DNA from: Octopus sinensis
Lineage: Eukaryota
Assembly: GCF_006345805.1 (NCBI RefSeq)
Contig: NW_021832811.1
Span: forward strand, 1 to 38,596
Direction: 5' to 3'
DNA: 38,596 bases
Part shown: in pieces, positions 1 to 38,596 of the stretch
Layout: each line of letters begins with the position of its first letter
How positions within the stretch are numbered: the first letter of the stretch is position 1
Made by a program: the position numbers and the translations under genes
The notes under the pieces: model-generated
Database searches by the model: none
The model's input: the letters and a program-made list of their open reading frames with translations, nothing else
Told to the model about the DNA's origin: nothing

Positions 1-204
1 GAAAATCTTTATTGCCTCATCTCACTTGTTCTTCATTCTCAGAACCTTAAAGTAGTTTGGAACAACTGAATCTTAGTCAGTCAGTTGATGAGCTCCACTA
101 CCTCAAATGTTCTTAAAATTTAAATCCACATTTGTCTATGTATCTACCTTCTCTATAATGTTGCCACTTGATATGAAATTTTTTGTATTAATGGAAAAGC
201 TCTA

Positions 205-297
205 TAATTGGCTGATGAGTACTCAGCATTTTAAAACTGTTGTAATACTTACAACATTTAATAAAATGATGTAGTACGAAACGATCGTACCAAATTA
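205..297 (+). ncRNA. Type I hammerhead ribozyme motif with extended stem II
   Basis: Stem I taattgg(205-211)/ccaaatta(290-297). Core CTGATGA 212-218. Stem II gtact(219-223)/agtac(273-277), extended by catttt/aaaatg and tgttgtaa/ttacaaca. GAAAC 278-282; palindromic stem III AC-GATC-GT; predicted cleavage triplet GUA (287-289). Confidence 0.8.
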
Positions 298-366
298 CCG
301 GAGTCATTCTTGTTGCTTATGTTTTTCTCTTTCTTTGCAGACTACTTCATACCATCGTGACTGAAT

Positions 367-634
367 ATGAATTTCGGTCCGATCCATATCAAACACTGCA
401 TGCTGTATAACTTCAAAAGGCCGTTCTTCACTATTGGAAGAAGCAAGAAATATTCGTTCTGTCTGTGGGAATGAAAACTATTAAAACAAACTATAGTTTG
501 GCCAGTTTCGCTTCGGATCATTGCAATTCTTTGATTCGAAATAATCTGAAGAATCCTATGCCCGAGAGATCAAGAATTTGTTAAATAGATGGAATTATGT
601 TATCAATATAGAAGAGAAATATCATTTTGATTAA
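367..634 (+). pseudogene. Internally deleted mariner transposase relic (N- and C-termini joined)
   Basis: Manual translation with frameshifts: MNFGPIHIKHCMLYNFKR..SSLLEEARNIRSVCGNE resembles the mariner N-terminal [37 protein letters not shown] resembles the mariner C-terminus FY..GI..L..RW..V....G.Y. Confidence 0.7.
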
Positions 635-689
635 ATATAATCAATTACGTAAAACTAAAGAAGTATAAGGTTCTAGGAATTGTAAGGTT

Positions 690-691
<2 letters not shown>

Positions 692-744
<53 letters not shown>

Positions 745-1070
745 CATACGTATTATATAGATACATATATATATATACTATACGTACATACATATTACAT
801 ATATATAAACATACACACACACATGCATATATATATATATATATACATATATATATACGTAATGTTTACTATATATACATATAGGGTTAATATTTATATA
901 TATATTAGTATATATATATATATTAGTATATAGGTGTGGTGTGTGTGTGCGTGTGCATGTACATATTTACTATTTTACACACACACACAACACACACACA
1001 ATACACATACACATACACATACACACAAGTCTGCAATATTTTACATACAAATACACACACACACAAACAG
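692..1070. repeat. (TA)n/(CA)n/(TG)n microsatellite mosaic
   Basis: Direct inspection. Confidence 0.95.
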
Positions 1071-1349
1071 AAACACATATTGTTGATGGCAATGTTCGCA
1101 CCGGCGGTGGGGGACGGGTGTGTGTTGGGCACAAGCCCTAGAGGAAATGAAGATATTGGCAAGTGATGGGGACCTACAGAAATAACGGTGATGGTGATGT
1201 TCATGATGATGTTGATGATGATGATGACGATAGCTATCGCGATCGACATGGGGAAGGCAAGGGGAAACGGGTGGGTAACAATTATAAAAATCTGGCTGCG
1301 GTTTCGGAGGAGGAAAAAAAACGAATAATGAAGCAAAGGACAAAACGTC

Positions 1350-1409
<60 letters not shown>

Positions 1410-1425
1410 CATTATCATTTCATTA

Positions 1426-1484
<59 letters not shown>

Positions 1485-1485
1485 T
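1350..1485. repeat. (ATT)n microsatellite
   Basis: Direct inspection. Confidence 0.95.
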
Positions 1486-1661
1486 TTTTTAAATAATAAA
1501 TTAAAAAAGACTATCTCTGTCTTTTGTGTATGTATTAGCAATTATTAATTAATTAACACGCAAGTATTATGTGAAATGGAGCGATTAACGAGTAGATAAT
1601 GCGGCTGCATCACGTGTGATGACTGGGTACAAGAGGCTTTGGTCGTATACAAGGGTAACTG

Positions 1662-2280
1662 GTGGGCGAGGGCGATAGTAAGATGGTGTTCGTGGTGGAG
1701 GTGTGGGATATAGTAGGATGATGTTCGTAGTGATGGTCTGGGCGATAGTAGAGCGGCGGCAGCGGTGGTTGTGGTAGTGTAGGTGATAGTAGGATGGTGT
1801 TGGTGGTGCAGGTGTGGGCGATAGTAGGATGGTGCTGGTGGTGTGGATGGTAGTAGGCTGGTGTTGGTGGTAGTAGTGGTTGTAGTGAGTGTGGTGGTGT
1901 GGGCGATAGCGAGGTGATGTTAGTGATGGTTGCGGTTTGTAGTGGTGGTTATGTTGGCGATAGCAAGGTAGTTGTGGTGATGGTGGCGACGGTGGTAGTG
2001 GGGGAATCCTGTGGTAGGGATGTTGGTGGTGGTGATGTTGGCTGTGGTACTGGTAATCTTGATGGTTGTACTGATGACGGGGTGGTTCATGGTGGAGGTT
2101 GTGGCAGTGGTGTATGTGTTATTGGTGTTGTTGTTGGTGGTGGTTGTGGTGGTCGTCTTATCGGTGGTGGTGGTGGTGGTGGTGGTGGGTGATGGTGATG
2201 GTGATGGTTGTAGTGAATTTTTTCTAGGCAGCTGTGTTGGTAGTGGTGGTGGTATTGGTCGTGGCGATTGGTGATTGGGG
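1662..2280. repeat. GGT-rich low-complexity tract containing a degenerate ~35-bp minisatellite (gtgggcgatagtaggatggtgttggtggtg)
   Basis: Motif g(g/t)gcgatag(t/c)a recurs about seven times between 1670 and 1970 within a (GGT)n background. Confidence 0.7.
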
Positions 2281-2826
2281 TCGTAATAGGGTGGGGGTGA
2301 AAAAGGAGGAAGAAGACATAGAAAAGGAAGACGAAGAGGAAAACGAAGAGGAAGGCAATGAGGAGGAGGACGAAGAAAAGGAGAAGGAGGAGGAAGAGGA
2401 AAAAGGCGGGTGGAAGGATGAGATGCAAGACGGATGTGTCAAAGAAAAAGTGACTAGAAGTTAATGAACGGTTCGAGTGTGTGTGTGTGTGTGTGTGTCT
2501 GTGTGTGTGTGTGTGTATGTGTGTGTGTGTGTGTGTATGTGAATATGTATGTGAGCGTATATATTTCTGAGAAATTGCTTCCGCCACCTGACTCTCGCTC
2601 TTTTATCGACCTCGCCTCCCCTTTAACGACAATTGACAGAAACAACAATAGCAACAACAACAACTTCAATAACGGCACAATTTATCGCCAATGTTCACCA
2701 TTACACATTGACGTTAATAGTGACGTAACAACCACGAGAACCACAAACACCACCACCACCACCGCGAGTACCACCACCACCACCACTACCACCATCAACA
2801 AGAGTTCACTTTGATGAGAAAGTGAT

Positions 2827-3036
2827 CTCTTTTTACTCTTTTACTGGTTTCAGTCATTTGACTGTGTCCATGCTGGAGCACCGCCTTCAGTCGAGCCAAT
2901 CGACCCCAGGACGTATTCTTTGTAAGCCCAGTACTTATTCTATCGGTCTTTTTTGCCGAACCACTAAGTCTCGGGGTCGTAAACACACCAACATCGGTTG
3001 TCAAGCGATTTTGTGGGGACAAACACAGACACAAAC

Positions 3037-3078
<42 letters not shown>

Positions 3079-3235
3079 CATATACATATATACGACGGGC
3101 TTCTTTCAGTTTCCGTATCACAAGGCTTTGGTCGGCCCGAGGCTATAGAAGAAGACAGTTGCCCAGATGCCACGCAGTGGAACGGAGCCCAGAACCACGT
3201 GGTTGGTAAGCAACCACACAGCCACTCCTGCGCCT
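2827..3235 (-). mobile_element. tRNA-derived SINE family B (internal microsatellite)
   Basis: Reverse complement of the copy at 5594-5980: head gcaggagtggctgtgtgg, body gggccgaccaaagccttg, internal TA/TG tract, tail ggcggtgctccagcatgg..gtaaaagag. Confidence 0.85.
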
Positions 3236-3520
3236 ATCAACTTTTAGAGAGTAGTAGTAATAGCTGTTGCTGTTTCAAATCCATCGGACGACAATCCAAC
3301 CATGACTGTCCTGATTGTATGTATATATATACATAAAATATACCTACAATGTATCTTTGCTTCATTTTGAGTCATCAGGCTGTCTTCAGTTCATGTAGAT
3401 TTAGTTGCTATTACTAGCAAATCGAAACACCAGAGCAGAAGGCAGATGGTTGTTGTTCTTATTGTTGATGATGATGGTGATGAAGATGATGATGAAAAGA
3501 GGTTCCCATGATGGCCAGGG

Positions 3521-4230
3521 ATGGAGATAATGGTGGTGGTGGTGGTGGTGGTGAGGATAACGGCATGTTGGGGTTGCAGCAGTGGGTGTAGTGGCGTTGG
3601 TGGCGGCGCTAGATTTAGTGGTGGTGTTGTTGGTAGTGGTTGTAGTGGTAGTAATAATGGTGGCGGTGGTGGTGGTGGTGGTGGTGGTGGTAGTGGTATG
3701 GGTGTTAGTGCAAGTTGTAAACTTGGTAGTGTAGTTGGTGGGGTTGTTGACGGTGTTAGTTCTAGTGGTGATGGTAATGAAGGTATAGGTAGTAGTGCAA
3801 GATATAGTGGTGGTGTTATTGGTAGTGCAAGTTATAGGGGTGTTGGTGGTGGTGGTGGTGAATGTGTAGGTGTAGGTGGTAGTATAAGTTATAGTGGTAG
3901 TAGAGGTGGTGGGTTTGTTATGTTGTCGACAGTAGTGGTGGGTGGCAAGTGGTGGAGATGGTGTAGGTGTAGGTGGCAGTACAAGTTGTAGTGGTAGTGT
4001 TGCTGGTTGTCGTGGTGGTGATGGTGATGGCGGTGGTGGTGATGGCGGTGTTGTTGTTGCTTTTGGTGGTATTGTTGTTGGTGGTGATGTTGGTGTTGAT
4101 GTTGCTGGTGGTGTTGGTGGTGGTGGTGTTGGTGGTGGTAGTGGTGGTGTTGGTTGTGGTGGTGGTGGTGGTGGTGGTGGTGGTGGTGGTGGTGTGGTGG
4201 TGGTGGTGCTAGTGGTGGTAGTGGAGGTAT
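3521..4230. repeat. (GGT)n-derived low-complexity tract
   Basis: GGT/GTT triplets with a recurring tagtgcaagttatag-like submotif. Confidence 0.85.
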
Positions 4231-4386
4231 AAATAGTAGTGGACTAAAGGGTGTTGGCGGCGTTCTGTAGTGGTGGTCACCACAATGATTCATTATTCTT
4301 GTGGTTATTGTCAACACAAGACCATTGTTGTTCTGTTATTTTCGGTCAACTGCAGAAGCATCCTACCACATCCGGTTCATTATAGG

Positions 4387-5055
4387 GAGACACACAGACA
4401 GACACACACACACAAACTCTCTCTCTTCCTCTCTGTGTATGTCTCTCTCTCTCTCTCTCTCTCTCTGTCTCCCTCTCTCTCTCTCTCTCTCACACTCTGT
4501 TACATACACATACACAAAGATGTAAATGTTTTTCCAAATATTAGTTACATATAATATATGGTGTCTATATACATAATATATAATATATATATGTATATTA
4601 TATATATATATATATTATATATATATATATATATAATATATTTATACATATGTATATATTTATATATGTGTATATGTGTGGGTATATGAAAACACACATA
4701 TACATATATATACATATGTTATATTTGGGTGTGTGTATATCTTGTATATACGTATATAAATTTATATATCATACATGCAAGCACTAAAATAGAAATAATA
4801 CATAATATATATGTGTATATATATGTATATACATATATATATATTTATATATATGTGTGTATACAAACACACAATCACACACACACATACATACATATCC
4901 ACAATCATATGTGATATGCATACCTGTATGTATCAATGTCTCTCTCTCTCTCTCTCTGTCTATATATATATATATTATATGTATGTATATATATTTGTGT
5001 GTATATGTATGTATATACACACACATACACAGACGCATATATAGATATATAAATA
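4387..5055. repeat. (CT)n/(TA)n/(CA)n microsatellite mosaic
   Basis: Direct inspection. Confidence 0.9.
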
Positions 5056-5368
5056 GCACCTGGTCCTGACTAAGACTTAGAAATATGTTCGCTTTTCTGA
5101 GAGATCAATTGAGCATTTTAATTTCTATAGAATCATATTTTAAGAGGAAAAAAGATGTCTATTCGTTCTGGGCAGGAAATCATGATAAATCCCTTTGTGT
5201 CCTATATCACTCATAGAGACCTGAGGGTCCGTTTGGCGTGGGTAGAAATATACATACATACATACATACATACATACAAACATACGTATATACATGCATT
5301 TATACATACGTACACATATATTATACGTACACATATATACGTACACATTATATGTACACATATATAAA

Positions 5369-5592
5369 TATTTCTTTACTACCCACAAGGGGCTAAACAT
5401 AGAGGGGACAAACAAGGACAGACAAAAGGATTAAGTCGATTACATCGACCCCAGTGCGAAACTGGTACTTAATTTATCGACACGGAAGGATGAAAGGCCA
5501 AGTCGACCTCGACGGAATTTGAACTGAGAACATAGCGGCGGACGAAATACGGCTACGCATTTTGCCCGGCGTGCTAACCTTTCTGCCAGCTC
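5369..5592 (-). mobile_element. tRNA-derived SINE family A
   Basis: Reverse complement gives gagctggcagaaaggttagcacgccgggc..cagttcaaattccgtcgaggtcgact..cctttcatcc..gtcgataaattaagtaccag, with B-box GTTCAAATTC; about 20 related copies in the window. Confidence 0.88.
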
Positions 5593-5593
5593 A

Positions 5594-5980
5594 AGTGCAG
5601 GTATGGCTGTGTGGTAAGAAGCTTGGTTACCAACCGCATGGTTCCGGGTTCAGTCCCTCTGTGTGGCACCTATAGCTTCGGGGTGACCAAAGCCTTGTGA
5701 GTGGATTTGGGAGACGGAAACTGAAAGAAGCTCGTCGTATATACATGTGTCTATGTGTGTAGCAATGTGTCTGTTTGTCCCGACACCATCGCTTGACAAC
5801 AAATGTCATTTCATTTATGTCCCCCGTAACTTAGCAGTTAAGCAAAAGAGACCGATAGAATAACTACTAGGCCTACAAAAAATAAGTCCTGGGGCCGATT
5901 GCTTTATTTAAAAGCCTTTAAGGCAGTGCTCCAGCATGGCCGCAGTCAAATGACAGAAAACAAACAAGAGAATAAAAGAA
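5594..5980 (+). mobile_element. tRNA-derived SINE family B
   Basis: Head gcaggtatggctgtgtggtaagaagcttg..ggttcagtccc; shared body and tail with copies at 2827, 15789 and 22651. Confidence 0.88.
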
Positions 5981-6019
5981 CATACGTACATACACACACG
6001 TATGTATACATTTATATTT

Positions 6020-6155
6020 ATGGTTTGGGGTTCAGTCCCACTGTGGGTCACCTTGGGCAAGTGTCTTTTACAAAACCCTCGGGCTGACCAAAGTCTTGTG
6101 AGTGGATTTGGTAGCCAGAAACTGATAACAATCCGCTCTTCATATAATTTGTGTG

Positions 6156-6211
<56 letters not shown>

Positions 6212-6380
6212 TCTTTCTGTCTGTTCATCCTTGTAAATTAAGCTTAAAAAATTTTTTAAATTATCGATTAGTTCGACTAAAATTTCTCAAGGCGGTGCTG
6301 CAACCTGGCCAAGTCTAATGACTGAGACAAGTAAGAGATAAAAAAAAATACATGCATGGCGGTGCTCCAGCATGTCCGCA
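6020..6380 (+). mobile_element. SINE family B fragments
   Basis: ggttcagtcccactgtgggtcaccttgggcaagtgtctt..gtgagtggatttggtag, plus two tail pieces ggcggtgct(g/c)ca. Confidence 0.7.
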
Positions 6381-6382
6381 GC

Positions 6383-6550
6383 TTCTGGTGCTTTGCAAAT
6401 TTTTGGGAAAATGAAACAAGTTGAGTTCTCAGTCTGCACGAGTGCAATCGGATCCTTTTCTACGTGTTTCCTTGAGTGGACGGCAAGGCCTGCTTTGCTC
6501 CGTTCCACAAAACCACAATGACAGGTAAGGTTTCCATTCAGAGGAGCAGC
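6383..6550 (-). pseudogene. C2H2-like zinc-finger coding fragment, probably the C-terminus of an RTE-type LINE ORF
   Basis: Extending ORF 6287..6508 upstream gives AAPLNGNLTCHCGFVERSKAGLAVHSRKHVEKDPIALVQTENSTCFIFPKICK: C-x-C..SKAGL..H.R.H plus a decayed second finger. No TGEKP linker. Confidence 0.55.
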
Positions 6551-6790
6551 GTATGTATGTTGTATGTATGTATGTATGTATGTATGTATGTATGTATGTA
6601 TGTATGTATGTATGATGTATATATATATATATATAATATATAGATAATATATATATGATATATATATATATATATTAATATATATAGATAGATAGATAGA
6701 TATATAGATAGATAGATAGATAGATAGATTAGATAGATGATAGATAGAATAGATAGATTAGATATAGATTATGTATGTATGTATATATAT

Positions 6791-6835
<45 letters not shown>
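6551..6835. repeat. (ATGT)n/(GATA)n/(TA)n microsatellites
   Basis: Direct inspection. Confidence 0.95.
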
Positions 6836-6837
<2 letters not shown>

Positions 6838-7032
6838 GGAGAATTCACAAAAGAAAAAACAAAAGACAAAGACAGGTGCTGTAGACAACAAACAGATGTA
6901 TTAGTATAACGCTCGGGAAGTGAAAAAGTCTTAACGTTTCGAGCCTACGCTCTTCCACAGAAAGGAAACAGAAAGAAAGAAACGAGGATAGAAAATAAAG
7001 AATGTGTAGTGGCTAGCGATCTATCATGGCGA
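6836..7032 (-). mobile_element. Interspersed repeat with hammerhead-like motif (putative PLE terminal-repeat fragment)
   Basis: Homologous to 13042-13225 in opposite orientation. Minus strand reads ttt-CTGTGGAA-gagc-gtag-gctc-GAAAC-GTT-aag; the 3' end abuts (TA)n. Confidence 0.6.
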
Positions 7033-7036
7033 ATAA

Positions 7037-7437
7037 TCTTTATATATAAAAGTAAGGTTGTGTGTCTGTCTCCTACGATTTAGATTCCTAAATACTCCTA
7101 CATTTTGCGTTGCAGTTACAACCAAAAACCGGGTATCTTATAGTCGTGATTCATATCGAGCCCTCTGGGTATTAGCGCGCGTCTACGATGAGTCTACGAT
7201 TTAAAAAAAAAATCATCTACCATTCATTTTTTTCCATTTTAATGCATTTTTTCGCTATTTATAAGGGAAGTAACTCTCTAAAAGTCTACGATGAATCAAC
7301 GATTTAAAAAAAACATTTACCATCATTTTTTTCCATTTTTAATGTATTCTTTTGCTATTTTTTGGCTATAACTCTCTAAAAATGCTTATATAGTTATTTC
7401 CCTTACAAACCCGAGCAACACCGGGCGATACTGCTAG
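7037..7437 (+). mobile_element. Non-autonomous Helitron
   Basis: A|TCTTTATATATAAAAG start; subterminal hairpin cccgagcaacaccggg (7410-7425); CTAG|T end; inserted between A and T without TSD; internal ~100-bp direct duplication. Confidence 0.88.
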
Positions 7438-7533
7438 TATATATATATATGATTACGCAATTATAATTATAATAGGAACCATAATAAATAGCGCCATATG
7501 CTAGAAAGTGACGCTGAATGGCTCTAAGAACTA

Positions 7534-7890
7534 TCGGGCTGAGTGAAAAGTAAGCAAGATTTTGAATCGTGAAATTCATCACAATATATTTCAACAATAC
7601 AGAAATTTTACTCATTAAATTTTATTCCGGTAACATAAAAATCTGGAGTTCTGGAGCTGATGAACTCTTTGAACGCACTTCCAGCATCGGTTTGTTTTTC
7701 GAAACTACTTCTCTCCCAAGAAGCCGTCAAGGTGCTTGAAAAAGAGGATAATCGGTAGGAGAGAGGTCTGCGGAATAAGCTGGGTGGAGTAAAACTTCGT
7801 AGCCAGGTTCCCTCAACTTCTGGAGGGTCATTAGTGAAACGTGTGGTCAAGTATTGTCATGAAGAATGGATGGCTCTCTTCTGCTGACCG
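7534..7890 (-). mobile_element. Mariner (cecropia/Hsmar1-like) 3' fragment with right TIR
   Basis: Minus-strand translation across frameshifts: ILHDNT*PHVSLMTLQKLREPGYEVLLHPAYSADLSPTDYPLF/KHLDGFLGEK/FEKQTDAGSAFKEFISSRTPDFYVTGIK (HDNARPH and YSPDLxPxD motifs). TIR-like end tcgggctgagtgaaaagtaagc is preceded by TA (7532-7533). Confidence 0.85.
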
Positions 7891-7891
7891 G

Positions 7892-7998
7892 AGGTGTTTT
7901 CTGCTCAATAACACTCACAACGCCCGGTCTGGGAATCGAAACCGCGTTCCTATGACCGCGAATCCGCTGCCCTAACCACTGGGCCATTGCGCCTCCAC
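7892..7998 (-). mobile_element. tRNA-derived SINE head (family C-like)
   Basis: Reverse complement gtggaggcgcaatggcccagtggttagggcagcgg..ggtttcgattcccagaccggg has A-box and B-box; similar to the heads at 30463 and 31532. Confidence 0.8.
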
Positions 7999-8371
7999 TA
8001 TTTTTACAATCCAGCTACACACACACACATACACACTCACACACACACACATACACACACACACACACATACACACACACATGCACACACACACACACAT
8101 ACACACACACACACACACAGAGTCACCTCCTTCCCATTATTAACCGACTGTACCTCAGTGTTTCCTTTTCCTCTGTATGATATGGTTATGATTCTCTACC
8201 TAACCCCGTTCCACCCGTGCCCTTCAGCCACTGTTTCTCTCCTCCTCCTCCTCCTCCTCCTCTTCCCACGCCTCATAAGCTGCTCTCTCTCTCTCTCCTT
8301 CTCTCTCTCTCTCTATCTCTTTCTCTCTCTCTCTGTATTTTTCTCTGTCTATCTGTCTCTGTCTGTCCCCC

Positions 8372-8414
<43 letters not shown>

Positions 8415-8822
8415 TCTTTCTACCGTACAACCGCCGTCCGCCCGTTCCGCCTGCCACCCGCTGCCCGCCGCCCGTCCGCTCGTCGCTTGTCCCGCCACCG
8501 GTCGGGACGGTCGCGTAAGGTTAAGGTGTGAACGACGCGAAGAATAAAAAGCCACGTTTAAATGGTTGCTATTGTTGTTGATGTTGTTGTTGTACTTTTT
8601 GGCGGCGGCGGCGGCGCTCCGTTGATTTTGTTTAAAATGTAATTAACTTCTCTTTTTAATTATCCTCGATCATTAACCACAGAGGAAGCAAGACACATGC
8701 ACACACGCACGCACGCACGCACACACACTCATACGCTCAGGCACACACACACACACAGAGAAAGAGCGGTGGGGAGGGAGAATTTGAAGACATCGTTTTA
8801 ATTAATTTTGTATATTTGTCTC

Positions 8823-9330
8823 GCATCACCATCGTCGTCACCATCATCATCATCATGATCACCATCACTGTTATCGTCATCATTATCATCATCATCATCG
8901 TCATCAGCTTCATCGTCGTCGTCGTCGTTGTCATTATCACCATCATCGATATCATCTTCATTGTCATCATCATCATCATCATCACCATCATCATCGTCAT
9001 CATCGTCATCATCGTCGTCGTTGTCATCATTGTCGTCATCATCAGCATCATAGTCGTCATCGTCATCATCACTATCATCATCATCGTCATCCTCATCATT
9101 ATCATCATCACCACCACCACCACCATCGCCATCTCCATTATCATCATCGTCATCAGCATCCCCTCCATCACAACCATCACCACTACTGCTACTACTCCCC
9201 CCACCATCACCATCACCAGCATCATCAGGAACATCATCAACAGGATGACGCCGACGACGACCACGACCACGACGACCACCACCACCAACACCAACACCAA
9301 CACCATAATCATCATCATCATCATCATCAC
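8823..9330. repeat. (ATC)n/(ACC)n/(GTC)n trinucleotide tract
   Basis: Direct inspection. Confidence 0.9.
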
Positions 9331-9756
9331 AATTCTGTCGGCTTGTTGACTAGTCGACTGGTTGGCTGGTTGGCCGGTTGGCTGGTTGGTCGGTGGCCCC
9401 TAACTTCACAGTTATTAAATTGTCATTTATTTGATGGCGAATCCATTCAAGTGTCGCCTGACAATAAAACGGGGAGAATTTAAAGAGGACAATAAAATGG
9501 ATATAAATATAAATAAAAATAAAAATATAAATAAAAATAAAAATAAAACGAGTAAAATTGAGTAAATAAATAAAACAGATAAAAATATAGAAAAAATAAA
9601 TAAAATGAAATGAATAAAATTAAATGAATAAATAAATAAATAAAGGTTAGGGGTTTGTGCGCGGCGAGCGAAATCGTTGTAAAATGAAAACGAAAACTTT
9701 AGCGGTTTATTAGGAGAACAAGAATGGTGTGCCTTTCTGTATGTGTGCGTTTAAGC

Positions 9757-9843
<87 letters not shown>

Positions 9844-9899
9844 ACATACATATACACACATATTTATTACATATATATACATATATATATATACATGTA

Positions 9900-9954
<55 letters not shown>

Positions 9955-10081
9955 ATTATATATATATATATTATATATGTATTTTATATATATACGTACA
10001 TATCTATATGGTCTGTGTGTGTGCATATATATTACTATATTGTTATTTATAATGTCCGTTTTATTCGACTTGACTGTATAC

Positions 10082-10119
<38 letters not shown>

Positions 10120-10137
10120 ATATATATATATATATAT
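9757..10137. repeat. (TG)n/(TA)n/(TATC)n microsatellites
   Basis: Direct inspection. Confidence 0.9.
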
Positions 10138-10140
10138 TTT

Positions 10141-12960
10141 GTTCGTCTCCCCATGGCCATTAGGCACAAACTTCACAAGCCCGCCCCATACTCCACTCGT
10201 CCTGTCGAAAGACCCTTGTCCCACGTCCTGGTTTTGTTTTGTTGTTTATTTTTTTATTTTATTTTTACCGTTATTGTTTTTACGTTTTTGTATTCTTATT
10301 GGTGTCACGTTATTCGTATTTTGTTTCTGTAACTTCGTTCTTTTTCCGTCCTCGCGTTGTATACATTCGAAGCTTTTCTCCGGGGATTAATGCGCTTGGC
10401 TTAGATTTCCCTTGGCTGCTGGCATATCGGAGCACAATCTCAAGATTAATCACCGAAATTGCTAAGATGATCTGGTCTTTGACTGATGACTGAGGGCTTC
10501 GAATGTCCCGTCCTGTGGTTCTGTGTCGTCTCTGTGGTGTTTTCATGTTCTTGTCCATGTCGTAATTATTTTACTGTTTACCTATATAATCGGCGGCTAC
10601 GTATCCACAATTGACCTTATACGATAAGTATATTTTTTCTCTAGCATTGATACGACTCTTAATCTGTCTCTTCTTCTCTCCTCTCCTCCCTCCTTATTCC
10701 CCTTCCTTTCTTTCCCTCTCCATCCGTCTCCCCCCCCTTCTACGTTTCTCTATCTCTCTCACCTCCAGCCCCCTCGATCTGTCTCTTTCTTCTCCTCCCC
10801 GTCCACCTTCTCTCTCTTTTCATCTGTCCCTTTCTCCTGTCTTCTGTTCTCAACGTGACAGCTAGCCGCCGTTGAGCGCTCTTTTCGTTTTCAGCAGCCG
10901 CAGAAGCAACACGTATTTGTTCGTCTCCCCGTGGCCATTAGCACAACTTCACAAGCCAGCCCCAATACTCAACTCGTCCTGTCGAAAGACCCTTGTCCCA
11001 CGTCCTGGTTTTGTTTTGTTGTTTATTTTTTATTTTTATTTTTTATACCGTTATTGTTTTTTACGTTTTTGTATTCTTATTGGTGTCACGTATCTGTATT
11101 TTTGTTTCTGTACTCGTTCTTTTTCCGTCCTCGCGTTGTATCACTCGAAGCTTTCTCCCAGGGGATCTAATGCGCTTGGCTTAGATTTCCCTTGGCTGGC
11201 TGGCCATATCGGAGCAATCTCAAGATTAATCAGCCGAAATTGCTAAGATATCTGGTTTTGACTGATGACTGAGGCTTCGAATGTCCCGTCCTGTGTTCTT
11301 GTGTCGTCTCTGTGGTGTTTCATGTTCTTGTCCATGTCTGTAATTATTTTTACTGTTTACCCTATATAATCGGCGGCTACGTATCCACAATTGACCTATA
11401 CGATAAGTTATTTTTTTCTCTAGCATTGATACGACTCTTAATCTGTCTCTTTTTCTCTCTCTCTCTCTCTTCTCTTCTCCTCCCTTATTCCCCCTTCCTT
11501 TCTTTCCCTCTCCATCCGTCTCCCCCCCCTTCTACGTTTCTCTATCTCTCTCACCTCCAGCCCCCTCGATCTGTCTCTTTCTTCTCCGCCCTCGTCCACC
11601 TTCTCTCTCTTTTCATCTGTCCCTTTCTCCTGTCTTCTGTTCTCACGTGACAGCTAGCCGCCGTTGAGCGCTCTTTTCGTTTTCAGCAGCCGCAGAAGCA
11701 ACACGTATTTGTTCGTCTCCCCGGGCCATTAGGCACAACTTCACAAGCCAGCCCCATACTCACTCGTCCTGTCGAAAGACCCTTGTCCCACGTCCTGGTT
11801 TTGTTTTGTTGTTTATTTTTTATTTTTATTTTTACCGTTATTGTTTTTTTTACGTTTTGTATTCTTATTGGTGTCACGTATTCTGTATTTTTGTTTCTGT
11901 ACTTCGTTCTTTTTCCGTCCTCGCGTTGTATACATTCGAAGCTTTCTTCCAGGGATCTAATGCGCTTGGCTTAGATTTCCCTTGGCTGGCTGGCCATATC
12001 GGAGCAATCTCAAGATAATCAGCCGAAATTGCTAAGATGATCTGGTTCTTGACTGATGACTGAGGGCTTCGAATGTCCCGTCCTGTGGTTCTTGTGTCGT
12101 CTCCCTCTGTGGTGTTTCATGTTCTTGTCCATGTCTGTAATTATTTTTTACTGTTTACCTATATAATCGGCGGTACGTATCCACAATTGACCTTATACGA
12201 TAAGTATATTTTTTCTCTCTAGCATTGATACGACTCTTAATCTGTCTCTTTTTCTCTCTCATCTCTCCTCCCTTATTCCCCTTCCTTTCTTTCCCTCTCT
12301 CCGTCTCCCCCCCCCTTCTATTCTACGTTTCTCTATCTCTCTCCCCTCCAGCCCCCTCGATCTGTCTCTTTCTTCTTCTCCCTCCCTCGTCCACCTTCTC
12401 TCTCTTTTCATCTGTCCCTTTCTCCTGTCTTCTGTTCTCACGTGACAGCTAGCCGCCGTTGAGCGCTCTTTTTCGTTTTCAGCAGCCGCAGAAGCAACAC
12501 TTATTTGTTCGTCTCCCCGTGGCCATTAGGCACAACTTCACAAGCCAGCCCCAATACTCAACTCGTCCTGTCGAAAGACCCTTGTCCCCACGTCCTGGTT
12601 TTGTTTTGTTGTTTTTTTTTTATTTTTATTTGTACCGTTATTGTTTTTACGTTTTTGTATTCTTATTGGTGTCACGTATTCGTATTTTTGTTTCTTCTGT
12701 ACTCGTTCTTTTTCCGTCCTCGCGTTGTATACATTTCGAAGCTTTTCTTCCAGGGGATCTAATGCGCTTGGCTTAGATTTCCCTTGGCTGGCTGGCCATA
12801 TCGGAGCAATCTCAAGATTAATCAGCCGAAATTGCTAAGATGATCTGGTTCTTGACTGATGACTGAGGCTTCGAATGTCCCGTCCTGTGGTTCTTGTGTC
12901 GTCTCTGTGGTTGTTTCATGTTCTTGTCCATGTCTGTAATTATTTTTACTGTTTACCTAT
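10141..12960 (+). repeat. Tandem array of ~780-796-bp units (3 full + ~0.57), A-B-A-B-A-B-A; putative PLE/retrozyme-like element
   Basis: Anchor gttcgtctcccc at 10141, 10919, 11711 and 12507. The array is flanked on both sides by (TA)n. CTGATGA occurs at 10483, 11262, 12053 and 12856. Confidence 0.95.
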
Positions 12961-12989
12961 ATATATATATATATATATATACATACATA

Positions 12990-13026
<37 letters not shown>

Positions 13027-13041
13027 CCACGCACATCCAGT

Positions 13042-13225
13042 AGCTATGATTGACCGCTAGCTCCAAAAGCTTATTTTATTCTCTCTGTTTATTTCTTCGT
13101 GTTCCTTTCTGTTGAAGAGCGTAGGCTCGAAATGTGAGAAACGTTCTTACATTCCCCAGCGTTGAACTAATGCACCTGTTTGTGTTTATACACCTGTCTT
13201 CGTCTTTTATTTTTCTGTAAATTCC
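13042..13225 (+). mobile_element. Second copy of the hammerhead-like interspersed repeat (putative PLE terminus)
   Basis: tttct-GTTGAA-gagc-gtag-gctc-GAAA-tgtg-agaaa (13106-13141); flanks align with the reverse complement of 6836-7032; ends at a (CATA)n/(TG)n microsatellite. Confidence 0.6.
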
Positions 13226-13989
13226 ATACATACATGCATACATACATACATGTGTGTGTGTGTGTGTGTGTATGTCTCTCTATCTGTTTTTATATGCGTG
13301 TGTTTATAAATATGTATATCAGTGAGTGTGTATCAAAAAGAGATAGACAGAGATAGAGGATTTGTGTGTGTGGGGGGGGTGTGATGCTGTGGATTCGGGT
13401 GATGAAGTTAGAAGTATAAGAAGTATGTATACAAAATAAATAAACAAATAAAGATAGATAGAAAGGAAGAAAGGAAGATGGAAAGATGGAAAGCAAGATG
13501 GGAGCTGGGTGTAGAGTTAAAAAAAGGAAAAGGAAGAGAAAGAGAAATGAAGAGGATTGAGTTAGCGACAACGAAATGGAAATGAAGAGATAAATTATAA
13601 TATAAGAGAGGGAAGAGGGAGAGTGGAAGGAGATGGGGGGAGAGAGAGAGTAAGGAAGAAGGAGAGAGGGAGATACAAAGAGAGGAGGAGAGACAGAATG
13701 ATATTGTTTCAGGGTCATCCATCAACGGCCTTCCCCGTGGATTGGGGTTGCAATAACCGACTGTTTCTTTAGACGGGAATACACGCACCCACACACGCAC
13801 ACACGCGCACACACACACACACACGCATACACACGCATACACACACATATATATATATACATACAGACACATACGTATGTACACATGTACACACACCACG
13901 TACACAGGCACGTTTACACACACAACCACACCCCCGCATACACTGCAACACGTATACATTCACGCACATCCACACACATCCATCTAAAT

Positions 13990-14027
<38 letters not shown>

Positions 14028-14067
14028 GCACACTTAGACATTAGAAAATATGATTAGGTTATTAGTG

Positions 14068-14505
14068 TGGTGGCGAGCTGGCAGTATCGTCAGCACCCGG
14101 GCAATACGCTTAGCATCACTTCACCTGTCGCTATGTTCCGAGTTCAAATTCCTCCGAGGTCGACTTTGCCTTTCTTCCTCTCGGGGTCAACAAATTAAGC
14201 GCCAGTGAAATACTGGGGTCGACGTAATCGACTATTCCTCTGTCCCCAAATTTCAGGCCTTGTGCCCTTAGCAGAAAGGATTAGTTAATTAGTTGGCAGA
14301 GTTGCTATAACGTGGGGAAAATGTTTCGTGACATTCGTTCCCGCTCTTAAATGACCTGCGTTTCAATCTCGCAGAGTTCAGCCTGGACACTCATCTCTTC
14401 GGGGCCGATGAAATATATTCCTAGTCAAATATTAACTATCACCCCTCAATTGTATTAACTATTACCCCTCTCCTCAAAAACTCTTGACCCTGAACCTAAA
14501 AATCA
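14068..14505 (+). mobile_element. Two head-to-tail SINE family A copies (second degraded)
   Basis: ggcgagctggcag..gagttcaaattcctccgaggtcgactttgcc..ggggtc..tactggggtcgacgtaatcgact..tttcaggccttgtgcc. Confidence 0.8.
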
Positions 14506-14632
14506 AAAAGTATATATATCTCACATATCTCACATATCTCCTACATATCTCACACCTATTTTCTTTCCTCCACCTCGCTCTCTATTTTGTATCACATCTA
14601 AACTAACTATGGCTTAACTATCCTTTTACACA

Positions 14633-14684
14633 GTCTCCGATGAAGGGATATAATTAACAAATATCCTGGAAACAGCTGTAAGAC
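14633..14684 (+). ncRNA. Minimal type I hammerhead ribozyme motif
   Basis: Stem I gtct/agac; core CCGATGA (U4>C variant) followed by A; stem II gggatat/atatcct; GAAAC 14669-14673; palindromic stem III AC-AGCT-GT; GUA triplet 14678-14680; about 70 nt upstream of (TA)n. Confidence 0.7.
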
Positions 14685-14746
14685 CTTCTACCTATTAATG
14701 TTCTAAATTCTACACAGGCCTTGGTTTTTTATATCATTACGAAAAC

Positions 14747-14783
<37 letters not shown>

Positions 14784-15788
14784 CAAGTAAGCCTATTCCC
14801 CATTTCTTTTTAGGAGAGGGTAGCCACAACAGGACACACACCAGGCATCCATTAATTTCCCATCTCAAAGAGGCAAGCCTCGTTCTATGTTCGGGTCTAA
14901 GTATAGAACACAGCCCCCAGTATCAGAAGCGGGGCCCGACAGCATATGCTGGTTTACTCCCGCCGCATCATGCTGGTCCTGTACTCCTTTGAGCAATATC
15001 AAATTTACTCATCAACAAAAAGTAAAGAAACATTATGGCGAGCTGACAGGACCTTTGGCTTTGACTCAAAATAAGAAAGCTTTCACTTTTAGGGTTCCAT
15101 AAGATAAAGTAGCAACAAGATGCTGTAATCAATTGTTCACTTACCCTATATTTTGGGACCTAAGACTATTGAACAATATCCTTGGTAACTAATCAACTAA
15201 TTCATAAGGCACTGTGTAATACTGTTGGTCAGTTGGAAATGTAAGCTATTGCTTTTTTTTTATTAAATGAAAGTACACTTTTATCTTACTGTGTAAAAGA
15301 AGCAAAATGGCTACTCCTATTTACATTTTTATATAAGTATAATCTGAAATTTTCAGCAAATGCAAGCGCATAGACAAATTCCTTTTGTCGTATTGGATGA
15401 CACAACTTCTCCGAAGTGAGCAACCGTCTCGCTGGATTTGGACGCTTCCTGTTGAATTATTCAATGCCAGTAACATAAATTATGGTTTTTACGATCAAAG
15501 GGGATGTAACATTCAATTTTCTTTTCTTTCTTTACTTTCTCTTTTACATTTTTATTCACCCTTTGTCTTCTTATTCAAATTTCTGCATCGACATTCTTCT
15601 CGTTTTTTTCTCGTCGTTTCTCATGTACCTGTGCCTTGATTTTCAAGCAGAACTAACAATGTGTCCTAAAACAATGGATTGCTTGGAGACACAGGACACA
15701 TTCCATAGATATCTGCCTAACCTCTGTGTCTTTATGGAAAGAAACTATATATATATATATCTTATTTTAAATACTCTAATCTTGGAGC

Positions 15789-15869
15789 GACCAAGGCTTG
15801 TAAGTGGATTTGGTAGACGGAAACTGAGAGAGACCATCGTATATATATATATATACATAATTATATATA

Positions 15870-15913
<44 letters not shown>

Positions 15914-15938
15914 ATTATATATATATATATACATATAT

Positions 15939-15978
<40 letters not shown>

Positions 15979-16180
15979 ATGTGTGCCTGCGTGTGTGGTT
16001 GTGTGTGAGCCTCTGTGTCTGTATTTTTCCCCCCCATCAACCAGTGTTAGTATCTTTACGACCCCGTAACTTAGCGGTTCGGCAAAAGACACCGATAGAA
16101 TATTACTGGGCTTAAAATGTAAGTCCTGGCGGTCGATTTACTCGACTAAACGCTTCGAGCCGGTGCTCCAGCATGGCTAC
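15789..16180 (+). mobile_element. 5'-truncated SINE family B
   Basis: gaccaaggcttgtaagtggatttggtagacggaaactga..(TA/TG)n..ccccgtaacttagcggttcggcaaaagac..cggtgctccagcatggc. Confidence 0.85.
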
Positions 16181-16192
16181 TGGAACTCGACT

Positions 16193-16305
16193 GGATAATC
16201 TGGAACTCGACGGAAGAAAGAAAACTCTGAATGACCCGTCCTTGATATTTTGTATCGTCTGTCCGGATGTTTTGCGTTCTTGTCCCATTTTTGGTATTCC
16301 TTTAT
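16193..16305 (+). mobile_element. Diverged solo 3' end of the tandem-array element family
   Basis: gataatctgg..gacggaaga..gaatgacccgtcc..tcgtct..gttcttgtcc aligns collinearly with gatgatctgg..gactgatga..gaatgtcccgtcc..tcgtct..gttcttgtcc in the array unit; also ends at a TA tract. Confidence 0.6.
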
Positions 16306-16564
16306 ATATGTGTGTATGCGTGTTTGTGTGCGTGTATGCGTGTCTGTATATATATATATGTATATACTTATATATGTATGTATGTATATAAAAAGGTGTG
16401 AGAATATGCGACAATAAACACTTGAGATGCTGTATATCCATTACTAAGACGAACATTAATCCTTCCCCTTCCCGCTCCTTGTAAAGTTATTGTGTGTTTA
16501 TTTGCTTTGAGATGTTTGTTTGCTTATGGTTGGTTGCTGTGAATAAGTATTTACCCTACCTTTA

Positions 16565-16659
16565 CACGCATACCTACATACATACACATCTACACACACA
16601 CACACCACATATTCAATATTATACACATGTATAATGTATATATATATTATACACACACA

Positions 16660-16704
<45 letters not shown>

Positions 16705-16843
16705 CATATATATGTATATATATGTACTATATACACTACACTCAGACGTCTGTATACGAGTGCATATAACTATGCATATATTGATAAATTATTTACACAT
16801 ACGTATGTGTGTGTGTACACACACACGCACATACATATATATT

Positions 16844-16890
<47 letters not shown>

Positions 16891-16919
16891 GTGTGTATAT
16901 ATATAATATATATATATCT

Positions 16920-16952
<33 letters not shown>

Positions 16953-17157
16953 ATCTGGTGGTGTATGTGTATTTACACATACACGCGCATATATACGTAA
17001 ATATTTACACGCACTCGCTTATAAACATACATAAACCCTTAGTGAATGTGCGTATAATTCTGCTTGTGTGTGTGTGCGTATATGTTTGTGTGTGTCTGTG
17101 TTTGTGTATGAATTTTGACCTTTGTCCGTGTCTAAGTGTTTGTGTGTATGTGTGTGT
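16565..17157. repeat. (TA)n/(CA)n/(TG)n microsatellite mosaic
   Basis: Direct inspection. Confidence 0.9.
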
Positions 17158-17794
17158 TTAAAGGGTTAATTCTTGTTAAGAGGTATTTGATAGGAATTAT
17201 AAAGTTATAAAGGATTGTGAAGGGTATAAGTTAGCTATAAATCAACGGACAAGTAGGCTCGACATCGGCACCCGGAATCCTAAATGTCAGAAAGTTGATT
17301 TAGATGCGTTACTTTGTTCATGCTTGGCTGATTATTGCTACAAACAAAACAACAGGCTCGATGCTTCAACGGGTCAGCAACTTGTATCAAACGCAAATTA
17401 TTATGTTTTCCGTTTTTTTTTCTGTGTTTTTTTTTATTTTGAGTGTTGAAGGGTAGATATACTTGTGGTTGGCAAGTTATACGTTGACCAGTGTGGTCCA
17501 CTAAATACGCCACAAATACAAAAAATAAAATGCTTTCTGCTCCTTTTCCCTTATTCTTATTCTTTTAATGGCTTCCCGCCGTAGGACTCTGGTCATACTG
17601 GAGCACTGTCTTACTTTTATTTTCAGCGATTGAGATGATGTCTAATACAACTTGTGTTGTGAATCTCGTGTGGTTAGGATTGGTTGTTCAATCATGCCGA
17701 AGGTCATCCTCAAAGATCTGGATTGATCAAGGACTGTGAGTGGATTTGGTAAACTGTGTGGAATTTGTAAATTGTGTGGAAACCCGTCGTATAG

Positions 17795-17826
<32 letters not shown>

Positions 17827-17945
17827 CGAACAACTAGTGTCGGTTTGCTTACGTTTCTGCAATGTGACCCACCAATGGCATTAATACCAGATTTTAAAAA
17901 TGCAAGAGAACTAGTCTTGATCTAGTTCAATTCCTTCCAACCTCA

Positions 17946-18369
17946 AAGCGGCGAGCTGGCAGAAACGTTAGCATACGTCTTTACGTTCTGAGCTCAAATT
18001 CCGCCGAGGTCGACTTTGTCTTTCATCCTTTTGGGGGTCGATAAATTAAGTACTAGTGAAGAACTGGGGTTAATGTAATGGACAAGTCCCCCTCTTAGAA
18101 ATTTCAGGCCATGTGCCTATAATAGATAGGATAATTATTATTATTAAGGCGGTGGGCTGGCAGAATCGTTCGCGCGTTGGACGAAATGCTTAGCGGTATT
18201 TCAACCGTCTTTACGTCCGAGTTCAAATTCTGCCGGGGTCGATGTAATCGACTTAATCCCTTCCCTTAAATTTGAGGCCTTGTGCTTCCAGTAGAAATTA
18301 TTATTATTATTATTATTATTATTATCAGCATCATCCTCATCCTCATCATCATTATTATTATTATTATTA

Positions 18370-18416
<47 letters not shown>

Positions 18417-18430
18417 TATTTTATTATTGA
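17946..18430 (+). mobile_element. Two head-to-tail SINE family A copies with (ATT)n tail
   Basis: Heads agcggcgagctggcag (17947) and aaggcggtgggctggcag (18146), each with internal deletions; followed by (ATT)n. Confidence 0.85.
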
Positions 18431-18810
18431 GTGAGAGCATGCACATACTCATCAAAGTGACACTGGGGTAAAATATACGAAGCCCATATACCCATCATGA
18501 CTACCCGTCTGATAAGGGTACACCAGGCACATGCATCACAACCATATGTGCGCGACATGGTGATCTGATATCAAGATAAACAGCACATGACCTTGCAGGT
18601 GGGGCCCAGTTAGAATTTTCTTCTGGTCGAGTAACTCATCTAGCTCAAAAGGTCCCTGAATATGGGTTGTTTAAGGATGTTGAACGAAACACCCATGTTT
18701 CCAGAGGTGAATTATTCAAACCCCAAAGAATTCCTCTCAACACATGGCTATGATGCTCCCCCACTACTTCTGCACATGATCAGAGATGCACATATCGTCA
18801 GTCACTAAGG
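18429..18810 (-). mobile_element. Possible 3' end of a non-LTR retroelement with (TAA)n tail
   Basis: Complex, higher-GC block ending exactly at the (ATT)n tract. It resembles a repeat I associate with octopus genomes, but there is no second copy or protein motif in the window. Confidence 0.3.
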
Positions 18811-18919
18811 AACCCCTATTCCCATGGGTAAAAATGGTTTTGTGTAGGGTTAACAGTCCTGCCAAGAAAAAAAGGCAAGTTTACAGAAAGAACGATAATA
18901 TTTCACAATCAATAAAATA

Positions 18920-19060
18920 GGCGAAAGTGTGATTGTGTGGAAAGAAGATTGCTTCTCAACCACGTGGTTCTGAGTTCAGTCCCACTGCGTGGTGTCTTGG
19001 CTAAATGTCTGATCAGAGCATTGTGAGTAAAATTGGTAAGCAGAAACAGAAAGAATACCA

Positions 19061-19143
<83 letters not shown>
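18920..19143 (+). mobile_element. SINE family B 5' half ending in (CA)n
   Basis: tgtgtggaaagaagattgcttctcaaccacgtggttctgagttcagtcccactgcgtgg. Confidence 0.75.
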
Positions 19144-19147
<4 letters not shown>

Positions 19148-20440
19148 TAGCAATAATAGTAATAAACTTTGGATGGAATATATGAATACTTAAGTGCATC
19201 GCTACGCGTGTTTCTACAACACACAGACCGGACTGGGAATCGAACTCGCTGCCTCATGATTGTGAGCCCGATGCTATAATTGCTGGGCGCAGGGGAGGTA
19301 AATAACACCAGCAATAACGACTCTTGCTACCAGTTACAATCACCGCCACCACCTCCATTATCACATTCATTACCATCGCAACCACCACCATCTCCACTGT
19401 TGCCGATCCACCATCACCACCACCACCACCACCACCAGCACCATGACAACTACGACAACCACGGCGACGACGACGACGACTCACCCACCAACACCACAAC
19501 TATCATCATCACCACCACCGTTAACCGATCATCTCCGGCTAATATAATCACCAAAGGCTCGGCAGGGGTTTCGAGGGACCAGTTTCTGTGTAAAAGGGAC
19601 AGAGAGCAGGGGAAATAGCTTTTGTTACCTCTACTGCCGCTTTGGTTGATGTCGTTGATGTACTTGTTGTTTGTTGTAGTAGTAGTGGTAGTGGTTGTGG
19701 TGGTGGTATCATTATCGTTATTGTTATTGTTGTTGTTGTTGTAGACGTTGTTATTGAAATAATCCAGGTGTTAGTGAAGATCCGCAGGTAAGTAAAATGG
19801 CCGACGAAGACAACAATAATAGTGATAATTTGTCAAAAAAAATTCCCCAAATAACAAACCAACAAGAAAATAGTTTGACAACAACGACATCAGGGTCCTT
19901 CCCCACCAACCCTCGCGCTTTTTGCTCTCTTCCCAGCCCTCCCTCCCTCGCATTGCTTAATGGAGGGGAGAAAGATATGAGAAAGTAATTAAGCAGACAA
20001 TTATTGTTGTTGTTGCTGTTGTCAAGAGGCTTTCGTCGACTTGAGGGTATAGAAGAGAACATTTGCTCTCAAAGTGCCGCGCAGTGGGGTTGAACCAGCG
20101 ACCTTAACTTTATGGCTATGCTAACGCCCTTAAGTAGATAGGAGATAGTAAATATACATAATTCTCTGAAATTTGGGGTCAGGGGATAGTCGATGACAGC
20201 GCCCCCCAGTATTCAACTGGGACTCTTTCTCCCCTCTCTCTCCCCCACTCATCTACTTAACCTTAACCATTAGGCCACGCGTCTTCACTTCCTACAAGAC
20301 GACCGAGATTGTGTAGAAAGAGAATAACAAGCTATATTTATATCTGTTCGATCTTTCACAGCGTTAGGTTTTAAAAGCTGCAGTAGGGCCTTATCCAGAA
20401 ACATATCTCACCATTTCTTACGTTGCACTCATATCAAGAC

Positions 20441-20666
20441 GAAGGCGTATGACTTGGTGGTAAAGGTATTTGGCTCATGAGCGTAAGGCCGTTAGTTCTA
20501 TCCTTAAAGCGCATTATTTCACGTTGCCCCAGTCCGCTCAGCTATTTGTAGTTCAAAGGGCCAGCTTTGTTACAGCCTGCATCACGCCCAATCGTCCTGA
20601 AAACTAAGTTAAGGGTACACATGTCTGTGTAGTACTCAGCCATTTGCATGTTAATTCCATGAGCAG
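20441..20666 (+). mobile_element. Degraded tRNA-derived SINE (family C-like head and core)
   Basis: gaaggcgtatgacttggtggtaaagg..atttcacgttgccccagtccgctcagct matches 30463-30600. Confidence 0.6.
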
Positions 20667-21090
20667 GCGAAATGCTTAGCGCTATTTCGCCCGTCGTTAC
20701 GTTCTGAGTTCAAATTCCGCCAAGGAATTGTGGGTAGTAAAGAAATAGGTATTAAAAGTAAGGCGGCGAGCTGGCAGAATCGGTAGCACGTCGGGCGAAA
20801 TGCCGAGCTGTATTTCGTCTGCCGCTACGTTCTGAGTTCAAATTTCGCCGAGGTCGACTTTGCCTTTCGGGGTCGATAAATTAAGTACCAGTTACGCACA
20901 GGGGACGATGTAATCGACTTAATCCGTTTATCTGTCCTTGTTTGTCCTTTCTGTCTTTGGCCCCTTGCGGGTAGTAAAGAAATAGGTATTTCGTCTGTCT
21001 TTACGTTCTGAGTTCAAATTTCGCCGAAGTCGACTTTGCTTTTTATCTGTTGGAGGTCGATAAAATAAGTACCAGTGAGACACTGGGGTC
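20667..21090 (+). mobile_element. SINE family A: fragment plus dimeric copy
   Basis: Head aggcggcgagctggcagaatc at 20761; core repeated after gtagtaaagaaataggtatttcg. Confidence 0.88.
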
Positions 21091-21095
21091 ATTCT

Positions 21096-21840
21096 GACTT
21101 CAGAACTTAAAGACGGAAGAACAGAATAAAATAACCCTTTCTCCTATAGGCAAAATGCAAGTAAATTAAAGGGAGGGGTGCTTGTTGATTATATTGACCC
21201 CAGAACATGACTGGTACCTGTTTCATTGATTTTGAATGGATGAAAGGCAAAGTCGACCTCAGCAGAAATTGAACTGAGAACTTAGAGACAGAAGAACAAC
21301 AAAGAAATAGTCCTTTCTACAATAGACACAAGGCCTGAAATTTTGGGGAGGGATGGGACTAGCTGATTACTTTGACCCCAGAGTATGACTGGTACCTGTT
21401 TCATCGATTTTGAAAGATGAACGGCAAAGTCGACCTCAGCAGAAATTGAACTGAGAACTTAGAGACGGAAGAACAACAATGAAATAGTCCTTTCTACAAT
21501 AGGCACAATGCCTGAAATTTTGAGGAGGGATGGGACTAGCTGATTACTTTGACCCCAGAGTATGACTGATACCTGTTTCATCGATTTTGAAAGATGAACG
21601 GCAAAGTCGACCTCAGCAGAATTTGAACTGAGAACTTAGAGACGGAAGAAATAGTCCTTTCTACAATAAGCAGAAGACCTAAAATTTTGGAGAGAGATGG
21701 GGCTAGTTGATTACAATGACCCCAGAGCATGGCTGATACTTTCTTTTATTTTCATCGACTCCGAAAGGATGAAAAGAAGAAGTTGACCTTGGCGGTATTC
21801 GAACTCAGAACGTAAAGGCGGCGGAAGAACAACAACGAGA
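21096..21840 (-). repeat. SINE-A-derived tandem repeat, ~177-bp period, ~4 copies
   Basis: Anchor gtcgacctc/gttgacctt at 21252, 21429, 21606 and 21782. Confidence 0.92.
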
Positions 21841-22650
21841 TATAATAAGAGATGACAGCAATGGGAAAAGAAAGAGAAACTAAAACATTTTAAAATGCAT
21901 CGCAGTCTACGGGGAGAGTGGGGGTGATTGAGATGGGAGGTAAGCGGCTCGATGTGATGCAGCTTTTGTTAAGGAAGATATTAATAATCAATACTTTGAC
22001 AGTCGTCAGCCATTGCAGTGTTGTGTATGAATGATAACAACAACAAAGACAATAACAACAACAACGATAAGGATGAGAGCAACAAAATGAACAACAATAG
22101 AAGGGACGTCTGCTTAAAGAAAACAACGAAATAAATAAATAAAACCGACAACAACAACAACAACAACAATAACAAAATATAAAATGAACATCAATAAGAA
22201 CGATATGAGTAATTTAGCTACTGTGTTTTGTTCAGCAATCATTTATAGCTATTAAAACAGCTTTTTTTACTTAAATGCAGTTGACTGAACAATATGGCTG
22301 ACTTGTCTATAATTCACAGGAATCCGCGATTGATTTGTCAAGCAGTTAGACATGCTGCATGGATTATATACACCTGTGTGCATTTGTCTGTGTATGTATA
22401 ATAAATACATGGAGGAGAAGTGCAATAAGAAATGCGTTAGTGAATTAGTGACGGAGTTTCTGTCAGCCTTCGTGCAATCTGTCCAATCTGGAGTAACGCG
22501 TTCGAGTTCCAGGTGGAAGAGAATATATTGTCGTTCATTAAAAAGTGATACCTTTCGCTTGTTTTTTTGGGGTTTTTTTTTTATTTTCTTTGTGACTTTA
22601 TCAGATTTAAGAATTTAAAAAGGCTGTATAAAAAAGAAACTTCTAAAGAA

Positions 22651-22765
22651 AAACACACCAGCATCGGTTGTCAAGCGATTTGAGGACAAACACAGACACA
22701 CAAACATATACACACATACATACATATATACATACATGCATAAATATATATATATATATACATAT

Positions 22766-22797
<32 letters not shown>

Positions 22798-22980
22798 TAT
22801 ATATATATATATATATACGACGGGCTTCTTTCAGTTTCCGTCTACCAAATCCACTCGCAAGGCTTTGGTCGGCCCGAAGCTATAGTAGAAGACACTTGCC
22901 TAAGGTGCCACACAGTGGGACTGAACCCGGAACCATGTGGTTGGTAAGCAAGCTACTTACCACACAGCCACTCCTATGCT
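22651..22980 (-). mobile_element. SINE family B (3'-truncated)
   Basis: Clean reverse-complement head ..gtgggactgaacccggaaccatgtggttggtaagcaagctacttaccacacagccactcct. Confidence 0.88.
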
Positions 22981-23071
22981 TAAAATGATGAACAACTTTA
23001 ATCGATTTTCGAACCTTATTTGATTCTCAGCAGAGGCGTCTACATCATTCCGACACAATTGTCACATATAA

Positions 23072-23210
23072 AATATGCGACAATTAGTTGGTTGTCATAA
23101 TAAAACTCAGAGTTTCGGATACCGGGGCTGATGACATGCCGGAGCAGTCTTCAGCCTTGGTATCCGAAATTCTGAGTTTTATTATGACAATCAACTAATT
23201 GTCTCATATT
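23072..23210. repeat. 64-bp-arm inverted repeat (hairpin)
   Basis: Arms 23072-23135 and 23147-23210 with 6 mismatches; inner tgc-cgga-gca mini-stem. Confidence 0.95.
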
Positions 23211-23282
23211 ATATTTATAGATAAATTCCTCTATTTTACATAATATCGAGGTCTCATTCAATCTTTTGTTGTCATATTACTA

Positions 23283-23306
<24 letters not shown>

Positions 23307-23320
<14 letters not shown>

Positions 23321-23522
23321 ATTGAGGTAATCAGATCAGATGGTTCATATTTGTAGATATTTATTTATATATTACATTTTTTACATATATATCATATCAT
23401 TCGGATTAGCGCTTGCTCCCATTCTAGTGGGTTTTCAAATCAAATCAGTTGTGGGTAGTTTGAACCTTTTTATAGTTTCGTAGTAGTGGGTGAGGAGGAA
23501 GTGAGGCAGAGAGAAAATATGT

Positions 23523-23578
<56 letters not shown>

Positions 23579-23597
23579 ATTTATATCCAAACACACA

Positions 23598-23645
<48 letters not shown>

Positions 23646-23849
23646 CACACACAGACACACAGAGACACACACACACACACACACCTCCACAGAATGATCA
23701 TAGAAAGTGTGACCCCAAATGACATTTGCCAGGCCAACCTATGCACAACACACACTCAGTGACATTGAAATGGACAGCCAAAGTTCTTATAAAACCACAG
23801 GGGGTCCAGCAGACCAACGGAAATAACACTTCTTCACTCTCAGATATAA

Positions 23850-23903
<54 letters not shown>

Positions 23904-24117
23904 ACATATTTTCTCTCTGCCTCACTTCCTCCTCACCCCTACTACGAAACTATAAAAGGTTCAAACTACCCACAACTGATTTGATTTGAAAACCCACTAG
24001 AATGGGAGCAAGCGCTAATCCGAATGATATGATATATATGTAAAAAATGTAATATATAAATAAATATCTACAAATATGAACCATCTGATCTGATTACCTC
24101 AATTTTTCTAATATATA
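23307..24117. repeat. Near-perfect ~280-bp inverted duplication with ~255-bp spacer
   Basis: Arms 23307-23587 and 23843-24117 are reverse complements, including an internal (TG)n; only about two small differences were seen outside the microsatellite. Confidence 0.95.
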
Positions 24118-24148
24118 ATACCTGTACATCATCTCCAAACCTTCCGAT

Positions 24149-24226
<78 letters not shown>

Positions 24227-24399
24227 TGTTGTGTCAGTGTAGAGTCATTCTCTTTTGGTGCCGTTCTTTCTTTCTTGTCTTTGTGTAAAAGTATACTTCA
24301 GGGACTTTCCGCTATTTGGCTGCTGTTTCTAGCAAGTCGAACACATCCACTTGGAAGTTCTTCTCTTAAGTTCCGTAACAACCATAACAGCAACAGCAA

Positions 24400-24806
24400 T
24401 CCTTTCTTTTACAGGCACAAGGCCTGAAAAGATTTTTGGTGGAGTGGGTGTTGGAAGTCGATTATACTGACCCCCAGTACTCAACCACAAATTATTTCAT
24501 CGAACCCCGAGGGAATGAACGGCAAAATCAACATCACCGTAATTTGAACTCAGAACTTTAAACCGAAAGAAACACCGCCAAACATTTTGTCCGGATTGCT
24601 AACGATCCTGCCGGTTTAACGCCTAAACAATGATTATCCTTTCTTATTTTGACACACAGCCAGCAATTTCGAAGCCGACTATATCGACCCCAGTGTTCAA
24701 CTGGTACCCCGGAAAAATGAACAGCAAGGTTGACCTCAGCGGAATTCGAACTTAGTACGTAAAAAAAGCCGGAAGAAATGATGCTAAACATTTTGTCCGC
24801 CGTGCT
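24400..24806 (-). mobile_element. Two degraded SINE family A copies
   Basis: aggcacaaggcctgaaa..gacccccagtac..tttgaactcagaac; atcgaccccagtg..gttgacctcagcggaattcgaac. Confidence 0.75.
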
Positions 24807-25172
24807 ATATATAAAAAAAAAGCAAACACAAAAAAGAACAAATAACAGCAAAAAATAGTAAAGGTTTGACGATCGCTGCAATAGGTGTGATGGAGCGTAA
24901 GTCGATATAATATAAATAGGATCGCTAATCTGTGTGTTTTGCTAAGGAGAAACACATAGTTCTTTGGCTTCATCTTTCATAATATTTATTGTCTATTTCC
25001 ATAAAGACGGCGGCAAGATCATACAAATATATTTTGCAGTGTTCATTGTTGAGTTCTGTTTCTACTTTTTTGGGGTGTTTTTTTCTTTCGTCTTTTCATT
25101 TTTTTTTCACGATATAACGAAAATGAAAAATGAACAAAATAAAAACGTTCCCGACGAATAATAACGACGATG

Positions 25173-25184
25173 ATAATAATAATA

Positions 25185-25237
<53 letters not shown>

Positions 25238-25385
25238 GTAATGAATAAATAAAACAATCTGTTGCTTATCTCACGCCTCTCTCTCTATCTGTAAATATAT
25301 ACAAATAAATAAATGCATACATACGTACATACATATATACATACATATATACATACAATACATATAACATATAAATATATATACG

Positions 25386-25469
<84 letters not shown>

Positions 25470-25622
25470 GTGTGTGTGTGTATATATGTGTTGTGTGTGT
25501 GTGTGGTGTGTGGTGTGTTTATCAAAACCTTTGTACTGATAGTCTTCGGCATTACTCGTATCTATCTCTCCATCTGTCTACTTGATTCTTATGTACATCT
25601 ATGTGTTTCGCTCTATATAAAG

Positions 25623-25688
<66 letters not shown>

Positions 25689-25905
25689 ATGTACACGCAT
25701 GCATATATGTATACATATATGTCCATAACAGTATTTACAGGGATTGATATACACACAGAGACACATATACAAATATATATATATATATATATACAAATAT
25801 GCATACAGAGACACATATACACACATATATACGTATGCATAAACATATATACACATATATCCACACACGTACACACATGTATATATACATATACACACAT
25901 ATCAT
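25173..25905. repeat. (AAT)n and (TA)n/(CA)n microsatellite mosaic
   Basis: Direct inspection. Confidence 0.9.
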
Positions 25906-26309
25906 AAAATAAGTAGTTAATAGTGTTGTATTTTCTTTTGGTTTATCTTATGTGGCTATTTGATGATGGCTTCCATTCAAACGAAACGCCATTACTATTC
26001 CATCTTCTTTTTTTCCTACTGATACCCCTGTTTGCTTTTTTACTGTATTTATTTATTAGGTTTCCTATAACGTCGTATGGTTTTATAATCTTTTTATTTT
26101 ACCTCTTTGGTATGCTTTGGCCTGGAAATAGGATCGTCTCTTACTTCAAACAAACTTCTGTTGTGTTTTTAGTGTTGTAACTTACACAAAACATAGTTGT
26201 TCTTAAAAAAAAAAGAGAAACGCCCAAAAAACAGAACTCCAAAAAACGAAACGAAACAACGTTTTTTCTTTCATACAATGACTTTATAATACTTGTTTAT
26301 GGACAGGCT

Positions 26310-26493
26310 CATATGTAAATATATATATTTCTCTGCATGTGTGCATTTTGTGTATCTGTATATGTATAATAATAATGTCTATATGTATGCATACCTACAT
26401 GCAAACATGTGTATATTTTTGTATATGTTTGTGTATATTATATATATATATATTATATATAATATATCTGTCTCTCTCTATATATAAACATAC

Positions 26494-26539
<46 letters not shown>

Positions 26540-26644
26540 ATATATATAATATATATATAATATATATATATATAATATATATATATATATATACATATAT
26601 ACATACATACATAGATGTATATATACGTACACACACATATATAT

Positions 26645-26712
<68 letters not shown>

Positions 26713-26904
26713 TATATATATACATATATACATACATACATAGATGTATATATACGTACACACACATATTTATATATATATATATATATATACATATATA
26801 TACGTAAATATTTATGTACATATACATCAACATATGTACATATGTACACAGACATTTATCTCAGAAATAAAAATGACCTAAAACTAAAAGTTTTAGCTGC
26901 TTCC

Positions 26905-26947
<43 letters not shown>

Positions 26948-27800
26948 GTGTGTGTGTGTGTGTGTGTGTGTGTATGCACATACGCATGTATGTATATACT
27001 AACTTATACATATAAATATGTATGAATATATGAATATTTATATACATACATAGACACATACACAGATACAGATATATGCATATGTGCAGGTATATACACA
27101 CATACATATATACATATTTATGTATATACATAGAGAGCAACATATTATCATTTACACAAACATTTATCTTAGTAATAAAAAAAATGACCGGAAGCTAAAA
27201 ATAGCAACCTGCATGTGTATGCCTATGTATGTATGTATGTATGTATGTATGTGTGTATATATATATATATGTGTGTGTGAGTGTGTGTGTGTTTGTATGT
27301 ATATATGTATGCATGTGTATGTATATATGTTTGTATGTATGTGTGTATGTATGTATTTATCTGTCTGTATGTATGTATTTATACGAACATACACACACAT
27401 ACACGCATATACAAGCACATATGTGTATGCATATGTATGTATATGTATGCATGTATGTATGTGTGTGTATGTATAAGTGTATGTATATATATATGTGTGT
27501 GTGTGTATGTATATATGTATGCAAGTGTATGTATATATGTTTGTATGTATGTGTGTATGTATGTATTTTTCTCTCTGTCGGTCTGTATGTATGTATACGA
27601 ACAAACAAACACACACACTCACACACACACACATACAAGCACAGACATGTATTTGCATGCACTTACACTCGATGTGTATATATGTTTTTTGTACCTATAT
27701 ACACATGCAATCACGTGTTTTCACATATACAAATTACACACACACACACACACACATATATAATATATATGTATATACATATATACATACATACACCTAC
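26310..27800. repeat. ~1.5-kb (TA)n/(ATGT)n/(TG)n alternating purine-pyrimidine tract
   Basis: Direct inspection; contains higher-order duplications. Confidence 0.92.
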
Positions 27801-28756
27801 GCATTGATACCAATGTGTGCATAAAACTTTTTTCTTCAATCAAACAATCGTTTTATTCCTGTTGTATTTCACAATTTACTACTATTTTGATATATTTATT
27901 TATTTACCATTTTTATGTCCCTTTTTCTGATGTTTATATTCTATTTCTGTTTGTTTCCTAATTCCAAACATCTTCATTGTCTATTTTATCCATTTCCTTC
28001 TTGAACACCTATTATTCCTCTCCTCACCTCATCTCCACGACAGACACCATCTCATCTAACCTCAATACGTTCGCTTGTTTGCTTGCTCATCTTATGTCTT
28101 CTCACACTGCCCACACTACCGCAAACCCATCCTGACACCCTGACTCTCTTATTTTTTTTGCTTTTATTCTCCGTCTTCTCCATCAAACCATTCTTATGCT
28201 CATCATTAATGTTGGTAAAAATATATTTATTCCTCTATTTTTATATGCAAATAATGGACGGAATCTGTTGTACTTTCCTCTCTTTTGATAGTTTTTATCT
28301 AGTCTGGTCTGATTTGGTCTCGTGATATTTGAATATTCTGGACACACGCAAACACATACACACACACACATACAATAATACAAATGCGTACATGCACATA
28401 TTCGTACACGCATGAGCTCACATGTATATACGCACACTCGCCATAAAAGGTTCGACAAAAAAACACAAACCGAAAATGTCTGCTGACGAGAAATAAGTTC
28501 TATCGCTGACATAAGTTATTGCTTCCGAATATTTTTAGCTCATCCATGAAGATAAAAGTTTAGGAAACATGCCGCTGTTTGTTTTCCCTTGCTCTTCTTC
28601 TTAACCTTCTAAACGACTAAATTGTCTCGCCAAGTCTTGTAGCAGACAGGAATAACATGAATAACGAATTAATTTCAACTTATCCAAGTTTACGTAACCC
28701 TTCTTGTTGACTGTTGCTGCTTGTCTTTTATTTGGCGTTATTCTTTGTACTTATTA

Positions 28757-30030
28757 AGGCGGTGCGTTGGTAGAATCGCTCGCACATAAGACTGGAGAAA
28801 AATTGCCAACTGGCTTTGCTTCTAAATCTGTACGACGCGAGTTCAAACCCACCTCGCCGAGGCGACTTTAATATTTATCATTTTAAGTTCGGTTTAGATA
28901 ATCGAGAAACCCCCCACTCCTTAAAATTGCTGGCCTTGTACAAAAATTTCCAGTCATTATCATTTTAGGGAAGTGAGCTGGCCGATTCGATAACACAGCG
29001 AACCAAACGTTTAGTAGTATTTCGGTCGTCTTTACATTATGAGTTCAAATTCTGGCGAGGTTGGCTTTACTTTTTATCCTTTTGGGGATCGATCAAATAA
29101 GTACCAGTTATACACTGGGGTCCGTGTAATCGACTGATCCCTCTCCCAAATTTCAGGTCTCGTGCCCATAGTAGAAAGATGCATTAAGGCAGTGGGCTGG
29201 CAGAATCGTTAGCGCCACGGACAAAATGCTTAGCAGCATTTGTTCCGAATCTTTATTCTTTAAATTCGAATGCTGCCAAAGTTGCCTTTCATCTTCTCGG
29301 GGAAGATGGGGAAGGAGGAGTAAAATAAGAACAAATTTCGCACTGGGATCTACAATATCGACTAGCAGTCCCTTCCCTCAAAATTTCACGTCTAGTCCTT
29401 ATTATTACAGAGGCGAGCTTATAGAAGAGGTTGCGTGTCCGGCAAAATACTTAGCGGCTTTTTTTTATTCAGCTCTTACGTTCACAATTCAAAAGCGGTT
29501 AAGGTCTACTTTGCCTCTTGTCTCTCAGGGTCGATAAAATAAAATACCAGTCAAGGACCATGGTTGAGGTTGACGATTAGTTCTAAAATTACTGACCTTT
29601 TGCCAAGAGTTGAAATAAATGGTAGCAAATTGGCAGACAAAATATTTAGCGACATTACTTCCGGGTCTTTAGGTTACGAGTTCACATTCCGCCGTGGTCA
29701 GATTTGATTTTAATCCTTTCTATGTTCATAAATAAGTACTACTTGATTCTAGAATCGATCTAGTCGACTAACCACTATCTAAAATTGCTCTCCTTGTGCC
29801 AAAGTTAGAAATAATTATAATCAGTTTAAGGTGGCTAGCTGGCAGAGTCGTTAGCACTCTTGTCAAAGTGATTGGTGACATTTCTTCTAGCACTTTAGGT
29901 TCTGTGTTCGATTTACACCAAGGCCAACTTCGCCGTTCATCCTTTCTGGGCCGATAAAAATAAATGACCAATCATGTGAATATGGTCGTCCAATCCCCAC
30001 TGCCAAAAAATGATTCAAATTTTTAAAAAT
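28757..30030 (+). mobile_element. Cluster of about six old head-to-tail SINE family A copies
   Basis: Heads near 28757, 28966, 29186, 29410, 29620 and 29828, each followed by gagttcaaa-like, tcgataaaataag-like and aaattgctggccttgt-like motifs. Confidence 0.75.
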
Positions 30031-30462
30031 AATTATTTGTGCTAGTTTTATTTATTTATGTTCTGTCGTTCCTGCAAGTTCTTTGGTTATTAATTCTTTT
30101 ATCCTCTTATCCTTCAGCCATTGGACTTGCGACCAAGTCAGAGCACCTCTTTGAAGGTAACATTCTTGCATGTTCAAAGAGACAACATCCTGAAATATGG
30201 AAGGCAGGATTCCATCCAGCCATTCGTCAGAAGATATTCGTAACAAACCAGTAGACATAAAAATGGATCCAATTCTTTGATTATAAACCTTGTCCCAAAT
30301 CAATAATTTAAGTCCCATCCTGGTTTACATCACCCTCAATCGAGCAGTCACTCTAGAAACCATCTCTTTAATTTTTTTTTACTATGGACCATTTTCATTC
30401 GTCTTTTACTTACATGGCTCCTCATAGCCATTCCATATTTAAAATGAATAAAAAAAAAAAAA

Positions 30463-30727
30463 AGGCATGTGCCTTAGTGGTTCGGAGGGGTGGGGATGAA
30501 CTTGTGATCCTACAATTGCGGTTTCGATTCCTGGACTGGGCGACGCGTTCTGTTCTTGAATAAAATACTTCATTTCACGTTGCTCCAGTCTACTCAGCCG
30601 TCAAAAAGGAATAACCCTGCGACGACGGATCGGTGTCCCGTCCAGGTTGGGAATATATACGCCATGGAAACCGGGAAACCGGCTTTTATGAGTGGGCAAA
30701 ACTCGAATAGGTAACTTTACTTTTTAC
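30463..30727 (+). mobile_element. tRNA-derived SINE family C
   Basis: ggcatgtgccttagtggtt (A-box)..ggtttcgattcctgg (B-box)..cacgttgctccagtctactcagc..accctgcgacg..gtcccgtccagg..ggaaaccgg. Confidence 0.8.
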
Positions 30728-30934
30728 ATTTTGTACATACACTCAACTGCATTTGTACATAAATATGTGCGTGTATATGAATGGGTTTAATAGAACAAAC
30801 ATGAGAAGAGTGCTCAGGGCATGAGTATATTGAATTTTATTAATATTTCGTCGGCAGAAGCTATAAAGAGACGCAAAGGTCCATAGATTCGTGCATCCCA
30901 TTTGCACGAAACCCCTTGGACTTGTAACGTCTTT

Positions 30935-31532
30935 CATACCAACTCATAAAATCCGGTTCCTCGTTTTCCTGGTGGTTACAGGGTGATTCGAAAGTCTCCA
31001 TACATAGGAAAAATTTATTCTTTTATAAGAAACAGTTTTTTATATCCCCTAGATTCCCTTATCTGACTCCTCTTGATTTCTATCTTTGGGGGCATTTGAA
31101 AGGTATGGTGTATCGCGAAAAGAAAAGACATAAATCATTTGAAAGAAAGCATCACCAACTCCTTTGCACACGTATCACCAGATGTGTTATTATGAGTTCA
31201 CCATGAGTGGGGTAAACGTATTGCAATGTGTATTCAAAACAATGGTAACCATATAGAGCCTGTTAAATAAAAAAACCCAGTTCTTATACACTGTTACTTA
31301 TAAAAAGATAAATTATCCCTATGTATGGTGACTTTTGAATCACCCTTTATATTCCCCACCTGGACGGGACAAGGGGTCCGTCGCAAGGTTACCCACTTAA
31401 GTCAGCTGAGTGGACAAAATTGAAATGAAGTGTTTTGCTCAAGAATGCAACGCGTAGCCCGATCCAGGAATCGAAACTACAATCTTACAATCAAGAGTCC
31501 TACACCCTAACCACTAAGCCACGCGCCTCCAC
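30935..31532 (-). mobile_element. SINE family C, split by a Tc1/mariner insertion
   Basis: 31350-31532 and 30935-30978 are contiguous parts of the reverse complement of the 30463 copy, joined at the TA target. Confidence 0.8.
30979..31347 (+). mobile_element. Internally deleted Tc1/mariner-superfamily element (MITE-like) with TIRs and TA TSD
   Basis: TIRs cagggtgattcgaaagtctccatacatagg / cctatgtatggtgacttttgaatcaccct; TA at 30977-78 and 31348-49. Interior encodes PRFPYLTPLDFYLWGHLKGMVYREK../..LKESITNSF..W.KRIAMCIQNNGNHIE, matching the PRSPDLTPLDF.LWG transposase C-terminus. Confidence 0.9.
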
Positions 31533-31629
31533 GGAGTATACATGGTTGGAGGCTATCTATTTAGAATAAGCCAACGGAATATAACTCTAAATTCTTATCT
31601 AATAGGAATTATAACAGAATTTATATATA

Positions 31630-31873
31630 AAGATTGTTTGCCAACATAACATGGCAGTCCTGGTTTAGGACGAATGTTGCTGTAATTTAGCCCCAGGAGA
31701 CATTGTCTCAAGCTGGCTATACGACACGATCTGTGTCCTTATATTTTCGAACAAGGGAATATAAGGAGACAGATCGTGTCGTATTGCCAGCTGCAGACGA
31801 TATCTCCTGGGGCTAAATTACAGCAATATTCGTCCTAAACTAGGACTGCCATGTTATGTTGGCAAAAAATCTT
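31630..31873. mobile_element. Fold-back (palindromic MITE-like) element with 116-bp arms
   Basis: Arms 31630-31745 and 31758-31873 with 9 mismatches and a 12-nt centre; TSD not clear. Confidence 0.75.
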
Positions 31874-32695
31874 TTACTACAAAGTGCTGTTGCTGAATAT
31901 CTCACGACTATTGCTATTTTAAATTACTATTTTTAAATGACAATTTTTAGGTCTCATGAGTTTTCAAAATAGTAATTTTCTAAGAATTTATATAGTAACC
32001 GTTGAGACTGACAAAGTTTTGAAAACCTAACTGTGAGTAAGACGGTAAACGTTTGGAATACATTCACCGCATGTTTAATAAATACGTAGCAAAAATATTT
32101 GCTATCGCAGAGGAAAATATGAGCCACGGATAAACCATAGAAGTTTTAATTGTTAAAGATAGTTAAAAGTCAAACCTAAGATGATATCTGCAAGTTTCGA
32201 TTCTTATTAAACATTCATCACGGATCATTTGCTCTCATGTTGCATTTGACAAAGTTATGGAGAATATTTGTACTCATAAATTATGCAAACCATTTTTTAA
32301 AAAAAAGAACAATCATATATCCGATCCGTTTAGAAGCAATTTCATTGCACAGCTTTCGGCTGCACACTTTTAAGTGCAACTACAATCAGTAACAGACAAA
32401 AAACAATACCTAGGGTATATATATGTGTGTGTGTGTGGAACGAGTAGTGACTTTTTAAGTGGAAACACGTGGCTGTAATAACGGTGGTACAATGCGCAGT
32501 GATATTGACTGGAAGTGTACGTAGCTTAATATATAATTGACTAAACACCTCTTTTGCACAATGAAGCGACAGCTTTAACAAGAAGCGAATTGTCTTGGGT
32601 ATCATTATCTACGATTTAGCAGTGATGGTCGGTGTTAATATGTCTATTGTTTGAGTGTGTCAGAAGTCTTGACAACAATAGCACATAACAACAAC

Positions 32696-32730
<35 letters not shown>

Positions 32731-33113
32731 TAAGCAAATCGACCAGTGAAACAACTCCGAGTGTTGTAACAACAACAACAACAACGACAATAGCTGCAAC
32801 AACAACAATTCCAATGGCGACTAGTATTTCTATTATAACTACTATTATTACAATAACGGCAATTAGTTTAACAAAACACGGCTTAACAACGGGCGCGTGT
32901 TTGTGGTTAAGGGGCCGATAATCGCTTAAGACGAAACGATTGATGTTTTCCCCAGCGACGCCTACACCTTTCTCTTCCCGTCATGCATTTTTTATTCCGG
33001 TTTAAAATATACTTATAATCTGCATTTTTCATCTCTGGTGCATTTAGCGGCACGGCATTGTTGTATTTAAATATTTTATCAGCACCACCAGCGATCACCA
33101 TCGCCACAACTAC

Positions 33114-33839
<726 letters not shown>

Positions 33840-34120
33840 CTTGTATCATTCTGCACAACATCAAAGGACGTAATGCAACATACAATAAGGTGGGGGTTTA
33901 ATAATAAATAATAACCTTTATCAACGTTATAATCGTCATCATCATTATCATCAACATCGCCATACAAAGCTACCACCTCCATAACCATCAGCATCCTCCT
34001 CCTCCTCCTCCTCCTCGTCATCATCATCATCATCAATACGAACACTGACACTGTTCAGTATGTCGATGTCTTCACCTGTCGTGATGTCTTTCCTTTTAAC
34101 ACTACATACATATAAATACA

Positions 34121-35389
34121 TTGGGTTGAGGAATAATTCATGAGCCTTTTTTTTGTCAAATTTATTTTTAAAAAATAAAAAAAAATACTTCAACAAATTA
34201 ATCAATAATATACTCTCCTTTATTGTTTACGACTTCCTCTCATCGTTCAATAAGTTTTCCGATGCCTCGGTGATAGAAATCTGCCGGTTTTGACTCAAAG
34301 AATTCGTCCGACCAAGCCCTCACTTCCACGTCATTATTGAACCATACACTGCGCAAAGAGTTAGAAAGAGAAGAAAATCTGACGGCGTCAGATTATGGAG
34401 GATGAGGCTGTACTTCCCGTCCCACTTCTTGAATCGCAGTTTTGGCGATGTGAGGACGGGCGATGTCGTGTTGCAGAAGAACGCCATTTTGCCTATTCGG
34501 TCATTTTTGCTGATTTGCTTCGTTGAGTTGATGCAGTTGTTGAACGTAGAGCTCCGCATTGAGTGTTTGGTTGCACTCAAGCAGTTCGTAATGAATTATG
34601 CCTTCCCAGTCCCACCATACACACAGCATGGTCTTCTGAGGATGGTCTTGTTTTGCTCGTAGAGTCGCTTTTTTGTCGGGGCTGAGCCATTCGTTTCGCT
34701 AATTCATATTGAAATAAAGGCACCATTTTTCATCGCCAGTGACAATGCAGTAAAGAAAAAGCTGTTTGTGACCATCTGTTGAGCGATGTCGAGCAAGCAA
34801 ACTGGTGACGATTGTGGAGCGTTGTTTTTTGTTGTTTTCGCTCAAAGTCTGTGGCACCCAAGCGCCGAGTTTCTCAACTTCGCCTATTGAGTAAAGGTGA
34901 TTCACCACAGTTTTTTTTATTACAATCCATCTGCTCTGCCTATTCTCTGGTCGATTGATGTGGATTTTCATGAAGAAGTTGATTCAATCGCTCTTCATCA
35001 AATTCAGTTGGTCGACCGCTGTTTGATCCGTTCTTGGGGGTCAAAATTCCCATTTTTGAAGCATGAAAACCAAAAGCGGGCAGTACCCTGAGGCATTGCC
35101 CCTTCTCTCCAAACACAGCACAAATTTCAAGAGTAGCTTCTGCGACCTTAACACCTCGATTAAAGGCAAAAAGCAAATGGTGTCGAAAATGCTCAGTTTT
35201 GTCCACTTGACATTCCATTTTATGATCTGAAAATACGCAAAAATCAATAAAATTAAAAAGTCAAAACACACTCCCTTTTAGGGCAAAACATTCTCTATCA
35301 AATAACATAAAACATTTTGCCGATGCGTTTTATTTCTGCGTGCGTTTTTAAATTTGAGAAGAACGCTCAGGAATCATTCCTCAACCCAA
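34121..35389 (-). mobile_element. Near full-length mariner (DD34D-type) transposon, ~1.27 kb, decayed
   Basis: TIRs ttgggttgaggaataattcatgagc / gctcaggaatcattcctcaacccaa (2 mismatches in 25); flanking dinucleotides CA and TT each differ from TA by one base. Confidence 0.93.
34198..35218 (-). pseudogene. Mariner transposase pseudogene
   Basis: MECQVDKTEHFRHHLLFAFNRG..SGRPTEFD; WVPQTL (WVPHEL); IVTGDEKW; LLQHDIARPH; LTPSDF with YSP deleted; FYHRGIGKLIER*EEVVNNKGEYIID*; multiple frameshifts and stops. Confidence 0.93.
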
Positions 35390-35461
35390 TTTGCATTCTG
35401 ATATTTGCTTTCGTTTATTTTTCTATATTTTTTTACTTTCATATACGGATATGCTTTATTG

Positions 35462-35592
35462 CACATTTTATCGATCCTCGGAAAGGATGACTGGCAAAGT
35501 TGACATCGATGGTATTTGAGCACGGACCATAAAACGCCAGAAAAATGCATCTAAGCTTCTTGTCCAATGCGCTAACAATACTGCCAACACGC
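35462..35592 (-). mobile_element. Degraded SINE family A
   Basis: ttttatcgatcctcggaaaggatgactggcaaagttgac..gctaacaatactgccaacacgcc. Confidence 0.65.
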
Positions 35593-35849
35593 CGTTCAGA
35601 ATGAAGTCGGTGGATCATCATTCATACTGTTTCGATTTCATTTAATCGCCTTAATGATAGACACACTCCAGGCTGCACAGAAAATTATTTGTTCCTATAT
35701 AGAAATCGGAAAACACAGCATTTATTGACTTGAAAGGTGACCAGACAAAAATCAACTTAATATACTCATTTAAAACAGTGCTAGATTATTGATTTATATA
35801 TCGAAACCAATATTTTTTGACTAAGTTCAGAATGTCTGGAGATGCTCTG

Positions 35850-35888
35850 CACTGAAGAAACCAAATTATGTCGAAACACCCGTGTCTG
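35850..35888 (+). ncRNA. Degenerate minimal hammerhead motif
   Basis: CTGAAGA 35852-58; weak stem II; GAAAC 35873-77; stem III ACAC-CC-GTGT; GUC triplet 35884-86; stem I only 2 bp (ca/tg). Confidence 0.45.
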
Positions 35889-36274
35889 ATGATCTGCCGA
35901 CGACATTCTTATAGAGTTGCGTGATTTTTAGCACAGAAGTATGTGATTCCTGGAAGGTAGTAAATTGGGGACAGAAAATAGTATTTTAGGGATCCATGGA
36001 AAAAAGTGATTTAGAGGTATCTATTGCAAGAAAAAACTAGGTTTCTCTCTCTGATATTTTACATAGTTCAGCCTATACAAGTTAATGTGTGAATTACAAA
36101 ATAGGAACTTTGAAAGAAGTAGCTCTAAAACTAGTTCCAAAATATCAACTGGATCTGGGGTCCACCAGAATAAAATAGTAATGAATAGGGTCCTTAGAAA
36201 CAGTGTTATAAAGGAATACAAGCGACGACAGCAATATAAAGAAATCCAAACAAATCGGAAAAAAGGAGAAGCAA

Positions 36275-36277
<3 letters not shown>

Positions 36278-36341
<64 letters not shown>

Positions 36342-36358
36342 ATTATATATATATATAT

Positions 36359-36433
<75 letters not shown>

Positions 36434-36482
36434 TATATATACATATATATATATTATATATACATATATATATATATATACA

Positions 36483-36514
<32 letters not shown>

Positions 36515-36521
36515 CATATAT

Positions 36522-36617
<96 letters not shown>

Positions 36618-36658
36618 TGTATATATAATATATATATATGTGTATATATATATGCATA

Positions 36659-36713
<55 letters not shown>

Positions 36714-37080
36714 TGATCGATGTGTATATGTGCAAACACACAGACAGAAACACCTATATAAGATATATAAATAGAACTACATGTTTACATGCATACATTC
36801 ATGCACGCACACACACACATGCACACATACACACATCACACATGTACAACCTATGACAGCATCTCAGCGAACGAGAGACAAGACATGCGTATATATATAT
36901 AGATATATACATGTTTGTGTATGTATGTATGTGAACATATGAGATTTTAATGAGCGTAAGTCAATTTGTGTAAACATATGCATCTAATATATACGTGCAT
37001 ACGTATGTGTATATACATTTGTTAAGTGCATATCTACATATTTAAATGAATATATGTGTGTGTATACGTGTGTGTGTGTG
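36278..37080. repeat. Long (TA)n tract and mixed dinucleotide repeats
   Basis: Direct inspection. Confidence 0.93.
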
Positions 37081-37894
37081 GTTGTTTGTTGGATGGTGCA
37101 GTGATTATGATAGTTATTGTCACTGATAAACGTTGACCCTCCTCGTTTGATGCGTTTTTTGTGTCAAGCGTCCATTAACCGAACCGGAAATTATATTCTT
37201 CGGAATTGTCAGCCATTTCCCCCGTACTTTACCTTCGATGATATCATTAGCATAAGACAGAAACCCAACCCCCAAGACGTCTCTCAATGAACAATCTTTT
37301 CTTCCTTACACATACATACATAAATGCATACATATTTACGTACACATACATACATACATAGATACATACATGCATGCATACATGCATACAGAAGAGCACA
37401 CATACACACATATAAGTGTCTACACATACATATATATACATATATACATACATATGTATGTGTATGTGTGTCTGTGTGTGCGTGTACATATAAGTGTATA
37501 CATGAATATTGTTTTGAAAATATATATTTGTATATGTTTGTGTGGCACATGTAGGTATTATGCGTGTGTGTGTGTATGTGTGTGAATGTGTGCGCAGATA
37601 CATCATGGCCAGATATACACACTTTCCTGAGTGAATATGTATGTGTGTGCATGTGTGTGTATGTGTGTGTGAGTGTGTATAAATATATATATATATATTA
37701 TACACACTTCCCTCTGTCTCCTTACTTCTCTCTCTCTCTCTCTCTCTCTCTCCTTCTGTTTCTGAGAAATACACGCATAGACATAAAACCGACACATAAA
37801 CATACTAACTAAAACGGTGAATAATAAAAATACCCGAAAAGTAAACATTTATAAAGACGAGGGTAAATGTCTGATGGAAAAAAAGACGTCCATT

Positions 37895-37895
37895 A

Positions 37896-37959
<64 letters not shown>

Positions 37960-38046
37960 TAATAATAATAACAACAGCAATAATAATAATAAATAATAGC
38001 AGCAACAACAACAACAAAAACAATATTAATAATAATAATAGTGGTT

Positions 38047-38077
<31 letters not shown>

Positions 38078-38125
38078 GAGTAACAACAACAACAACAATA
38101 ATAATATCAACGACAACAACAATAA
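37895..38125. repeat. (AAT)n/(AAC)n/(GTA)n microsatellites
   Basis: Direct inspection. Confidence 0.93.
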
Positions 38126-38127
38126 TC

Positions 38128-38526
38128 ATTTCTATTATAGGTAGAAGGCCTGAAATTTGCGGGGAGTGGGCTAAGTCGAGTATATCGACCCCAGTGTGTA
38201 ACTGGTACTTAGTCAATCCACCCCGAGAAGAATGAAAAGTTAAGTCGACCGCGGCGGGGTTTGAACTTAGAAGGTAGCGGCGGGCGAAATACCTGTTTCT
38301 TTACTACCCACAAGGGGCTAAACATAGAGGGGACAAACAAGGACAGACATAGGTATTAAGTCGATTACATCGACCCCAGTGCGTAACTGGTACTTAATTT
38401 ATCGACCACGAACGGATGAAAGACAAAGTCGACCTCGGCGGAATTTGAACTCAGAAAGTAACGGCAGACGAAACACGGCTACGCATTTCGCCCAGCGTGC
38501 TAACGTTTCTGCCAGCTCGCCACCTT
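38128..38526 (-). mobile_element. Dimeric SINE family A
   Basis: Core occurs twice, separated by tttctttactacccacaaggggctaaacatagaggggacaaacaaggacagac; head ..gtgctaacgtttctgccagctcgccacctt; sits between (AAT)n tracts. Confidence 0.9.
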
Positions 38527-38542
38527 AACAATGAAAATAATA

Positions 38543-38594
<52 letters not shown>

Positions 38595-38596
38595 TA

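What the first reader, a model, noticed from the sequence alone, without database searches (positions are those of the whole stretch)
10141..12960. Terminally redundant ~790-bp tandem element inside a (TA)n tract: candidate retrozyme/PLE-derived system
Seen: A-B-A-B-A-B-A structure (A ~450 bp, B ~330-340 bp, pyrimidine-rich), no coherent ORF, and both ends in (TA)n. Every A carries gaCTGATGA-ct-gag-(g)gc-ttc-GAA-tGTC-ccgtc about 100 nt before its end, preceded by a long imperfect hairpin (cttag/ctaag, atttc/gaaat, ggctg/cagcc). Established: retrozymes and PLE termini form partial tandem arrays with HHRs whose cleavage releases monomers that can circularise. Inference: four motifs would release three ~790-nt monomers, and the array could come from rolling reverse transcription of a circular RNA. 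Caveat: the core is non-canonical (GAAU rather than GAAA, weak stems).
Basis: partly seen in the sequence, partly recalled or inferred. Interest (0 to 1): 0.8.

Follow-up and report, generated by a model that had tools for sequence, protein, structure and literature searches.

The report
Retroposon with a rewired hammerhead ribozyme
A 790-base non-coding repeat, copied hundreds of times into TA runs of this animal genome, carries the parts of a hammerhead ribozyme in a scrambled order, and many copies begin at the predicted cut site, so it likely cuts its own RNA with a fold we did not find described.

Summary
The array is real (10138-12957: 3 units of 778-796 bp plus a partial unit). It is one insertion of a young non-coding retroposon with 747 exact 3' ends in G000, a fixed 3' end in (TA)n, variable 5' truncation and head-to-tail tandems: the Penelope-like pattern. 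The GAAA lies upstream of CUGAUGA and the predicted cut is AUC at 10439/11219/12009/12811, not 10507. The order is stem-II strand, cleavage site, GAAA, CUGAnGA. This resembles the type-SGC permutation known only from metatranscriptomes, but the stem II 5' strand is detached from A9 and lies upstream. The helices covary across 16 subfamily representatives, and the same order shows by eye in 8 of 30 published Naiad 3' ends (three phyla), a clade reported to lack hammerheads. 28 of 93 copies reaching the site stop within 24 nt of it (background 2%), and an unrelated family repeats this (8 of 25). Cleavage was not assayed, circles are unshown and no autonomous partner was found. The scan's earlier notes hold no such ribozyme.

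The parts
10138..12957 (+). One insertion of a non-coding tandem retroposon, 3.6 monomers, 5'-truncated at the left
10118..10137 (.). Left (TA)n target tract
   Evidence: 70 of 99 copies have a TA run at the 5' junction
12958..12981 (.). Right (TA)n target tract at the fixed 3' end
12781..12868 (+). Permuted hammerhead, unit 4: closing helix 5' arm 12781-87; stem II 5' strand 12790-94; bridging helix 12796-802 with 12842-48; stem III 12805-10 with 12831-36; cut after C12811; stem I 12812-17 with 12850-55; stem II 3' strand 12823-27; GAAA 12828-31; CUGAUGA 12856-62; closing helix 3' arm 12863-68
11979..12066 (+). Permuted hammerhead, unit 3 (predicted cut after 12009)
11189..11274 (+). Permuted hammerhead, unit 2 (predicted cut after 11219)
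10409..10496 (+). Permuted hammerhead, unit 1 (predicted cut after 10439); stems II and III carry small indels in this assembly
10583..10588 (+). Internal (TA)3 at the unit junction, likely the priming site on the RNA (also 11363-68, 12160-65)
   Evidence: same junction in 34 of 35 genomic junctions
12166..12503 (+). B segment, pyrimidine-rich 5' part of the monomer (also 10589-10915, 11369-11707)
12455..12510 (+). Zone where long copies often begin; possible transcript start (its equivalent holds the array's left end)
   Evidence: 6 of 12 second-pass stops against 2 of 43 first-pass; noticed post hoc

Best explanation
This is a non-coding tandem retroposon with a fixed 3' end in (TA)n, likely copied by a Penelope-like reverse transcriptase in trans, and each unit holds hammerhead parts in a rewired order that likely cut its RNA 146 nt before the 3' end. 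Shown: the insertion pattern, the conserved core, covarying helices I, II and III and a bridging helix, and the pile-up of 5' ends at the predicted site. Inferred: (1) The RNA folds as a hairpin (bridging helix plus stem III) whose loop holds the cut site and GAAA and pairs with both flanks: upstream to form stem II, downstream to form stem I followed by CUGAnGA. A9 is not joined to G10.1; the two ends often pair as a closing helix. (2) Cuts in successive units release a monomer of about 790 nt. (3) A GIY-YIG nick in (TA)n anneals to the internal (UA)3 and primes reverse transcription. On a cut linear RNA this runs off at the cut and gives copies of about 130-150 bp; on uncut precursors or ligated circles it gives tandems like this one. 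(4) The ribozyme came from Naiad-type elements.
For: Insertion pattern: 747 exact 3' ends against 0 in the control; 16 of 20 loci show the same 3' end and the other 4 run off the locus; 31 of 99 copies cross a unit junction. Stems I and III of 6 WC pairs each: 0 of 20000 shuffles with the cores fixed. Upstream stem II, not used to select hits: at least 4 WC pairs in 12 of 16 clusters (null mean 2.0, max 10) and at least 5 in 8 (null mean 0.5, max 4). In 16 chosen representatives, stem II is WC in 77 of 80 cells with four different sequences, stem I in 78 of 80 and stem III in 61 of 64, and a bridging helix of 4-10 bp is present in all 16. Truncation: 28 of 93 copies stop at q643-666 (cut at 646/647), background 2.2% per bin, highest other bin 7.8%, next upstream bin 1 of 65. 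Unrelated family C: 8 of 25, with 1 in each neighbouring bin. The motif lies downstream of Naiad-type RT in L100/L181, L183, L204, L211, L213 and L218. By eye it is in 8 of 30 Naiad consensus 3' ends of Craig 2021.
Against: No cleavage assay. In families B, C, D and E a weak downstream stem II (3-4 pairs, mostly two G-U, 1-nt insert) is also possible. Four of 16 clusters lack the upstream strand: 2 are 5'-truncated, 1 rearranged and 1 has G-U at the first pair. L247 has stems I and III and the bridging helix but no upstream stem II match. The clusters are related, not independent, and the best register was picked for each sequence. Old Naiad copies show little pile-up (1 of 30 by eye). The nested fold is not unusually stable (z 0.40; pseudoknots are not modelled). 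No autonomous partner was found: the longest open frame among 151 Naiad RT matches is 320 aa, and the Neptune-like family with long ORFs uses a type I hammerhead. The short linkers between the bridging helix and stem III pose a steric question that was not modelled.
Confidence: 0.75

Rival explanations
1. The active fold is plain type SGC: stem II is made by the G-rich strand just after CUGAnGA, and the upstream strand is an off-switch that masks stem II.
For: A G lies 1-2 nt after A9 in all 16 representatives; families B, C, D and E can form 3-4 pairs there. This family has a 4-bp option after a 5-nt insert. L247 lacks the upstream strand.
Against: In the five A-type representatives at most 2 of 5 positions pair at inserts of 0-2 nt, and subfamily A3 has no downstream option within 7 nt. 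The acanthocephalan Naiad has no G there but a perfect 6-bp upstream strand (by eye). The bridging helix starts 0-5 nt after the upstream strand, as helix 'I' follows stem II in SGC ribozymes.
Confidence: 0.13
2. The core is built between two units or two molecules (dimer or trans), as for minimal Penelope hammerheads, so the single-molecule pseudoknot does not form.
For: Minimal PLE hammerheads are proposed to act as dimers (PMC4209133); the element occurs in tandems; the linkers are short.
Against: Stem III is long (4-8 bp) and not palindromic. A dimer would still need the detached stem II strand.
Confidence: 0.07
3. The motif does not cleave; the pile-up marks a transcription start, a reverse-transcriptase stall or TA microhomology.
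For: No RNA-end data. Five ends share one TA-microhomology position. The Naiad family shows little pile-up.
Against: The pile-up starts at the predicted NUH in two unrelated families. 0 of 93 copies stop in the bin where reverse transcriptase would first meet the helices, and 1 of 65 in the upstream bin despite an ATAT there. The full core is kept across diverged families.
Confidence: 0.05

Closest known systems
Type-SGC non-circularly permuted hammerheads (HRIMA-1; Eckert et al. 2023, PMC10085705)
   Same: Order cleavage site, GAAA, CUGAnGA; short stem I to stem II linker; a helix tying the distal ends of stems I and II; canonical core.
   Different: There stem II follows CUGAnGA within 1-2 nt and block C is assumed indivisible; here the strand lies 21-27 nt upstream of the cut. 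That paper found no SGC ribozyme in genomes of known organisms; this one is in thousands of animal genomic copies.
Animal non-LTR retrozymes (PMC7229834; bioRxiv 10.64898/2026.07.22.740005)
   Same: Non-coding tandem units with one hammerhead each, non-autonomous, linked to PLEs; unit length within the 51-972 bp range of the preprint.
   Different: Defined by a type I hammerhead; circular RNA shown there, not here.
Naiad Penelope-like elements (Craig et al. 2021, PMC8557442)
   Same: (TA)n target, 5' truncation, partial tandems; the same ribozyme order in the 3' UTR of several Naiads, including ones flagged 'HHR_half_core'.
   Different: No ORF, no sequence match to a Naiad beyond the ribozyme design. 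Naiads were reported to lack canonical hammerheads.
Pseudoknot (PK) hammerhead (PMC11300833)
   Same: Hammerhead core with stem II remodelled by a pseudoknot.
   Different: A9 stays joined to G10.1; the connectivity is pistol-like.

Membership tests
Hammerhead ribozyme | Core CUGAnGA, GAA, A15.1-U16.1, H17 | tested here: met
   All four units; 16 of 16 representatives
Hammerhead ribozyme | Stems I, II (G10.1-C11.1) and III abutting the core, with covariation | tested here: met
   stem II through the upstream strand
Hammerhead ribozyme | Site-specific self-cleavage 3' of H17 | not testable with these tools
   Indirect only: pile-up of 5' ends
Hammerhead types I/II/III | Circular order of blocks, three-way junction without pseudoknot | tested here: not met
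   GAAA precedes CUGAUGA by 28 nt; no Rfam hit
Type-SGC hammerhead | Block order S-G-C and a helix joining distal stems I and II | tested here: met
Type-SGC hammerhead | Stem II strand within 2 nt after CUGAnGA | tested here: not met
   This family: at most 2 of 5 pairs; a weak option exists in families B-E
Non-LTR retrozyme | Non-coding tandem units, each with a hammerhead | tested here: met
Non-LTR retrozyme | The hammerhead is type I | tested here: not met
Non-LTR retrozyme | Monomeric linear and circular RNA in vivo | not testable with these tools
   Only contigs were available
Non-autonomous Penelope-like element | Fixed 3' end, 5' truncation, partial tandems, microsatellite target, no ORF | tested here: met
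Non-autonomous Penelope-like element | 3' end shared with an autonomous RT/GIY-YIG family | tested here: inconclusive
   No partner in the loci (checked); only top candidates were scored
Non-autonomous Penelope-like element | Inverted 5'-truncated copy or 30-40 bp tail | not tested
   Not examined systematically

The most novel reading that the evidence does not exclude
A new natural hammerhead architecture in which the core is split between A9 and G10.1 and stem II is supplied from upstream. It is the missing ribozyme of many Naiad retroelements in cephalopods, cnidarians and acanthocephalans, and is present in thousands of copies in this genome.
Probability: 0.68. Interest if true: 0.93.

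Novelty: new variant of a known kind. Interest (0 to 1): 0.87.

Why it matters
It would add a connectivity outside the six permutations that Eckert et al. held possible, and it would be a non-circularly permuted hammerhead in animal genomes. It would revise the claim that Naiads spread without hammerheads, and it shows that standard descriptors miss a large class of genomic ribozymes. The 5'-end pile-up offers a DNA-only readout of cleavage and makes the long-proposed role of PLE ribozymes in processing the template directly testable.

Tried and rejected
Minus-strand ribozyme: no descriptor hit in the window. Plain SGC with a 4-nt insert: the two-G spelling of window units 2 and 4 is a minority, most copies have three G. 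Local duplication or assembly artefact: copies and tandems lie on many large contigs. Rfam, tRNA and ORFs: nothing relevant. RNA evidence: no RNA holder listed. Four runs were laid as contigs from three organism codes, and all hold pieces of the element, but contigs cannot show ends or expression. Partner search through GIY-YIG and Naiad RT: none found; family C next to Neptune-like ORFs (L042, L032) is a separate insertion. Splicing as the way to join A9 to stem II: an acceptor-like sequence precedes stem II in families C and E, but no GT donor is conserved and this family lacks it. Two papers were not held (Lunse 2017, Hammann 2012), so hammerhead variants listed there were not checked.

Full report
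1. Observation. The window is a whole 38.6-kb contig of a 2.72-Gb microsatellite-rich genome. A blocks start at 10138, 10916, 11708 and 12504, and the element ends at 12957 between (TA)n tracts. The units are 92-95% alike, with many small indels; I infer read error for much of this. There is no credible ORF, no tRNA and no Rfam ribozyme match.

2. The element. A 241-bp query gave 1488 candidates, of which 40 were scored. Of 20 loci, 16 show the same right end followed by (TA)n and 4 run off the locus, while the left ends vary. An exact 3'-end pattern has 747 matches against 0 for the control. I took the first 100 of these 747; 99 could be chained. Median length is 359 bp, 31 cross a unit junction, 4 cross two or more, and 70 have a TA run at the 5' junction. 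The junction carries (TA)3 in 34 of 35 cases. So the + strand is sense, the monomer is B+A, and copying starts at a fixed internal TA motif that matches the target. This is the pattern described for Penelope-like elements, with (TA)n preferred by Naiads (PMC8557442).

3. The ribozyme. With both cores fixed, 0 of 20000 shuffles reach that, while 123 meet a relaxed descriptor. The order site-GAAA-CUGAnGA is type SGC of Eckert et al., who assumed that the stem II strand follows CUGAnGA within 1-2 nt and found no SGC ribozyme in genomes of known organisms. Here the WC partner of the strand before GAAA lies upstream of the cut. It is followed by a bridging helix whose partner precedes stem I, the position of their helix 'I', and the sequence after A9 often pairs with the sequence before stem II.

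4. Comparative test. Core patterns give 1842 matches against 5, 13168 overlapping matches against 63 and 146 against 0. Of 126 core-only hits in my loci, 90 had stems I and III. I dropped 3 as truncated, and the remaining 87 formed 16 clusters. Upstream stem II has at least 4 WC pairs in 12 clusters (null mean 2.0, max 10 of 2000 shuffles) and at least 5 in 8 (mean 0.5, max 4). The 4 misses are two truncated copies, one rearranged copy and one with G-U at the first pair. In 16 hand-picked representatives, stem II is WC in 77 of 80 cells with compensatory changes at positions 2-5 and four distinct sequences; stem I is WC in 78 of 80 and stem III in 61 of 64. Stems I and III were selection criteria, registers were optimised per sequence, and the subfamilies are related. 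Against my reading: families B-E could also form a weak downstream stem II, L247 lacks the upstream strand, and the closing helix shifts register between families.

5. Link to Naiads. Family B lies downstream of Naiad-type RT remnants in six places and matches by eye the 3' UTR of the octopus Naiad consensus sequences, so the host is likely an octopus. I saw about 450-600 nt of the 3' end for 30 of the 54 Naiad consensus sequences in that supplement; names were assigned from the record order. By eye, eight show the full order: three near-identical Acropora families, Naiad-2_Movir, Naiad_Plae, Naiad_Obim, Naiad_Ovul and Naiad_Esco (one mismatch in stem II). The other 22 did not show it in the part seen; several show type I- or type II-like cores. 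A Neptune-like family in G000 has a type I hammerhead with the U3-A8 variant (the variant is described). No autonomous partner for this family was found, and the 151 Naiad RT matches have open frames of at most 320 aa.

6. Genomic footprint of cleavage. With the cut at q646/647, 28 of 93 copies reaching it stop at q643-666. The background is 2.2% per 24-nt bin (binomial p 5e-24), with 0 of 93 in the bin just downstream and 1 of 65 just upstream. In unrelated family C (first 30 of 188 pattern matches), 8 of 25 stop at -3 to +20, with 1 in each neighbouring bin. Old Naiad copies (30 of 169) show 1 by eye. Copies that read through keep the site exact in 75 of 81 cases, and one has 4 extra bases at the cut. 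That zone holds this array's left end. The simplest reading is three kinds of template: cut linear RNA (short copies), uncut precursors starting near A, and perhaps circles. Circles as templates were proposed earlier and shown for retrozymes, but are not shown here.

7. RNA data. No holder is on record as RNA, and contigs cannot show ends.

8. Literature. Searches. None listed a paper describing this connectivity or a permuted hammerhead in Penelope-like elements, and 'type-SGC' occurs in one paper only. The library lacks most subscription papers. Read: PMC10085705 parts 3-6 of 8 and passages; PMC8557442 passages, section 6 and parts of the supplement; the 2026 preprint parts 1-2 of 5 and passages (its supplements are closed); PMC11300833 parts 1-2 of 6; passages of PMC7229834, PMC4209133, PMC13725137 and PMC10162972. 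The supplements of PMC10085705 were not read and could hold related SGC variants. Standard hammerhead numbering is recalled and agrees. The scan's notes gave nothing by sequence, words or place and one related element without a ribozyme.

9. Verdict. The element class is known (retrozyme-like, Penelope-type; about 0.95). Cleavage at the new site is likely (about 0.9). The detached stem II as the active fold is probable (about 0.75) and is the novel part. Naiad-type mobilisation is about 0.55, and circular intermediates about 0.4.

Noticed in passing
window 16178-16303: 5'-truncated, decayed copy of a related subfamily (post-GAAA part and 3' tail ending in TA), next to another common repeat.
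   Followed up: partly
window 23307-23470 and 23954-24117: Perfect 164-nt inverted repeat, 483 nt apart.
   Followed up: no
window 31620-31883: 126-nt inverted arms, 90% complementary, 12-nt spacer.
   Followed up: no
window 21186-21739: 177-bp tandem repeat, 3.2 copies.
   Followed up: no
window 5364-5487, 20863-21046, 38232-38415: Dispersed repeat in both orientations.
   Followed up: no
L028 2362, L037, L041, L042, L043: Neptune-like family with a type I hammerhead carrying the U3-A8 core variant; several copies have 760-880 aa open frames.
   Followed up: partly
L129, L173, L179, L169 (families C, E): A pyrimidine tract ending in CAG abuts the upstream stem II strand and looks like a 3' splice site; role unknown.
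   Followed up: partly
L084, L173, L151: Other non-coding families with the same ribozyme order form tandems of 861, 835 and 657 bp.
   Followed up: partly
L247 near 5729, minus strand: Motif with stems I and III, bridging and closing helices but no upstream stem II match.
   Followed up: partly
PMC8557442 supplement, Naiad-1_Movir and Naiad-4_Chem 3' ends: Sequence resembling a twister ribozyme (motif recalled, by eye).
   Followed up: no
PMC8557442 supplement, bivalve and hemichordate Naiad 3' ends: A shared conserved 3' UTR motif that is not a hammerhead, possibly another structured RNA.
   Followed up: no

Follow-up and report, generated by a model that had tools for sequence, protein, structure and literature searches.

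The segment at positions 14534 to 14755 on the forward strand of the window (i.e., the whole 38,596-nt stretch of Octopus sinensis contig NW_021832811.1 that was analyzed) is very probably a TA-flanked, 5′-truncated pseudo-LTR (pLTR) of a Hydra-clade Penelope-like retrotransposon (PLE), with a hammerhead motif in which a family-wide U4-to-C change likely weakens or abolishes self-cutting. The surrounding DNA is microsatellite-rich animal sequence, and the fragment has TA repeats on both sides: (TA)4T at 14511 to 14519, which probably represents the left-hand half of the target TA tract, as judged from the sequence and from the TA counts at the 5′ junctions of the family, and (TA)15 at 14752 to 14781 at the 3′ junction, where the fragment stops at the first 3′ end site of its family. 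The hammerhead, on the same strand, consists of a 4-bp stem I (GUCU, 14633 to 14636; AGAC, 14681 to 14684), the core CCGAUGA (14637 to 14643, with C instead of U4 at 14638), an extra A (14644), a 7-bp stem II (GGGAUAU/AUAUCCU, 14645 to 14651 and 14661 to 14667) that is closed by a G10.1·U11.1 wobble and capped by a 9-nt AU loop, an extra G (14668), and the GAAA block (14669 to 14672). The latter overlaps the self-complementary palindrome ACAGCUGU (14672 to 14679), which would form an 8-bp stem III in the dimer only, and is followed by the GUA triplet (14678 to 14680), with cutting predicted after 14680. The family tail that leads from the ribozyme to the first 3′ end site (14685 to 14751) has no consensus fold; a search for a conserved hairpin behind the ribozyme returned no consensus pairs in 20 copies. 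The pyrimidine-rich stretch upstream and the (TA)n about 70 nt downstream, both pointed out in the earlier note on this DNA, were confirmed, the gap from the predicted cut to (TA)15 being 71 nt.

That note had further described the motif as a clear minimal hammerhead. Its fold, palindrome, GUA site, and distance to TA stood, whereas the word "clear" did not, given the C at position 4 and the G·U pair at 10.1-11.1. Specifically, the fold provides stems I and II, a palindromic stem III, and an NUH site, as expected of minimal type I motifs, while the core CUGANGA...GAAA with G10.1-C11.1 is lacking in the window copy and in most of its subfamily. A hammerhead descriptor run over the whole window yielded one match with a perfect core (212) and two with one mismatch, palindromic at 14637 and nonpalindromic at 35897; the same descriptor returned no perfect, two one-mismatch, and no palindromic matches in total from 12 local shuffles. 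The monomer fold energy of the window motif is not unusual (z −0.83), no hammerhead occurred among the Rfam matches listed for the window (150 of 288, only microsatellite-driven rows), and a tRNA scan of the window found none. Across 27 related copies, selected with a pattern in which stem II and part of stem III are fixed, 95.7% of the stem cells were paired, with no two-sided changes. In the predicted monomer fold of the window copy, C3 and C4 are base-paired to G12 and to the extra G (P, 0.86 to 0.88). This misfold is also predicted for the E and B copies and is absent in the D-type copy tested; the canonical subfamily A monomers are predicted to misfold in another way. Folding predictions gave an 8-bp intermolecular helix at the palindrome in all six copies folded.

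The proposed multicopy PLE family was borne out by searches of the 2.72-Gb genome. The query 14480 to 14760 retrieved 2,055 candidates, of which the 40 scored were 84 to 90% identical, the window itself aside. A 33-nt ribozyme pattern had 313 exact matches and a broader one 1,861, with no match for either reversed control; genome-wide counts come from such pattern searches and from about 1.1 Mb of fetched loci. Family copies have common 3′ ends and scattered 5′ ends, many carry an inverted 5′ arm, and most are short and noncoding. One of them adjoins a tandem array of about 249-bp units that are 97% alike (5785 to 8701 of locus L127).

Walking upstream from the pLTR led to a 3′ UTR, a GIY-YIG region, and a reverse transcriptase (RT) with GLYRDD. 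At locus L121, residues 130 to 792 of the database homologue P0001 are collinear (tblastn) and are followed by a pLTR arm with 85.8% identity to the window fragment over 218 nt. The same link between the open reading frame (ORF) and the pLTR was found for older subfamilies (L223, L226, and L238), and at L198 and L196 the tail past the first end site continues into the ORF's start. Four database homologues of the ORF share 30 to 43% identity; Pfam searches with the ORF and its homologues gave GIY-YIG below threshold only and no match for the RT. Because its motifs match those defined for the Hydra clade in section 11 of PMC8557442, the element appears by sequence to be a coding Hydra-clade PLE and not a retrozyme. 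A single ORF encodes the RT and then a C-terminal GIY-YIG endonuclease (collinear tblastn, GLYRDD, and VIYK..YIGST). Unmended copies have RMRWK in nine distinct readings and SDKT in 12 of 14, which correspond to the RWK and DKT motifs of the clade. The linker is CxCx5C (CNCRPGTTC), one Cys lies between VIY (VIYK) and YIG (YIGST) with no CCHH, and the endonuclease has CxxC before E (CKLCLKE) and CxH after N (LLNK..CNH); insertion into (TA)n likewise agrees with the clade. Its canonical 3′ hammerhead is seen in subfamily A (U4 in 23 of 24 copies), whereas the subfamily of the window copy has C4 in 42 of 44. Neptune and Nematis elements were rejected, since the protein lacks CCHH inside GIY-YIG, DKG, and the CX2-5CxxC linker, as were Naiad and Chlamys, in which the endonuclease is N-terminal and not C-terminal as here.

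The earlier note had spoken of several PLE or retrozyme families. Several distinct hammerhead-bearing families are indeed present in the window; the retrozyme label does not suit the family at 14633 in view of its link to an ORF. A non-autonomous retrozyme would account for the predominance of short, noncoding copies, and is nevertheless extremely improbable: non-LTR retrozymes are noncoding tandem hammerhead units, and the copies here derive from a coding element by 5′ truncation to varying extents, with scattered 5′ ends, no fixed tandem unit, and long members that run into the RT-endonuclease ORF. The collinear ORF in L121 and L123 already refutes the retrozyme reading.

We next consider the history of the core change in this Hydra-clade element. 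Of 116 distinct copies, 105 have C at position 4, 10 have T, and 1 has A; the extra A is universal (116/116), and position 11.1 is T in 107 and C in 6. With C4 at this frequency in the family and in 42 of the 44 copies of its own subfamily group, decay of the window copy alone was rejected as the source of its U4-to-C change. The matches listed (100 of 313) comprise 89 with C at position 4 and 11 with T; only C or U occurred there in 200 listed matches from two families, with any base allowed. We classified 97 copies, made up of the first 30 matches to the broad pattern, 40 hand-picked from the same list to fill classes, and the pattern-fitting loci of the 33-nt search. C4 occurs in 1 of 24 copies of subfamily A, 10 of 17 of B (one row being a misfiled DE-type copy), 6 of 12 of C, and 42 of 44 of DE, to which the window copy belongs, and subfamilies A and B mostly retain G10.1-C11.1. 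In the tree, the subfamilies form a ladder that leads from A via B and C to DE, and a 100/97 branch sets A apart. Since this tree is midpoint-rooted, the direction of the core change rests on within-group divergence levels (downstream/upstream, 0.136/0.207 for A, 0.159/0.191 for B, 0.088/0.096 for C, and 0.085/0.125 for DE), by which A and B are similar in age. U4>C and C11.1>U likely arose in successive steps in the parent lineage during continued amplification. For the half-and-half presence of C4 in B and C, CpG decay or a mixture of parents may be responsible; the minority T copies of the young subfamily fit CpG decay, since the neighboring CpG decays similarly.

Efficient cleavage was probably dispensable for amplification, because the core changed while the lineage kept amplifying, and our analysis suggests that cleavage is likely weak or lost in the C4 subfamilies. 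Alternatively, the C4 hammerhead may be a functional dimeric ribozyme, slow or protein assisted, that processes tandem element RNA, which we regard as rather unlikely. The fold, the palindrome, and the remaining core letters are retained in all subfamilies from A to DE, position 4 is restricted to C or U in the 200 listed matches, and a second family has C4 in 69 of its 100 matches listed. The core also varied less than the neighboring columns (2.8% versus 5.9%, p 0.006) in 53 copies that were retrieved through other parts of the element, a comparison confounded by mixed subfamilies and alignment ends. Published precedents exist for both features invoked: as reported in PMC3088659, U4C lowers hammerhead activity in vitro, yet a viroid variant with this change is active enough in vivo, and one PLE ribozyme is described in PMC11167929 as protein assisted. 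Conversely, the family of the 6929 motif has A6>U in 15 of 15 parsed copies, and of 20 copies of the second C4 family 6 have a broken stem I, yet both amplified widely, and no compensatory change was seen within the lineage (27 copies). Ribozyme mutants, moreover, do not impair PLE insertion in vitro according to PMC11167929. Loss or weakening of cleavage remains the preferred reading.

TA association of the 14633 family, also anticipated in the earlier note, was confirmed with the first 30 of the 313 pattern matches, chosen by the ribozyme pattern alone. (TA)4+ lies 40 to 100 nt past the cut site in 20 of these 30 copies, versus 5.7% at 12,000 random positions of the same loci, and 15 of the 30 (a few marginal by eye) have (TA)3+ at the variable 5′ junction, versus 9.4% at 18,000 positions. 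The note had left open whether such elements target or seed the microsatellites. For this family the data favor insertion into existing tracts over seeding, because TA is also found at the variable 5′ ends; insertion into (TA)n is reported for almost all Hydra families in PMC8557442. Seeding, in which the TATA at the element's own 3′ end expands by slippage in AT-rich DNA, is improbable. It would explain why both 3′ end sites coincide with TA-like words of the element, why 10 of the 30 copies lack (TA)4+ at 40 to 100 nt, and why contigs of other samples revealed no empty site. TA at the 5′ junction, however, cannot come from the template, and the published (TA)n preference of nearly all Hydra families points the same way; slippage may still lengthen tracts after insertion.

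Where targeting of existing tracts is concerned, the 3′ ends of the copies are informative. They cluster at two places, site 1 and a second site 140 to 162 nt further (site 2), both TA-like words; site 2 ends account for 5 of the 30 copies in the pattern sample. Diverging arms combine one end at site 1 and one at site 2 in 40 of 44 pairs, while two pairs use site 1 twice and two use site 2 twice; many of these loci were retrieved with site 2 queries, two of them count double, and one supposed end reads through into the ORF. A cleaner subset consists of the seven loci from the search with 14480 to 14760 that have an inverted arm next to a main arm ending at site 1; in all seven, site 2 is where the inverted arm ends, versus the 5 of 30 in the pattern sample. 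Unequal arm ends (40/44) lend genomic support to a model with two start sites. The endonuclease of the element would cut a (TA)n tract, and the RT would then prime at TA-like words of the element RNA that lie downstream of the ribozyme, either about 70 nt past the cut site (site 1) or within the 5′ UTR, immediately ahead of the start codon (site 2). Copying would often halt early, leaving fragments such as 14534 to 14755, and priming on both target strands would likely produce one arm from each site. The tail at one end only that is described for Hydra PLEs in PMC8557442 fits the unequal arm ends observed here, as do the two internal RT starts of PAc (PMC11167929).

A further proposal, which we advance tentatively and consider rather unlikely, concerns several prolific TA-ending hammerhead families that would have changed core letters in their parent copies and kept amplifying, with fold and palindrome retained: by U4>C here, by U4>C in a second, unrelated family with 9,531 matches, and by A6>U in a family related to that second one. 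The hammerhead might be retained as a structural handle for RNA dimerization or RT binding; two templates would thereby be paired, and priming on each target strand would take place at a start site of its own. The dated subfamily ladder offers a natural mutant series for testing this.

The earlier note had also suggested that these motifs could cleave host transcripts crossing them. We found no support for this: the copy is a single unit, has no stem III of its own, and carries a C4 core. PLE minimal hammerheads do not cleave as monomers in the work reported in PMC4209133, and the PAc ribozyme needed the protein of its element to cleave at all (PMC11167929). On these grounds, cutting of host transcripts by a lone C4 copy seems unlikely. 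Recruitment of the copy as a host regulatory ribozyme that cuts transcripts across it is very improbable, even with an insertion that is old and common to other samples and with a window dense in hammerhead-like motifs. The copy is a single unit without a monomeric stem III and with a C4 core; like any decaying copy, it deviates from the family majority (at 6 of 76 positions), and the frames listed in the window are mostly translations of simple repeats. No RNA matches were listed for the locus. Contigs of samples X2, X4, and X5/X7 span the 5′ junction (21 differences in 271 nt, ∼8%, for X5/X7), whereas the related sample X6 does without 14473 to 15103 altogether and has 47 other letters in place. 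The X6 gap was rejected as an empty target site, since its breakpoints are away from the element ends and it thus reads as a deletion; the contigs of the other samples likewise contained no empty target site. The window copy is probably an old, passive relic. Directly after its TA tract lies another multicopy repeat (14782 to 15020), recognized by depth and by an 82% match in locus L173.

Among known systems, the closest are Hydra-1_Obim and related elements (Craig et al. 2021, PMC8557442), which, as described there, have in common with the element here RWK, DKT, the CxCx5C linker, CxxC/CxH, and the lack of CCHH, as well as insertion into (TA)n, a 3′ hammerhead whose stem III is palindromic and whose stem II has extra bases next to it, inverted 5′-truncated arms, and a one-ended tail. 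The extra bases flanking stem II are normal for the clade, since many Hydra hammerheads in File S2 of that study carry them on both sides. The hammerhead listed for Hydra-1_oBim differs from that of the element here, which indicates a different family. Further differences concern the core, CUGA in 26 of 26 Hydra rows of File S2, where the descriptors are for canonical cores, and CCGA in the younger subfamilies here, and the tail, 30 to 40 nt in the published clade and 140 to 162 nt here. With the PLE minimal hammerheads of Cervera and De la Peña (2014, PMC4209133), the motif shares the type I topology, the 4-bp stem I, the 7-bp stem II, an unpaired base after A9, the palindromic stem III, the predominance of single truncated copies, and the dependence on a dimer; that report describes a conserved G10.1-C11.1 and a U3-A8 core variant, whereas U4>C and G10.1·U11.1 are found here. 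The Anolis Poseidon element PAc (Frangieh et al. 2024, PMC11167929) similarly has two internal RT starts downstream of the hammerhead that define a tail, and an AT-rich target; its ribozyme is dispensable for insertion in vitro. The PAc starts, however, lie 111 to 118 nt inside the ORF and are nonhomologous to the target, while those proposed here are TA-like, about 150 nt apart, and in the 5′ UTR. The viroid U4C hammerhead cited in Perreault et al. (2011, PMC3088659) has the same core change, with lower in vitro activity; here, a retrotransposon carries it, in a minimal motif of the dimer type.

Hammerheads in PLE pseudo-LTRs and the targeting of (TA)n by Hydra elements are already published. 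The modest novelty lies in a lineage that underwent stepwise changes of its ribozyme core while many copies were made; the literature searched contained no report of a family-wide C4 in a PLE, a statement on which Lunse 2017 (PLE hammerhead variants) and its supplements may bear. The function of PLE hammerheads is called unclear in PMC8557442, and they are dispensable in vitro in PMC11167929. Subfamilies A (U4, G-C), B (C4, G-C), and DE (C4, G·U) are ready-made constructs for this question. Descriptors that demand CUGANGA would miss the C4 copies.

The recurring layout that had been proposed for the window, a hammerhead-like motif followed by a short T-rich tail and a microsatellite, applies only in part, and one minimal type I architecture common to the motifs is not supported. 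Several families end in TA, but their topology is not common to all and several cores are altered: the tandem array and the 16193 motif are permuted, 6929 and 13106 have A6>U, and 23128 has no stem I. The core of the motif at 205 to 297 is canonical. Its family is young (1,685 candidates, with 95 to 99% identity across the part in common), and TA follows immediately in 13 of 19 copies; the TA tract of the window copy is ∼400 nt away. Positions 324 to 691, which separate the copy at 1 to 323 from that tract, are not family sequence. The motifs at 6929 and 13106 have the core CUGUNGA (A6>U), and TA occurs within 130 nt of 10 of 11 incidental copies of their family versus a background of 19.9%. 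Four Hydra-like proteins used as queries found no PLE ORF near this family in 24 loci. A neighboring repeat (7036 to 7381) with a 100-bp tandem part is 92 to 95% identical to sequence in L182.

The motif at 23128 comes from a canonical-core family in which two of three relatives have TA within 130 nt; in the window copy, stem I was lost to an inverted 5′ arm. That arm of the hammerhead-bearing family makes a long hairpin of positions 23068 to 23285. The abundant family that provided the main RF00163 hits (L159 to L188) has the canonical core CUGAAGA and a longer stem III. It is not enriched in TA within 130 nt (5/17 versus the 19.9% background), and its TA distances fall near 30 to 50 and 140 to 165 nt. 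The second C4 family (core CCGACGA; e.g., L354 to L368) has 9,531 exact matches. In 17 of 20 copies TA lies within 112 nt, about 100 nt downstream, and the six copies with a broken stem I form a subgroup. This family is unrelated to that at 14633 and, by eye, related to that of 6929 and 13106.

We took the "array motif" of the earlier note to be the array at 10.1 to 12.9 kb. This array (10138 to 12957), probably the most interesting feature of the window, comprises about 3.6 tandem units of ∼790 bp that are 92 to 93% alike and ends in (TA)n. Its units contain a permuted hammerhead-like motif (site, GAAA, and CUGAUGA blocks) at 10434, 11214, 12004, and 12806; in 10 relatives from other loci, stems I and III show covariation, and the partner of stem II seems to lie upstream. 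TA is found in 6 of 10 members of the array/16193 family, three of the misses being inner array units. The motif at 16193 to 16305 is a truncated relic of the permuted family, with the first two blocks missing and a damaged core. A 177-bp tandem array at 21186 to 21739, with no hammerhead descriptor match, resembles a very common interspersed repeat, which we take to be SINE-like. Finally, broken frames on the minus strand at 34700 to 35260 presumably derive from a mariner-type transposase.
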